This document shows positions 1 to 64,000 of a stretch of 64,000 nt of DNA, in pieces. Source of the stretch: Gammaproteobacteria bacterium (lineage in GTDB: Bacteria > Pseudomonadota > Gammaproteobacteria > Eutrophobiales > Eutrophobiaceae). How positions within the stretch are numbered: the stretch's first letter is position 1; the number at the start of each line of letters is the position of its first letter. A program made the position numbers and the translations under genes. The notes below the pieces were generated by a model. It did not search any database and was not told the origin of the DNA. It saw only the letters and a list, made by a program, of their open reading frames with translations. The DNA lies in the NCBI GenBank assembly GCA_965222155.1, contig CBDCTH010000012.1, forward strand, positions 3,168,001 through 3,232,000, written 5' to 3'.

Positions 1-58
1 AACCGTGTTCGTAGTCCTTATGTACCAGTTCCTCAACGCTTGTTGTCTCGTCTGTCAT
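1..58 (-). CDS. sufB: Fe-S cluster assembly protein SufB, N-terminal fragment (runs off window)
   Basis: ATG at 58 reads MTDETTSVEELVHKDYEHG, resembling the SufB N-terminal Y-x-x-GF segment; lies directly downstream of the iscA/sufA gene. Confidence 0.6.
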   Translation of the reverse strand, partial: MTDETTSVEELVHKDYEHG

Positions 59-61
59 GGT

Positions 62-421
62 CTACTCGGGATTTGTCTGGTTTTCGGAAATACTGAAACT
101 CTCACCGCAGCCACAGGTTTCGCTTACGTTGGGATTATGGAAGCGGAAGCCTTCGTTCAAGCCCTCCCTGACGAAGTCCAGTTCCGTCCCGGCCAGATAG
201 CGCAGACTCTGCTCATCAACGACCACGGTGACGCCGTTTGTTTCAAATGCCGTGTCGTGTTCATTCACTGCCTGTGCCGCCTCGATCACGTATTGGTACC
301 CGGAGCAGCCCGTAGGTTTCACAGCGACCCGCAACCCGACTCCTTCGGCGTTATTGGCCAGGTAATTTTTCACGTGCACTGCAGCGCGATCGGTTAATGC
401 AATTTCGTTATTCGACATCAT
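62..421 (-). CDS. iscA: A-type Fe-S carrier (IscA/SufA, HesB family)
   Basis: GCSG-x-x-Y and NPN...CGCGESF motifs. Confidence 0.93.
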   Translation of the reverse strand: MMSNNEIALTDRAAVHVKNYLANNAEGVGLRVAVKPTGCSGYQYVIEAAQAVNEHDTAFETNGVTVVVDEQSLRYLAGTELDFVREGLNEGFRFHNPNVSETCGCGESFSISENQTNPE

Positions 422-443
422 TCACCTCTATTGTCAGGGGCGA

Positions 444-893
444 TCACATACGTACAAGGACATGATCCTGCCTGGCTGAAACCTGCTTCACCGTACCCTG
501 CTGGACCAGGTCGGACAGGCTTATATCACTGAGAAAGTTTGTAATATGCAGGCTGAGGTCTTCCCACAGGTCATGGGTCAGACAACGTTCGTCAGCCTGG
601 CAGTTTTTATGGCCGCCGCAACGTGTGGCGTCGACCTGCTCATCCACGGCGCGAATCACGTCAGCCACGGATATGTCAGACCGGGCTTGCTGCAAACGGT
701 AGCCACCGCCGGGACCCCGGGCGCTGGCAATCAAACCCTGTTTTCGCATACGCAGGAACAACTGCTCCAGGTAGGATAAAGAGATCCCCTGACGTCTGGA
801 TATATCCGTCAGATTGACAGGCCCCAAGTCTTCATGTAGAGCCAGGTCCAGCATAGCTGTAACGGCATATCGGCCTTTCGTTGTCAAACGCAT
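444..893 (-). CDS. iscR: Fe-S cluster transcriptional regulator IscR (Rrf2 family)
   Basis: [19 protein letters not shown]-terminus, SYLEQLF, RGPGGGY, C-x5-C-x5-CLTH ligands; start moved to ATG 893. Confidence 0.95.
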
Positions 894-931
894 AACAGGT
901 GTCCTGCAGGTTAAAGGGCGCACAGCTTTAC

Positions 932-982
932 ATATCCGACTAATTTAGTCAAGTATTTTTTCCGACTAAAATAGTCAGGTAT
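932..982. promoter_or_regulatory. Two tandem IscR type-1 operators
   Basis: atatccgactaatttagtcaagtat (932-956) and ttttccgactaaaatagtcaggtat (958-982) match the GACT-N5-AGTC type-1 IscR box; immediately upstream of iscR. Confidence 0.85.
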
Positions 983-1007
983 TAGTCATGTTGTAACTAT
1001 TTGATGA

Positions 1008-1622
1008 TCAGGTATTTCTATCTCCATAACGAAACAGGTACCAGGAACCGATGCTCCTGTAGGGCCGCCAGCTCTCGGATACTTTCAGAATCGCTGTCAT
1101 GTCCTCGGGCGGGATCCCATAAGCCGACCCAATAGCTTTCCGTAATGCCAGATCCCCAATCGGAAACATATCCAGCCGTGACAGACCAAACATTAAATAT
1201 ATATCCACCGTCCAGTCGCCGATACCTTTGACCTGTTTCAACTCCCGGCGAATGGTGTCGTCGTCTTCAGACTGCAATTCCGTGAGATTCAGTGAGTTGT
1301 TTTTGATTCTGCTGCTCAGGTCCCTGATGTAGTCACACTTTCTTGCAGAAAGTCCGGTTGCCCGAAGCTCTCTATCGCGTTTTTCGAGCACTCCTTCGGT
1401 TGTGATCTTACCTTCAGGGAAGAGCGCCCGAAATCGGGCGATAATGGTATCCGCTGCCGCTTTTGATAGCTGTTGACTGATAATTACACCCACCAGAAAA
1501 TTGAGGTCGGCACGACGTCCCGTCAACCCACATGCGCCGATTTCACTGATAATTGTTCCTAATCGCGTATCTCTTTTCTGCAGGTAGTCAGTAATATCGG
1601 CATAATTCGGCATATCAGTCAC
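1008..1622 (-). CDS. DNA-3-methyladenine glycosylase (AlkA, HhH-GPD family)
   Basis: IISQQLS, HhH motif LKQVKGIGDWT, PIGDLAL, WRPYRS. Confidence 0.9.
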   Translation of the reverse strand: MTDMPNYADITDYLQKRDTRLGTIISEIGACGLTGRRADLNFLVGVIISQQLSKAAADTIIARFRALFPEGKITTEGVLEKRDRELRATGLSARKCDYIRDLSSRIKNNSLNLTELQSEDDDTIRRELKQVKGIGDWTVDIYLMFGLSRLDMFPIGDLALRKAIGSAYGIPPEDMTAILKVSESWRPYRSIGSWYLFRYGDRNT

Positions 1623-1703
1623 TCAAGAGGAATCCGGCTTGACACCCTTCTTTGAACAGGATGGATTAACCTGGATATTGCATTTGTCGGCGCTATATCG
1701 AGG

Positions 1704-2294
1704 TCAGGTTTGTTCCTGTTGTGTATTCCTTATCAGGCGTTCCAGGCGTAGCTGGGGTAGGGCCCACTGCGGGGATAATTCGATGGCCTTGCGATAGTCG
1801 GCCGCGGCATTATCAAATTCCTTATTGTTTTCATAAGCCATAGCGCGGTTGAAATGGGCAATGTGGTTTTTCGTCAAGGTCAGTTCAATGGCGGTGGTGT
1901 ACTGTTGTATCGCCACGTCATACTTCTGACCCAGCAGGTAGAGGTTACCCAGGTTCACATAGACCTCGCCAGTTTCCGGCCCCAGTTCAATAGCGGCCCG
2001 GTAGTCTTTAAGCGCTTGTTGATGGTCCTCCATGGCGCCGTACAGGATGCCGCGGTTGACGTAAGTGGCCAGCAGGTCCTTGCGGGTTAAGCGCCCATAG
2101 AGAATCGCCTGGTCACATTCCTGAATATCCTCCCTGGATGCGGAGTTCAGCTGGATGGCAAGGGTGGAAGCCATGTAACAGTTGCGGGCGTACGAACCAC
2201 CGCCGATGACGCTCATCGACTGGGTGTGAGCGTTCATGGATGAGAAAATAAGAATGGGTAGCAACACCCGTAAAATAAACCGGAGTGTAATCAT
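1704..2294 (-). CDS. Exported tetratricopeptide repeat protein
   Basis: Signal-peptide-like N-terminus; TPR motifs YVNRG, YVNLGN, HFNRA; GAGG RBS before ATG 2294. Confidence 0.8.
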   Translation of the reverse strand: MITLRFILRVLLPILIFSSMNAHTQSMSVIGGGSYARNCYMASTLAIQLNSASREDIQECDQAILYGRLTRKDLLATYVNRGILYGAMEDHQQALKDYRAAIELGPETGEVYVNLGNLYLLGQKYDVAIQQYTTAIELTLTKNHIAHFNRAMAYENNKEFDNAAADYRKAIELSPQWALPQLRLERLIRNTQQEQT

Positions 2295-2412
2295 TCGGAG
2301 CACCTCTTGTCTGACTTTTATCCAATTATAGATAAAAAACACCTGTCTCACCATGTTATAGTTACCCGCCGACAATCCTCCGATATGTCAGGAAACCGGG
2401 AAGAAATAACAA

Positions 2413-3117
2413 ATGATCGACTTATATTACTGGCCCACCCCCAACGGCTGGAAAATCTCAATCATGCTGGAAGAATGCGGGCTGGAGTACCGACTGATAC
2501 CGGTAGATATAGGGCGTGGAGATCAATTCAAACCGGAGTTTCTGGCCATCAGCCCCAACAACCGCATGCCGGCCATCGTTGACCATGACGTGGACGGGGA
2601 ACCGATCTCCGTGTTCGAATCAGGTGCCATACTGACGTACCTTGCCGAGAAGACCGGCCGTTTCCTGCCGGCAGACCTGCGCGCCAGGCTACAGGTCATG
2701 CAATGGGTATTCTGGCAGGTAGGCGGCCTGGGACCCATGGCAGGCCAACTCGGCCACTTTACCAATTACGCACCGGAGAAAATCGAGTACGCCCTGAAGC
2801 GCTATGGCGATGAATACAACCGCCTGTTAGGTGTCATCGAAAAGCAGTTGGCAGGCAAGGATTACCTGTGCGGCGATTATTCCATCGCCGACATGGCCTC
2901 CTGGCCCTGGGTTGTGGTACATGAGCGGTTGCGCCAGTATCTGAACGAGTTTCCCCGTGTCTCGGCCTGGGATGAGCGGATGAAAGCCAGACCGAAAGTG
3001 GCCGTCGGCAAAGAACTTGGCAAGGAATTACGGCGCCCGCTGGAGAAGGATGATGAAGCCCGCAAAATGCTGTTCGGACAGACCGCTGCGTCGGTAACCG
3101 AAGCCGCTGCCGGGTAA
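2413..3117 (+). CDS. Glutathione S-transferase (YfcG/YghU nu class)
   Basis: TPNG, ISPNNRMPAIVD, FESGAIL, YSIADMA motifs. Confidence 0.92.
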   Translation: MIDLYYWPTPNGWKISIMLEECGLEYRLIPVDIGRGDQFKPEFLAISPNNRMPAIVDHDVDGEPISVFESGAILTYLAEKTGRFLPADLRARLQVMQWVFWQVGGLGPMAGQLGHFTNYAPEKIEYALKRYGDEYNRLLGVIEKQLAGKDYLCGDYSIADMASWPWVVVHERLRQYLNEFPRVSAWDERMKARPKVAVGKELGKELRRPLEKDDEARKMLFGQTAASVTEAAAG

Positions 3118-3147
3118 ACAATAAAAAAATAAAAAAACGGAGCTGAA

Positions 3148-4179
3148 ATGGGCCAACAAAAACAACCATCCCCCGAACTTTTCCTCGATGCCGTTATGGC
3201 GTATCGTGATTCCGCGGCAGTGAAGGGAGCAGTGGAACTGGACGTGTTTACCGCCCTTGCCCAGGGCGTGGACACGGCGCAGGGTCTGGCAAGGCATTGC
3301 CGGGCCGATAAACGCGGCATGCGTATCCTGTGTGATTATCTCTGCGTGATGGGCCTGCTGGAGAAGTCCGGTTCAACCTATTCATTGACCGTAGATTCGG
3401 CAGTGTTTCTGGACCGGAATTCTCCCGCTTTCATGGGGGACGTCGTGAACTTCCTGCTGGACCCGTTTTTTGTCAGGGATATCGGCGACGTTGCCAGGGC
3501 GGTCAGAAAAGGTGGCGTAGCGACCTCGGTGGAGGGTTCCGATGAACCTAACCACCCTATGTGGGTGACGTTCGCCCGCTCCATGACCGGTCTGAACCGT
3601 AAACCGGCCATGTTTCTGGCCGACCTTGTCATAGCTAATCTTGCCGGGGTGAACGAGCAGGAGCAAGTCAAGGTACTGGATATCGCGGCAGGCTCCGGTA
3701 TATTCGGTATCACCCTGGCGGAAAAACACTCGCGGGCTGAGATTACCGCGGTAGACTGGTCTAACGTCCTGGAAGTGGCAAAGGAAAACGCGGAGAAAGC
3801 CGCACTGGGTGACCGCTATAAAACAATTCCCGGTAACGCGTTTGAGGTTGATCCCGGAACAGTGTACCAGGTGATTTTACTGTGCAATTTTCTGCATCAC
3901 TTCAACCCGGCAACCTGCTCTAAGTTTTTACGGCGCATGAAAGCTGCGCTGGCCGCTGACGGTAAGCTTTACGTACTGGATTTTGTCCCCAGTGAAGACC
4001 GAATTTCGCCGCCCTTCGCCGCGACGTTTTCCATGCACATGCTGCGCCAGACCGTCGCCGGCGATGTATATACTCTCTCGGAGTATAAGGATATTTTTGC
4101 CGCGACTGAACTGCAAATCGATGAAGCCATGCCGGCATCCGACACTCCTTACACTGTCCTCGTTGCAGGCCATAAATAG
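3148..4179 (+). CDS. SAM-dependent O-methyltransferase family 2
   Basis: N-terminal dimerisation helix region, VLDIAAGSG motif I, NFLHHF. Confidence 0.88.
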   Translation: MGQQKQPSPELFLDAVMAYRDSAAVKGAVELDVFTALAQGVDTAQGLARHCRADKRGMRILCDYLCVMGLLEKSGSTYSLTVDSAVFLDRNSPAFMGDVVNFLLDPFFVRDIGDVARAVRKGGVATSVEGSDEPNHPMWVTFARSMTGLNRKPAMFLADLVIANLAGVNEQEQVKVLDIAAGSGIFGITLAEKHSRAEITAVDWSNVLEVAKENAEKAALGDRYKTIPGNAFEVDPGTVYQVILLCNFLHHFNPATCSKFLRRMKAALAADGKLYVLDFVPSEDRISPPFAATFSMHMLRQTVAGDVYTLSEYKDIFAATELQIDEAMPASDTPYTVLVAGHK

Positions 4180-4318
4180 TTGACCCTGAAAAACCCTGTT
4201 TCAGGTTGGCATTGAAGCCCCGTGATACCAAAACCGGAACTATCAGTCCAGGAAAAATGCAGCTTACATAAATATAATCAACAGGTTAGAATAGCTTTTG
4301 GGGTTATTCAGGGACGAC
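4179..4318. mobile_element. 140-bp MITE derived from the local IS5-family element
   Basis: Terminal IRs gttgaccctgaaaaaccc / gggttattcagggacgac; about 100 bp closely match the IS5 end at ~43050-43152 and, inverted, 27559-27660. Confidence 0.8.
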
Positions 4319-4328
4319 TAAATAAGAA

Positions 4329-4412
4329 AAGGGGACAGGTTTATTTTCCAATGTTATATTCATCTTCCATCGATCATCTTAAACAGTCCGGGAAAAATAA
4401 ATCCATCCCCTT
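4329..4412. repeat. REP-like inverted repeat pair (GGGGACAG-TTTATTT type)
   Basis: aaggggacaggtttattttcc ... ggaaaaataaatccatcccctt; related palindrome at 52401-52424. Confidence 0.6.
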
Positions 4413-4416
4413 TATC

Positions 4417-5250
4417 ATGTCCGTCAAAGACGAGTTGCTAAGCCTGGTGGAAACCGTGGCGGAAAGTACGGAGCTTCCGCTGATTGACTGGGTATTTATC
4501 CCGGAGCCCAACCCCGGTCCGGGACGTAATACCGAATTCGGCATCGTCACGCTTCAGGACGGTTCCGCCGGTCTTTACTATGCCTGGCTGGGCGATTCAC
4601 AGAAGGGCATGGGCAGCCGCTATGAGCCCGATGAGTTTATCGGCAGGCATCCCGTTGAACTGGTGCGGTATTGCGCGGGTGACGACGAGGCGGATTGCTC
4701 TCTGGGACTGGCTGCCATCAACGCCATCACCCGGTATATTTACCGGAAGGCGGATTTCAGTCCGCAGGACGCGCCGGATTCAATGGGCATACTGGATATT
4801 TCCGCCGCTGACCACGTCGGTATGGTGGGGTATTTCCCCTCCCTGGTACGGCGGCTCAAAAATCAGGGCATTAAACTGACGGTCATCGAAAAAAAGCAGC
4901 AATTCCATAAGCAACAGGAGAGTTTCACGGTTACTGCAGACGCGGCCATGCTGGGTGACTGCAACAAGGTGATCATTACGGCATCCACCTTGCTGAATAA
5001 TTCAATTGATGAAGTGCTGGCTTATTCGGGACGGGCGCAGAGGCGGGTGATAATCGGTCCGACTGCCGGTTTTTTTCCGGACCCGTTGTTTGCGCAAGGC
5101 ATCTCTGCACTCGGGGGTTCAGAGATCCGAGCCGCTGAACAGGCACGGCAGCGGTTAAGCACAAACCAGGGCCTGGGGGAGAGCGCCCGTAAATTTTTAA
5201 TCGCTGAACCTGAATACCCTGGACTGGAGCAGATAATGCAGGGTTTGTGA
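4417..5250 (+). CDS. DUF364-type Rossmann-like domain protein
   Basis: GLAAINA, VGMVGYFP, ITASTLLNNSID, IGPT motifs; start moved to ATG 4417. Confidence 0.8.
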   Translation: MSVKDELLSLVETVAESTELPLIDWVFIPEPNPGPGRNTEFGIVTLQDGSAGLYYAWLGDSQKGMGSRYEPDEFIGRHPVELVRYCAGDDEADCSLGLAAINAITRYIYRKADFSPQDAPDSMGILDISAADHVGMVGYFPSLVRRLKNQGIKLTVIEKKQQFHKQQESFTVTADAAMLGDCNKVIITASTLLNNSIDEVLAYSGRAQRRVIIGPTAGFFPDPLFAQGISALGGSEIRAAEQARQRLSTNQGLGESARKFLIAEPEYPGLEQIMQGL

Positions 5251-5253
5251 CCC

Positions 5254-5397
5254 CAAATATCACTGTTCCAATCGCAGACAGACGCCCGACACGCTTTCCA
5301 GCTTGCGTTTGACCAGGAGTACGTGGAGCGGGATTGTTTTGGGCACCAAAACCTAATCATCGTACCGGCCAGAACATTTCTGGCGCAGCTGGTCTAG
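5254..5397 (+). pseudogene. Orphan C-terminal remnant, resembling the end of AAA+/DUF4143 ATP-binding proteins
   Basis: Start-less frame QISLFQSQTDARHAFQLAFDQEYVERDCF...VPARTFLAQLV*. Confidence 0.45.
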
Positions 5398-5713
5398 CTC
5401 GCATATCTCACCAATGGATGCGATGATCGCGCCGGATTTTTGCGGCTGGCAGGTGCCTGCGACCGAAAGCATAGTGGTGGCTCTGGTTGAGGGACAAATT
5501 GTCAGGACAGACAATTTGCACGGCGACAGCCGCCCGCAGGGTTGCGCACAGGGATGGGCGCAATGAACACGTGCCTGCCAGCCGCAAAAAGACAAGCGAG
5601 GGCGCATCCAGCGCAGTGTGTGATGGTAGTAAAAGTGATATGATCACTGTAGCTTATTGACAGCAAAGAGTTTTCCGTTGATGACAAGCGAATTGGTGAG
5701 ATATGCGGGCTAG
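5394..5713. mobile_element. MITE family A, copy 1 (opposite orientation; carries a 72-bp internal insert)
   Basis: TIRs ctagctcgcatatctcaccaat / attggtgagatatgcgggctag; internal homology to 14782-15042 and 19146-19391. Confidence 0.85.
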
Positions 5714-5839
5714 GCGTGAATCAATTGGAATAATAAGCCGGCTCTGCCTTAGCGCCTGCCGGTGCAGGATTCGTCGGTGCTGTAACCGACTGGATTCCCG
5801 CGTAAATGAGGGTGGCCCTGTAAGCACCGGAGGGCTGTC

Positions 5840-7654
5840 TTATCGCAGGTATTCTTCAGTGTAGAGTAAGAGTTCGATGAGACGCTCAAGCAACTGTTCG
5901 CGGGGCAGGCCGGGGAAATTCTTGTTGATCATTTCTTTAGCGAAAAGCCGGGTGATGTAGCGTAATTTCAGCGCCTTGGACTTTTTCGAGGCGAAAATGA
6001 AGTCGCGGTGGCCGTTGTTGACGACGATAAGGTTCTGGTCGGCGTCATAGCGCGAACGCCAGAGTTGTCCCGGCGCATGATCAAAGGTGTAGCCTGGTAA
6101 TCCGTGACGGCTGCCTGAACGTTCTTTTGTGTCGGGGAGTAACGAGTCGGTAACCGTAATGAGGGCTTCGGCCGCGCAGACGGTTTCATTTTGTGCCGCA
6201 GTGACGCCGATGCGCACCAGTCCCGGCTCATCGTGCGCGTGATAGGTCACAAACTCAGAACCGGCTTCATCCAGGTCGCCCGCGCCTTCCAGAATGCGCC
6301 AGGAAATGCTCAGGTTCTCTTCGATCATGTTGCTGTTTCGGTCGCGAGCAATTGCCCTGAGTTTACGGGAATTGCCGACAGCCAGGGCGCATGTACTTGG
6401 TGAAATTCGTACGCTGTGAAGCGGCCCGGCATATTCAAAAAACTGTTTCTGGCGGTTCGCTAACTCATTATTTAACTCTGTGACGGGCAATGCGCTCACA
6501 CTCTCATCATCTTGCTCTCCTGCCTTTGCCGACCCGCCCGTTGGGGCAGCCCGTTTGCGGATATTAATATCAAACCAATCATATTCTTCTGCCGGCAATG
6601 CCAGCATCGCCTCGCGGAAAGCACGCCGGATGGCGCGCAAAGTGTCACGACTGGTGCGTTCTTCTTCCGCGTACTTCTGTTCCTCAATGATCTCCGTCAG
6701 CTTTTTCGCCACCGGCAGCATGGATTGCACAAAGGACTCGAACAGTTCGTCCTGGATAATCCCGGTCCGTGTTGACGGTGTAAGGCTCAGAAACGGCGCG
6801 TCCACGATGCCTTGCAGAAATCTCTCATTCCAGGGAGGACATTGAAAGGTGTCCAGCTGAGTCAGCGAGCTCAGAATGCGCGTTCCTGACCGATACAATC
6901 CTACCTCGTTTTCAGCCTCGGACTCGTTCAGGTACAACTCGGTATAGATATCGCCATGCATGCTTTTGGCTTCCGGCAGGTTATGCAGCAGTTGCCCGGT
7001 AAAATCGCGCGGCTTGACGCTGTACTCTTTGCGCGCCTGGCGGTCGATTACCTTGATATGTACGCCGGATTGTCGAATCCGTTCCCGTAGTTCCGAGGCG
7101 AGGTACCACTGGATCTTCTCACCGCTTAACTGGCGGATACCCGGGAGTAAGGGCCTTATTTTGAGCCGGGTTCCAGGCTCCGGGATGAGCGTGCGCCGCT
7201 TTACAATACTATAGCTTGGATCCCCTTTACGCATCCGCATTTCATATATGGTTTCGTCGGCGCCGGCCGAACTCATGGCAAGTTCCTCCCCCACAGTCCA
7301 GAAACTCAGCAGTCCGATTCCGAACTCGCCCTGAATAGCCCGATCGCCGTCAAGCTTTAGCCGGCGTTTGATGGAATCACAGATATGGGTGCCGACGAAA
7401 TGAAAGTCGGGGATCCCTTCCTGGGTTCTTGGTACGCCTTCGCCGTCATCGGCAACCATGAGGAAATGTTCTTTCTGTTCACGCCCCCGGGTAATGGTTA
7501 CCCGCCTTGCCCGGGCATCGATGCTGTTTTCGACAAACTCGGCGATGGCCTTGAGCGGGTTTTCCTGTGACAGGGCAATAATGGTGATCGCATTCCATGC
7601 GTCACCAATCTTGAGGCGTCCGGAATCCTTATTTCGTGAAGACCTGCGATTCAC
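5840..7654 (-). CDS. GHKL (MORC/Hsp90-like) ATPase with C-terminal Ig-like segment
   Basis: AEFVENSIDA, DDGEG, GEFGIGLLSF, GT boxes of the GHKL fold; beta-rich VRISP...ISW...G...YHA segment. Confidence 0.75.
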   Translation of the reverse strand: MNRRSSRNKDSGRLKIGDAWNAITIIALSQENPLKAIAEFVENSIDARARRVTITRGREQKEHFLMVADDGEGVPRTQEGIPDFHFVGTHICDSIKRRLKLDGDRAIQGEFGIGLLSFWTVGEELAMSSAGADETIYEMRMRKGDPSYSIVKRRTLIPEPGTRLKIRPLLPGIRQLSGEKIQWYLASELRERIRQSGVHIKVIDRQARKEYSVKPRDFTGQLLHNLPEAKSMHGDIYTELYLNESEAENEVGLYRSGTRILSSLTQLDTFQCPPWNERFLQGIVDAPFLSLTPSTRTGIIQDELFESFVQSMLPVAKKLTEIIEEQKYAEEERTSRDTLRAIRRAFREAMLALPAEEYDWFDINIRKRAAPTGGSAKAGEQDDESVSALPVTELNNELANRQKQFFEYAGPLHSVRISPSTCALAVGNSRKLRAIARDRNSNMIEENLSISWRILEGAGDLDEAGSEFVTYHAHDEPGLVRIGVTAAQNETVCAAEALITVTDSLLPDTKERSGSRHGLPGYTFDHAPGQLWRSRYDADQNLIVVNNGHRDFIFASKKSKALKLRYITRLFAKEMINKNFPGLPREQLLERLIELLLYTEEYLR

Positions 7655-7712
7655 TATGAAGTATTACAAAATTGTACCCGGGCGCCGCACGACACATACG
7701 CGCAGGGTTTTT

Positions 7713-8444
7713 TCAACTGTGCTGATTCGTGTCATCCGTAGATGTCCCCTGTTCCAGTTTTTTCTTCAACTCCTCCATTTCCTCGTCCACCTTGTGCATG
7801 TGGTCAAGCAAGGCGTCGATGGTGTTCTGGACCGGGTCGGGCATGTCCTGGCTGCCGCCATAGGCGTCAAAACCGATTTTCCTGGCCATGGCTTCCCGTT
7901 GCGCTTTTTTCAATTTCTCTTCGGCGCGCGATTCCCGCACCATCACGCGTCCCGGTATGCCGACCACGGTGGCATCGTCAGGCACGTCCTTCACCACCAC
8001 CGCGTTGGAACCGATCCTGGCGTTAGCGCCCAGGGTGATGGGCCCCAGCACCTTGGCGCCGGCGCCGATGATGACGCCGTCTTTCAGGGTCGGGTGGCGT
8101 TTCCCTTTTTGCCAGGTTGTGCCGCCCAGGGTGACGCCGTGATAAATGGAGCAGTCATCGCCGATCTCCGACGTTTCGCCGATGACGATGCCCATGCCGT
8201 GGTCAATGAAAAGCCGACAGCCTAAATTGGCCCCGGGATGGATCTCAACGCCTGTAAGGAAACGCGACAGGTGCGCGCTGAAACGGGCGAACAGGTAGAG
8301 CTTTTTTGTCCACAGCCAGTGATTCAGGCGATGCAACAGGATCGCATGGAAGCCGGGGCAGGCTATCAGCGTTTCCAGCGCGCTGCGGGAAGCCGGGTCT
8401 CGCTCAAAGACCACCTTTATATCTTCTTTTATGGTTTCAAACAT
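7713..8444 (-). CDS. cysE: Serine O-acetyltransferase
   Basis: ERDPA, EIHPGA, FIDHGMG, GVTLGGT, KRHPT hexapeptide repeats; start moved to ATG 8444. Confidence 0.95.
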
Positions 8445-8504
8445 GATTGGTCTGTTACCGGTTGTCAGGTCCCAACTGGTATTACATCGGTCTGTCAATG
8501 CTAA

Positions 8505-11267
8505 TCAAATCAGCTTCCTGATACGTTCCAGCTGTTCGACCAACCTGGTTACGGCAGTCTCGACCTCTGATAGTTTATCACGTTCTTTTTGCACAATCTC
8601 CGCCGGCGCCTTGTCGATGAAATTTTTATTTTCCAGTTTGCCGCCGATCCGTTGTTTATCCTTGTTGAGCTTTTCCAGTTGCTTCTCAAGCTTATCCGCC
8701 TCCGCTTCGGGGTCGATCAAATCAGCAAGCGGTGCCAGTATCGTCATGGAGCCGGCCAGGGCAGCTACGGCGTCATCGGGTTCAGTGGTGACCGACGTAA
8801 TGGCTGATACCTTTGCCAAGGCGCGGATATAAGCGTGGTTCTGCTGTAACCATTGGCGTTCCTGCCCGGTGCCACCCTTAACCTGTAACGCCAGCGGTTT
8901 TCCCGGCGCGATATCCCGCTCAGCACGGATACGCCGGACACCCAGAACGAAAGTCCTGAGCCAGTCTATCTCATCCTGTGCCGACGGGTCCCCGGGTAGT
9001 TGTCCGGCGTCAGGATAAGCCTGCAACATAATGGTTTCGCCGCCGCGGTTCAACAGGGGCGCGACCTTTTGCCAAAGTTCCTCGGTGATGAAAGGAATAA
9101 ATGGGTGTAATAAACGCAGCAGTATTTCCAGGTTGGTCAACAGGGTTTGTATAACGCCCCGTTTTTGCGCTTCGGAAGACTCCGGGTCATTCAAGGTGGT
9201 TTTCGATAATTCCACGTACCAATCGCAATATTCATCCCAGGTAAACTCGTACAGGGCCTGGGCCGCCAGGTCAAAACGATAATCGGCAATACCCTGGATA
9301 ACCCGTTCCGTGGCCTGGCCCAGGCGGGTACTGATCCAGCGTTCCGCCGTACCGTATTGCGCCTCACCGGCATTGACGTCAATACCCTGTTGCGCGACAC
9401 ACATCATGACATAACGGGCGGCGTTCCAGAGCTTGTTGCAGAAATTGCGATAGCCCTGGATACGGCCCGTATCAAACCGGATATCACGCCCCTGGGTGGC
9501 AAGCTGGGCAAAAGTGAAACGCAATGCATCCGTTCCGAACGCGGGGATACCGTCCGGAAAGTGCTCCCGCGTCGCCTTTTCAATCCTGGCCTGCAACTGC
9601 GGTTGCATAAGGTTGGTCGTCTGTTTTGCCACCAGCGCATCCAGTTCTATACCGTCAATCAGGTCCAGCGGGTCCAGGATATTGCCCTTGGACTTGGACA
9701 TCTTCTGTCCTTCGGAATCCCGCACCAGACCGGTCATGTACACCTCCCTGAACGGGACGTCGCCCATGAACTTCAGACCCATCATGATCATCCTGGCTAC
9801 CCAGTAGAAGATGATGTCGAAACCGGAGACCAGTACGCTGGTGGGATAGAACCGTCTTAATTCCCCGGTCTGTTCAGGCCAGCCCAGCGTGGAGAAGGGC
9901 CACAGCGCCGATGAGAACCAGGTGTCAAGCACGTCAGGGTCGCGGGTCAATTCGGCAGTGTCATCCAGGTGATATTTTTCCCGGACATGGGCAGCGTCTT
10001 TTCCGACGTATATGTTTCCACCGGCGTCGTACCAGGCCGGGATCCGGTGCCCCCACCAAAGCTGGCGGGAGATGCACCAGTCGTTGATGTTGTGCATCCA
10101 GTCGAAGTAGGTCTTGGACCAGTTCTCCGGGACAAAGCGAATCGCGCCGTTTTCCACGGCGGCAATGGCCGGCTCGGCCAGCGGCTGGATTTTAACGTAC
10201 CACTGCTCGGTGAGGTAGGGTTCAATTACCGCGCCGGAGCGGTCGCCGCGCGGCACCATGAGGGTGTGATCTTCGATTTTCCCGATCAAATCCAGGGATT
10301 GCAGGTCCTCGACGATGTGTCGGCGCGCAACATAACGGTCCATTCCACGGTAAGCGTCGGGGCCGTTTTCGTTGATTACGGCGTCTATGGTGAAGATATT
10401 CAGCGGTGGCAGGTTATGGCGTTGCCCCATTTCATAATCGCTGAAATCATGGGCCGGCGTGATTTTGACGCAACCGGTGCCGAATTCCGGATCTACGTGG
10501 TCATCGGCAATAACCGGGATGGTGCGGCCCGTCAAGGGTAGTTCCAGTGTGTGGCCGACCAGTTCCCGGTAGCGGGTGTCGTCCGGATGTACCGCCACTG
10601 CGCTGTCGCCCAGCATGGTTTCGGGGCGCGTAGTTGCGACGACCAGGTGGCCGTTGCCGTCACTGCGCGGATAACGTATGTACCAGAGATGTCCCTTTTC
10701 TTCCTGCGCCAGCACCTCAATGTCGGAGACCGCCGTATGCAGTACCGGGTCCCAGTTCACCAGCCTTTTGCCGCGGTAGATGAGCCCTTCGTCGTACAGG
10801 CGGATAAACACTTCCTGCACCGCATGGGACAGGCCCGCATCCATGGTGAAGCGTTCCCGGGTCCAATCCATGGATGTGCCGAGACGCCGGGACTGGCGGG
10901 TAATGGTATTCCCGGAATGCTCCTTCCAGTCCCACACTGCCTGAATGAATTTTTCCCGTCCCAGTTCCAGCCGTGACTGCCCTTTGCTCTCCAACTGACG
11001 TTCCACCACCATTTGTGTGGCGATGCCGGCGTGGTCGGTTCCACATTGCCATAGCGTGTCGGCACCGCGCATGCGCTGATAACGGATCAATATGTCCATC
11101 AGCGTCTGCTGAAAGGCGTGCCCCATGTGCAGGCTGCCGGTGACGTTGGGCGGCGGCAGGGCTATGCTGTAAGGATTGGTTCCCCCCCGGGGTTTGAAAT
11201 ACCCTTGGTTTTCCCAGACGTCATACCACAGGGATTCAATAGCTTGCGGGTCGTAGGTCTTTTCCAT
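8505..11267 (-). CDS. valS: Valine--tRNA ligase
   Basis: [14 protein letters not shown] (HIGH), [17 protein letters not shown]. Confidence 0.99.
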
Positions 11268-11326
11268 AGCGGATTTACTGAAAATCGGCCAGACCGTTAT
11301 TCCGGGCCTGATCCTGGATATCCATA

Positions 11327-11560
11327 TTATTCCGCTTCACTGGCGCTATCAGCGATCGGAGCAGCGGGGTCTGCCGCCTCGTCGAGTACAGGGATATTAT
11401 TTTCAAACAGGGAGAAGGTTTCTTCCAGCACCGGGATAGTGGCGTCGAGCACGTCAGCCCCTACCTGCTGATCCAGTACCGGGATAGCGGTATGTTCAAC
11501 CTCGTCTGTCAGTTCAGGACAGCGTTCCGGGATTTCCTTACGGTCTTTGTCTGACGCCAT
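11327..11560 (-). CDS. Small acidic low-complexity protein with three IPVL motifs
   Basis: ORF between holC and valS; start uncertain (ATG 11560 or 11599). Confidence 0.55.
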
Positions 11561-11591
11561 GTTCCTGCTTAGCGCAGAACGGCGCTCGGGT

Positions 11592-12026
11592 TCAGGCATG
11601 GCCCGGCTCGATATTATGGCTGTGCATTTCCATCCCCCTGGCGCGGTAATCCTTGTAGCGAAGCCTGGCCTGATGACGCTCGGCAGGATCTGACGGCACG
11701 ACTTCGATAACACGTTCATAAGCGCTCGTGTGTTCGGGCAGATTGCCGGACAAATTGATTAAAACCTGGCGCTGTAACGGTCCTTCGCCTTCCCAGCCGA
11801 CGCTGATCGGGCAGTCCGCGGCATCCGGAGAATCAATGGAAGCGTGGGGCAGGAAGCTGATGTCCCTGAATGTCCACAGCAAGTCATCGATTGTCGCGGC
11901 CGCTTCCCGGGTGGCGACATGAATATAAATATCGTAACCTTCATTCCTGACTTTGTCGGCAAGTTGACAAACGAAGCGGTAGGGAACGGCCGGTTCAGCG
12001 ACAATATAAAAGTCGGCTCTGGGCAT
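11592..12026 (-). CDS. holC: DNA polymerase III subunit chi
   Basis: RADFY, DDLLWTF..SFLPH, ARLRYKDYR; pepA-holC-valS synteny. Confidence 0.93.
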   Translation of the reverse strand: MPRADFYIVAEPAVPYRFVCQLADKVRNEGYDIYIHVATREAAATIDDLLWTFRDISFLPHASIDSPDAADCPISVGWEGEGPLQRQVLINLSGNLPEHTSAYERVIEVVPSDPAERHQARLRYKDYRARGMEMHSHNIEPGHA

Positions 12027-12041
12027 GGACATTGACAATGT

Positions 12042-13541
12042 TCAGTTTTGCCTCTCGTGCTGCTGAATCAGGTACTGGACCAGCAACGGAACGGGACGGC
12101 CTGTTGCACACTTGTTTTTCCCGCTCACCCACGCGGTTCCGGCAATATCAAGGTGAGCCCAGTGATACTTTCTGGCGAATTTTGCCAGAAAACATGCAGC
12201 GGTGATTGTCCCCGCCTCGCGCCCACCGATGTTTGCCATATCGGCAAACGGGCTTTCCAGTTGTTTTTCATATTCCTCCCATAGCGGCAGTTGCCAGGCG
12301 CGGTCACCGGCGCTTTCTCCTGCCTGCAACAGGTCAGCCGCGAGCGGACTATGATTGCTGAGAAGTCCCGATGCGTGTTTGCCCAGAGCAACGACACAGG
12401 CGCCGGTCAGGGTGGCGATGTCAATAACCGCGGCGGGCTCAAATCGTTCACTGTAGGTCAGGGCATCGCACAGTATCAAGCGTCCCTCGGCGTCCGTATT
12501 CAATACTTCGATGGTCTGGCCGGACATGCTGGTAAAGATATCGCCGGGTTTGGTGGCAGTGCTGCTGGGCATGTTCTCTACGGCCGGGGTCACGCCCACC
12601 AGGTTGATCGGCAGTTCCATCCCGGCTACGGCGGCCACGGCGCCGAACACCGATGCTGCGCCACACATGTCGAATTTCATCTCATCCATTGCCGCCGAGG
12701 GTTTTATTGAGATGCCCCCGGTATCGAAGGTAACGCCTTTCCCCACCAGGACCACAGGTTTGCTGTCATCTCCCGCACCCTGGTACTGGAACGTGATCAG
12801 TTTTGCCGGCTGGGCGCTGCCCTGGGATACCGACAGCAGGGAATTCATACCCAGGTCCTTCATTTCCGCCTCGTCAATAACCGTCACCTCGACAGAAGTA
12901 AACGTTTTACCCAGTTCCTCCGCCTGTTCAGCGAGATAAGTCGGGGTGCAGGCGTTGGCGGGACGGTTGGCCAGGTCGCGCGTCAGCTTCACCCCCCCGG
13001 CGAGCGCTTTGCCGCGTAACAGAGCGGATTCGCATTGCAGCAGTTCCCCGCGCGTGGGGACCATCAAGGTGATCTTGCGCAGGGTTTTTTTGGTTTCCTG
13101 TTTTTTGCTCTTGAAGTCTTTAAACTGGTAAATCTCATGATCGATGAACTGCACCGCGTATTGTATCTTCCAGCGGCAATCCCGGTCCTTGACATTCAGG
13201 CCCGGGAGGAAACTGATTGATTCGATTGCGCCGGTCTGTTTTACCTGCTTGATGCTGTTGACGATGATCTTCCGGTAGCGCCTGTCATCCAGGACCGCCT
13301 GTTTCCCGCAACCGACCAGCAGCAGGCGCTCAGCCGGGATGCCCGGGACGTTGTGCAGTAATAAGGATTGGCCGATTTTTCCGTCCATATCACCCTTGCG
13401 CAGCAGGTTCGACAGATACTTGTCACTGGCGTCATCAATGGCCTGGGCTGCAGGCGTTAATTTCCGGGACTCATGCACTCCTGCAACCAGGCATGCGCTA
13501 CGCTGTTTTTCGGGGTTGCCGCTTTTTATATTGAATTTCAT
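12042..13541 (-). CDS. pepA: Leucyl aminopeptidase
   Basis: GKGVTFDTGG, MKFDM, NTDAEGRL, ATLTGA motifs. Confidence 0.97.
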   Translation of the reverse strand: MKFNIKSGNPEKQRSACLVAGVHESRKLTPAAQAIDDASDKYLSNLLRKGDMDGKIGQSLLLHNVPGIPAERLLLVGCGKQAVLDDRRYRKIIVNSIKQVKQTGAIESISFLPGLNVKDRDCRWKIQYAVQFIDHEIYQFKDFKSKKQETKKTLRKITLMVPTRGELLQCESALLRGKALAGGVKLTRDLANRPANACTPTYLAEQAEELGKTFTSVEVTVIDEAEMKDLGMNSLLSVSQGSAQPAKLITFQYQGAGDDSKPVVLVGKGVTFDTGGISIKPSAAMDEMKFDMCGAASVFGAVAAVAGMELPINLVGVTPAVENMPSSTATKPGDIFTSMSGQTIEVLNTDAEGRLILCDALTYSERFEPAAVIDIATLTGACVVALGKHASGLLSNHSPLAADLLQAGESAGDRAWQLPLWEEYEKQLESPFADMANIGGREAGTITAACFLAKFARKYHWAHLDIAGTAWVSGKNKCATGRPVPLLVQYLIQQHERQN

Positions 13542-13667
13542 GATATTCTGTGTGTTATGTGTGAAAAAATCAGGTGGTAAATATTATCTGATAGCCGGCA
13601 TTAAAACCAGCTACCGGCAGCAATACAAGTTTATTGGCTAATATAAACCGAAGCAATAACGCCTGAT

Positions 13668-14764
13668 ATGATCCTGCGACGTTATATTCACAGAGAAATA
13701 GTCGAGAAACTCGGCTGGATCATCGGCCTGCTGCTGCTGATTATAACGAGCAGTCGATTTGTCAGATACCTGGCTGATGCCGCCGCAGGGGTTTTGCCCA
13801 CCGACCTGGTGTTCCAGGCGTTGCTCATGAAAATGCTGACAACGTTGCCGAAACTGATGCCCATGGCTGTTTTTCTGGCGGTGATGCTTGGCTTATCAAG
13901 ATTGGCCCGCGATAAGGAATTGACGGCGGTTTCGGTTTCGGGCGGCGCCCACCGGGTTGAACTCATATCGGTGTTGCAGTTTTCTTTCATGTTTTCCTGA
14001 TTGTATTCGCCACCAGTTTTTTTATCGCTCCCTGGGCCGCGCAAAATACGGAACAACTGCAGGCCAGGGCTGAAGTGGAAGCGGATACCGCAGGCATTAC
14101 GGCAGGTAAATTCACCGAGATGAGTAAGGGAGAGCAGATCATCTATATCGAACAATTATCAAGTGACAGAAGCCGGATGGAGAATGTTTTTCTGCAAGCC
14201 AGGCAGGGCCGGCAGACCAGCGTATTGAATTCGAGCAGCGCAGGTTATGAGACAATTGAATCTTCGGGTGGTAAATTCATTTTATTTCAGGACGGCCGAC
14301 GCTATACAGGGGATTCAGATTCGTTGGACTATCGCATTACCCGCTACAAAACGTACGCTGTCCAGATCGAACAGGGCGAGGAAGAGAGCGAATTTGTCAA
14401 GCTGGAATCGCTGCCGGCGTCCACATTGCTCGGTTCCGACAGCCCCAAACACAAAGCCGAATTACAGTGGCGCCTTTCATTTGTGATTTCATCGCTGTTA
14501 TTGCCGGTACTTGCCGTTGGCCTGAGCCGTTATTCACTCAGTGAGCAGAAATACATGTGCGCGTTTGTGGCCGTGCTGATCTACATCATTTACAGCAATA
14601 TGCTGAGCGTAGCGAAAACCTTGTTGAAAAGAGATGAAATCCCGGCATTCATCGGTTTGTGGTGGGTACACCTGGCGCTGCTGGCGCTGATTGTGCTGGT
14701 ATTTCAATTCCCGGGGCTGAGGCTGAGAAAGAAAAAAGCACATTCCGGGACAGTTCCCTGGTAA
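13668..14764 (+). CDS. lptF: LPS export permease LptF, split by a -1 frameshift near 13990-14000
   Basis: MILRRYI N-terminus, RLARDKEL, FILFQDGRRY, AELQWR; two ORFs (13668-14000 and 14075-14764) in adjacent frames; divergent from pepA. Confidence 0.85.
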
Positions 14765-14781
14765 CGGGTTCAGGTCGCAGT

Positions 14782-15042
14782 TAGCCCGCACCAAGTCGCT
14801 AGTGGCTATCGGATATATGTTTGCTGTCAATGAGTTATGGTAGTCTATTGACAATGTCATCATTACAGACTGCGCTTGATGCGCCCTCGCTTGTCTTTGT
14901 ACCGCCAGCGGGCACGTGCTTCCTCAACCGTAGCTACGGCTATGCTTTCGGTCCCCGTATCAAGTACGGGGCAGGCTCCGGCACCCGCTGGCGGCACAAA
15001 TCCGGTGCGATCTTCGCATCCCCTGGTGAAAAATGCGGGCTA
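14782..15042. mobile_element. MITE family A, copy 2 (between lptF and lptG; carries a 25-bp insert)
   Basis: Ends tagcccgca / tgcgggcta; internal homology to the other two copies. Confidence 0.82.
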
Positions 15043-15043
15043 A

Positions 15044-16339
15044 ATGAAAATAATACAGCGGTATTTTATCGTTAACCTGGTCTGGACGACCTTTCTTGCC
15101 CTGGTAATCCTGGTCGGGATATTTGCGTTTCTGTCACTTATCGATCAGCTTGAAGACTCCGGGCAGGGAAATTACGGTACGTACCAGGCAGTCACTTACG
15201 TTGTTCTGACCCTGCCGCGGCTGGCTTACGAGATCCTCCCCATTGCTGCGATGATCGGGGGTATGACAAGCCTGGCATTACTTGCCGGAAACAGAGAACT
15301 CAACGTTATCAGGCTTTCCGGCGTCTCGATATATTCCCTCGCCGTATTAATGGGAAAATCAGCCCTGGTCATCGTGCTGTTTTCCATTTTCATCGGTGAG
15401 TTTATTGTGCCGGCCAGTGAAATTAAAGCCAGGTATCAACGATCCATCGCATTGACGGAACAGGTCGCCATGAGGACAAAATACGGCTTCTGGGCCAGGG
15501 ACGGAAACAGTTTTATCAATATACGTAAAATATTGCCCGGAAATATCATTGAGGAAATATACATCTATGAGTTCGATGACGAGGCCAGGCTGCGTAACAG
15601 CATCTTTGCGAATAACGCCCAGTACGTCGATAACCGGTGGGTGTTTGAAGGAGTGGAAAAGACTGTCATTGACAGCGGCGGAGTCAGGCGGGAACAGTAC
15701 AAAAGAGCGGCCTGGGATTCATGGGTCGATGACGAATTGATTAACCTCGTCATCATCAACCCCCAGTATATGGGCTTGTGGAACCTCTATAACAGCGTAC
15801 GGGTGTTAAAATCGAATTCACAAAACACGGCGACGTTTGAGCAGGCGCTCTACGGAAAACTGATAAGGCCGTTCACAATCATCGCCATGATTGTCCTGTC
15901 AATACCGCTGGTAGTCATGCGCAACCACTCCGGGGGGCTGGGGCAACATGCGTTCAGCGGCGCGCTGATCGGTGTGGTCTTCTATTTTTGTAATTCTGCA
16001 TCCAGTCATATCGGCATCGTCTACGACATCCATCCGTTCATCAGTGCGGCAGTTCCGACCCTGCTGCTTTTGCTGGTTTTATTCTGGTTGTTTTTCCGGC
16101 AACAATCAGAATTGTTCCCGAAAACCGATCATGGAACGCAAGTCGTTCTTTATCAAACAAAGCCCAGAGAAACCCAGCTCCAAATCCAGTTAAAGACGCG
16201 CCGGCCAGAAAAAACCGCAGGTTCAGGTTTTTCCAGCCGGGTTGCGCGCCGCTTGTGGTTGTTAAATATATACGCCAGGCGCGCATTCCAAGGGTTTGCC
16301 GTCCTCTTTTCCATTGCCAGACGAAATAGAAATAAGTGA
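15044..16339 (+). CDS. lptG: LPS export permease LptG with read-through C-terminal extension
   Basis: RYF N-terminus, NRELNVIRLSGVS, GFWARDG; last ~75 aa are antisense to the RDD gene. Confidence 0.88.
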   Translation: MKIIQRYFIVNLVWTTFLALVILVGIFAFLSLIDQLEDSGQGNYGTYQAVTYVVLTLPRLAYEILPIAAMIGGMTSLALLAGNRELNVIRLSGVSIYSLAVLMGKSALVIVLFSIFIGEFIVPASEIKARYQRSIALTEQVAMRTKYGFWARDGNSFINIRKILPGNIIEEIYIYEFDDEARLRNSIFANNAQYVDNRWVFEGVEKTVIDSGGVRREQYKRAAWDSWVDDELINLVIINPQYMGLWNLYNSVRVLKSNSQNTATFEQALYGKLIRPFTIIAMIVLSIPLVVMRNHSGGLGQHAFSGALIGVVFYFCNSASSHIGIVYDIHPFISAAVPTLLLLLVLFWLFFRQQSELFPKTDHGTQVVLYQTKPRETQLQIQLKTRRPEKTAGSGFSSRVARRLWLLNIYARRAFQGFAVLFSIARRNRNK

Positions 16340-16532
16340 TGAGCAACAGGTAAGCGGAATATAACGGGCTGCCGGCAGCAATGGCTTCCCCGCCCGCCAC
16401 GGGCAGCGCAAGCACAGTAGCAAAAAACAGCACGGAAAAAAGCAGACAGCAATCATAAACAACGGCCATCAGTCTGCGCCGCAGGCCGCAGTGATCATAA
16501 ATGGGTTCAGAGTGCCTTTCTTTATATGTCAT
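16041..16532 (-). CDS. RDD family membrane protein
   Basis: RRLMAVVYD, QTLGMRAW, FHDRFSGT; typical position downstream of lptG. Confidence 0.85.
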   Translation of the reverse strand: MTYKERHSEPIYDHCGLRRRLMAVVYDCCLLFSVLFFATVLALPVAGGEAIAAGSPLYSAYLLLITYFYFVWQWKRGRQTLGMRAWRIYLTTTSGAQPGWKNLNLRFFLAGASLTGFGAGFLWALFDKERLAFHDRFSGTILIVAGKTTRIKPAKAAGSELPH

Positions 16533-16665
16533 GTACGGGCCGGTCCGCCTCCGATAATTACCACTTGTGATCGCATTGCGATATACTGCGAAAGTATTTC
16601 CCGGCAAATCCAGTCCTTCATTGAAGGATTACCGGATTTGGCCATGAGCAGGTTATTATAATGAT

Positions 16666-17616
16666 ATGCTTGTAAAAATGTTGTCCCGCCGCGTCCTGTT
16701 TCCCGTCTGTTCGGCAGTTCTGGCATATCTTGCCGGTGCGGGGCTCGGTGCGGCATCCCCGGCTATGCCTGAATCGGCCATTCCGGGCAAGCTGGTCGAT
16801 GTCGGCGGCTACCGGCTGCATATTTATTGCGAAGGTGAGGGTATACCCACCATCATCTTCGATTCGGGAACGGGCGGCTTCTCACTGGAATGGACAAGAG
16901 TACAAAAAGTCCTGTCTCGCCGGACCCGTGTATGCTCTTATGACCGGGCTGGCTACGGCTGGAGTGATATGGGTCCGTTACCGAGGACCAGTAAGCGTAT
17001 TACCCGGGAACTGCATACCTTACTGGTTAAGGCTGATGTGACCGGGCCTTATATCCTTGCCGGACATTCATTCGGTGGTTATACCGCGCAGTTGTTTGCA
17101 AGAAATTACCCGAAGGAAACGGCGGGTCTTGTCCTGATCGATGCTTCACATCCGGAACAGATAGAGCGAATGCCGGGCAAGGAGCCGGGTACGCCCGCGA
17201 AACCTGTACCCGGGGCGCACAGCTATACCGTATCCAAGCACATCATGCATCCCAACTTTCCTGATGAGATGGTGCTGATAGCCAGCCGGATTATGAATAG
17301 CTGGCATCATACATCAACATGGCGCGAGGAAATGACGGTGTTTCCAATGAGCGCAAAACAGGTATTGGCCTCCAAACCGATGCCGACAGTCCCGATTGTC
17401 GTGCTGACACGTGGCCGTCGCATTTGGCCGAACAATGCGTATGGCGATGAAATGGAGCGGGTCTGGATGGAGTTGCAGGATGAACTGTCCCAGCTCAGCG
17501 ATAACTCCGTGCACCTGATCGCGGAACGGAGCGGGCACTCGATTCACCTGGACCAACCGGAAATCGTCATCAATGCAATGCAGACCATGCTGAATGCAAA
17601 TTTCGCACGAAAATAA
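16666..17616 (+). CDS. Alpha/beta hydrolase
   Basis: YDRAGYGWSD, GHSFGG nucleophile elbow, SGHSIH. Confidence 0.9.
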   Translation: MLVKMLSRRVLFPVCSAVLAYLAGAGLGAASPAMPESAIPGKLVDVGGYRLHIYCEGEGIPTIIFDSGTGGFSLEWTRVQKVLSRRTRVCSYDRAGYGWSDMGPLPRTSKRITRELHTLLVKADVTGPYILAGHSFGGYTAQLFARNYPKETAGLVLIDASHPEQIERMPGKEPGTPAKPVPGAHSYTVSKHIMHPNFPDEMVLIASRIMNSWHHTSTWREEMTVFPMSAKQVLASKPMPTVPIVVLTRGRRIWPNNAYGDEMERVWMELQDELSQLSDNSVHLIAERSGHSIHLDQPEIVINAMQTMLNANFARK

Positions 17617-17637
17617 TGGGTGAACGGGAGGCAACCG

Positions 17638-17735
17638 GGTGAATGGGGTCAGGTCGCACATTGCACATGCAGAGGTTTGTCCAGCTTCACACTTATTTCT
17701 TTGCATGTGCAATGTGCGACCTGACCCCATTCACC
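17638..17735. repeat. Perfect 34-bp inverted repeat pair (REP-like; possible bidirectional terminator)
   Basis: ggtgaatggggtcaggtcgcacattgcacatgca (17638-17671) and its exact reverse complement (17702-17735). Confidence 0.8.
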
Positions 17736-17745
17736 ACACTTCATT

Positions 17746-17821
17746 TGGCGCTCCCTAGGGGAATCGAACCCCTGTTTCCGGCGTGAGAGGCCAGCGTCCT
17801 GGGCCACTAGACGAAGGGAGC
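17746..17821 (-). tRNA. tRNA-Glu (anticodon CTC)
   Basis: GCTCCCTTCGTCTAGTGG...CT-CTC-AC...GGTTCGATTCC...GAGCGCCA; 76 nt with encoded CCA. Confidence 0.95.
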
Positions 17822-17849
17822 CCGCTAAGTAGCGATGTTATAATAAGTC

Positions 17850-19148
17850 ATGAACAAAAGCCACGATAAAGTCACCTACCTGCGCCACGAGTCCAAAATC
17901 ATTCCTCGTGAAGAACACAACATATCCAGGAACAATATCAGTGACGCTGCCCTGAAAGTATTGTATCGGTTAAAAAATGCCGGCTTCGCCGGTTACCTGG
18001 TGGGGGGGAGCGTGCGCGACCTGCTGCTGGGGCGCGAACCCAAGGACTTTGACGTGGTTACGGATGCTACGCCGACGCAGATAAGGGAACTGTTCCGCAA
18101 CAGCCGCCTGATAGGTCGCCGTTTTCGGCTCGCCCATGTTCACTACGGGGATGAAATTGTCGAGGTGTCTACTTTTCGCGCCCCCCATCACATCGATGAT
18201 AGTGAAGGTAACGTCATTGACGGCCGGATAATACGCGATAACGTTTACGGGACTATTGACGATGATGTCTGGCGGCGTGATTTTACCGTCAATGCGTTGT
18301 TTTATAATATCGCTGACGAGTCCGTGGTCGACTACGTTAATGGGATGCACGATATCAGGTCCTGCTGCATAAGACTGATCGGTGACCCGCGCCAGCGTTT
18401 CGTCGAAGACCCGGTGCGGTTGTTACGGGCAGTACGGTTTGCAACCAAACTGGGATTCAGGATCAGCCGTGATACCGAGAGGCATATCCCCGGGCTGGCA
18501 TCCTCGTTGGGCGGTATTGCCCCCGCGCGTCTGTTTGAGGAATGTCTGAAACTGTTTTTTAACGGTTATGCTTTACAGACTTTCGAACAGTTGCGCCATT
18601 ACCATCTGTTCGGTGAATTGTTTCCGCAAACGGAAGAGGCCCTGACATACCAGCAAGGCGGGTTTCCCCATACTTTGGTCGCCAACGCGCTGCGCAATAC
18701 CGATAATCGGCTGGTGGAAAACAAACCGGTTACGCCGGGGTTTCTCCTCGCTGCCCTGTTGTGGTTGCCCATGGACAGACTGGCTCGGGATCATATTGCC
18801 CAGGGCCTGAGCGAAATGAATGCGGTCATGCTGGCAGGAGATATCGTGATCTCCAGACAAACCCGCAGCACCTCGGTGCCGCGTCGTTTTACCCGGATGG
18901 CCAGGGATATCTGGCAGATGCAGGCACGCCTGGCGCGGCACTCAAACCGCCGCCCGCACAGGTTAATCGAAAATCCCCGGTTCAGGGCCGCTTATGATTT
19001 TTTATTGTTACGCGCAGAATCAGGGGAGGCTGTCACTGAGTTGGCAGACTGGTGGACGCAGTTTCAGAAGAATAATCCCGCAACAAAGGATTTTTCCAGA
19101 GATAAGCGCGACAGTCGCAGGCGGCCCATAAGGCATCGTCCAGGGTAG
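17850..19148 (+). CDS. pcnB: Poly(A) polymerase I
   Basis: VGGSVRDLLLG, KDFDV, LIGRRFRLAHV, RRDFTVNAL, FRAAYDFL. Confidence 0.96.
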   Translation: MNKSHDKVTYLRHESKIIPREEHNISRNNISDAALKVLYRLKNAGFAGYLVGGSVRDLLLGREPKDFDVVTDATPTQIRELFRNSRLIGRRFRLAHVHYGDEIVEVSTFRAPHHIDDSEGNVIDGRIIRDNVYGTIDDDVWRRDFTVNALFYNIADESVVDYVNGMHDIRSCCIRLIGDPRQRFVEDPVRLLRAVRFATKLGFRISRDTERHIPGLASSLGGIAPARLFEECLKLFFNGYALQTFEQLRHYHLFGELFPQTEEALTYQQGGFPHTLVANALRNTDNRLVENKPVTPGFLLAALLWLPMDRLARDHIAQGLSEMNAVMLAGDIVISRQTRSTSVPRRFTRMARDIWQMQARLARHSNRRPHRLIENPRFRAAYDFLLLRAESGEAVTELADWWTQFQKNNPATKDFSRDKRDSRRRPIRHRPG

Positions 19149-19391
19149 CCCGGATATTACACCAGTTCGCTAGTTATAAACGGAAAGTTCTATGCTGTCA
19201 CAGAGTTATTCACGGTTTATTACTTTCATCGCCGTTGTAAACTGCGCTGGATGCGCTCTCACTTGTCTTTTGTACGCTGGCGGGCACGTGCTTCCTCAAC
19301 CAGAGTCCCGGCTATGCTTTCGGTCGCAGGCACCCGCCAGCGCACAAAATCCGGCGTGAGCATCACATCCACTGGTGTAATATCCGGGCTA
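19146..19391. mobile_element. MITE family A, copy 3 (no inserts; between pcnB and folK)
   Basis: Perfect 20-bp TIR tagcccggatattacaccag / ctggtgtaatatccgggcta; overlaps the pcnB TAG. Confidence 0.87.
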
Positions 19392-19397
19392 AGGCAT

Positions 19398-19895
19398 ATG
19401 GAAAGTTATATCGGGTTGGGCAGCAATCTTGATAACCCGGAATTACAGTTGACTACTGCCTTGGCGGCATTGAACGGTATCACGGACACTACCCTGGTGC
19501 AATATTCCTCATTCTACAGGAGTATACCGCTCGGCCCGGGCGCGCAACCTGATTTCATTAACGCGGTCGCCCTGATCGAAACCGACTTGACGGCAAAACA
19601 GCTCCTGGGTCGATTGCAGTTGATTGAAAACCGCCAGGGACGCGTTCGAGATGGACATAAATGGGGGCCGCGCACACTGGATCTTGATATGTTACTGTAT
19701 GGCAACGAGATCATAGACGAACCGGAGTTAACTGTACCCCACCCTGAAATGCGACATCGGAACTTTGTATTGATGCCACTATTTGAACTGGCCCCCGACG
19801 TGGAGATTCCGGGTCTGGGCAGGGTTGTCGAATTGCTGGCCGATATCGGCAGCGCAGGTATAACAAAACTGGGTGAGTGCAGCGCTGATGGATAA
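19398..19895 (+). CDS. folK: 6-hydroxymethyl-7,8-dihydropterin pyrophosphokinase
   Basis: YIGLGSNL, QPDFINAV, WGPRTLDLD, LTVPHP; start moved to ATG 19398. Confidence 0.95.
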   Translation: MESYIGLGSNLDNPELQLTTALAALNGITDTTLVQYSSFYRSIPLGPGAQPDFINAVALIETDLTAKQLLGRLQLIENRQGRVRDGHKWGPRTLDLDMLLYGNEIIDEPELTVPHPEMRHRNFVLMPLFELAPDVEIPGLGRVVELLADIGSAGITKLGECSADG

Positions 19896-20532
19896 AGACA
19901 CATTCGGGTATATAGTTGTGGAAGGCCCGGTTGGTGCCGGCAAAACAGGGCTGGCAAGACGACTGGCTGACAACCTGGACATTAATCTGTTGTTGGAGCG
20001 CGCCATCGGCAATCCCTTTCTGCCGGAGATTTACCAACACCCGGGTTCCGCCGCCTTATCGGCACAGTTACATTTTTTATTCGAGCACGTAAAGCAGGTG
20101 CGGGCGCTCCGACAAGCTGACCTGTTCTCGCCCAACCAGGTAGCCGATTTCCTGATCCAGGCGAACAGGTTATTTGCTGAAGCCACGTTGACTCCGGACG
20201 AGCTGGACTTGTACTACCAGGTCTACAACATCCTGATCGACGATGCCCCTGTCCCTGACCTGGTCATCTATCTGCAGTCGTCTGTCGAAGTGATGGTAAA
20301 GCGCATCCGCGCCCGTGACGGGAACCATGAGATAAAAATTGACAGGGATTACCTGCAAAAAATTTCAGATGCTTATACTGACTTTTTCTATCATTATGAT
20401 GCTTCGTCGTTACTGATTGTCAACACGACGGACCTGGACTTCAGCGGTGAGCGCGGCGACTATGACGTGTTGTTGAATTACCTGGAGGGTATCGGCCCGG
20501 GACGACATTACTTTAACCCCCAGGAACTATGA
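19888..20532 (+). CDS. Deoxynucleoside kinase family protein
   Basis: VEGPVGAGKT P-loop, PDLVIYL; folK-dNK-panB synteny. Confidence 0.88.
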   Translation: MDKDTFGYIVVEGPVGAGKTGLARRLADNLDINLLLERAIGNPFLPEIYQHPGSAALSAQLHFLFEHVKQVRALRQADLFSPNQVADFLIQANRLFAEATLTPDELDLYYQVYNILIDDAPVPDLVIYLQSSVEVMVKRIRARDGNHEIKIDRDYLQKISDAYTDFFYHYDASSLLIVNTTDLDFSGERGDYDVLLNYLEGIGPGRHYFNPQEL

Positions 20533-21326
20533 CTGAAAAAATTACAATTGCCCACTTGCACGGGCTGAAAAAGGCGGGTGAGAAAATTGTCAGCCTGACC
20601 GCGTATGACACGAGTTTTGCCAGGATACTGGATGCGGCCGGCGTGGAAATTGTACTGGTGGGAGATTCGCTGGGCATGGTATTGCATGGTAAGGAGGATA
20701 CCCTTGCCGTTTCCATGGAAGACATGGTCTACCACAGCAGGATAGTCAGTGAGGCCTGTCGGCGAGCACTGGTCGTGGTCGACATGCCCTATCGGAGTTA
20801 TATGACCGAATCTGCGGCGTATGCCAGTGCGCTCAGACTGATAGAGGCGGGCGGGGCCGAGATTGTCAAGCTGGAAGGTGGCGTGGAGCAAGCGGACATC
20901 GTGGCGAGCCTGGTAGACCGGGGTATTCCCGTTTGCGGCCATGTCGGTTTGCTGCCACAATCCGTCAGGGAGCACGGGGGATACAAAGTCCAGGGCAGGA
21001 GTATAGAGCAGGCTGAACGCATTATGGCAGACTCCAGGGCATTACAGGCGGCAGGCGCCTGTATGGTGGTCCTGGAATGTATCCCTGCTGCCCTGGCTGA
21101 ACGTATCAGCAGGGAGATCACAATCCCCACGATAGGTATAGGGGCGGGAGTGAACTGTGACGGGCAGGTCCTGGTGGTATATGATGTAGTGGGTTTGTCG
21201 GCGCGCGCCCCGAAAATGGCAAAGAATTTCCTGGATGAAGCCGGTAGCATCCAGGCGGCTGTGAAAGAATATGTGTGCGCGGTAAAATCCGGTCAGTTCC
21301 CGGGGCCGGAACACTCATTCGAATAA
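20529..21326 (+). CDS. panB: 3-methyl-2-oxobutanoate hydroxymethyltransferase
   Basis: LTAYD, LVGDSLG, VKLEGG, GIGAG..CDGQVLV. Confidence 0.97.
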   Translation: MTEKITIAHLHGLKKAGEKIVSLTAYDTSFARILDAAGVEIVLVGDSLGMVLHGKEDTLAVSMEDMVYHSRIVSEACRRALVVVDMPYRSYMTESAAYASALRLIEAGGAEIVKLEGGVEQADIVASLVDRGIPVCGHVGLLPQSVREHGGYKVQGRSIEQAERIMADSRALQAAGACMVVLECIPAALAERISREITIPTIGIGAGVNCDGQVLVVYDVVGLSARAPKMAKNFLDEAGSIQAAVKEYVCAVKSGQFPGPEHSFE

Positions 21327-21399
21327 TATAATAATGGAATTATCGAACCAGCAAACCGTGGATGAACACATAACTGCGCCCTTCACCGGGACGCCGATT

Positions 21400-22254
21400 A
21401 TGCAAACCGTATCGAGTTTGACCGGGTTGCGTTCCATTATCGGCAGGTGGAAAAGGTCGGGATATACCATTGCCCTTGTTCCTACCATGGGGAACCTGCA
21501 TGACGGGCATATCTCATTGCTCAACCACGCCCGCGAATGCGCTGATCGGACTGTGTTGAGTATATTTGTCAACCCGATACAATTCGGTAAAGGGGAGGAT
21601 TACGACAAGTATCCCAGTACGCTGGCCGATGACAAGAACAAACTGGAAAAATATGGACTTGACCTGCTGTTTACTCCCGATTTGAAACAACTTTATCCCG
21701 GCGGCACCGATATCGATACCCGAATCAATGTGCCCGAATTATCGAACATACTGTGCGGCGAATCCAGGCCCAACCATTTCTCCGGCGTTGCCACTGTGGT
21801 GGCAAAACTGCTCGGCAATGTTCAACCGGACATGGCTTTTTTCGGCGAGAAGGATTACCAGCAATTGCTCGTCATCAAACGCATTGCTCATGATTTATGC
21901 CTGCCTGTCGATATCGTCGGATTGCCCATCGTGCGGGAACCCGACGGGCTGGCAATGAGTTCCCGTAACGCCTACCTGGCACAGAACGAACGGCGCAGGG
22001 CGCCGGAGATTTACCTGACACTGAAAGCTGCCGCAGAGAGCTTGCGGCACGGCAAAAAAGGCATTGATGATATAGAACAGGAGGCACTGGCCAGGTTGGA
22101 GAAAGCCGGGTTCAGGCCGGAATACGTCAGCATCAGGCGCAGCGAAGATCTGCGCACGCCGATGCCGGGTGATACCCGGTTATCTATCCTGGTCGCCGCC
22201 TGGCTGGGCCCGGCCCGGTTGATTGATAACCTTAAAGTCCGGATTACACCCTGA
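21400..22254 (+). CDS. panC: Pantoate--beta-alanine ligase
   Basis: VPTMGNLHDGH, FGEKDYQQL, GLAMSSRN, RLIDN; start moved to ATG 21400. Confidence 0.97.
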   Translation: MQTVSSLTGLRSIIGRWKRSGYTIALVPTMGNLHDGHISLLNHARECADRTVLSIFVNPIQFGKGEDYDKYPSTLADDKNKLEKYGLDLLFTPDLKQLYPGGTDIDTRINVPELSNILCGESRPNHFSGVATVVAKLLGNVQPDMAFFGEKDYQQLLVIKRIAHDLCLPVDIVGLPIVREPDGLAMSSRNAYLAQNERRRAPEIYLTLKAAAESLRHGKKGIDDIEQEALARLEKAGFRPEYVSIRRSEDLRTPMPGDTRLSILVAAWLGPARLIDNLKVRITP

Positions 22255-22288
22255 CAGGACCCGCCACCTTAATGCGTGATGACGTATT

Positions 22289-23050
22289 GTGAAACAATCA
22301 GACCAGATAACTGCGTGCCTGATCATCATCGGCAATGAAATTCTATCCGGCCGCACCCAGGATGCAAACCTGGCGATCGTCGGAAAAAAATGTGACGCCC
22401 TGGGGATCCGTCTTACGGAGACCAGGGTCATTCCCGATGTTGAGGCAACCATCATCACGACGGTCAACGCCTGCCGGACCGACTTCACCTATGTCTTTAC
22501 CACCGGCGGTATCGGACCCACCCATGATGATATCACCGCGGCAGCCATCGCCCGTGCATTCGACGTTGAACTGGAACGCAACAGTGAAGCCGTGGCAGCA
22601 ATGGACCGGTATTACGAGCCCGGCCGTTTAACCGAAGCCAGGCTGAAAATGGCGGATATACCGGCAGGCGCCCGGTTGATAGACAACCCGGTCAGCGGCG
22701 CGCCGGGATTTCAGCTTGATAACGTGTTCGTACTGCCCGGGGTTCCGGTCATAATGGAGGCCATGTTAGAAGGGCTTACCGACAGGCTGGTTGGTGGAGA
22801 ACCGGTTCTCACGGAAAATGTCACAACCAACCTCGCCGAAAGTGTGATAGCCGATGACCTTGGGGCCTTACAGGAAATGTACCCCGATGTCAGTATGGGT
22901 AGTTACCCATATTTCAGGAAAGGAAAACTCGGTGTGAACCTGGTGCTGCGCGCCACAAATAAAGCCCGGATAAAAGCTGCTGCAGACGAGCTTGGGACAA
23001 CCATTGCCGGGTTAAAGGGTAAAATATTGAACCAGCGGACTCTATTGTAA
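22289..23050 (+). CDS. CinA-like molybdopterin-binding domain protein
   Basis: IGNEILSGRTQDAN, TTGGIGPTHDDIT, VLPGVP. Confidence 0.9.
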   Translation: MKQSDQITACLIIIGNEILSGRTQDANLAIVGKKCDALGIRLTETRVIPDVEATIITTVNACRTDFTYVFTTGGIGPTHDDITAAAIARAFDVELERNSEAVAAMDRYYEPGRLTEARLKMADIPAGARLIDNPVSGAPGFQLDNVFVLPGVPVIMEAMLEGLTDRLVGGEPVLTENVTTNLAESVIADDLGALQEMYPDVSMGSYPYFRKGKLGVNLVLRATNKARIKAAADELGTTIAGLKGKILNQRTLL

Positions 23051-23076
23051 ATCGCCCCCTTTTCTTCCATGACGTT

Positions 23077-23787
23077 ATGAAGATCGACGACGGTATCACC
23101 GCAAAACGTTCCGCCTGGGCATTCACCGCTGAGATAGCGGAGGCATTCCCGGAACACGCCACACGTTCCATTCCCTGTTATCAGGACGGACATGATCTCA
23201 TCTGTCATCTGAGTGATTTTTTCGTAGCGCCGGACAGTGTTGTTTATGACCTCGGCTGTTCAACCGGCCAGTTGCTGGAAAAACTGGCCGCGTATAATCA
23301 GCATAAGGCCAATGTGCGCTGGATAGGGCTGGATAAGGAGCAGGACATGATCAACCAGGCGCTGAAAACCTGTGCCGGCCTGAATAATGTGGAGTTCCAT
23401 TGCGAGGACATACTGACCTGCGGATTCGATAAGCCCGACATGATCATTGCTTATTATACGGTCCAGTTTATCGAAGAGAGGAACAGGCAGGCATTGATCG
23501 ACAAGATATACCAGGCGCTGAACTGGGGCGGGGCATTCATCCTGTTTGAAAAAGTCGGCGCGCCCGATTCCCGTTTCCAGGACATGATGTCCTGTTTGTA
23601 CCGTGAATTCAAACAACGCAACGGCTTCAGTTCCGATGAGATACTGAACAAGGAAACCAGCCTGAAAGGCGTGCTGAAACCGTTTTCCACGGCCGGCAAC
23701 CTGGGCCTGCTGAACCGGGCTGGTTTTGTGGACGTGATGACCATCATGAAATACGTCAGTTTCGAAGGCTTTCTTGCCATCAAGTAG
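23077..23787 (+). CDS. CmoA-like class I SAM-dependent transferase
   Basis: F..H..RSIP.Y, YDLGCSTG, YTVQF, ILFEK. Confidence 0.75.
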   Translation: MKIDDGITAKRSAWAFTAEIAEAFPEHATRSIPCYQDGHDLICHLSDFFVAPDSVVYDLGCSTGQLLEKLAAYNQHKANVRWIGLDKEQDMINQALKTCAGLNNVEFHCEDILTCGFDKPDMIIAYYTVQFIEERNRQALIDKIYQALNWGGAFILFEKVGAPDSRFQDMMSCLYREFKQRNGFSSDEILNKETSLKGVLKPFSTAGNLGLLNRAGFVDVMTIMKYVSFEGFLAIK

Positions 23788-23831
23788 ACCTGGGTTATTG
23801 ACGTAGCGGGTGTCGTGCCACCACCATTCTA

Positions 23832-23985
23832 AGGAACCTCTGATTAAGTCAGAGGTTCCTACGATACAAGGATGTATCGTCAAAATCAATGCCGATAAGG
23901 CATTGATTTTGTGAGGAAAACAAAAATCGCAATTTTTGTTTTCCGTACTCTGACAAGTCCTGGATGGACTTGTTCAGAGTTTCCC
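23832..23985. mobile_element. Multi-hairpin MITE-like element with GGAACCTCT ends
   Basis: Ends aggaacctctga / tcagagtttccc; five consecutive stem-loops. Confidence 0.65.
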
Positions 23986-24046
23986 TAAGTTGCAATATGC
24001 AATATCCTGCCATGTGCGGGCAATGAACTATTGACGGGAACTGCCT

Positions 24047-24991
24047 TCATCGTCGTAATACCAGAAAAATACCGATGCCGATAAGCACCGCACAGATGAT
24101 GTGGTAATACTGCAGGTGTTCATCCAGGAAGATAATCGCCATGATGGTTGCAAAGATTGGGATCAGGTTGATGAACATGCCGGCGCGGCTCGGACCGATG
24201 AGTTGATTCCCTTGGTTCCACAGCAGTATCCCGAATACGGTTCCCACCAATGTCATGCCGACAATAGCGTATAGTGCGATAGCGTTGAGCGGCACCGGTC
24301 TGTAGATGAGGGTTTCGATGATATAAAACGGAATCACAAGAATACTGCCCGTTAAGATGATCATGAACAGGGCTTCAACAGGACTCAGCATTTTGGGAAT
24401 TTTCCCTATGTTGACCGCATACAGCGCATAACCGGCTGAGCCCAGCACTATCAGGATGTCTCCGAGATTGAACTGTAACCGGAGCAGCGCCGCCAGGTCC
24501 ATCCTGGCAATCATGGCTATAACACCGACAAGCCCCAGCGTAACACCGCAAATCTGCGACAATCGCAACCGTTCATGCAGTAACAGCATAGCCAGCAACA
24601 CGGTGAACACGGGTTGTATGGCATTGATTATGGAGGCATTGATCGCCGTGGTGAAATTCAGGCCGATGAGGATGAGGGTCGTGCTCGTAATCATGATGCC
24701 GCCGAGCAGGGTGAGCGGCCGGATATGCGCCCGGATAACCGATGCGTTCAGTTTCAGCCTCGGGTAGATGAATGGCAACAGGATAAACGCCCCGAGAAAC
24801 CAGCGCCAGAATGACAACCCCACAGGCGGCACTTCGGTTCGAATACCGCGCCCCACCACATGGACAAAGGCAAAGGCAAGCGAAGCCAATGTGAGAATCA
24901 GGCAAGCATATAACCCAGTACGGGATCGAAACAGGCTGATGTTTGATTCGGCAGGTCCGGATGTTTTCACCATTCCAGTATTTTCTACCAT
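24047..24991 (-). CDS. DMT/EamA family transporter
   Basis: About 10 hydrophobic helices, two EamA halves, TTAINAS, GPSRAGMFINLIP. Confidence 0.9.
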   Translation of the reverse strand: MVENTGMVKTSGPAESNISLFRSRTGLYACLILTLASLAFAFVHVVGRGIRTEVPPVGLSFWRWFLGAFILLPFIYPRLKLNASVIRAHIRPLTLLGGIMITSTTLILIGLNFTTAINASIINAIQPVFTVLLAMLLLHERLRLSQICGVTLGLVGVIAMIARMDLAALLRLQFNLGDILIVLGSAGYALYAVNIGKIPKMLSPVEALFMIILTGSILVIPFYIIETLIYRPVPLNAIALYAIVGMTLVGTVFGILLWNQGNQLIGPSRAGMFINLIPIFATIMAIIFLDEHLQYYHIICAVLIGIGIFLVLRR

Positions 24992-25063
24992 AGCAAGGTT
25001 GTATTCAAAGATTGATCTGCTCCGCCATCATTACCTGACCCTGGTAGAGAGTGATACGGTTGT

Positions 25064-25078
25064 TTGGTGCCGGGAGAG
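25064..25078. repeat. att-like direct repeat of the tRNA-Leu 3' end
   Basis: ttggtgccgggagag is identical at 25064-25078 and 28967-28981. Confidence 0.85.
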
Positions 25079-25572
25079 GGATTAGAAATATTTATACAAC
25101 GTATTGATTATATTTGTATTTCTATTATATCTACTAGGCTCTCCCCACAATATTCCCAACATAATAATAAATACATACGTGTGTATAACCACTTGTTTCC
25201 CATGTTTGCATGCTAGGTCTGCAATTGTGAGAAGACGATAATTAGCTATACATGCAACTAAATATCCGCTAGTTAAACGGATCTGCGGTTTAATCTCAGT
25301 AACTTAAATGTCGGTAAGTAGTAATTGCGATATGTAGAACTAAATATTACGAGAACAGCGCACCAAGACAGGTACCATTAAGAATTCTGGGTAGTAGATT
25401 CAGTTCAAAATTCACTTTTTTGTGTGTGCCACGGTTTATTAGGTGGTTAAACAAGTCTGGTATTTTGCAAAAGTTTAATTTATTGTTTTTACTATATTAG
25501 GTATGTAGAATATCCAAAAGCGAGGCCTGTCTATTCGTATCTATACGATTTTTCTATAAAAATTTTGATTCA

Positions 25573-25932
25573 ATGACTCAGAAATCTCAAACTAGAGGAA
25601 ATGGTGGCGTAAAGCTTCCTGAACGAGTTAAATTCCATTATTTAAAAGCTACGCATTTCAGAACTATACATGCAGATGGTGCTATCGGTAATATTACGCC
25701 TGCGGGTTACATCCATATGGCAATGTATAATGAGCGGCCCGCAATACCACGGGAATTAGTTCATAAAATAAATCCTGATGGGACTTTGGGTGAAATCATA
25801 CCGGAGGAGACAGTTGACCGCGGAGGAATAGTAAGAGAAATGGAAGTAGATGTATTAATGAGTGTTGAAGTTACAAGAAGTATAATAAATTGGCTGGAAG
25901 ATAAAATAAAATCGATTGAAAAAAGGAAATAA
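25573..25932 (+). CDS. Hypothetical protein (island cassette gene 1)
   Basis: Intact AT-rich 119-aa ORF; FRTIHADGAIG...YNERPAIP...VREMEVDVLMS. Confidence 0.8.
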   Translation: MTQKSQTRGNGGVKLPERVKFHYLKATHFRTIHADGAIGNITPAGYIHMAMYNERPAIPRELVHKINPDGTLGEIIPEETVDRGGIVREMEVDVLMSVEVTRSIINWLEDKIKSIEKRK

Positions 25933-25959
25933 TTAAATCATCAAAAGAGTGAGTGAGAT

Positions 25960-26427
25960 ATGAATTATGCCGCGATATTAGAAGTAGACGATTCCAGCCA
26001 GTATCTTTCTGGTGGATTTTGGAGAACCATTACACGTCCAGAGCCAGCAAAAATTAGAACTAAATCAATAGCTCCTACTCTTGTCCCAAATTATCGAAAA
26101 ACAGTACAAAAAGAGGCTGAAAATTTTGAAAATGAAGTGAAGTTTTTAATCGAACGATGGACAAATGAAGTTAAGAATATATCTTCATTTTCAGATATGG
26201 TTTCGCATAAAGATTATAAAACTATCTCAGCTAAAGGCAGTGGGGTTATTCCTATTTTGTTAAATGAATTACGTCACAGGCCTCATTTCTGGTTCGATGC
26301 ATTACAAATACTCATAAAAGCAAATCTGGGTATTGATGAAGACCCAGTAAATGAAGTGGATCGTGGCGATTTACTTAAAATGGCAGCCGCGTGGATAGCC
26401 TGGGGGGAAGAATACGAGTTAATTTAA
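25960..26427 (+). CDS. Hypothetical helical protein (island cassette gene 2)
   Basis: Intact 155-aa ORF; C-terminal W..E....SS...H..Y..I, IPILLNEL, WFDAL, DPV...DRG, AW..WG pattern. Confidence 0.8.
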   Translation: MNYAAILEVDDSSQYLSGGFWRTITRPEPAKIRTKSIAPTLVPNYRKTVQKEAENFENEVKFLIERWTNEVKNISSFSDMVSHKDYKTISAKGSGVIPILLNELRHRPHFWFDALQILIKANLGIDEDPVNEVDRGDLLKMAAAWIAWGEEYELI

Positions 26428-26431
26428 AAAA

Positions 26432-26860
26432 ATGCCATTGGACACGAAACAGTTTCCTAATGCTTTACAAGGATGCTTCGATAGAAGCCCTGAAAGTAGA
26501 TTCTATAATTGTATAGCTTTCGTAGCGGGGGATACTGCACGCAACTGGTGGCCAAATAGCCGAATGACGTATTGGCCAAAAGATATTCCAGCAAAAGAGA
26601 CAGTTAATTCTTTTCTCAAATTATATCAATATCTTGGATACACAAATTGCAAAGATGGATCGTATGAAAATGGCTTTGAAAAAGTTGCGATATATGCTTT
26701 AAATAAAAAAGTTACACATGCTGCTCGCCAGTTATCCAATGGAAATTGGGAAAGTAAAATTGGACATAATGTGGATATTGAGCATGAGACAGTTGAAAAT
26801 CTTGAGGGGCCGTGTTACGGGACAGCTGTTCGATATCTTAAACGGCCAAAATCAAGCTAG
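26432..26860 (+). CDS. Putative Cys-His (papain/NlpC-P60-like) enzyme, possibly DUF7689-like (island cassette gene 3)
   Basis: YNCIAF (Cys27), THAARQ (His96), WESKIG, DIEH, YG motifs; family name is from recall only. Confidence 0.65.
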   Translation: MPLDTKQFPNALQGCFDRSPESRFYNCIAFVAGDTARNWWPNSRMTYWPKDIPAKETVNSFLKLYQYLGYTNCKDGSYENGFEKVAIYALNKKVTHAARQLSNGNWESKIGHNVDIEHETVENLEGPCYGTAVRYLKRPKSS

Positions 26861-26862
26861 CT

Positions 26863-27558
26863 GGGACTGTAAATATTTCTGTGTAAATCGCCGGTTAAAC
26901 ATAATCAATCAGCCGGTCCTCAAACTCAATGATAAACCGGTTCAGCGCCCCTTTCCCGTTACGGATCGGCATGGTCCATTTTTTTGAAGCATCCATGACC
27001 GCCAGGTAGACGACCTTCCTGGTCGAATCGTCCGAGGGGAACAGCTTGCGCTTCTTGATGGCTTTGCGGATCACGCTGTTCAGGGATTCGACCGCATTGG
27101 TCGACTAGATCGCTTTACGAATGTCTTCCGGATAGCGGAACAGGGTGTTCAGGTTGTGCCAGTGATGGCGCCAGGTTCGACTGATATGGGGATATTTCTC
27201 ATCCCAGCGTGCCGCAAACTGGTCCAGCGCCAACAGCGCCTCGTCCTCGGTGGCCGATTGGTAGATCCGCTTTAACTCTGCGCTGACGGCCTTGTAGTCC
27301 TTCCAGGGTACATACTTCATGGAATTGCGTACCCTGTGCACAATACAGCGCTGAATCTGCGTAGCCGGGAAGACGCTGTTGATGGCATCGGGGAATCCCT
27401 TTAGCCCATCCACGCAGGCAATCAGGATGTCCTTCACCCCGCGATTCTGCAGCTCTGTGAGGATAGCCAGCCAGCATTTGGCCCCCTCACTCTCGGCCAG
27501 CCACAGCCCCAGTCACGCCTTGTAACCCGCCAGATTCACCCCCAGCGCCAGGTAGATC
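26863..27558 (-). mobile_element. IS256-family remnant (3' half of transposase plus one end)
   Basis: DILIACVDGLKGFPDAI, QRCIVH, YPEDIRKAI; internal stop; end gggactgtaaatatttctgtgtaa. Confidence 0.9.
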
Positions 27559-28866
27559 GTCGTCCCTGAAAAACCCGATAATTCATTATAACTCATTGAT
27601 CATATTGACGTAAGTTGTATTTATTCCTGGACTGATATTGCCGGTTTTGGTATCATGGGTCTTCATTTTCTTGCACTATCGGAGGCAAAAATGATGCCCA
27701 GGCACGCTGACGCTGATACCCGCACCGCCACCGACCTGTTCCGCGAACGACTGGACACTATGCTCAACCCACGGCATCCGTTATAGCGCCTGGCCGATCG
27801 GGTGGACTGGTCGGTGTTGGACAAGGCATTCGGCTCGCTGTAGTGCCCGGACAACGGCGGTCCGGGGACACCGACGCGGGTGAGGGTGGGGTTGCTCTAT
27901 CTCAAGCATAGGTACGGGTTATCCGATGCGGCGGTGGTGTCGGGCTGGGTGGAGAATCCGTACTGGCAGTCTGTCTGCGGGGCGGTGTACTTTCAGCACG
28001 AGGCGCCGCTAGACCCGAGCAGTGTGACGCGGTATCGCCAACGCATCGGTGAGACGGGCTGTGAGCGGCTGTTGCAGGTGACGGTGGCGGCGGGGGTGCA
28101 GCGCGGGACAGTGACGCCCCGTAACGTCAAGCGGGTGACGGTGGACACCCCGGTACCGGAGCAGGCGGTGAGTTATGCGACCGACAGCAAGCTGTTGAAC
28201 CGGTCACGAGCGCGTCGGGTACGGTGATGTCGCAAGCAGGGGGTCACAGTACGTCAGAGCACTGCCCGCCAGGGACCCAAGGCGCTGCAACAGGCCAAGC
28301 GCTACGCTCATGCGAAACAGTACCGGCGACTGCGGCGTTGCGTGAAGCGCTTACGCACCTGCCTGGGCCGGGGAGTGCGTGACAGTGACCGTAAAACCGC
28401 GGATAACAAGGCACAGCAGGCGCTGTTTGCGGACGAGTTGGCCCTGGCCAAGCGACTGCTGGTGCAACAGAAACAGGCTAAAAATAAGCGGTACTCCCTG
28501 CACGCCCCGGAGGTGGCGTGCATCAGCAAGGGGACAGTGGCGAAGCGGTATGACAAATCGTCAAGACAGACGATTTGCACGGCGCAAGCCGCCCGCAGGG
28601 TTGCGCCCAGAGCCTGCCCCCCTGCTTACAACCGCAGGGGCAAGCTCTGTATGGAGTTGAGCAGGGGGAGGGGCGCAATGAATTCGGGGTGAAGGCGAGT
28701 AGTGCCACGACGAACAAGAGCAACGTTGTCGTGGGCGGTAGGGCCGTGCCGGGCAACCCCTATGACGGGCACACCTTGAAGACGGCCCTGGCACAGGTGC
28801 GGCGCTTGACCGGGACAAGTAGTGACGAGGCGTTTGTGGACAGCGGCTATCGGGGGCATGATAATG
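27559..28866 (+). mobile_element. Degenerate IS5-family element abutting the IS256 remnant
   Basis: IR gtcgtccctgaaaaaccc; WVENPYWQ, YSLHAPEV, EFGVK, GNPYDGHTL, VDSGYRGH; internal stops and a 128-bp insert. Confidence 0.88.
28552..28679. repeat. 72-bp structured module with 56 bp of nested mini-repeats, inserted into the IS5 transposase
   Basis: Homologous to 5493-5564; removing it restores the reading KRY-EFGVK. Confidence 0.8.
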
Positions 28867-28967
28867 GATAGAAGATGTCAAGAACTGATGAGAGAATAAT
28901 TATCAATAAAAAATAATAGTTTATATGACATAAACAGGACTTTATGAAAGACTATAAAACAGAGAAT

Positions 28968-29054
28968 TGGTGCCGGGAGAGAGACTCGAACTCTCACTCT
29001 GTTGCCAGAACCGGATTTTGAGTCCGGCGCGTCTACCAGTTCCGCCACCCCGGC
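28968..29054 (-). tRNA. tRNA-Leu (anticodon CAA)
   Basis: GCCGGGGTGGCGGAACTGGTAGACGCG...CT-CAA-AA, long variable arm, GTTCGAGTC, CCA end; 87 nt. Confidence 0.96.
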
Positions 29055-29141
29055 TTTAGATAAAGGAATGAAGGACTGTTAAGTATAAGGAAACCCGCGA
29101 GTTTGTTAAACAGTTTCGTCGTATTTGTTACACTCAGCCGT

Positions 29142-30182
29142 ATGTTGCGCCAGGATTTTGACTTTGAGTTACCGGAAGAATTAATAGCCCAGTACCCCGC
29201 ACCCGAGCGGGATGCCAGCCGGTTGTTGCTGCTTGACGGCAGGACCGGCGGGTATTCCGATAAGAGTTTTAGCGACCTTGTTGCATTGGTGAACCCCGGA
29301 GACCTGCTTGTGTTTAACGATACCCGGGTGATCCCGGCCAGGTTGTTCGGGCGCAAGGCAACGGGTGGCCGGGTTGAGGTCCTGATCGAACGCCTGCTGG
29401 ATGACTCAAGCTGTCTGGCCCATTTGCAGGCAAACAAGACACCCAAAGAGGGCGGCCGAATTATATTGGACGGCGGGGTTGAATTGCAGGTCGTCAGCCG
29501 TCAGCATGACTTGTTCAGGGTAAAGCTGCTGGATGGACAAGCACTGATGGACGTGCTGGTAATGCAGGGGCATACGCCGCTGCCGCCTTACATCCGCCGT
29601 GCGGACGAGGCAATTGACGCGCAACGCTACCAGACCGTGTACGCCAGAAAGCCCGGCGCGGTAGCGGCGCCGACAGCGGGACTGCATTTTACCCGCACAC
29701 TGATCAAGGAGCTGGAGAGAAAGGGGGTCATTTGCGCTTATGTTACCCTGCACGTGGGCGCAGGGACATTCCAGCCCATCCGGGAAGAAAGTATCGAAAA
29801 TCACAGGATGCACAGTGAGTGGTATCAGGTGGATGAGGAGGTCTGTGAGCAGGTAAGCGCCGTAAAAACCGCCGGCAATCGGGTCATTGCGGTGGGTACT
29901 ACGTCAGTCAGGTGTCTGGAAGCGGCTGCCGGTGAACGCGGGCTTCAGCCGTTTCAGGGGGAAACGGATATTTTTATCTATCCCGGGTTTGAATTTCAAA
30001 CCGTGGATGCCATGATCACCAACTTTCACCTGCCGGGTTCAACGTTATTGCTCCTGGTATGCGCGTTTGCCGGCCGTGGGAATATTATGAAGGCTTACCA
30101 TCATGCTATTGAGGAAAGGTATCGGTTTTTCAGTTATGGTGACGCTATGTTTATCTCCGGGTATCACAGGCAAACAGGATGA
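29142..30182 (+). CDS. queA: S-adenosylmethionine:tRNA ribosyltransferase-isomerase
   Basis: [41 protein letters not shown]; start moved to ATG 29142. Confidence 0.97.
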
Positions 30183-30186
30183 ATGA

Positions 30187-31338
<1,152 letters not shown>

Positions 31339-31354
31339 GGCAGGCTGTGGTGTA

Positions 31355-32602
31355 ATGACAAAGTTAAATAACACATCCCGCTTCGTCGGTCGGTTTCTCT
31401 GCGACAACCATGCCTGGCTGCTGGTTGCGTCCACCCTGCTTCTGTTATCTACCGAGACCTTGTCACTGATCCCCCAGGGAATTATGGCGGCGCTAGGGAT
31501 TTACCATGTAGGTCGAAACCCGCATACGCTCTACCGGGACAAGTCATTACGGGCTTTATTGTTCCTGTTTTTATGTCTGTGGCTGCCGCAACTGATCTCT
31601 CTCATAGGCGCGGTAAACCCGGCGCGTTCGGCAAAAATCGTATTGTTATACCCGCTTTACCTGTTTTGCGGAATATTCATTCTGCGGGAACTGGCGCGAC
31701 CGGGCAATCTCTCCCGTTTATCCCGGGCACTGTTGCTTGTTGTTATGTTCTGGTGTGTTGACGCCCTGATCCAGTACGCGACGGGGGCAAACCTGCTCGG
31801 CTACCCCTACCAGGACGGCATGTTGAGCGGGATGTTTTACCCGAAGCTGCGACTGGGCATCGTACTGGCCGTTGTTGTCCCCGTTGCCCTGGAGACAATC
31901 AGACATGTCAACAGGGACAGTTTGTATCCCTGGCTGCTGTTGATACCGTTTACTGTGGTAGTGCTGCTGAGTGGTCGAAGAAGTGCCTGGCTCATGTTGA
32001 TAATCGGTTTGTCGGCATACCTTCCCCTGGTCGTGCTTTCATTGTCTTCCAGGGCAAGATATATCATCACCGGCGCCTTATGTGTTGCCGTAATGCTGGT
32101 CAGCTGGATATATTTCAAGAGTCCTGACATCAATCGCCGGATCGTGTTGCTGACAGGCATGCTCGGCAGTGAATACCAAGCCGAACGGGCAACGTCCAAA
32201 CGCACACCGATCTGGGACACGGCCTATAACATGCTGCAGGATAACTGGATAAACGGGGTAGGGCCGAGAGGTTTCCGCTACGTGTATAAAGCTTATGCGG
32301 ACGAAGACAACTACTTTGTTCGTCAGGGGCAGGAGGGGCAAACCCACCCCCACCTGGTTTTTCTCGAGATTGCCGTTGAAACCGGGGTCATAGGGCTTAT
32401 CGGCTTTATTCTGTTCTATTTCACCGTACTCCGTTACTGGTGGCGGGGAAGACACTCCACGATTAACGGCGCCTGGACCGCTACGCTCCTGGCCGCAACG
32501 TTCCCGCTGAATGCGCACCTGGCGTTTTACGGTTCTTATTGGAGCGGTTACCTGTGGCTGCTGATAGCTTGTACGCTCACCGCAGTTCTGTCCCGGGAGT
32601 GA
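31355..32602 (+). CDS. O-antigen ligase family membrane protein
   Basis: Multi-TM; SGRRSAW, R..IW, GVGPRGF, HPH...E...ETGVIG. Confidence 0.85.
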   Translation: MTKLNNTSRFVGRFLCDNHAWLLVASTLLLLSTETLSLIPQGIMAALGIYHVGRNPHTLYRDKSLRALLFLFLCLWLPQLISLIGAVNPARSAKIVLLYPLYLFCGIFILRELARPGNLSRLSRALLLVVMFWCVDALIQYATGANLLGYPYQDGMLSGMFYPKLRLGIVLAVVVPVALETIRHVNRDSLYPWLLLIPFTVVVLLSGRRSAWLMLIIGLSAYLPLVVLSLSSRARYIITGALCVAVMLVSWIYFKSPDINRRIVLLTGMLGSEYQAERATSKRTPIWDTAYNMLQDNWINGVGPRGFRYVYKAYADEDNYFVRQGQEGQTHPHLVFLEIAVETGVIGLIGFILFYFTVLRYWWRGRHSTINGAWTATLLAATFPLNAHLAFYGSYWSGYLWLLIACTLTAVLSRE

Positions 32603-32633
32603 ATCACAGAGGCCGGTCCGCGCTTAATCTGCG

Positions 32634-33656
32634 TCATCCGAGGGTGCTTTCATAGAGGTCCTCAAACTTCGGGATCACCTTGTCTGCGGCGTAATGGTCG
32701 TGAAACAGGGTCCATGCCGTTTGCGCGCGCCGTTGACGGCCGTTCGGATCGTTAATTGCCGCTCTCAGCGCAGCAGTCAACGCCTCCTCATCAGCGTCAC
32801 AAAGCCAGGCGCTGTCGTCGTCCAAGATTTCCATCGGCCCGTGACATTTCGTCGCGACAATGGGCATACCGCAGGCCATAGCCTCCAATACCGCGATACC
32901 GAAAGGCTCGTACCTGGAGGGCAGCACAAACAGGTCGCCTTGCAGCAGAAAACTGCGTATATCGTTCTGCCAGCCGACAAAATTAACCTTGTTTTCGAGG
33001 TTCAGTGACTCTGCCATGCGCATTAGCGGGCGCCGCTCGCGACCGTCACCTGCAATATACAGACGGATATCACTATCCGCCAGGCGGTTGAAACACCGTA
33101 ACAGCAGGTCAAATCCTTTTTTATGCACAAATCTGCCGTGTGTCACTATCTTTGTTACTTTGTCATTGCATCGGATTTCGGCTATCGGCGCAAAGCTGGA
33201 AAAGTTGGGGATCAATCGTAACCTGTGTGCGGGGATGCCCTGGTTGATCAAATAATCGCGTTGCGTTGCCGTTGTGGGGGTGAAAACGGTTGCGTGCCTG
33301 AAGTATTTCAGGTCGACGAAGTCATGGGTGTGGGCGACCAGGGGGATCTTGAGTCCGGATGCTGCCGGTCCTGCGAGGTGGGCGGCGCGCCCCAGGGACG
33401 TTTGTATGAGTTCCGAACCGTGGGCCCGGACCAGCCTGGTGATTTTCCGGGGAGCCAGGGGGTCCCACGGGCCCATGACCCGAATTGATTCACTGTGTAG
33501 GTTTGCTGCCTTTTCCAGACGCAGTGCGGCTTTCGAACCGGCATGAGATATGGCGAGTATGTTGTGACCGTGCCGGGCCAGCTCATTGGTCAAATCCACA
33601 TAAAACCTTTCCGCTCCGCCGAACTTCCCGGCAAGCATGATTATGCAAATCTTCAT
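32634..33656 (-). CDS. Glycosyltransferase family 4
   Basis: GGAER, GRFVHKKG, PSRYEPFGIAVLEAMACG. Confidence 0.93.
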   Translation of the reverse strand: MKICIIMLAGKFGGAERFYVDLTNELARHGHNILAISHAGSKAALRLEKAANLHSESIRVMGPWDPLAPRKITRLVRAHGSELIQTSLGRAAHLAGPAASGLKIPLVAHTHDFVDLKYFRHATVFTPTTATQRDYLINQGIPAHRLRLIPNFSSFAPIAEIRCNDKVTKIVTHGRFVHKKGFDLLLRCFNRLADSDIRLYIAGDGRERRPLMRMAESLNLENKVNFVGWQNDIRSFLLQGDLFVLPSRYEPFGIAVLEAMACGMPIVATKCHGPMEILDDDSAWLCDADEEALTAALRAAINDPNGRQRRAQTAWTLFHDHYAADKVIPKFEDLYESTLG

Positions 33657-33867
33657 CCAGACCCGGAAGCCACTGGTTGCCCGGAATGCACCGTTTTCTC
33701 CATCAGTTTATTGTTGAACATCAGTAGCTCCCCCTAATAATATAGGCTAACCGGGACCGGGGCAATTTGCCCTCACCGAGGGAGAGGCGCCCGCGTCCCG
33801 GGGAATAAATGACGACCTGTTCACTATTGGTATATTATAAGCGCCAGTGCAATAGTGAGAAACAGCA

Positions 33868-34776
33868 ATGTCAGACTTTATTGAAATCGTTGACGTCAGT
33901 CCCCGGGACGGGCTGCAAAGCCAACCGGTGCTGTTGAGTGTAGAACACAAACTGGAATTGATAAACCGCCTGATCGACGCGGGCATACGGCGTATGGAGA
34001 CGGTCAGTTTTGTCAATCCCAAACGGGTTCCGCAGATGGCGGATGCGGAACAGGTCGTGCGCGGGCTGCCGCAGAGGGATGATGTGACGTTTATCGGACT
34101 GGTGCTGAACCTGCGCGGTTTTGAACGGGCCGTGGCCTGCAATATCGATGAAATAAACTGTGCGGTGGTGGCCTCGGATACATTCAACCTGCGTAACCAG
34201 GGAGCCACCACAGAACAGACCATGGCGGTGATCGAGGAGATTACCCGAGAGGTCCGGGCTGCCGGCATTAATATGGGCGTGACCGTCAGCGCCGCGTTCG
34301 GTTGCCCGTTTGAGGGAGAAATGTCGCAGGAAAAGGTAGTGCGCCTGGTGCAACGTCTGGCTGCGATGGGCTATACTGACATTTCCCTGGCGGATACCAT
34401 TGGCGCCGCCGGTCCCTCCGACGTTGCCGCCCTGGTGAAGCGCATCAGGACCCTCGAGCCCGATCTGAGCCTGAGTTGTCATTTCCATAACACCCGGAAT
34501 ACGGCCGTGGCAAACACCTACGCGGCAATCCAGGAAGGTGTCACGACTTTTGACGCAAGCTGCGGCGGCGTCGGCGGCTGCCCATTCGCCCCGGCGGCGA
34601 CCGGTAACGTGGCGACGGAAGACCTGTTATACATGATCCATCGCATGGGTCTGAAGACGGGTGTCGATATCGATAAAATCATCGAAACGGCAAAATGGCT
34701 GGAAGGCCCGCTGGGAACGGCCATGCCGGCCATGGTTACCCGCGCCGGTGTGTTTCCCAGCGCAAAGGCGGCGTAG
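33868..34776 (+). CDS. Hydroxymethylglutaryl-CoA lyase
   Basis: PRDGLQ, FGCPFEG, LADTIG, HFHNTR, GGCPFAP.ATGNVATED. Confidence 0.93.
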   Translation: MSDFIEIVDVSPRDGLQSQPVLLSVEHKLELINRLIDAGIRRMETVSFVNPKRVPQMADAEQVVRGLPQRDDVTFIGLVLNLRGFERAVACNIDEINCAVVASDTFNLRNQGATTEQTMAVIEEITREVRAAGINMGVTVSAAFGCPFEGEMSQEKVVRLVQRLAAMGYTDISLADTIGAAGPSDVAALVKRIRTLEPDLSLSCHFHNTRNTAVANTYAAIQEGVTTFDASCGGVGGCPFAPAATGNVATEDLLYMIHRMGLKTGVDIDKIIETAKWLEGPLGTAMPAMVTRAGVFPSAKAA

Positions 34777-34856
34777 GCAGGTGCATTAGTAGCGATTCAG
34801 TTTATAAATATAATAAATATATAGCGATCTCAACAAAAAAATGTTACAATTACTAT

Positions 34857-36047
34857 ATGATTCATTCATTTTCGGTAACGAACTACCATTCAATACGTGA
34901 AGAGGCAGTTCTCGACCTGCGGGTTCCAAAGACCACCCCTGATCTGCCGCGCTTTCGACAGAGCGAGGCCAGACCGGATACCAGACTCCCTTCAGTCGTC
35001 GTACTAATGGGCCCGAATGGATCGGGTAAGACAACATTACTCCGCGCACTAACTACTGTAATCCGCTTCGCTTGCATACCATGGCGGACTCAAGAAATAC
35101 CTATCAAAGCTATTGTTCCCTTTTTTTCAAAAGGAACTCGGAATGAACCTACACGCTTTTGTGTAGAATTTGAAGCTGACTGGCTGGCTACAGGTGAGTC
35201 ATCGAGTTTATTTTGCTATGAACTTTCCCTGGATGCGGAACAGATAATGTACGAAGCTTTATTCCACTTTCCTAGAGGTCGCTCGCGCCGCCTTTTCGAA
35301 CGTGGCAAGCCTGAGGAAGCTATCTATGTTTCTCACGAATTCGGAATTAAACCCAAAGATGATCGCCTGAAAGCGGTTCGGAAAGATGCCTCGGTAATTG
35401 GTACGCTTGCAATGCTCAATGTACCACTGGCCATGAGAATAACGCAACAGTTGAGCTACTCTCTTTTGTCTACCAACATCATATACCACAAAAATTTGAT
35501 TCCAACGACTGAGACCGTGGTTGCTCTTCTTAGGCAGTATCCTGATGTTGGACACCAGATCATAAAAGAGATTCAGTGTAATGACCTGGCGATAGAAAAT
35601 GTGCGCTTTGCAGGCAACGGCAAGGGAGAGGAGGAGGTTCTGTTCGATCATCATAACCTTGATACACCGGTTCCTTTAATCGGTGAATCCGGTGGAACCA
35701 AACGCATGTTTTACCTGCTACCTCAAATATACACCGCATTGAATACCGGTGTTGCCGCTGTCATTGATGAAATCGATGGTAATCTGCATGTGGATATAGC
35801 CAGTGAGTTTCTCCGCCGATTTCAGTCCAGGGAGACAAACCCGCACGCCGCACAGCTTTTTGTTACATCCCACAATGTCGGGTTACTCGACGATCTGGAG
35901 AAAGAAGAACTTTTCATCGTAGAAAAAGGCGAAGATGGTGGGACCCGAGTCCATGGTGCGCAAGACGTGATGGGCCTGCGTCGAGATACCAGACTCTATC
36001 CCAAATATCGCGCCGGGGTGCTCGGCGGTTTACCAAAGCTTGGTTGA
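34857..36047 (+). CDS. AAA_21-type ATPase (RloA/AbiLi-like)
   Basis: GPNGSGKT Walker A, ESGGTKR signature, IDEID Walker B, TSHN; start moved to ATG 34857. Confidence 0.85.
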   Translation: MIHSFSVTNYHSIREEAVLDLRVPKTTPDLPRFRQSEARPDTRLPSVVVLMGPNGSGKTTLLRALTTVIRFACIPWRTQEIPIKAIVPFFSKGTRNEPTRFCVEFEADWLATGESSSLFCYELSLDAEQIMYEALFHFPRGRSRRLFERGKPEEAIYVSHEFGIKPKDDRLKAVRKDASVIGTLAMLNVPLAMRITQQLSYSLLSTNIIYHKNLIPTTETVVALLRQYPDVGHQIIKEIQCNDLAIENVRFAGNGKGEEEVLFDHHNLDTPVPLIGESGGTKRMFYLLPQIYTALNTGVAAVIDEIDGNLHVDIASEFLRRFQSRETNPHAAQLFVTSHNVGLLDDLEKEELFIVEKGEDGGTRVHGAQDVMGLRRDTRLYPKYRAGVLGGLPKLG

Positions 36048-36053
36048 ACAAAA

Positions 36054-36599
36054 ATGCGCCGTCGCCGTTCGGTCAATCCCAGACGCGCTATATTTATCGG
36101 TGTAGAAGGAATAAGCGATCGCGCATTGGTGAGATTTCTCGGAAAATGTTGTGAACGGAAAGGACTACATCTCCATCTCGACGTCAAACCGGCAAACGGT
36201 GGTGATTCTGTTGCTGTTGTCCAAGCCGCTGCCCGACATGCACCAAAGCGTTCGGAGTACAGCAAAAAACTGGTATTACTTGATAAGGACCGCATCGAAC
36301 AGGATAAGAAGACCGGACGCGATGCCTTAGTTGTCGCGTCTTCATACAGGTTGGAAATAATCCTGCTAAACCCGAACCTGGAAGGACTCCTATTCAGGTT
36401 GTATTCAGGAAACGAGCGACGACAAATCCGGGCTCAGGATGCGATGAAGGAGTTAAAGAGAGTCTGGCCAGAATACGATAAACCGCCTACGGCAGATCAG
36501 TTAGATCAACGCTTTAAGGCAACTGATTTGCTCCGAGCTGCCCGGTACGATGAACACCTGCAAAGGTTGCTTAAAATCCTTAGACTCTACATCAAGTGA
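36054..36599 (+). CDS. RloB/AbiLii-like TOPRIM-type protein
   Basis: IGVEG, LLDKD, NPNLE motifs; 6 bp downstream of the ATPase. Confidence 0.7.
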   Translation: MRRRRSVNPRRAIFIGVEGISDRALVRFLGKCCERKGLHLHLDVKPANGGDSVAVVQAAARHAPKRSEYSKKLVLLDKDRIEQDKKTGRDALVVASSYRLEIILLNPNLEGLLFRLYSGNERRQIRAQDAMKELKRVWPEYDKPPTADQLDQRFKATDLLRAARYDEHLQRLLKILRLYIK

Positions 36600-36667
36600 A
36601 TAATAGCACCAGATGGACACATCAAGAAGGAAGGACAAACTTTTGCCGAGAAAGAACATTATCTTTA

Positions 36668-36767
36668 GGGAACCTCTATTTATTCACAAATTGATATATT
36701 AGCGGTCAATGATTTCAATAAGTTTGCAACCCTGTGTATCGAAAAATGTCAATTATTAGAGGTTCCC
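36668..36767. mobile_element. 100-bp MITE with the ends of the IS5 element at 45382-46649
   Basis: gggaacctctatttattca / gtcaattattagaggttccc; TTA on both sides. Confidence 0.8.
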
Positions 36768-36945
36768 TTATATGTTGTTTCTCGGAAATCTTGACCAGGC
36801 AGAAAATGCAAAAACTTTGCTTAAGGTCTTAGATGCTGGGGTCGGCGGATTTGGTGTCGGATACCTTTTTCTTAGGTTGATTAGCCGCTTGACTAGCAAG
36901 TTATAAGCCTCCGTGCTTTCACATCATCTGCTTCTGCAGGTCGAT
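36768..36945 (+). repeat. 178-bp copy of 50882-51059 (3' ends of the 144-aa ORF and the aminotransferase)
   Basis: Direct repeat with only a few substitutions. Confidence 0.92.
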
Positions 36946-37204
36946 GCAATCCAGGAAGGCGTCACGACTTTTGACGCAAGCTGCGGCGGCGTCGGCGGTT
37001 GCCCGTTCGCCCCGGCGGCGACCGGTAACGTGGCGACGGAAGACCTGTTGTACATGATCCATCGCATGGGTCTGAAGACGGGTGTCGATATCGATAAAAT
37101 CATCGAAACGGCAAAATGGCTGGAAGGCCCCCTGGGAACGGCCATGCCGGCCATGGTTACCCGCGCCGGTGTGTTTACCAGCGCAGAAGCGGCGTAGACA
37201 GGTG
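36946..37204 (+). pseudogene. Duplicate of the HMG-CoA lyase 3' end (34525-34783)
   Basis: AIQEGVTTFDASCGG...RAGVF is near-identical; no start. Confidence 0.92.
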
Positions 37205-37284
37205 TAACCAGCATAAGTGTTTGGCTATTCGTCTTGGTATGATATATAGTAATACCCGGACTTTTTCATGCATGGAGAGACTTG

Positions 37285-37527
37285 ATGGCACAAGCAAAAA
37301 TAGCAATTTCACTTGATGAGCAGATGCTTCAACAACTCGATGGGTTGGTAGCGGAGGCCATATTTCCAAGTCGCAGTCAGGCTATACAGTTGGCGGTACA
37401 GGAGAAACTGGCACGGATGGAGCGTGGACGCCTGGCCCGTGAGTGTGCGAAGCTTGACCCGGTTTTCGAAAAAGCAATGGCTGAAGAGGGGTTTGCAGAG
37501 GACGCAACCGCATGGCCCGCATATTGA
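37285..37527 (+). CDS. Ribbon-helix-helix (CopG-type) antitoxin
   Basis: KIAISL...SRSQAIQ; overlaps the toxin start. Confidence 0.85.
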   Translation: MAQAKIAISLDEQMLQQLDGLVAEAIFPSRSQAIQLAVQEKLARMERGRLARECAKLDPVFEKAMAEEGFAEDATAWPAY

Positions 37528-37850
37528 GAGGTGACATTCGCTGGGCAGACTTGAACCCGGTACGGGGGCATGAGCAGGCCGGGCAACGGCCGGTGTTAAT
37601 CCTCAGTCATGATGTCTTTAACGAGCGTTCAAACACTGTCATTGCTATGGCGCTGACCAGTCAACCGCAACGCGCGGGTTTCCCATTGACCCTCAAGCTC
37701 GAAGCAGACGGATTGCCGCAACAGTCATGGGTTAAAATCAGTCAAATTCGCACGCTTGCCGTTGAAAGAATCGGGAAACGCATGGCGATGGTCACGCCCG
37801 AAGATCTGGTGCGTATCGTTGAGGGTCTCAACGAGATTATCAGTCCCTGA
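37512..37850 (+). CDS. MazF/PemK family toxin
   Basis: RGDIRWADLNPVRGHEQAGQRPVLILS, SQIRT. Confidence 0.93.
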   Translation: MARILRGDIRWADLNPVRGHEQAGQRPVLILSHDVFNERSNTVIAMALTSQPQRAGFPLTLKLEADGLPQQSWVKISQIRTLAVERIGKRMAMVTPEDLVRIVEGLNEIISP

Positions 37851-38163
37851 AGTTGGTATGGAGGTGCTTGGTGTTTTTGGTGGAGCCTCTGTGAATACCT
37901 TTCTGAGCAAGTTTCGCAGCTTGTCCAGTGTCGTCGCCGGCAATCCGCACGGCCCTCAGACCAGGAGTACGCTGAATGTCGTTGATAGCTGACTGCACCG
38001 CCTCGATAAAACTCGCCGCCTCACGTTCGAAGACGATAAATTGAACGCCATCTGACCGACCAACGGTTCCATCATCGCAGCCATTATTGAAGAGAGCATC
38101 GATCATGGCCTCATCCTGCATGTCAGGGCCCTCTACGATCAGCGTAAAGTGGTGACTCTGCAT
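37840..38163 (-). CDS. Putative HicB-like antitoxin domain protein
   Basis: FTL...ALF..GCDD...FEREA.S...AV.SAI.DI; GGAGG RBS. Confidence 0.55.
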   Translation of the reverse strand: MQSHHFTLIVEGPDMQDEAMIDALFNNGCDDGTVGRSDGVQFIVFEREAASFIEAVQSAINDIQRTPGLRAVRIAGDDTGQAAKLAQKGIHRGSTKNTKHLHTNFRD

Positions 38164-38175
38164 CTCATATCCTCC

Positions 38176-38412
38176 TTACGGTATACTCTTGTGTGGGCAT
38201 TTACGCACCATGCGCAGCAGATGCCTGGCATGATTTTGAGGATTTCGGAGAGTAGACCAGACAGAGTACTGACAGCCTGAACGACTGGATTCCGCACATC
38301 GGATCACACCCCAACGATGACCATACTTTGTGGTCGTAATTGCTCATCCCGCTGCTTCTGCAATAACCAGCGCTTCCTCAATTTCCCTTTTCGGATGCTT
38401 CATCCATGACAT
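38176..38412 (-). pseudogene. HicA-like small basic toxin with an in-frame TGA
   Basis: MSWMKHPKREIEEAL...AAG*AITTTKYGHRWG...SVWST.RNP..HA; TGA at 38344-38346. Confidence 0.55.
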
Positions 38413-38488
38413 ACTGATATGATACAGCGTTTCCGGTTTATCAGCAAGATCGGGCCATTTCAGATCGGGCCATTTCATAGTTACTGCT

Positions 38489-38545
38489 TGCGTATTCCGG
38501 CGAAAGTGAACACCGAATCCGGCTCTTTATGAACACTTTTCGGTC
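38489..38545. mobile_element. Isolated IS21-like terminal fragment
   Basis: TGCGTATTCCGGCGAAAGTGAACAC followed by a second ATGAACAC subrepeat. Confidence 0.45.
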
Positions 38546-38627
38546 TTGACTTGACTGCCTGCTGATAAACGTAAGCAGAAAATGCGGTGCTGGAAAAATT
38601 GAGTGCGCTATCAGGAGAGATACAAGC

Positions 38628-40094
38628 ATGAATGCCATCCGGTCAAATGATTACCTAATCGGGCTGGTGCGGGAGTTATGTAAACTTCCTTACGAAACCG
38701 AATGGGTAGAGTTTAAGCAAAATGATGCTGAACCGAAGACAATCGGAGAGAATATTTCGGCGTTGGCCAACTCGGCAGCCTTGGTGGGTAAAGCATCTTC
38801 TTATGTAGTTTGGGGTGTCCGCAATGAGGATCATGCTGTGGTTGGTACCGCGTTCGACCCATCACAAAAGCGGGTTGGCAACGAAGAACTTGAAAACTGG
38901 CTACTACGCCTCCTGGAACCGAAAATAGAATTTCAATTCTTTTCGGTGAAAATAGACGAGCAACCAGTTGTTCTACTTGAAATATCAAGATCGGCGCATC
39001 AACCCGTGCGTTTCGAAGGGACGGAGTTCCTGCGGGTGGGTAGCTACACGAAAAAACTGGGACAGTTTCCAGAGAAAGAACGGGAGCTATGGCGCATCTT
39101 TGACCAGATACCTTTTGAAGATGTCATAGCGACTGAGCACAGAGATGATGCCGAAGTTTTGAAACTGCTCGACTATCCCGCCTACTTCGACTTACTGAAT
39201 ATGCCCTTACCGGAAAATCGTAATGGTATCCTGTCTGTATTGGCTGCTGACAATCTGATCAGGCCATGCGAAGCAGGCGGATGGAATATCACTAATTTGG
39301 GTGCAATATTGGTTGCCAGGAATCTTGATGACTTTCCTCGGCTCAGGCGTAAGGCCGTGCGGGTAATTCAATACCGCGGTGAGGGGCGTATCAATGCATC
39401 AAAAGAACAAGAAGGTATTAAAGGGTACGCAAGTGGCTTTGATGGTTTGATCAACTATATCACTGGGTTGTTGCCGGCTAACGAAGTTATCGGTCCGGCA
39501 TTGCGCCGAACGGTACCTATGTTCCCTGAATTGGCTGTACGAGAGTTGGTAGCAAACGCGCTCATTCACCAGGATTTCTTTGTTACGGGGTCTGGGCCAA
39601 TGGTGGAGATATTTGACAACCGTATTGAAATTACAAATTCTGGTGAACCTCTGGTGGATACGCAACGCTTTTTAGATACACCACCAAAATCCCGCAACGA
39701 AACGCTGGCCTCGCTCATGCGCCGTTTCGGTGTCTGTGAGGAACGGGGAAGCGGTATTGACAAGGTTGTTTTTGAAGTGGAAATAGCTCAGTTACCAGCC
39801 CCACTATTTGAAGTACCTGATGGTTTTACCCGCTCGGTTCTTTTTGCGTACAAGCCGTTCACTCGTATGGACAAGAAAGACCGCCAGCGTGCTTGCTATC
39901 TGCATGCGTGCCTGAAATATATAATAGGAGATTTTCTGACCAACGCATCACTACGAAAACGGTTTGGCATTGAGGCCAGGAATAAGGCCAGCGTATCGCG
40001 TTATATTCGGGAGGCCATGGAAGCCGGTCTCATAAAGCCGCATGATGAGGGCGCATCTCGGAAATGGATGAAATATGTACCTTTCTGGGTCTGA
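38628..40094 (+). CDS. AlbA_2/Schlafen + HATPase_c_4 + winged-helix protein
   Basis: ETEWVEFK, SALAN, YVVWGV; VRELVANALIHQD, RIEITN, EERGSGI. Confidence 0.85.
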   Translation: MNAIRSNDYLIGLVRELCKLPYETEWVEFKQNDAEPKTIGENISALANSAALVGKASSYVVWGVRNEDHAVVGTAFDPSQKRVGNEELENWLLRLLEPKIEFQFFSVKIDEQPVVLLEISRSAHQPVRFEGTEFLRVGSYTKKLGQFPEKERELWRIFDQIPFEDVIATEHRDDAEVLKLLDYPAYFDLLNMPLPENRNGILSVLAADNLIRPCEAGGWNITNLGAILVARNLDDFPRLRRKAVRVIQYRGEGRINASKEQEGIKGYASGFDGLINYITGLLPANEVIGPALRRTVPMFPELAVRELVANALIHQDFFVTGSGPMVEIFDNRIEITNSGEPLVDTQRFLDTPPKSRNETLASLMRRFGVCEERGSGIDKVVFEVEIAQLPAPLFEVPDGFTRSVLFAYKPFTRMDKKDRQRACYLHACLKYIIGDFLTNASLRKRFGIEARNKASVSRYIREAMEAGLIKPHDEGASRKWMKYVPFWV

Positions 40095-40560
40095 TTTTTA
40101 ATTGATGGGTAATTGAAGGAAACCGCCATAAGCTTCTTAACTGATTGATTATAATATCGAATCTTAATTGATGGGTAATTGATGGAAATAGCTATATGTA
40201 ACTTCGTGTGTCTGTCAATAAATGCAAGAAGAGAGCCGATAAGATGGATACTTGAGGATACAAGGGGGAAAAGCCTGGAACCCTAGATGATGTGTGGACA
40301 CAAACCAACACTTGGAATAATGGAAAAATATAGTTTTTTCTCTACGAGTCCAGCTTGTAACCGGTGTGCTTTTCCAGAACGTCCGGCTAGAAATTTAAGC
40401 TGGATGAGGCTACTCCCAATAGATGGATGAGGAGTATACCCTTTCAGGTCTGATTTTTAATTGACAGCTAATTGAAGGAAACCGTCATAAGTTTCTTAAC
40501 TGTTTGATTATAATGCCGAATTTTAATTGATGGTTAATTGATAGATACGGTCGTATGCTG
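40044..40560 (+). repeat. Diverged ~155-bp direct repeat (offset 359 bp) containing paired TAATTGA motifs
   Basis: 40044-40200 resembles 40403-40559 and includes the gene's last codons. Confidence 0.75.
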
Positions 40561-40839
40561 CCTTATATGTGCCCGATAATGAACGTAAATAGAAAGTTGT
40601 CCCACGGGGGACGATGCCGCTGGACGTTACTCGACCTGGCACCCGGCTGGTCTTCGCAAATTGGTTAAAGAATCTTCCGATTTTTTGCGGTCAAAGAATA
40701 TGTTTGTCTTGATTATTTATAATTACGCACGTGAAAGACAAGCCAAACCAAACAGTGAATTACATATGATATAAGACCTTATGAATTCAATGAAACAAGC
40801 ATCGTCTCTCTGGAAATCTAGGTTCGATTTATATCCTAA

Positions 40840-42926
40840 CCCAAGTTTACCAAGATTCACTGGAATTCAGTCGGATTTTGTTGTTTTCTGTCGAGTCCAC
40901 AGTTGTAACTGATTGATTTTTGGTATGTGTAGGATTGCCTGGTCCCTGTAGTGCCATAATGTGACTTTTATTGTTGACATCGGTGCTGTCTGCCGGTATC
41001 CTCCCCCCCATGTTCATCCGCCGCACCCTCACCCGCCGTACCAATGGCCAGGCCTATTATTCCCACCGCCTGGTGCACAGCACGCGCGCGGGCGAGAAGG
41101 TGCGCCAGCGTACCCTGCTGAACCTCGGCAGCGAGTTTGCCGTTGACAACGCGCACTGGCCAACCCTGTGCCAACGTATCGACGAGATTCGTCACGGCCA
41201 AACGTCGCTGCTCCAGGCATTACCCGCCCCTGTCGAGGCCGAGGCACAACGCATCAGCGCCCAACTGCTGGCCCGGAGTCGCCCAGACGAGACAGGGACA
41301 ATGCGTGAATGGATGTCGGTGGATATGGACTCGCTGACGTTGACGCGCCCGCGCAGCGTGGGCGTCGAGCAGGTGGGATTGTGGGCATTGGCGCAGGTGG
41401 GACTGGACGAGACATTGGCTGCCCAAGGTGTGAACGCCTCCCTGCGTGCGGCCGCGCTGGGCTCTATCGTGGGCCGGCTGGCCTGCCCGGCCTCAGAGCG
41501 GGCTACCCACGCCTGGCTGTGCGAGCGCAGCGCCCTGGGCGAGTTGCTGGGGGTGGACTTCGAGCGCATGGGCGCCATGCAGTTGTACCGGGCCTCCGAT
41601 GCGCTGCTCAAGCACCGTGCGGCGATAGAGACACACCTGTTCGAGCGGGCGATGGACTTGTTTGACCTGGCTCCGACCGTGACGCTGTATGATCTGACCA
41701 ACACCTACTACGAGGGCGAGGCAGACGCGCAGCCGCTGGCGCAGCGGGGCCATTCGAAGGAGAAACGTAGCGACTGCAAGTTGCTGACCCTGGGGCTGGT
41801 GCTCGATGCCAGTGGGTTCGTGCAACGCTCGCGGGTGTTTGCCGGCAATGTACGCGAGGAGACGACCCTGGCCGGGATGCTGACCGCACTCAAGACCCCG
41901 CCGGGCGCGTTGGTCATCCTCGACCGGGGTATCGCCACCGAGGCGCAGGTGGCCTGGCTCAAGGCTAATCACTACCGCTACATCGTGGTCAGCCGGGCAC
42001 GCCGGCGCCAGTTCGATCCGGAGGACGCCCTGAGCCATCGCACCCGTGGGGGTGAGACCGTGCAGTTGGAGCAGGTGGCCGACGCCGAGTCTGGCGAGGT
42101 GCGACTGTACTGCTACTCTGCGGCACGGGCAGAGAAAGAACGCGCCATCGCGGCGCGCTTCATGGCACGCTTTGAGCAGGGCCTCACCACCCTGCACGAG
42201 GGCCTGTCCCGCCCGCGCACCCGCAAGCAGCCCGCCCATGTCTGGCAACGCATCGGGCGACTGAAAGCCAGCAGCCACGGCATCGGCCAGCACTACACCA
42301 TCGAGGTCGACACCGATGCCAAAGGCCAACGGGCCGTGGCCGTGCGCTGGCAACGCCAGCCGGTGACCGGCTCGATGCTCACCCACCCCGGCGTCTATTG
42401 CCTGCGCAGTAACGTCACCGACTGGGACGAGGCGCAACTGTGGCAGACCTACACCCTGCTCACCGATATTGAGGCCGTGTTTCGCGCCTTAAAATCCGAG
42501 TTGGGATTACGCCCCATCTATCATCGCACGCCCCGGCGCGCCGAGGGCCACCTGTTCATCACGGTCATCGCCTATCAACTCGTCCAGGTGATACGCCGCC
42601 GACTGGCACAGTGTCAAGATGAGTCCTGCCGCCGCGCAAGTTGGACCACGCTACGGCGCATCCTGGGCGCCCGTCAGCGGGTGACCGCCACCTTTCAGCG
42701 CCGCGATGGGCGTACCGTGCATAGCCGCAAGGCAACACGTCCGGAACCTAAGCTACAGGCTATCCTGGATGCCTTGGGAATCCGTGCATCACCCGGAGGA
42801 ACACAACAAGAAATCGTTTGAGCACACTACCTGCAAGCAAGTGATAAATGTAGTGCCATAAGTGAGGATATATCAATCTAACCCATTGAGATATAACGAC
42901 TTATTTTTTATGTTGGTAAACTTGGG
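40840..42926 (+). mobile_element. IS1634-family element, apparently complete
   Basis: 14-bp TIR cccaagtttaccaa / ttggtaaacttggg; CTAA on both sides. Confidence 0.9.
41010..42821 (+). CDS. IS1634-family transposase
   Basis: YDLTNTYYEG, RGHSKEKRSD, LDRG, IEAVFRALKSELGLRPIYH. Confidence 0.93.
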   Translation: MFIRRTLTRRTNGQAYYSHRLVHSTRAGEKVRQRTLLNLGSEFAVDNAHWPTLCQRIDEIRHGQTSLLQALPAPVEAEAQRISAQLLARSRPDETGTMREWMSVDMDSLTLTRPRSVGVEQVGLWALAQVGLDETLAAQGVNASLRAAALGSIVGRLACPASERATHAWLCERSALGELLGVDFERMGAMQLYRASDALLKHRAAIETHLFERAMDLFDLAPTVTLYDLTNTYYEGEADAQPLAQRGHSKEKRSDCKLLTLGLVLDASGFVQRSRVFAGNVREETTLAGMLTALKTPPGALVILDRGIATEAQVAWLKANHYRYIVVSRARRRQFDPEDALSHRTRGGETVQLEQVADAESGEVRLYCYSAARAEKERAIAARFMARFEQGLTTLHEGLSRPRTRKQPAHVWQRIGRLKASSHGIGQHYTIEVDTDAKGQRAVAVRWQRQPVTGSMLTHPGVYCLRSNVTDWDEAQLWQTYTLLTDIEAVFRALKSELGLRPIYHRTPRRAEGHLFITVIAYQLVQVIRRRLAQCQDESCRRASWTTLRRILGARQRVTATFQRRDGRTVHSRKATRPEPKLQAILDALGIRASPGGTQQEIV

Positions 42927-43152
42927 CTAAGGCATGGCGTTGATTGAGCATAGTGTCCAGGCGTTCGCGGAACAGGTCGGTTGAGGTGCGGGTCGCGGCG
43001 TCAGCGTGTCTGGGGGTCATTTTTATCTCCGATATTGCAAGAAAATGAAGCCCTATGATACCAAAACCGGCAATATCAGTCCAGGAATAAATGCAGGTTA
43101 CATAACTATAATCAATAGGTTAGAATAGCTTTTGGGGTTATTCAGGGACGAC
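42927..43152 (-). mobile_element. IS5-family left-end remnant
   Basis: Inverted homolog of 27559-27780, truncated at the IS1634 end. Confidence 0.82.
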
Positions 43153-43155
43153 TAG

Positions 43156-43347
43156 TTAAAGTACAGGCAATAAAAGCATACCAAGGCAGCCCATCAGCCA
43201 TCCTGAGTCTTGACTTTTTTCCATAAAAGTACCAACGATGATCATAAGGATAAAGAAAATAGCAAGGTACTCAACACCTGCGACATATGTTTCCCAGTAC
43301 GTGAGCACCCTGAGGCCAGCAAACACGGAATCCCAAAACATAGTCAT
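43156..43347 (-). pseudogene. Membrane protein N-terminus truncated at the IS5 end
   Basis: Hydrophobic ORF with AGGAG RBS that stops 3 bp from the IS end. Confidence 0.5.
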
Positions 43348-43438
43348 TCTCCTTTTTTGTTATCAAATGCCACCGATCAGCAAAAATGAAACACGGTAGC
43401 GGTTTTTTAGGTCTGTAAAATTGCAGCGTTAAAAACGT

Positions 43439-43780
43439 TTATCTGTATGGTGCCTCGGTAATGACCATCTTTTGGTCAGATTTCGAGCAGGTGGCTGTAA
43501 TTGCACCATCATTTGTCCAAGCTTTTACCATGTATACAAGACCTGTATCGACAATTGTATCGACCGGATAAAGATCACGTATTTGGGACATGATACTTTC
43601 TACTGCAACTATACAGTCGCCAAATGATATTGACTTTGTTTCTGTATTACTGACAGGGCCCTGTTCTGGATACTGACCACTATCCACCATACGATTAAGT
43701 TCACTGGGTGTATATGTTTCTTCTGCATAAGCAGACAAGATCATCGTCACCAGAATTATCGTAGTCATTAATTTCTTCAA
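43439..43780 (-). CDS. Exported hypothetical protein
   Basis: Signal peptide MKKLMTTIILVTMILSAYA; GAGG RBS; two Cys. Confidence 0.75.
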   Translation of the reverse strand: MKKLMTTIILVTMILSAYAEETYTPSELNRMVDSGQYPEQGPVSNTETKSISFGDCIVAVESIMSQIRDLYPVDTIVDTGLVYMVKAWTNDGAITATCSKSDQKMVITEAPYR

Positions 43781-43815
43781 TTTCTTTCCTCACTATCAAT
43801 AGACATCTCAACGTA

Positions 43816-43865
43816 TGATTTTGGCCTGCTTACAGAGTACGTTCTCTGTAAGCAGGCCAAAATCA
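43816..43865. repeat. 50-bp palindrome (22-bp perfect arms)
   Basis: tgattttggcctgcttacagag-tacgtt-ctctgtaagcaggccaaaatca. Confidence 0.85.
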
Positions 43866-43880
43866 AATGATATATTTCAT

Positions 43881-45203
43881 CCCTAATCCCGCATTAGAAA
43901 GTGCGGGAATCAAAAAAGCCTTGTCTGTATGAAGTTGTGAGATTAACGACCATCAGCCGATGGATGCACAGACAAGGCGTATGCAAATCATACCGTACAG
44001 AATCGCAACTACCAACGATTGATTGACCGGGCGCGGTGGCTTAGTGTGTGTTGCCGAGTGACTGCGGCAGATAAGGTTTTCGGCTTGGGTGGAGGAGTAC
44101 TTTCCTGTGCCCGGCAGCAATCGGGGTTACCGCCCCTCGGCGGTAGTCACGTTATGGATGCTGATGTTGCGCGACGGGGCGCGTTGTCTGGAGGACGTTC
44201 GGCCTATCCGGCAAGACAAGGCATTACGGAAGTTGTTAGGGTTGCGGCGGCTACCGAGAGCGGACCTGTTGGGGGACTGGTTGCGGCGAGTTACCAGGCG
44301 GCTATCATGCGCTATTGCGAGGAACAGGGGATAGGGTATGTGCTGCGGGCGAAACGTAGTGCTGAGTTGAAGACGTGGATACTGGAACGCCCGGAGACGG
44401 TTTGGCAGCCATTGGTGCGGGACGGGGAGGCGGTAGACGGTCAGGCCACGTGTCGGGGCGTGCATGTCATCACGGGGTATGACAAGGCATTCACGCTGGT
44501 GGTGCAGCGCACGCGTAAAGCGGGGCAGCAGTGTTTGGATTGGGGTGAGGAAGACGTTGACACCGCCGTGACGGACGGGGGGTATATCTATCGGGCGCTG
44601 GCCACCCATCGGGAGGCATTGAGTGACAGTGAGGGTATAACCAGCGTGGCGAGGACTCGGAGAATCGCATCAAGGAGTTGAAATGCGACTTTGCCGGTGA
44701 GCGCTTGCCCTGCGGTCAGTTTGACGCCAATGCCCTGTACTGTCACCTGTGTGTGACGGCGTATAACCTGTTTGTGCTGTTGCGTCACTCGCTGCCGCCA
44801 CAGTGGCATACCTGCCGGGCGCCGACCATCCGCTGGCGTGTGTATGCGATGGCTGCGAAAGTTGTCTCTCATGCCCGCCGGGTGTATTTGAAGTTCCGGC
44901 CTGAGCAGGCCAACCTGGTGAAGACCCTGCTGGCGGCCCTGGCGCCGCCGCTGGCTGGCGTAGCGTAGTCCTGCTAACCCCCCTGTTCTCAGTCACCCCC
45001 GGCAGCTGGGGGCGGGTCACCCCTGCCTGTCTTATCGTCCTGACCCCGTTCATCTGCCCGGTATGGTCCCAATCCGGCGTGAGAGAGCGATAACCTACCC
45101 TATACAAGGGTAAACCATGGCTCATTGCTATTGAGTAAGGCACTACAAACAGACAGAATACGCCTTAAATGCCCGTTTCAACATCTCTAACGCGGGATTT
45201 GGG
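43881..45203 (+). mobile_element. Internally deleted, frameshifted IS1380-family element
   Basis: TIR ccctaatcccgcattaga / tctaacgcgggatttggg; TTTCAT duplicated on both sides; SENRIKELK.DF...LPCGQFDANA. Confidence 0.82.
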
Positions 45204-45381
45204 TTTCATTGACAACACCCTTGTTCTATGTAGCTTTTTCCACAAGAATCATAGTCACGATATTGATCGGGTTGAGCCGAGGGATTAATTTTGTTTTTGA
45301 TTAAACCAATGAAGTTGTCTTGTCCAGTAGTATCAATGCGCCACAATAAATCAGATTCTCTGCGATCTTCCCTAACAATAA

Positions 45382-46649
45382 GGGAACCTCTATTAATTGA
45401 CGTTTCCAGATGCTGTACTGTATGAGAAGGCCAGCGGGTTCCAAATATATGCAATGGGCTGCCGAATGCGCCCGTATGCGCCTTCATCCACCCGTTAATG
45501 GGGCCTGTTTGCGGCCTTCAGGTGTCGGTTTGACACCGGTCAGGCGTTGTCTCCGTCAGGCCGGCACACGGACCCCTTGCAGACAACACAAGCGCCGCAT
45601 GTTGTACACCAGATTCATCATCCCAATGGCTAACTCACTGCGCGCCCGCCCGATACAACGTAGCGCCTTCGCCCGTAACGTGCACTGTGCACCGAATACA
45701 TGTTCAACCCGAGCGCGCACCTTCGCCCGGGTGCGATTGCCCTGTTTCTCCCGGGCCGTCAACGGCCGGGTGCGCGTCCCCTTGCGCTGGATGTGACTGC
45801 GATACCTCTTATCCCGTAAGCGTCCCTCCTGCTCTGCCGAACGCCAGGCGCTGTCCGCCCACACGGCCTTGCTGCTGTTACCTGCATCCAGTAACGCATC
45901 CAACTTCTGCGAGTCATGCACATTCGCCGCCGTCACCTCATAGGTCCGTATCAGCTTGTGCGCCCGGTCCACATTCACGTGATTCTTATAGCCAAAATAC
46001 GCGTTGCCGTGCTGCTTCGTCCAGCGGGCCTGCGTAGCCTTCTGGCGCTGCTTCGCCGCACGCCAGTCCGTCGCTGTCTCACCCGCCTTAATCAGCGCAT
46101 TCTCCGCCCGCGTGTTGCGCTGCACCGGCACCAGCGAGGCATCCACCCACTGCCCCGTGCGCGCCCGATACCCCAAACCCTGTAACTGCGCCGCAAACTG
46201 CTCAAACAAATCCCCCATCAACCCTAACGCCACCAACCGCTCCCGAAACGCCCAGAACGTCTTCGCAGCCGGCGCCCGACGATAACTGTCCAACCCCAAA
46301 AATCGCTGAAAACTACGCTGGTCCTCAATCTGATACTCCAACTGTTCATCACTCAACCCGTATAAATCCTGTATCACCAACCCCTTGAACATCAGCACCC
46401 CATCCCGCCGCGGCGCCCCCGCATTGCGCTTGCGTAGCGCCGGCTTGACCCGCTCCAACAGCGGCCGACACTGCTCCCAGTCTACCGTCTCCGCTAAGCG
46501 CAGTAACAGATCACCCAGGTTAGCCAGCCGTTTGTCTTGGGGGTCAAAAAAGGAACCGAACAGATCTTGTGTCTTCATGGCGTCTCCATACCAACGTGTT
46601 GAAATCAGTCACCGATAGCATATCATGGGCTGAATAAATAGAGGTTCCC
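45382..46649 (-). mobile_element. IS5-family element
   Basis: TIR gggaacctctatt / aatagaggttccc; 4-bp target duplication ATAA. Confidence 0.92.
45556..46578 (-). CDS. IS5-family transposase
   Basis: LSDEQLEYQI, VDASLV, FGYKNH, WADSA, RARVEHVFG, NLVYN. Confidence 0.9.
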   Translation of the reverse strand: MKTQDLFGSFFDPQDKRLANLGDLLLRLAETVDWEQCRPLLERVKPALRKRNAGAPRRDGVLMFKGLVIQDLYGLSDEQLEYQIEDQRSFQRFLGLDSYRRAPAAKTFWAFRERLVALGLMGDLFEQFAAQLQGLGYRARTGQWVDASLVPVQRNTRAENALIKAGETATDWRAAKQRQKATQARWTKQHGNAYFGYKNHVNVDRAHKLIRTYEVTAANVHDSQKLDALLDAGNSSKAVWADSAWRSAEQEGRLRDKRYRSHIQRKGTRTRPLTAREKQGNRTRAKVRARVEHVFGAQCTLRAKALRCIGRARSELAIGMMNLVYNMRRLCCLQGVRVPA

Positions 46650-47019
46650 ATAATAGATATCGCATGAATACAAATGAATTCCTTTAACCCTTGAATAGAC
46701 GCGCAGAAATCCACTTCCTGAATTCTTGTTACGCATTTAACTCAACATAAAAGAGCCAGTCGATATCAGATTCACTATAGGACTGAGTGAAATTGTTTTT
46801 TTCCTCAGGACATTGCATTCTTCGATTCTTCGTTGTTATTGCTTGCCACTGGGGTTATCATGCTACCTTAATCATTTGTACGTGAAACCCGGGGCAGGCC
46901 ACTGGATTAAACGAATAAAATGGAGAAATTTATACGCCATACTGTAACTGACAGTCACTGCTATAAATCCAGTAACTCTCAGATCAAATCTAAACTTTAA
47001 TAATTAGAATGGATAGGCG

Positions 47020-47457
47020 ATGACCAAGCATCTTCCTATTCTTGTAAGCATCCTATCCCTATTGGTTGGGGGCATACTCTACTTGGGGTTTCGGCCTGAT
47101 TCACTCCTCATGTTTAAGTGGGTTAATTTCGTAGGACTTGAGAGGCTGGTGGCCGATTATCGCGCCTTTATCTTCCCATACGGTTCTCAGCTTCCAGAAT
47201 GGCTGATATTCTCTGCGCCCAATGGCCTTTGGCTTTTCTCCTTCGCTGGTCTAATGATGTACCTTTGGGGGAAGGAGCAATTTGCGGCAGCCCTTGCTTG
47301 GACTTTCGCTTTGTGGGTTGTCGGTATCTCATCAGAGTTTCTGCAATCGGTACATTTTTTATCTGGGGTATTCGATATTAATGATGTATTTGCATACACA
47401 ACAGGATTCCTTGCGTTTTTCGTTTTGACGCAATGGGGGTTGTTAAATGGAGAATAA
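47020..47457 (+). CDS. Hypothetical membrane protein
   Basis: Four hydrophobic segments; PNGLW, SEFLQ...GVFDIND. Confidence 0.7.
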   Translation: MTKHLPILVSILSLLVGGILYLGFRPDSLLMFKWVNFVGLERLVADYRAFIFPYGSQLPEWLIFSAPNGLWLFSFAGLMMYLWGKEQFAAALAWTFALWVVGISSEFLQSVHFLSGVFDINDVFAYTTGFLAFFVLTQWGLLNGE

Positions 47458-47816
47458 ATCGGCTTTGTCATTACTCGCATTTGGAGTGTATCTAGTTTTA
47501 GCTGGAGGGAGTAGTGATGACCGCACACCAGAACAAAAGGCTGAAGATGCTTGCAAAGATACTACAATGGCGTTTGTGATGTCGCAGCAATTTGTTAAGA
47601 AACGCCTAAAATCACCATCAACAGCGGATTTTCCTTACACGTCAAGTGTAAGGCGTAATCATCTTTTATCAAGGAGAGTGTAAGCACCGGATATTCGCAT
47701 ATGTTGATGCACAGAATTCATTTGGTGAGACGACCCGAACTGAATACTACGCTGAAGTACAAAATGAGAAGGGAACGGATACTTGGCGGCTGCTGGACCT
47801 CGAAATGTACGAATGA
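47447..47816 (+). pseudogene. Exported hypothetical protein, frameshifted near 47650
   Basis: SQQFVKKRLKSPSTADFP continues in another frame as YVDAQNSFG...W. Confidence 0.6.
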
Positions 47817-47867
47817 TACCTATGGCGCGCTTCCCTCAAGCAACACTCAGTCGCCCGAGACGCCTGA

Positions 47868-50155
47868 ATAGAAAAAGACTACCCGCTGGTACTCTGGCTT
47901 GTACCGTCAAACACTATCCGTCGCCAGACCGTTGAAACATTGAAGGACACCGGTCATCCCTACCGGCAGGCGCTCAACGATACCTTTGCCGGGCGTGTAC
48001 GGGTATTTGATATTGCTGATTTTACGCAGGTTCGGCCACACGACCTCCGTGATCAATGCTGCATCGTCGTGGGAACGATTCAAACCTTACGCGTATTAAG
48101 TACGGATGGTCGCAAGGTATATGCCCATAATGAAGAACTTGAACCCCATTTTTCGGCTTTGTCCGAACGTGTAACGGGACTGGAAACATTGCCTGATGGA
48201 GGCGTCAAATTCTCTTTTGCCAACCTGATGCACCTGCATCAACCTCTGATGATCGTGGATGAAGCGCATAACGCGGTGACCGGCTTGACCCGTGAAATGC
48301 AGAAGCGGGTCAATCCCGCGGCGATTATCGAGTTCAGCGCTACGCCCCGGTCTAGGTCGAATATCTTGTACAGTGTCAGCGCGCAAGAACTAAAACGCGA
48401 ACAGATGATCAAGCTGCCGATTATATTATCTGAACATTATAGTTGGCAGAATGCAGTGAGTGGAGCGATTGCCGCTCGTACTTCCTTGGCTGAGAAAGCC
48501 TGGGACGACCCCGGCCATATCCGTCCGATTGTCCTGTTTCAGGCACAGCCGAAAAACCATAAGGTTACGGTCGAAGTCTTGAAGGAGCATCTGATTGAAG
48601 TTGAACGGGTCCCGGAAGATAAGATTATCGTTGCCACCGGCGAGCAGCGGGAGTTGGATGGTGTTGACCTGTTTGACCTCCATTGTCCGATTGAATAAGT
48701 CATCACTATCGAGGCGCTGAAGGAAGGCTGGGACTGTTCCTTTGCTTACATCTTCTGTTCAGTATCCCGTGTTCGTAGTGCAGTGGATGTGGAACAACTC
48801 CTTGGTCGTGTGTTGCGGATGCCTTATGCCGAGAGACGCAAAGCCAAGGAGTTGAATCAGGCATATGCCTTCCTCTCCGAAGCCGACTTTGGTGAAGCCG
48901 CGCGTACCCTGGTCGATAAACTTGTTGCAATGGGTTTTGAGGAAGACGAAGCAAGTGAAAATATCGAATACGCGCAACCCGGCTTAGAACTTGACCGGGA
49001 GCATGACTTACTCTCAGTGCAGGAGACACCTGGCAAGGCGTTCAGATATGTCTTGAGTAATACCCCTGAAACACTGGCAGCCTTGCAGGACGGTAAGTTG
49101 CCTGGAATTTCCGTGAATGATATTTCCGACGGTCGGATTGAGATTGAGGTCAGCTGTCCTATAGAGACGAGATAAGGCGTACCCTGTCACCGGCCAGGCG
49201 TGGTGAGACATTCATCGTTCCGCGACTCTGCACGGAAATACAGGGCGAGCTTGAGTTTGCGGATTCGGAAGTACTTATGGAATATCACGACTGGTCATTA
49301 CTGGATCATCCGGCCAGGTTGGAGGAGAGCGAGTTTGCCATCCGTGAGACAGCCCGCAGTTTCGAGATTGATCTTGACGGCAAGCGGGTAACCTACAAAT
49401 TCACCCGCGAGCAGGAGCAATTAGGACTGAATGTAGACGTGGAAGGCTGGACGCAAGAGGCGCTAATCCTCTGGCTCGACGGTCAGGTGCGTCAACCGGA
49501 TATAAGCCAGACCGAGTTGATCAGGTGGTTATATGAACTAATCACCTTTTTAATGAATTTCCGTAAATTGCATATCAGCGCACTGATGCGTTGCAAATTC
49601 ATTCTGGCCCGAAGGATACGCGCCAAAATTGATTTCATTCGACGGCAGGAACGTAACGAGGTTTATCAGAGACATCTATTTGATCCCGGCGCAAAAGTGG
49701 AGGTTTCTTTTGACCATGGTTTTGCGTTTCGGAACGGCATATACCAGGACCAGCGTCGCTATCGCGGGCGCTGGATGCCGGATAAGCATTTCCTGGATCA
49801 TGTTCCGGCCTTTGATGGTGTTCCGGGAGGTGAGGAGGAGCAGTGCGCCTGGGTAATTGACAGTCTACTTGGACTGAAATACTGGATTCGCAACGTGGCA
49901 AGAGATCCAGCGTCATTTTGGTTACCCACAGAAGCGGGCAGGTTCTACCCGGATTTCATAGCCCGGATGGAGGATGGACGCCTGCTTGTCGCTGAATACA
50001 AGGGCGCGCATATTGCTGAAGGACCTGAGACCGCCGAAAAACGGGCAATCGGCGAGCTTTGGCAACGCAAAAGCAACGGTACAGGTATTTTTATTATTGT
50101 TAAGAAAAGCGTCAACGGACGGGATATGCGGCAACAATTGTCAGATGTTATATGA
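47868..50155 (+). pseudogene. Type III restriction Res-like helicase/nuclease, fragmented
   Basis: VLWLVPS, IVDEAHN, SATP, ALKEGWD, QLLGRVLR, FYPDF..AEYKG; N-terminus missing; TAA at 48696-48698. Confidence 0.85.
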
Positions 50156-50334
50156 CAGTAAATTTGCTGTCTGCGCAGTATCACAAAATAACTGTGTACA
50201 GACGGATGTTGTTGTTTGACAAACTACATGAAGAATAATGATAATGATCAGACTAAACTTGATCTGTATAGTGGAAAAAGCGTGTTATCAACCCAAATTC
50301 ATATTTGTTTGTATACTATGGTAAAGGTGATGCT

Positions 50335-50586
50335 ATGGGTTTACCTTTAAATGCTGCCGACGATAGTCGTTCGTCCTATTTTTCTGATGAGTTCAGTGCG
50401 CTTGAAGAAGTTATGCGACGCAAGTCAGACCCGGAACACGAAGGGATGATCTCGCGTGCAGTTCCTACAGGTTACGGAGATTTTCAGGTAGTTTCTTTGC
50501 CCATAGAAACTGTCCTTGATAGCTTGATCAATGATACAGGCGTTCAAGTTCAGGATCTTTTTAATCTCCATAAAAGTCAATTTTAA
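50335..50586 (+). CDS. Hypothetical protein
   Basis: AAGGTGA RBS; TAATG overlap with the next ORF. Confidence 0.55.
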   Translation: MGLPLNAADDSRSSYFSDEFSALEEVMRRKSDPEHEGMISRAVPTGYGDFQVVSLPIETVLDSLINDTGVQVQDLFNLHKSQF

Positions 50587-51020
50587 TGCCAACGGAAGAG
50601 CAAACGGAGCTCGTCGAACAAGAGCCCCAATTACAACAAGAGCTTTTTAGTAAGAACGAATTCATAGAATTGGAACGCCTACGCATTGATAGTGTTAATA
50701 AACGAACAGAGGTGGCCCAAGCATATATTGATGCGAACAGTGCTGCGGACCAGCGGCGATATAATTACAATATCCAAAAGATGGAGGTCGACAGGGAAGA
50801 ACGCAGCGCAACACGTAAAGCTACCACCAAGATTTTGTGGGCCTTCTTAGGAGTATCAGCGTTTTTTACCCTGATATTGTTTTATATGTTATTTCTCGGA
50901 AATCTTGACCAGGCAGAAAATGCAAAAACTTTGCTTAGGGTCTTAGGTACTGGGGTCGGCGGATTTGGTGTCGGATACCTTTTTCTTAGGTTGATTAGCC
51001 GCTTGACTGGCAAGTTATAA
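50586..51020 (+). CDS. Hypothetical coiled-coil protein with two TM segments
   Basis: Charged helical N-terminal half and two hydrophobic C-terminal helices. Confidence 0.7.
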   Translation: MPTEEQTELVEQEPQLQQELFSKNEFIELERLRIDSVNKRTEVAQAYIDANSAADQRRYNYNIQKMEVDREERSATRKATTKILWAFLGVSAFFTLILFYMLFLGNLDQAENAKTLLRVLGTGVGGFGVGYLFLRLISRLTGKL

Positions 51021-51032
51021 GCCTCCGTGCTT

Positions 51033-52274
51033 TCACATCATCTGCTTCTGCAGGTCGATCAGATAATCAATCTCCTCCTCAGTATTGAAGAAATGCGCGC
51101 TGATACGCAGGTTACCGATACCGCCCAGGGTGCGCATGGAGATCTTGATGGGCCTCATACAGCGTCCCGGGGCTGCGCAGCGATTGAAGAAGGCTGTGTC
51201 CTTGTCGTAGTCTCCGGTGGTGTAAGAGATCAGTCCGTGGCGTTTGTTCGGGTCCGTGGGGCAGGTTACCTTGCAGCCGATCTCCTGTAGCCTGTCGATG
51301 GTATAGGTGCCCAGGTGGCGCACCCGTTCCTCGACGTTTTTGATGCCGATCTTCTCGTAAAACTTCAACGTGGCCACCCAGCCGAACAGGGAAGGACCGA
51401 TGGTCGTATCCTGGGAAAACTGGTTGGCGTTGTTCACGGGGGGATAGGTCCAGCTTGCCAGGGTATCGTGGTCCTTGTCCGCGAACGGGATGGAACCGGG
51501 GATGTCCGCCCAGATGTAATTGCGGTAGCGTGCATCGATCCGGTCCATGACGGAACGCTTGATATAGAAGATGCCGGCCCCTTCCGGACCGCACTGCCAT
51601 TTGTAGGCGCCCGATACCAGGAAGTCAACGTCATCGTCTTTGACATCTATGTCCACGGCGCCCAGGGTCTGCATGGCGTCATCCAGCACCAGCGCCCCTT
51701 GAGCATGTGCAATGCGGGATACCTCCTTCATGTCGAAGGTAAATCCGCAAAACGCCGTGGTACGGTCAACGATCACCATCCTGGTATTTCCGTCCACCAG
51801 CTTTTCCATGTCTTCCATGAGGATCTCGCCGTTGACGTTGCGGGCGACCCGGATCTCAATCCCGTAGCGGCGCCGCAAGTCCTGCAGGATATAGGGAATG
51901 GAAGGGTAGGACAGGTCCGTGATCACCACGTTGTCGCCTTGCGCCCATTCCATCATGTTATAGAGGATGAGGTTTGCCGTAATCGCCGGCCGATAGGCGT
52001 TGGTGACCTCGTCCTTGTCGGCATTGATGAACTGTGCGCTACGGCGGATGCTCTCATCCCACTTGGCCAGCAGGAACGGGTGTGTCGCGATATCGGCGGC
52101 GGGGATGTCTTCCATGCGGCCGAATTCGACGAAATTGTAAAAGTCACGCACCGCACTTAACCAGTAATTGCCCGGCACCATCTGGTCGGCCGCGTTCAGG
52201 TAGACCCAGTGGTCCAGCAGCTTGTATTCAGCGCGGATCTCGTCCAGGTGTTCATCTATGTAGTTGTCAGTCAT
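51033..52274 (-). CDS. Class V PLP-dependent aminotransferase / cysteine desulfurase-like protein
   Basis: YLNAA, LDDAMQTLG, SGAYKWQCGPEG, RISAHFFN; start moved to ATG 52274. Confidence 0.85.
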   Translation of the reverse strand: MTDNYIDEHLDEIRAEYKLLDHWVYLNAADQMVPGNYWLSAVRDFYNFVEFGRMEDIPAADIATHPFLLAKWDESIRRSAQFINADKDEVTNAYRPAITANLILYNMMEWAQGDNVVITDLSYPSIPYILQDLRRRYGIEIRVARNVNGEILMEDMEKLVDGNTRMVIVDRTTAFCGFTFDMKEVSRIAHAQGALVLDDAMQTLGAVDIDVKDDDVDFLVSGAYKWQCGPEGAGIFYIKRSVMDRIDARYRNYIWADIPGSIPFADKDHDTLASWTYPPVNNANQFSQDTTIGPSLFGWVATLKFYEKIGIKNVEERVRHLGTYTIDRLQEIGCKVTCPTDPNKRHGLISYTTGDYDKDTAFFNRCAAPGRCMRPIKISMRTLGGIGNLRISAHFFNTEEEIDYLIDLQKQMM

Positions 52275-52400
52275 GTCCTGATTTGCCAGTAAAATGACAA
52301 TTATAAGGGAAAAGACCATATCAATGCGTAGCGTTTTTGTCACATATCAGCTGCTCCTGCTAAATCGAGGTCAGTACAGTTTAAGACAAGGGGGACAGGG

Positions 52401-52424
52401 GGGGACAGATTTAAATCTGTCCCC
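52401..52424. repeat. Perfect 24-bp REP-like palindrome
   Basis: ggggacagatttaaatctgtcccc, preceded by an extra ggggacag. Confidence 0.75.
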
Positions 52425-52669
52425 TGGGAGTCTGACCGTAACGGGGCATGTTTCTCTGGGAGGGAGGGCGTCTCGCCCTCCACCCCGGGAGTTAGCGGGA
52501 ACTGCTGGTCACATAGGGCCTGGAAGTTCAAGCTCATATTATCCATTGACGAAGTCTGCCCAGGCGGAGTATGCAAACTGTATTGTCACACCCTGGTCGG
52601 ATATAATGAACGATAAATGTTGAAATCTAATACCATCGTTCCGGTGACCGGAACGCACACCTGAGCATT

Positions 52670-54022
52670 GTGACCCAACTAACCCTGCGCGAACAATGGT
52701 CCTCCCACACAGGATTTATCCTGGCTGCGATTGGAGGGGCAGTCGGCCTGGGTAATATCTGGAAGTTTCCCTATATGGCCGGGTCAAGTGGCGGTGGCGC
52801 CTTTGTCATCGTCTACCTGCTCGCGGTGACGCTGGTTGCCATTCCTATCCTGATGGCCGAGTTGATGTTGGGTCGGAGCGGCAAGCAAAGCCCGCCCACT
52901 GCCATGTTGATTAATGCGGAAAAGGAAAGCCGGTCACGGTGGTGGTCGGGAGTCGGCTGGATCGGCGCCGGCGCCGGATTTCTGATCCTCAGCTTCTACA
53001 GCGTCGTTGGCGGCTGGGTACTGGACTACGTGTTTGTATCCATAACCGGCGGGTTTTCCGGGATTGAACCGGCCGGGGCACAAGCGCGTTTCGGCAGTGT
53101 ACTGTCCAGTCCGCTGCGTATGATGTTGTCGTTCACTCTATTCCTGGGAATAACCGGGATTATCATCAGCGCGGGTCTGCGTAACGGCATAGAACGAGCG
53201 ACCGGAATACTGATGCCGGCATTATTCCTTATGCTGCTGGTGTTGATTGCCTACAGTGCCGTAAAAGGCGATCTGGCAGCAGGGCTCAGTTTTCTCTTTA
53301 CCGTGGACTTCGGCAAAATCAACCCGAATATCATGCTGTCGGCAGTGGGACACGCATTTTTTTCCGTCGGCGTATCCATGGGGCTGATGATGGCCTACGG
53401 CGCCTATTTACCGCAGGATGTGTCCATTCCCAAGACCGCGGTCGTTATCGCAGGCGCCGATACTCTGGTCGCCATCATGGCAGGGCTTGTCATTTTTCCG
53501 TTGGTGTTCGCAAACGGTCTGGCGCCGGGTGAAGGACCGGGCCTGATCTTTGTCACGTTGCCTATTGCATTCGGCAACATGCCGGCAGGAAGTCTGTTCG
53601 GGGCCGTTTTTTTTCTCCTGTTGTTATTTGCCGCAATCACTTCTTCCATCGCTATCATGGAACCAGCGGTAGCCTGGGTGGAGGAACAGCGCGGCTTGAA
53701 CCGCAAGACGAGTGCGGCAATAGTCACCAGTTGTATCTGGCTGCTGGGTATCGGCAGCGTGTTGTCATTCAATATCTGGGACGAAGTTAAACCTGTCGCA
53801 GGTAAAACAATATTTGATTTGGTGGATTACCTGACGGCCAACCTGATGATGCCGATAGGCGGGATGCTGATCGCGATCTTTGCCGGCTGGTTTATGCGAC
53901 GCAACACCCTGGCGGATGAATTACAGATAAGCAGCCCCTTGCTGTTCGCGAGCTGGCGGTTTCTGATCAGAACCGTGGCGCCGCTTGCGATAGCGGGAAT
54001 ACTGGTGACGAATTTGTTTTAG
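52670..54022 (+). CDS. Sodium-dependent transporter (NSS family)
   Basis: REQW, AVGLGNIWKFPY, GPGLIFVTLP, AAITSS. Confidence 0.95.
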   Translation: MTQLTLREQWSSHTGFILAAIGGAVGLGNIWKFPYMAGSSGGGAFVIVYLLAVTLVAIPILMAELMLGRSGKQSPPTAMLINAEKESRSRWWSGVGWIGAGAGFLILSFYSVVGGWVLDYVFVSITGGFSGIEPAGAQARFGSVLSSPLRMMLSFTLFLGITGIIISAGLRNGIERATGILMPALFLMLLVLIAYSAVKGDLAAGLSFLFTVDFGKINPNIMLSAVGHAFFSVGVSMGLMMAYGAYLPQDVSIPKTAVVIAGADTLVAIMAGLVIFPLVFANGLAPGEGPGLIFVTLPIAFGNMPAGSLFGAVFFLLLLFAAITSSIAIMEPAVAWVEEQRGLNRKTSAAIVTSCIWLLGIGSVLSFNIWDEVKPVAGKTIFDLVDYLTANLMMPIGGMLIAIFAGWFMRRNTLADELQISSPLLFASWRFLIRTVAPLAIAGILVTNLF

Positions 54023-54252
54023 GGTCGGACCAGTATAATCCTGGATAACCCATTGATTATAATATGGATAAATACAGAAACGGGGCTATAAATGAGCTTA
54101 GAAGGGTCTTTTTGTGGGTAAAATGCCCGGTTTTATTTGTTATAAGGGATAGCGTCAGGCAATATTCAAATGTATGCGTTTGCCCTGTAAACACGCTGAT
54201 GAAACGCTCTTTTACACCTGACTCCGGGTCATTATTTGTGTAGCATTCACCC

Positions 54253-54918
54253 ATGCCCTACGAAGTCATTAAATTTATCCATGTCCTGTTACTGGTTTTC
54301 TGACTGGGAACCGACCTAGGCGTACTGCTGCTGGCCAGGAAGTTCCGCGATGCAAGCCTGTCCGTCGAGACGCGCCTGACGCTGATGCACATGGCGATGG
54401 TTATCGATACCATGCCTCGCATCTGTTTTATCGTCATGTTGCCTGCGGGGGTGCACTTGGCTAATGCCACCGGGTTGCTGGATGTCGGTATACCGGGCAT
54501 GGTCGACCTGTGGCTGCTGGCGGCGCTGTTGCTGACTGTCAATATGTCCGCGGCAAAAAAAATGGGGACCCCTCTCGGGACCAGGCTGCAGCGTCTTAAC
54601 TGGGTCGGGCTGGGTATTACGGGATTGCTGCTGATAGGCGTCGGATTATCCTCATTGGTCAATGGAGCGCCGGTAACCACCTCCTGGCTGGCTGCCAAGA
54701 TCGTTATTTACGGTCTGGTCTACTGGTTTGCGATAGGCATAGACTGGATGTTCCTGCCGGTGGGTCGGTTGACCGGCGAACTGGTGGAAAAGGGCTCATC
54801 GGCGGAAATAGAGGCGGGCATTACCCGAACCGTGGACCAGACCATGTGGGCGGTACTTGCGGTTTATGCGGCCACTCTCGCTGCCGCGTATATCTGTGTT
54901 ACAAAGATCGATTTCTGA
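54253..54918 (+). pseudogene. Membrane protein with an in-frame TGA at codon 17
   Basis: MPYEVIKFIHVLLLVF*LGTDLGV is in frame with ORF 54385-54918. Confidence 0.6.
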
Positions 54919-54925
54919 CTGCTGT

Positions 54926-55405
54926 TTAAAATTCCGCGTCGGGCGTGGCCTGGTCGATATCCAAGTATAGCTTCCATTCGTTGTCTGCGTTTCTTTTATA
55001 TATGAGCAGGGAGCGCCCGGCGTCCCGATAGGTATCGCCCCCCGACTCCGGTTCGGCAGTCAGGTAATATTTGCTCAGCAGGTGCGCCGTTTCCCCGTGA
55101 ATTTGTATTTCCTCAATAGCTATCTCGAACGTCACCCTGGATTTACCCATACCCGGCGCAAAAAAGCTGCGAATCTGTTCAACACCGCGCAACGCAGGTT
55201 TGCCGTGCAGGGCGACGATGGCATCCTGTGTGTATAAGGTCATCAACTGATCCAGGTCCCCGGCGCTGTATAACTCTATCCATCTTTGAGCAACCTGTTC
55301 TATGGCGGCGATATCCGCGTCATCGTTTGCCGTTGCCTGATTGAACAAAAGCAGGTTCAGTAAAAGATACAAAGCTGCTTTTGTGAGCCTCTGGCGGAAT
55401 TTCAT
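54926..55405 (-). CDS. Exported NTF2/SnoaL-like (DUF4440/YybH type) protein
   Basis: Signal peptide; GDLDQLMTLYTQDA, G...IY.R...EWK. Confidence 0.8.
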   Translation of the reverse strand: MKFRQRLTKAALYLLLNLLLFNQATANDDADIAAIEQVAQRWIELYSAGDLDQLMTLYTQDAIVALHGKPALRGVEQIRSFFAPGMGKSRVTFEIAIEEIQIHGETAHLLSKYYLTAEPESGGDTYRDAGRSLLIYKRNADNEWKLYLDIDQATPDAEF

Positions 55406-55426
55406 AAAATTTTACCTCCTTATCTG

Positions 55427-57013
55427 TTACCCGGCCTCATTAAGGCCAAGCTGTCCCGGATTAATTACGCCGTCCCTATCCAGCAGGTTTTTTATACGCC
55501 CCAGCATGGTCCACGCCGAGTCCCGGCGACTATCTCTATATGGGTAGTATTTTCCGATCTGGAAATGTATCGCGCCTTGTCTCAGGAAAATATTACGTAC
55601 TTCATCTCGAATTCGCGCAACCTCATTTCGAGCCTCGGGATTCGCCGGTACGGGCGTAAAACCGTTGAATATCTCAGGGTCTATGTTGCGGCGATGTACT
55701 TCATTCAGTTCATCGGGCCAGTAAAACACCGGTTCTACCAGGAACGCGGTATTCCCTACCATGCATAAGAGGTATCCGGTATTGATGTTGTATTTTTCCA
55801 GTGAATCTTTATTTTGTCGATACAGCGCTTGTATCCTGTCAATGGTGTCGACTGCCTGTGAGTGTCCGATTTTACCGTGAACGGGCACCCAGCGCTCGCC
55901 GTTTGGCCCTACCATTGAATTTGTCGGCGGGAAGGGGTGGGAACCGACTATAGTCGGCAGGCTGTTGGGGATTTCAACACCACTATTCTTTCCCACTATC
56001 TTTCTGATCTCTGCCAGGGCATGATCTGCGCCGGCCTCGCAACGATCCTCGACATTAACATGCAGTCCCCATTGCACTTTTTTTACGAACCTGCGGCCGC
56101 TGGCTACGATTTTGACCGATTCTTTCAAGCCGCTTTTTTCGGCTACCCTGGCCAACGTTTTTACGTCTTCGACAAGGTCGGTATCGCCACCGAGTACGCG
56201 GCTGTTCTGCAGGAACGGATCGAAACCATAACACTCAGAGGCAAGTCCCCGGCGTCCGATCTCCGACATGGCGGCACAAATCTGTGGATGGGTTTCGAAA
56301 GAAAACGACGCATATTTCACGACGGCCGGAATAGTCACCAGGCGCAGGGTAGCAACTGTCTTGATGCCAAGAGCGCCGCTGTCACCGATAAACAGTCCCG
56401 TCAGATCGGGACCGTCATACCTCAAAAAAGGGACTCCATCTTTTTTCCCATGAGCGCCGGTGGGCAGAATCTCACCATTTGCAAGCAATACGTCCAGACC
56501 AATCACACTTTCCGCGGCCGTGCCGTGAGATGCACCGCCCCAGAACACGCTGTTCTGTGACAAAGCTCCCCCGATGGTTGCGCGCACACCGGATAACGGG
56601 CCCCAGTAGGGCGGACGCAAGCCGTGATCTGACAAGGCTTCATTCAGTTTTTGCCAGGTACAACCGCATTCAACGGTCACGACCATGTCCTCGGTATTGA
56701 TATCGATGATCCTGTTCATCCTGCGCATGTCAATACTGATGCCGCGCCGGGTCTTGTGCAGGTACGAGTCGGTATATGACATGCCGCCGCCGCGAGCGAC
56801 GATATAGATATTGCTCTCTTTACAGAAAGACACGATCTGGCTGAGTTGTTGCACATTTTCCGGCTGGATGACAGCCAGGGCTGTTTCAAAGCTGCGGTAT
56901 ACGTCTTCTGAGTAATAACGTAATTCACCGGGGTCGGTAATGACGTATCGGGTGCCGACGATGCTGTGAAAACCGGATAATATCTGCTGCGATAAGGTGT
57001 GAGTGTCGCTCAT
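55427..57013 (-). CDS. FAD-binding oxidoreductase (GlcD/VAO family)
   Basis: ARGGGMSY, ATIGG, GDSGALGI, DRDGVINPG; start moved to ATG 57013. Confidence 0.88.
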   Translation of the reverse strand: MSDTHTLSQQILSGFHSIVGTRYVITDPGELRYYSEDVYRSFETALAVIQPENVQQLSQIVSFCKESNIYIVARGGGMSYTDSYLHKTRRGISIDMRRMNRIIDINTEDMVVTVECGCTWQKLNEALSDHGLRPPYWGPLSGVRATIGGALSQNSVFWGGASHGTAAESVIGLDVLLANGEILPTGAHGKKDGVPFLRYDGPDLTGLFIGDSGALGIKTVATLRLVTIPAVVKYASFSFETHPQICAAMSEIGRRGLASECYGFDPFLQNSRVLGGDTDLVEDVKTLARVAEKSGLKESVKIVASGRRFVKKVQWGLHVNVEDRCEAGADHALAEIRKIVGKNSGVEIPNSLPTIVGSHPFPPTNSMVGPNGERWVPVHGKIGHSQAVDTIDRIQALYRQNKDSLEKYNINTGYLLCMVGNTAFLVEPVFYWPDELNEVHRRNIDPEIFNGFTPVPANPEARNEVARIRDEVRNIFLRQGAIHFQIGKYYPYRDSRRDSAWTMLGRIKNLLDRDGVINPGQLGLNEAG

Positions 57014-57143
57014 TTTCTGCCCTCGCGCCGGCAGGCGCTGGTATTTTATTTGCATTTATGAGAATGTTATAACATTAATACAACCGATAACAGGTTGCTG
57101 ACGTGATACATTTCGCACCTGACCATTAAATGGAGATACGAGG

Positions 57144-58139
57144 ATGAAATACCCGTACAGAGTTTATGTTTTGCTGGTAATCCTTCCGTTGTTGCTCGGG
57201 AGCGGCGGCTTTGCAGTTGGCGCCGAACAATGGCAACCCCTGGAAATCATAGACGTCAACGGCCAGCCCTGGGATACCAGCCCCCGGTTCAGGTCAAAGA
57301 CGAAAACGTTTTTCAAGGGGCCTAATGACAGCAGTCTGATCTACGCACATTTTCTGCCGCGCTGGGACATGTCGCCGCCTATCGACCCCCTGGGCCCGCA
57401 CTATCATCACTGGCATGAATGGGCTTACGTGCTGGATGGGGACTTCGTCATCCATGAACCGGTCAGCCCGCAGCAGAAGTCCGGGATGCTTTCACATTTT
57501 ACCCAGGGCACCTGGCTGGACCGTCCTGCCTATACCCTGCATGGCGGCGTATGGGAGGTGGGCGGGATGCGTCCGCAGAACGCCTGCACCCTGTTGATAT
57601 TCGAGGAAGGCGACGGCAGTGTTGTCACCATTGGTCCGGAAGGGGACCATTTCAGGCCGGATTTTTCCGATAAGCCGGACCCATACAGGCCGGATTGGCA
57701 GGCAGTGCAGCAATTCAATCATCCGTGGATAGTCCATACCACCACTGATCTGGAGTGGGAGGCCGATACCAAGGTGCCGGGCCGTTTGCTCAAGTGGTTG
57801 AGTGACGACCAGAAAAAGGGGTTTCGCGCCCGTCTTGTGAAAATACCCCCCGGGTGGCAGGCCCCGCAAAAACACAAGATGAGTTATTACAAGCAGGCCA
57901 GTCGTTTTATCTATCTCATCTATGGCGATCTCTCCATTACACAGCGAAGTAAGCCCGGCGCCACGGGAACACCGGCAACATTAACCCGGGACTTTTTTGT
58001 CTACCAGGCCCCGTACAGCCTGTTTGGCTTTGCTGACGGTCCTGTCACCAGAGACGGAGCAATATGGCTGGAAGTTGTGTACGCGCAAGGCCTCGCAGTT
58101 GGCGGCGGCAAGATTGATATCCCTTCACACCTTGAATAA
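57144..58139 (+). CDS. Exported double-cupin-like protein
   Basis: Signal peptide; HYHHWHEWAYVLDGD and RPAYTLHG cupin motifs; degenerate second repeat. Confidence 0.65.
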   Translation: MKYPYRVYVLLVILPLLLGSGGFAVGAEQWQPLEIIDVNGQPWDTSPRFRSKTKTFFKGPNDSSLIYAHFLPRWDMSPPIDPLGPHYHHWHEWAYVLDGDFVIHEPVSPQQKSGMLSHFTQGTWLDRPAYTLHGGVWEVGGMRPQNACTLLIFEEGDGSVVTIGPEGDHFRPDFSDKPDPYRPDWQAVQQFNHPWIVHTTTDLEWEADTKVPGRLLKWLSDDQKKGFRARLVKIPPGWQAPQKHKMSYYKQASRFIYLIYGDLSITQRSKPGATGTPATLTRDFFVYQAPYSLFGFADGPVTRDGAIWLEVVYAQGLAVGGGKIDIPSHLE

Positions 58140-58790
58140 CAGTGCACTGAGCATCCACATTATCGGTGGCGGCATAGCGGGATTGACCACTGCCCTCGCC
58201 CTGAGAAAGTACGGATTCCCGGTTACATTGTTTGAGCAGTCTGAGCAGTTCGGCGACGTGGGCGCCAGCATCACCATCGGCCCCAACGCGTCCAGAGTGT
58301 TGCTCGCCCTGGGTCTGCAAGAAAAACTGGCACCCTATACCTGGATACCCCGCCATGCAGGCATATTGCACTTCAAAACCGGAGACCACATTTCTTATGC
58401 CCTGCGTGGCGGCAACTATGTTTCCGAATTCGGTTCACCGTTCTGGCATATTCACCGGGCGGACTTGTTGAAGGTGCTGGTGGATTCCTTGTCGGATGAT
58501 GCCGGCGTCGAACTCAGGCCCGGCCATAAAGTAAGCCGTATTACTCAGTCGGACGATAAGGTGACCTGTGAATTCAGCAACGGCATCTCGTACAACTGCG
58601 ACGTATTGATCGCCTGTGACGGGATCAAGTCAATCACACGGGAAACGCTGTTTCCCGGGACGCCGGTGACGTTTACCGGTTACGTGGCCTGGCGGGGTTT
58701 GGTGGATATCGAACAGTTGCCGGGGTTTGAGACTGATCCCGATTTTGCGCTGTACGCGGGCCCCGGCAAGATCTTCGGCAGGTATGCGTT
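58132..58790 (+). pseudogene. FAD-dependent monooxygenase (salicylate hydroxylase-like), C-terminally truncated
   Basis: GGGIAG, IHRADL, ACDGIKS, AWRG; no GD motif; runs into an antisense gene fragment. Confidence 0.8.
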
Positions 58791-58854
58791 GTGCGTATTC
58801 GGCAAATTGCTCGGGTTTGGTAACAGTGGCTTGTACGACCATATAAGCAGACAT
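58785..58854 (-). pseudogene. DUF1330-like N-terminal fragment
   Basis: MSAYMVVQATVTKPEQFAEYAQR with GGAG RBS, then reads antisense to the monooxygenase. Confidence 0.6.
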
Positions 58855-58865
58855 GGTATTTTCTC

Positions 58866-59579
58866 CTATGTTTCAAGTTCAATCAGTTCATAAAACGTTT
58901 GCATATAGCCGCCGACTTCACCGCGTAAAAAAATGAAGTCGTCGTCTGCCGTACACCAGACATCGTATTTCGGATGTTCTTCCGGTAGCTGTCCGGCGGT
59001 ATCGACGTAACGGAAATGATGCGCGTCAAACGTGCCGGCCGCTACACTGATCGTTTCATCACCGACGTATTCGATACCAAATCCCAGTTTGAACAACAGC
59101 GGTCCCGTGGCGCCCCGGTGGTCGGGAGAGGTCACCATCATATCAGGAAAGAAGGTCTTGCCGGGCCCCTGGCTGCGGTCGAAGATGGAGAAGCCCATGC
59201 CGTCACCGGCAATGGGGTGGCTTGCCAACCAGCGCGTGCGCCGTTCCACATCAAACCGTTGTGAGATACGCCCGTCATGCACATTGAAGGATTCCGTTTC
59301 GGCGTAGGTTTCCGAAAAACGCATCCAGCCGGAACCCTCGAAACGATCATCTATCGCCAGTCGGACAAAACAATCCATGGGATAGTGGTCGGCATCCAGG
59401 CCCAGAATAACGTCCCGTAAAACGGTAGGAGGATCATCGATTTCACAGTAGGCGCGCAGGGTTCGTTTGCCGTCGCTATGCACCGTGATGATAAAGGACT
59501 CACGCCCGCGTTCTTGTCCCAGCCGATCCGGTTTTTTACTGGTGTATAAAATTTTGCCTCGTATTGTTTTGTGACGCAT
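58866..59579 (-). CDS. Conserved-looking hypothetical protein
   Basis: Intact 237-aa ORF with AAGG RBS, co-directional with the ligase. Confidence 0.75.
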   Translation of the reverse strand: MRHKTIRGKILYTSKKPDRLGQERGRESFIITVHSDGKRTLRAYCEIDDPPTVLRDVILGLDADHYPMDCFVRLAIDDRFEGSGWMRFSETYAETESFNVHDGRISQRFDVERRTRWLASHPIAGDGMGFSIFDRSQGPGKTFFPDMMVTSPDHRGATGPLLFKLGFGIEYVGDETISVAAGTFDAHHFRYVDTAGQLPEEHPKYDVWCTADDDFIFLRGEVGGYMQTFYELIELET

Positions 59580-59592
59580 ATAGATTAACCTT

Positions 59593-61086
59593 TTATATGG
59601 AAATGAAAATCGATGAGGTGGATCCTGACTGCAATATTATTATTTGAGTCGCTTGAGTAATTCCACTTTGTTCAAAAGTGCCGGAGGATTTTTTTGGTAA
59701 ATTGTCAAGGAACACGTAACGAGAGGGAATCTTATAGGAAGCAAGCTGTTTCTGACAATGCCTGCTCAGGGAGTCTTTGGAGATGGCCTCGTTCGCGGCA
59801 ATGAACGCCGTGACGGTTTCGCCGAATTTTTCCGATGGTTCGTCGACGACAGTCGCTTCCCTGACTGCCGGGAACTTCATCAGAACGGCCTCGATTTCCG
59901 CCGGATAGACGTTGACGCCGCCACGGTTGATGATGTCTTTGTCACGACCACGCAGGATAATATGTCCGCTGTCAAGTTTTGCGGCCAGGTCGCCGGGATA
60001 AAACCAGCCTTCCTGATTTATCGCTTCCTCCGTTCCGTCGCCGTCGATAAAACGCCTGGCGACGCCCGGCCCCCGATAGCGCAAGCGCCCGGTCTCCCCT
60101 GCCTGCACCGGTCTGTCCCGGTTATCCACGACCTGGACTTCGGTCCTGAAGGTAGCCCGTCCTACCGTATGCGCGTAGTCGTCAAACTCGTCGGTATTCA
60201 ATACGGAAATACCGCCGCCTTCGCTGGAGGCGTAATAACCGATTAAACCCGGGTTCACTTTCCGGCGTATTTCTCTGGCCTCCGGCGGATAAAGCGCGGC
60301 GCCGCTGATCAGCAGTTTTTTCAGTCCGGGTAGTAATAATCCCTTTTGATAGAGAGGAGCAAGCCCGCGTAATTGAGCAGGCACGAGGAATGAAGCGGTT
60401 GCATGGGACATATTCAGCGCGTTGATCAACTCGTGGGGCTCATGCGGGGGCGGGTCGAGAATGACCGTAGCGCGGGCGGCCAGGAAAGCCATACCGAAAG
60501 AACGACCAGCGCCGAAGAATAATGGGGTCAATCCTAAAAATCGATCCTGGGAATTAAAGCCTATTGTCACCCATTGGCTGACGAAGCGCTGGTACATCTG
60601 TTCATGGGTGACCAGTGTGCCTTTGGGTTTGCCCGTAGTGCCCGATGATAATGATATGAGCAAAGGTAGATCGGCATGGTCCGGCATCGGGGGCAACCTG
60701 CCGGGTTCGGTCTTCAGCCATTTATTATTGAGCGCCAGTGTTTCACAGCCGGCCGGCATTTCTGCGTCTCCCTCCAGGATCAGCAACTTTGCATTGAAGG
60801 CTGCCGCGGTTGCAGCTTTTTCGGTTGAGGTCCAGCGCTGATCGACAGGCAGGATCACAGCGCCGAGCCGGGCCAGTGCGTAGTGTAAAATCAGGTGACA
60901 GGGATGTTCTTTTAAGGCAAGTCCCACCCGGTCCCCGGCCCTTATACCGCGTTCATGGAGGTAAGCGGCATAGCCCTGGAGGCGTTGCCACAGTTCAAGA
61001 TAACTGATCCGTTCATGCTGAAATTCGATGGCTGTTTTGTCACCATGACTGTCTGCATGGCATTGAAGTACGGAAGCCAGGTTCAT
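59593..61086 (-). CDS. AMP-binding acyl-CoA synthetase, frameshifted at the extreme C-terminus
   Basis: SSGTTGKPKG, YASSE, GDL, GRDKDIINRGGVNVYPAEIE; A10 Lys missing (LPKKSSGT). Confidence 0.85.
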   Translation of the reverse strand: MNLASVLQCHADSHGDKTAIEFQHERISYLELWQRLQGYAAYLHERGIRAGDRVGLALKEHPCHLILHYALARLGAVILPVDQRWTSTEKAATAAAFNAKLLILEGDAEMPAGCETLALNNKWLKTEPGRLPPMPDHADLPLLISLSSGTTGKPKGTLVTHEQMYQRFVSQWVTIGFNSQDRFLGLTPLFFGAGRSFGMAFLAARATVILDPPPHEPHELINALNMSHATASFLVPAQLRGLAPLYQKGLLLPGLKKLLISGAALYPPEAREIRRKVNPGLIGYYASSEGGGISVLNTDEFDDYAHTVGRATFRTEVQVVDNRDRPVQAGETGRLRYRGPGVARRFIDGDGTEEAINQEGWFYPGDLAAKLDSGHIILRGRDKDIINRGGVNVYPAEIEAVLMKFPAVREATVVDEPSEKFGETVTAFIAANEAISKDSLSRHCQKQLASYKIPSRYVFLDNLPKKSSGTFEQSGITQATQIIILQSGSTSSIFISI

Positions 61087-61098
61087 AGGAAACAGGGG

Positions 61099-61212
61099 TT
61101 AGTCGAGGTTGTAGATACGCCGCACGTTATCCCGCCAACCCGGACGGTGGGACAACACTTCTTCCGTCCAGATATTCACGACGGCATCAATGGCTTTGAG
61201 ATTATTCGACAT
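61099..61212 (-). pseudogene. Collapsed amidohydrolase-like gene (N- and C-termini only)
   Basis: MSNNLKAIDAVVNIWTEEVLSHRPGW-RDNVRRIYNLD*; GAGG RBS. Confidence 0.55.
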
Positions 61213-61276
61213 GGTGAATCCTCATTGGTTTTCTATCATACCCCGTTAGCCGAACTTACAGCAGTCAATATCCGGG

Positions 61277-62311
61277 TCAAGCGTCGCGCAGTCTCGGCAT
61301 TACAGCTTCCGCAAATAAGCGGGTTTGTTCAACCATTGCGATTTGTCTTGCCGAGTGGGGCGTTGCAACGGGGGAACCGCCTAATATATAGATATGATCC
61401 AGATCATATTCCAGTAATACCTGCATCCGCTCAAGACATTTTTCCGGAGGACCGCAGATGGAAAACCAGTCAACGAATTCATTATTTACCAGAGACAGGT
61501 GTGAACCTTTATCCTGAGCATGATGCTGCATGTCATAACCTTGCTGCATTTTTTCCGCCAGGGGTTTCAACTGCGCCGGAAGATGGTTCAGTGGTGCATT
61601 CTTCATCCCGGCAAAATGGGCAACCATGCCCGATATCATCCTGCCGAGATTAATCGCCGTCTGTTCATCATGGTCACAAACCAGGTTGATATAGGCGCCT
61701 ATCCGGATGTCGTCCCGGTTTCGTCCGGTTTCCTTCAGTCTTTGTTTTGCTGTGGCTAACGCCCAGTCGATTCTTTCCGGTGCGCTGCCTACGGCAAAGC
61801 TTATCCGGTCGGCCACGTCTGCCGCCATGCGAATGGTTTTGGGTCCGGTACAGGCAATGTCTATCGGCACGGAAGACAAGGTGTCCGGCCCAAGCCAGCG
61901 CAATTTTGAAGCTTGTTCACCACGTCTGATCGTCTGTCCGTTACAGTAGGCCCGCACCTGTTCAACGTATGTTTTTAATTGCGCCGTTGTGGCATTGCCG
62001 CGGCCGATATGCGCCAATGAAGAGTCGCCGCGGCCGATACCGCAAATACAACGCCCATCGGACTCGATCTGTAGCGTGGCAATGGCGGAGGCAGTCACCG
62101 CCGCATCGCGAGTTAAAGGGTTGGTAACCCCCGTTCCCAGTTTTAATCGTTTCGTCTGCGCCGCGGCCAGACTGAGTTGCCCGTAAGGTTCAGGGCTTAA
62201 ATTCTGTGTATCAGGGCATAACAGAATATCGAACCCCATGTCTTCGATCTCTCCGGCCAAGGTTGCCGTATGGCCCGGTGAGGTTTCCATAATGATGCCG
62301 ATTTCCCGCAT
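61277..62311 (-). CDS. LLM-class flavin-dependent oxidoreductase
   Basis: LKLGTGVTNPLTR, GIGRGD, IACTGPKT. Confidence 0.9.
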   Translation of the reverse strand: MREIGIIMETSPGHTATLAGEIEDMGFDILLCPDTQNLSPEPYGQLSLAAAQTKRLKLGTGVTNPLTRDAAVTASAIATLQIESDGRCICGIGRGDSSLAHIGRGNATTAQLKTYVEQVRAYCNGQTIRRGEQASKLRWLGPDTLSSVPIDIACTGPKTIRMAADVADRISFAVGSAPERIDWALATAKQRLKETGRNRDDIRIGAYINLVCDHDEQTAINLGRMISGMVAHFAGMKNAPLNHLPAQLKPLAEKMQQGYDMQHHAQDKGSHLSLVNNEFVDWFSICGPPEKCLERMQVLLEYDLDHIYILGGSPVATPHSARQIAMVEQTRLFAEAVMPRLRDA

Positions 62312-62314
62312 TAA

Positions 62315-63460
62315 TCAACTCCGATCATCATCCCGGCGTGGGACTGCCACCGGATTAAATGCATTTCCACGGCCGGAATCCAGTAACGGTCCGTCATTCC
62401 GGCGAATGCCGGAATCCAGTTGAAAAAATTCCCTCACCAACCTGAATTGCACCTTTCCTTCTTGAACCAATGCATAGATATATTTGGCCTGACCACCCGT
62501 ATCCTGTAACAGCGGTTGATGAGTGGGTAAGGCTACGGCGCGCCATTCCGCCTGTTGTTCCCCATTCAACTCATGCACCGTCACGTCCATTGCAGGTAAT
62601 GAGTTTCGGAAATAATTGTCCAACTCCGCCCGGATGAGTGTCCGATTTACCTCCACACTTTCGATGCTATCGAAAATAATGCGCCTGTGCCTGTCAGACA
62701 GGCCATCGTACCATTCCTTGTTAGCCAGAATCGGCCCCATGTCAAAAGCATGTCTGGTCAGTATCAGGTGCGGCGCCGCCTTGGCAATACCCGCCAATGT
62801 ATACATGCCTACACCCGTTTGGCCACTTTCAATCAGGTTCGTTTGCAGTGCAGGGATCACCTCTGCAAAACTCAATGGAATGAGATCGGCGCCGATTGCC
62901 TCGGCAAAATAACGCGAGCCGAGGGCATTCGACGCCCGCATGGATATTCCCCTGGTCGCAACCGGCGTCATCAACGGTTTTTTTCCATAAATATAAAACC
63001 AGCCGACTTCTGACCATTGAATGAGAGTCAGGCCTTTTTCCGCAAACAGTTTTGCATAGGCATCCGACAGGTAGTGATCCATCACAAATGCTGCTTCGTC
63101 ACGGGAATCAAACAGGTAAGGCGCCAGCAACACATTCAGTTCCGGAATAAGGGTGGCAACCCCCTGTAATGCAAAACCACCGATCTGTATCCGTCCCCGG
63201 CGCAGGTTTGCCAACGCGGTCTCTTCACTGCCCAGTTCGCCGGAAATAAACAAGTCCAGATCGATCTCGTCAGCGCCTTTCGTCTGCTCCAGCGTTGCCG
63301 CAAACCGCAGCCAGAAATCATGCCAGGGTGTGTTTGGTATGCCCAGCGAAGTCACCCTCACCTTCAGGCGCTTGTCCGGCTCTTCCGTGCAGCCGGCCGT
63401 CTGGGTGATGATGACTGCCAGTAATAGAATAATCAGGCTTGTACGTTGGAGCAATGGCAT
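62315..63460 (-). CDS. dctP: TRAP transporter substrate-binding protein DctP
   Basis: GELGSE, PYLF, MRAS, EVIPALQT; C-terminal tail encoded by REP-like DNA. Confidence 0.85.
   Translation of the reverse strand: MPLLQRTSLIILLLAVIITQTAGCTEEPDKRLKVRVTSLGIPNTPWHDFWLRFAATLEQTKGADEIDLDLFISGELGSEETALANLRRGRIQIGGFALQGVATLIPELNVLLAPYLFDSRDEAAFVMDHYLSDAYAKLFAEKGLTLIQWSEVGWFYIYGKKPLMTPVATRGISMRASNALGSRYFAEAIGADLIPLSFAEVIPALQTNLIESGQTGVGMYTLAGIAKAAPHLILTRHAFDMGPILANKEWYDGLSDRHRRIIFDSIESVEVNRTLIRAELDNYFRNSLPAMDVTVHELNGEQQAEWRAVALPTHQPLLQDTGGQAKYIYALVQEGKVQFRLVREFFQLDSGIRRNDGPLLDSGRGNAFNPVAVPRRDDDRS
62372..62420. repeat. REP-like GTCATTCCGGCG-N-GCCGGAATCCAG repeats
   Basis: ccggaatccagt occurs twice; related hairpin at 30196-30222. 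Confidence 0.6.
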
Positions 63461-63548
63461 CCAGCTCGCATGTTGGTGAGAGTTAAATGTCCTTTTGTTA
63501 TATCATTAATGGCGGTTGATAGAAACCCTTACTAAACGGGAATTAGAA

Positions 63549-64000
63549 ATGGCAATTTTTTTTTTGCAACCTCTGGGGCGCATGGAGCGCGTCATCACCA
63601 CCACCGCGTTTGCTTTATTAATCGCAACAATCTTCCTTGACGTATTCAGCCGGGAAATAACCGGCGTGGGATTACATTGGGCTCGTCAGGCAGGGGTCTA
63701 CGCGAATATCATCGTGGTCATGTTCGGCCTTGGCCTGGCCTCAGCAGGTGGCAACCACCTGCGGCCGCGCTTTGCCGACAACTGGATGCCGGCGCGCTGG
63801 AACCCCATCATCATTCGCCTTCAGGATGGCTTGATGAGCATGTTTTGTCTGGTTGCAGGAAGCGCTGTGTTGCAGGAAGCGCTGGCTCGCAGTTGACCTG
63901 GGAGTCGATAGTTTTGGGCGAACGTTCAACCCTGCTCCCGGTCCTGATCTGGCCCATCCTGATGGTGATTCCACTAGCCTTTTTCCTGGTGGGGATACGC
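63549..64000 (+). pseudogene. TRAP small permease DctQ, frameshifted (runs off window)
   Basis: DVFSRE...HWA...HLRP; tandem duplication at 63852-63884; hydrophobic frame resumes as WESIVLGERS...IWP. Confidence 0.7.

Follow-up and report, generated by a model that had tools for sequence, protein, structure and literature searches.

The window, by which we mean the whole stretch of 64,000 nucleotides analysed here, contains a cassette of three co-directional genes for proteins of 119, 155 and 142 amino acids (ORF1, ORF2 and ORF3), separated by gaps of 27 and 4 bases and lying where a first-pass annotation of the sequence had put them. That annotation located the cassette within a tRNA island beside decayed insertion elements, a picture borne out by the GC content (0.36-0.385 in 25001-27000 as compared with ~0.49-0.60 in the flanks), by a repeat of the tRNA-Leu end and by transposase fragments. 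The features of the region are as follows.

25064..25087, no strand assigned: left boundary of the island, a 24-nt direct repeat of the tRNA-Leu 3' end (repeat search against 28967-28990; 21/24 positions, 88%, identical).
25573..25932, + strand: ORF1, 119 aa, a divergent DUF3467-like gene, optional accessory of the pair formed by the next two genes (PF11950 matches in relatives; present in 9/79 loci).
25960..26427, + strand: ORF2, 155 aa, in which a variable N-terminus (1-44) precedes a conserved helical domain (~55-155) that reaches the C-terminus (model, alignment, position upstream of DUF7689 in 78/79 loci).
26432..26860, + strand: ORF3, 142 aa, DUF7689 (profile match, invariant Cys27, His96 and Asp115, model pLDDT 92.3, fold matches).
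26895..27437, - strand: IS256-type (Mutator family) transposase fragments (PF00872, Transposase_mut, E 9.1e-28, only profile positions 224-332 of 379).
26963..26977, + strand: hairpin plus T run resembling a terminator, 3' of ORF3 (match to a consensus only, with 2 sites where 1.8 are expected).
27880..28870, + strand: IS5-like transposase fragments, whose DUF772 and DDE_Tnp_1 parts fall in different ORFs (PF05598, E 3.2e-10; PF01609, E 1e-4).
28968..29054, - strand: tRNA-Leu(CAA), integration target and right boundary of the island (tRNA prediction).

Given the copy of the tRNA-Leu 3' end on the left, the island extends over ~3.9 kb; the ORFs of the window's ORF list include no integrase. All three genes of the cassette have many homologs and are thus real genes rather than chance open reading frames. 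A metatranscriptome contig of 169 nt maps to 26643-26811 with 2 differences, which is no proof of transcription, since the library may contain DNA.

ORF3 belongs to the Pfam family DUF7689 (PF24738), which it matches with 131.7 bits (cut-off 22.6; E 2.7e-38), residues 19-137 aligning to positions 4-118 of the 118 in the profile, and this is the sole Pfam family found for it at E <= 1, with no sequence-profile match to NLPC_P60 or CHAP. ORF3 is thus not without a family, if only one of unknown function; the earlier statement that the module matches no recognised toxin-antitoxin or defence family stands as regards defence genes, PADLOC-DB 2.0.0 yielding 0 families at E <= 1 for each of ORF1, ORF2 and ORF3. 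The motifs from which a papain-like Cys-His enzyme had been proposed (YNC27, TH96AARQ and WESK) are all present, the set of ORF3 motifs comprising YNC, WWP, HAARQ, WxSKxG and DIEH. Cys27 and His96, whose lack of conservation had been named as a ground for abandoning the proposal, are, together with Asp115, invariant in 38/38 aligned ORF3 homologs, and in the structural model Cys27 begins helix 27-32 while His96 lies within strand 93-100. On fold comparison (VIA) all 50 matches listed are papain-fold cysteine peptidases or catalytically inactive relatives, of types including AvrPphB, NlpC/P60, CHAP, staphopain, C39, Josephin and others; AvrPphB itself ranks first (1ukf_A; Z 6.3, rmsd 3.4, 118 residues aligned), with NlpC/P60 and CHAP at Z 5-5.7, CdiA-CT (8ssk) at Z 5.5 and Tse1 (3vpi) at Z 4.9. 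None of the 48,161 chains compared reaches Z >= 8 and the resemblance to papain-fold peptidases is therefore one at the level of the fold only. Foldseek returns nothing at E <= 0.001 for ORF3, its best NlpC/P60 matches having E 0.09 and probability 0.63, and sequence searches of the PDB with ORF1, ORF2 and ORF3, as well as with the ORF1 and ORF2 profiles, give nothing below E 0.1. The invariant Cys and His of the DUF7689 homologs, together with these weak but uniformly papain-type fold matches, support the assignment of ORF3 to a family of papain-fold Cys-His enzymes.

With the papain-fold peptidases AvrPphB/YopT (C58), NlpC/P60 and CHAP the protein shares the order of Cys (at a helix N-terminus), His (in a strand) and Asp, but it differs from them in having motifs of its own with no sequence-level match, and in being a stand-alone cytoplasmic protein of 142 aa, neither secreted nor joined to wall-binding or delivery domains. 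Inspection of the translation reveals no hydrophobic N-terminal stretch and so no signal peptide is apparent; a search for longer or fused forms of ORF3, in itself weak evidence, found none.

The neighbouring ORF2 product answers well to its first description as a protein with a low-complexity N-terminus and a Trp-rich helical C-terminal domain: residues 1-40 are modelled with low confidence (pLDDT 53-67), and the helical domain carries four conserved tryptophans (W67, W111, W145 and W148). Its family comprises >10,000 (10,652) cluster representatives at 50% identity and has no Pfam model, many of its members consisting of the ~100-aa domain alone, almost without an N-terminus. Environmental phyla that have been little studied, among them the Planctomycetota, Acidobacteriota, Cyanobacteriota, Nitrospirota and Chloroflexota, commonly carry it. 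Pfam searches with 74 homologs gave no family above cut-off, the one weak match being to Phd/YefM (19.6 bits, with the cut-off at 29.8), and likewise 51 of 52 long representatives were without a family above cut-off, the remaining one carrying DUF7387; no DNA-binding domain is recognisable at the Pfam level in either set. For ORF1 and ORF2 the ESM Atlas yields unnamed clusters only.

The two genes are tightly linked. By tblastn, DUF7689 is immediately preceded by a co-oriented ORF2 homolog in 75/79 loci, and two further linked loci (L030 and L080) together with a remnant in which both genes have decayed (L038) bring the figure to 78/79, in many phyla, the sole locus without an upstream homolog (L073) being one that starts at a contig end. 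Across loci the genes abut or overlap, and in a phylum sample of 301 genomes the DUF7689 and ORF2 profiles match the same 3 genomes, where the genes are adjacent in each, and neither matches any of the other 298. Modelling of the ORF2-ORF3 complex gave ipSAE values of 0.76, 0.74 and 0.76, the best control scoring 0.00, and in the benchmark this mark is reached by 116/157 solved complexes and by 2/215 mismatched pairs; at least 97% of the contacts are common to the runs and the partner has a pLDDT of at least 91. A single predicted interface takes in ORF3 residues 26-28 and 93-96, with S75, S76 and G136 among the residues contributed by ORF2, such that the ORF2 domain is predicted to bind over Cys27 and His96, although ORF2 would be placed in the same way if it were a substrate of the enzyme. 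That both stretches of ORF3 contribute to one interface lends indirect support to a closeness of Cys27 and His96. The suggestion that ORF2 is the cognate partner of ORF3 is thus upheld by linkage, by exact co-occurrence and by the predicted complex.

The ORF2 domain is also found at the ends of much larger proteins. At one locus (L036) it forms the C-terminus of a type I HsdR that is followed by DUF7689, and long proteins (1728 and 1783 aa; Mrr_cat_2, ResIII, Helicase_C) from the window's own genus end in the same domain, again with DUF7689 as the next gene. These are LlaBIII-like type ISP restriction enzymes (LlaBIII E 1.1e-44), and type ISP fusions of this kind occur in 4 same-genus genomes. 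The fusions of the ORF2 domain to restriction enzymes are new here. Restriction-modification genes lie no more than two genes from the pair in 8/79 loci, while in 7 further loci its neighbours include HEPN, HicB, AAA_15/21, caspase-iSTAND or IrrE/HTH genes, and in 4 IS or phage genes. The 118 nearest flanking genes are mostly housekeeping genes or genes without a family, and these raw counts do not by themselves show an enrichment in defence islands. In the window's own cassette ORF2 is stand-alone and no restriction gene adjoins the pair. A role in defence, which the first-pass annotation had raised, is strengthened by the restriction-enzyme fusions, through a guard-like mechanism rather than through the sensor or chaperone then envisaged, and, since the pair is built into restriction enzymes in some bacteria, it is a good candidate for a toxin-antidote or phage-defence module.

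The family is patchily distributed, being present in 7/22 other same-genus genomes, in 0/38 genomes of other genera and in 2/300 of the phylum sample, and in none of 14 control genomes. One genome carries 5 copies of ORF2, and at one locus (L104) an intact ORF2 stands beside a frameshifted ORF3. No match was found in 50,697 phage records and 72,556 plasmid records; IMG/VR yields 16 loci. In titles and abstract openings retrieved for DUF7689, TIGR04255, DUF3467 and broader themes there is no description of the module, and we regard ORF2-DUF7689 as a widespread, undescribed gene pair.

How, then, does this pair compare with known systems? As in type II toxin-antitoxin systems, two small, overlapping, co-directional and co-occurring genes lie side by side, with the proposed antidote upstream, and a predicted tight complex would mask the active site; the patchiness, the several copies per genome and the location on islands are likewise familiar. 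Unlike those systems, the pair matches no known toxin or antitoxin family, its partner is devoid of a DNA-binding domain at the Pfam level, and the partner domain is also fused to large enzymes. In the Tse1-Tsi1 and CdiA-CT/CdiI systems the toxins leave the cell by export and are encoded upstream of their immunity genes. These systems likewise couple a papain-fold enzyme with an adjacent cognate protein, for which a neutralising role is in our case a prediction of the model, but here there is no sign of export and the partner gene comes first. CapRel is a fused toxin-antitoxin defence protein, and a comparable arrangement is provided by a divergent relative (L106), in which a single 285-aa ORF encodes DUF7689 followed by an ORF2-like domain; the folds are unrelated, however, and the fused form is an exception among DUF7689 loci.

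A further parallel is offered by the anticodon nuclease PrrC, whose latency is imposed by a type Ic restriction enzyme, EcoprrI (PMC1484252, PMC2610378). PrrC is, as proposed for DUF7689, a latent cytoplasmic effector tied to a restriction enzyme, its gene being in or next to a restriction-modification locus; similarly, in relatives of the window's cassette, HsdR or type ISP genes carrying the docking domain have DUF7689 as their immediate downstream neighbour. The two differ in that DUF7689 would be a papain-fold Cys-His enzyme, whereas PrrC is an ABC-ATPase-linked RNase, and in that the docking domain is usually a small stand-alone protein, as it is in the window.

The explanation that we prefer, and that we consider about equally likely to hold or to fail, is that ORF2 and ORF3 form an obligate interacting pair, toxin-antidote-like, horizontally acquired and linked to anti-phage defence, in which a latent cysteine hydrolase would be masked by the ORF2 domain. 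ORF3 would in this case be a small cytoplasmic hydrolase of papain fold with its centre at Cys27-His96, possibly with Asp115, and the helical C-terminal domain of ORF2 would, on the evidence of the modelled complex, sit over that centre and keep the enzyme latent. The pair, which presumably arrived horizontally, here on the tRNA-Leu island, could then behave as a toxin-antidote module, although its toxicity, the trigger and the role in defence are what we infer. In the relatives, the same putative masking domain forms the C-terminal tails of restriction enzymes, and a disturbance of the guarded protein might free or activate DUF7689, by analogy with the PrrC nuclease kept latent by EcoprrI.

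This explanation can be taken further, although in the extended form we hold it only tentatively and think it somewhat unlikely. DUF7689 and the mask domain would then make up a class of latent cysteine-hydrolase effectors, very large and so far undescribed, and a phage that disables or engages the guarded protein would free the enzyme, which would cleave or modify a cellular or phage target. The portable helical domain of ~100 aa, whether stand-alone behind variable N-terminal sensors or at the C-termini of type I and type ISP enzymes, would provide a second-line defence of the retaliation type, resembling that of PrrC but based on a new enzyme that docks in a modular way, and swappable upstream genes (DUF3467-like, TIGR04255 and others) could tune the trigger. 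If the masked-pair reading holds, a new enzyme class, that of cytoplasmic papain-fold hydrolases, and a new portable masking domain would be added to the toxin-antidote and phage-defence modules, while the HsdR and type ISP fusions make the idea of restriction enzymes bearing a docked second-line effector directly testable.

The same fusions can also be read in another way, in which no cell is killed and the pair comprises a non-toxic accessory enzyme with its adaptor, the ORF2 domain docking a peptidase, amidase or deamidase onto a client. The client would be a restriction enzyme or whatever binds the variable N-terminus, and it would be processed, regulated or protected, for example by destruction of anti-restriction proteins or by alleviation of restriction. 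The domain's position as the tail of restriction enzymes from two classes would suit such an adaptor, as would the variable N-termini on a constant docking domain, the want of a recognisable DNA-binding domain in ORF2, the many loci among housekeeping genes and the absence of the family from the plasmid and phage collections searched. A docked enzyme would, however, be expected to leave its active site open, whereas the catalytic Cys and His lie beneath the predicted interface; and a selfish or toxic element accounts better for the patchy distribution, for multiple copies in a genome and for the locus where ORF3 is a pseudogene while ORF2 is intact. On balance we judge this accessory role to be quite unlikely.

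Where ORF1 belongs is a separate matter, for the first-pass annotation had proposed a tripartite module, with co-occurrence of the three genes' homologs as a check. This co-occurrence is found for ORF2 and ORF3, as described above, but ORF1 accompanies the pair in only 9/79 loci and unrelated genes fill its slot elsewhere, so that the core comprises two genes, not three, and the tripartite proposal finds no support in the form first given. The window's ORF1 has no match to DUF3467 (PF11950) at E <= 1; the family is matched by 12/31 aligned ORF1 family members (best E 2.4e-5), and one relative is annotated as DUF3467 in precomputed annotation, while the Atlas search places the family only at rank 23, with a score of 0.83. 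An obligate three-gene system, with ORF1 as a chaperone or sensor needed by ORF2 and ORF3, would recall the toxin-antitoxin-chaperone systems, in which a SecB-type chaperone is the third component, and would agree with the conservation of ORF1 in those 9 loci of several phyla, where it abuts or overlaps ORF2 (gaps of -56 to +27 bases), as well as with the filling of the same slot by a different gene in others (TIGR04255 in 14, a 93-aa family in 4, others). Yet many pairs are without any conserved third gene, one genome (G124) has an ORF1-like gene but not the pair, and neither the window copy nor its relatives match a SecB family at E <= 1. Homology among the alternative upstream genes (ORF1, TIGR04255 and a group of 220-275 aa) was considered and rejected, with hhalign probabilities of <= 0.3. 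On a quick and poorly resolved tree of ORF3 the ORF1 label is scattered (95/500 shuffles were as low), and with 44/71 forks open the number of ORF1 gains and losses is not readable from it. All this makes an obligate trio improbable; rather, ORF1 would be an optional DUF3467-like accessory of this sub-lineage, an adaptor, chaperone or sensor outside the core, and a module consisting of a pair with an exchangeable third gene may serve as a guide for genetic dissection.

More doubtful still is an ordinary two-subunit enzyme of metabolism or cell-envelope recycling, residing on the island by chance: the papain/NlpC-P60 fold is indeed frequent among peptidoglycan-peptide hydrolases and several loci are flanked by housekeeping genes, but ORF3 has no apparent signal peptide, and the family is thinly and unevenly spread among close relatives, absent from the control genomes, fused to restriction enzymes and represented by decaying copies, which leaves this explanation very improbable. 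Least probable is a reversal of polarity, for which the type VII toxin-antitoxin systems, whose antitoxin is an enzyme acting on the toxin, are a precedent, and in which DUF7689 would neutralise a harmful ORF2 effector by cleaving or modifying a loop in its active site, as the substrate-like placement of the conserved ORF2 loops (S75, S76, G136) in the catalytic cleft of the model and the diversity of ORF2 N-termini, frequent in effector domains, might suggest, for the restriction enzymes that bear the domain are effectors already, many ORF2 proteins have almost no N-terminus, and the intact ORF2 beside the frameshifted ORF3 at L104 would be lethal if ORF2 were toxic.

Some further candidates were discarded. 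Foldseek assigns ORF2 nothing below E 1, and its VIA matches, all to helical proteins at Z <= 6.0, are no better than the noise among helical bundles. A 588-aa ORF of one genome (G398) has the ORF2 domain at its end and an HELGH motif, but a metallopeptidase domain was not confirmed in it. A 1010-aa ORF in L042 has no Pfam match and, given that the near-identical L056 carries an ORF of 266 aa, is treated as an over-extended frame. To the eye the ORF2 model has something of a HEAT-type repeat, an impression only.

The cassette had been read from the sequence as three co-directional genes, and the ORF listing of the window bears out their positions, sizes and strand, with intergenic gaps of 27 bases between ORF1 and ORF2 and 4 bases between ORF2 and ORF3. 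The GC content is 0.36-0.385 over 25001-27000, as against about 0.49-0.60 in both flanks. Since a 24-nt copy of the 3' end of tRNA-Leu(CAA) lies upstream, the cassette is carried by an island of ~3.9 kb inserted at tRNA-Leu, with the following features.

25064-25087: 24-nt copy of the tRNA-Leu(CAA) 3' end, 21/24 identical
25573-25932, + strand: ORF1, 119 aa
25960-26427, + strand: ORF2, 155 aa
26432-26860, + strand: ORF3, 142 aa
26963-26977: terminator-like hairpin 3' of ORF3, consensus match only
28968-29054, - strand: tRNA-Leu(CAA)

Apart from the cassette, the island contains only fragments, from a transposase of IS256 type (PF00872, covering positions 224-332 of the 379 in the profile) and from an IS5-like one whose DUF772 and DDE_Tnp_1 pieces lie in different ORFs, in keeping with the decay of the neighbouring IS elements noticed earlier. 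A sponge metatranscriptome library holds a 169-nt contig corresponding to part of ORF3 (26643-26811, 2 differences), which alone is no evidence of transcription; parts of the cassette also occur in DNA from that sample. Elsewhere in the window, at 40001-45000, neighbouring 1-kb bins differ widely in GC (0.40, 0.66, 0.62, 0.41, 0.61), a possible sign of a further mosaic or foreign region.

ORF3, initially matched to no recognised TA or defence family, belongs to Pfam DUF7689 (PF24738; 131.7 bits vs a cut-off of 22.6); it has no match in PADLOC or PHROGs, and in NCBIfam it matched only pheS, at chance level (E 0.12, 11.5 bits vs a cut-off of 237.45). A word-seeded search gave 202 candidates, 197 of them relatives with E <= 0.001, all about 100-200 aa long and, wherever the source gives a name, called 'hypothetical protein'; none turned up in a search of longer proteins, a weak indication. 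Invariant across 38 aligned sequences are Y25, N26, C27, W48, P49, G69, E79, H96, Q100, W106, K109, G111, D115, Y129, G130 and R138, including the Cys27 and His96 singled out in the first-pass annotation. In the AlphaFold model (pLDDT 92.3, pTM 0.87) helix 27-32 begins at C27 and strand 93-100 contains H96, a predicted placement that is the papain-fold arrangement. Foldseek returned no match with E <= 0.001 for this model (best NlpC/P60 rows E 0.09), and an exhaustive VIA search of 48,161 chains gave Z of at least 5 for 10 and of at least 8 for none. All 50 rows listed are papain-fold cysteine peptidases or catalytically inactive relatives, the best being AvrPphB (1ukf_A; Z 6.3, rmsd 3.4, 118 aligned), with NlpC/P60, CHAP endolysins, staphopains, CdiA-CT, C39 domains and Josephin among the others. 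From the model, these rows and the invariant residues we read ORF3 as having a papain fold, an assignment at fold level only, and to that extent the Cys-His order of papain/NlpC-P60 type first proposed is upheld; the predicted catalytic centre is likely Cys27-His96-Asp115.

ORF2 has no match in Pfam, NCBIfam or PADLOC, only chance-level matches in PHROGs (E 0.027 and 0.18), and none below E 0.1 in PDB sequence searches. In its model the N-terminus is disordered, and a confident six-helix domain (blocks of pLDDT 87-98) extends from residue 45, much as the low-complexity N-terminus and helical C-terminal domain had been read; structure searches, including Foldseek, found no convincing neighbour for the model. 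A search with the ORF2 profile over 1.84 billion cluster representatives gave 10,652 matches at E <= 0.001, of which 8,650 reach E <= 1e-10. Of the 150 rows listed, nearly all have the domain C-terminal, with regions of 0-150 aa ahead of it, and a few of the top ones have it doubled or near the N-terminus; 51 of 52 longer representatives have no family above Pfam's cut-off. Sequence comparison indicates that the N-terminus varies among close relatives, because a diverged cassette recovered from the reads of another organism (run X3) differs mainly there, 25973-26111 of the window being replaced by unalignable sequence of the same length between flanks that are alike. One of 74 ORF2 homologs scanned (Oscillatoriales locus L044, 3477-3959) has an N-terminus weakly resembling the Phd/YefM antitoxin family (E 7.9e-4; 19.6 bits vs a cut-off of 29.8).

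The linkage of the pair was followed in a scan for DUF7689 that took one genome per species and in which 548 of 574 pattern matches proved to encode a relative. The analysis used the 79 best distinct loci, which come from more than 15 phyla; they represent the higher-scoring members of the family and are not randomly sampled. For ORF2 and ORF3 the suggested check of gene order came out positively: an ORF2 homolog immediately precedes ORF3, in the same orientation, in 75 of the 79 by tblastn, and clustering with profile search found one also in L030 and L080 as well as what is left of a decayed one in L038, whose ORF3 is itself decayed, being broken in two; in L073, the last, the contig ends just ahead of ORF3. 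Within the pair the genes abut or overlap. DUF7689 occurs in 3 of 301 sampled genomes of the window's phylum, and the ORF2 profile matches the same 3, adjacent in each, the other 298 having neither. Judged from these neighbourhoods the pairing is obligate, and this is much firmer than the functional reading, as are the family, the invariant residues and the fusions.

The ORF2-ORF3 complex, which the first-pass annotation had suggested modelling, was predicted from ORF3 and ORF2 residues 45-155 with a separate alignment for each. The ipSAE is 0.76, 0.74 and 0.76, and the highest of three controls has 0.00 (the calibration mark is reached by 116/157 solved complexes and 2/215 mismatched pairs, counts that, with our own alignments, hold only roughly); the runs have at least 97% of contacts in common, with partner pLDDT of at least 91. 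The modelled interface comprises ORF3 residues 26-28 (N26, C27), 36-48 (the conserved WWP...WP loop), 93-96 (H96), 110-113 and 128-129, and ORF2 residues 71-78 (S75 and S76, nearly invariant), 108-113 and 128-141 (G136), so that in the model each protein's most conserved residues meet those of the other and ORF2 covers the catalytic pair. The model supports binding and masking of ORF3 by ORF2 as a prediction, of which a bound substrate would give the same picture. ORF3 would then be a latent papain-fold hydrolase held inactive by a cognate masking domain, either free-standing or part of a restriction enzyme, in a toxin-antidote logic; this is the best-supported mechanism, to which we give an even chance. 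That the pair is instead a non-toxic accessory enzyme in docked form we consider unlikely.

The predicted masking domain is found at the end of some restriction enzymes. In the Blastocatellia locus L036 a type I HsdR of 1098 aa (HSDR_N, SWI2_SNF2, ResIII and T1R_D3-like domains) has it as its C-terminus, and DUF7689 starts 5 bases after. Of 22 other genomes of the window's genus 7 have DUF7689, in copies sharing only 35-40% identity with the window's; of 38 genomes searched in other genera none has it. In four of these same-genus genomes (L082-L085) a long open frame ends in the ORF2 domain: two read completely, at 1728 and 1783 aa, with Mrr_cat_2, ResIII and Helicase_C domains, match LlaBIII (E 1.1e-44) and LlaGI, both of them type ISP enzymes, and have their stop overlapped by DUF7689, and the other two run past the end of the locus sequence at 480 aa. 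These fused C-termini retain the conserved motifs of the domain, and a second, divergent copy in one fusion genome (L106) is a single 285-aa ORF of DUF7689 plus an ORF2-like domain. Restriction-modification genes lie at most two genes from the pair in 8/79 loci (L006, L012, L036, L037, L045, L052, L053, L067); in L006 (Latescibacterota) genes for a YgjP-like metallopeptidase (4643-5371) and a complete HsdR (5368-8229), both on the minus strand, immediately follow an ORF1-ORF2-ORF3 cassette. HEPN, HicB, AAA_15/21, caspase-iSTAND or IrrE/HTH genes adjoin the pair in 7/79 and IS1595 or phage genes in 4/79, the remaining neighbours being housekeeping or family-less; these are raw counts and no measure of enrichment. 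A 588-aa ORF in L111 (G398:C5, 1005-2771, minus strand) ends in the ORF2 domain, is followed by DUF7689 and has a HELGH motif of the zinc metallopeptidase kind, its N-terminal part being a candidate metallopeptidase domain only.

The tripartite module first envisaged gives way at ORF1, which precedes the pair in only 9/79 loci and has a relative present without it in genome G124. ORF1 itself has no Pfam family; a word-seeded search gave 35 relatives, and DUF3467 is matched by 12 of 31 that were aligned (best E 2.4e-5) and named in the precomputed annotation of one, so that on sequence we call it a divergent DUF3467-like protein. A single paper mentioning DUF3467 was found, an unrelated one. 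In 14/79 loci from several phyla (L003, L005, L008, L013, L020, L029, L033, L037, L043, L045, L047, L053, L072, L076) the ORF2 homolog is immediately preceded by a gene for a TIGR04255-family protein of about 250 aa (three members scanned, E 5.8e-43 to 5.8e-21; the other eleven clustering with them), and this gene often shares 4 bases with the start of ORF2; the protein is unrelated to ORF1 by hhalign. A 93-aa family (4 loci), a 237-aa family (2) and family-less proteins of 220-275 aa (6) also occur in the slot, the remaining loci having nothing conserved there, and profile comparisons among the alternative upstream genes found no relation. In a quick ORF3 tree of poor resolution, loci with ORF1 are scattered (7 changes; 95/500 shuffles as low) and those with TIGR04255 clustered (6 changes; 0/500). 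Because ORF1 is so rare and unrelated genes take its slot elsewhere, the core of the module is the pair, with an exchangeable upstream gene, and an obligate three-gene system is improbable.

An ordinary metabolic enzyme is more doubtful still, and a pair of reversed polarity we rate lowest; G010 has an intact ORF2 beside a frameshifted ORF3. As kinds, masked toxins and restriction-linked second lines of defence are already known; for the DUF7689 enzymes, the predicted masking domain and the modular way in which it is used, no description was found. No paper naming DUF7689 or TIGR04255 was found, nor in the broader literature one on the module, which supplementary tables of defence-system surveys, outside the search, could mention; as first judged, the cassette matches no known defence family, PADLOC 2.0.0 having no model for any of the three genes. 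The family is absent from 50,697 phage and 72,556 plasmid records and present at 16 loci in IMG/VR. The ORF2 domain occurs in 12 of 251 Acidobacteriota genomes sampled (a tally that takes in the unpublished genome G407, on which no other result depends), and one Blastocatellia genome has 5 ORF2 copies. One short contig (L081, G006:C497) apparently carries two tandem cassettes, with ORF3, ORF2 and the start of a second ORF3.
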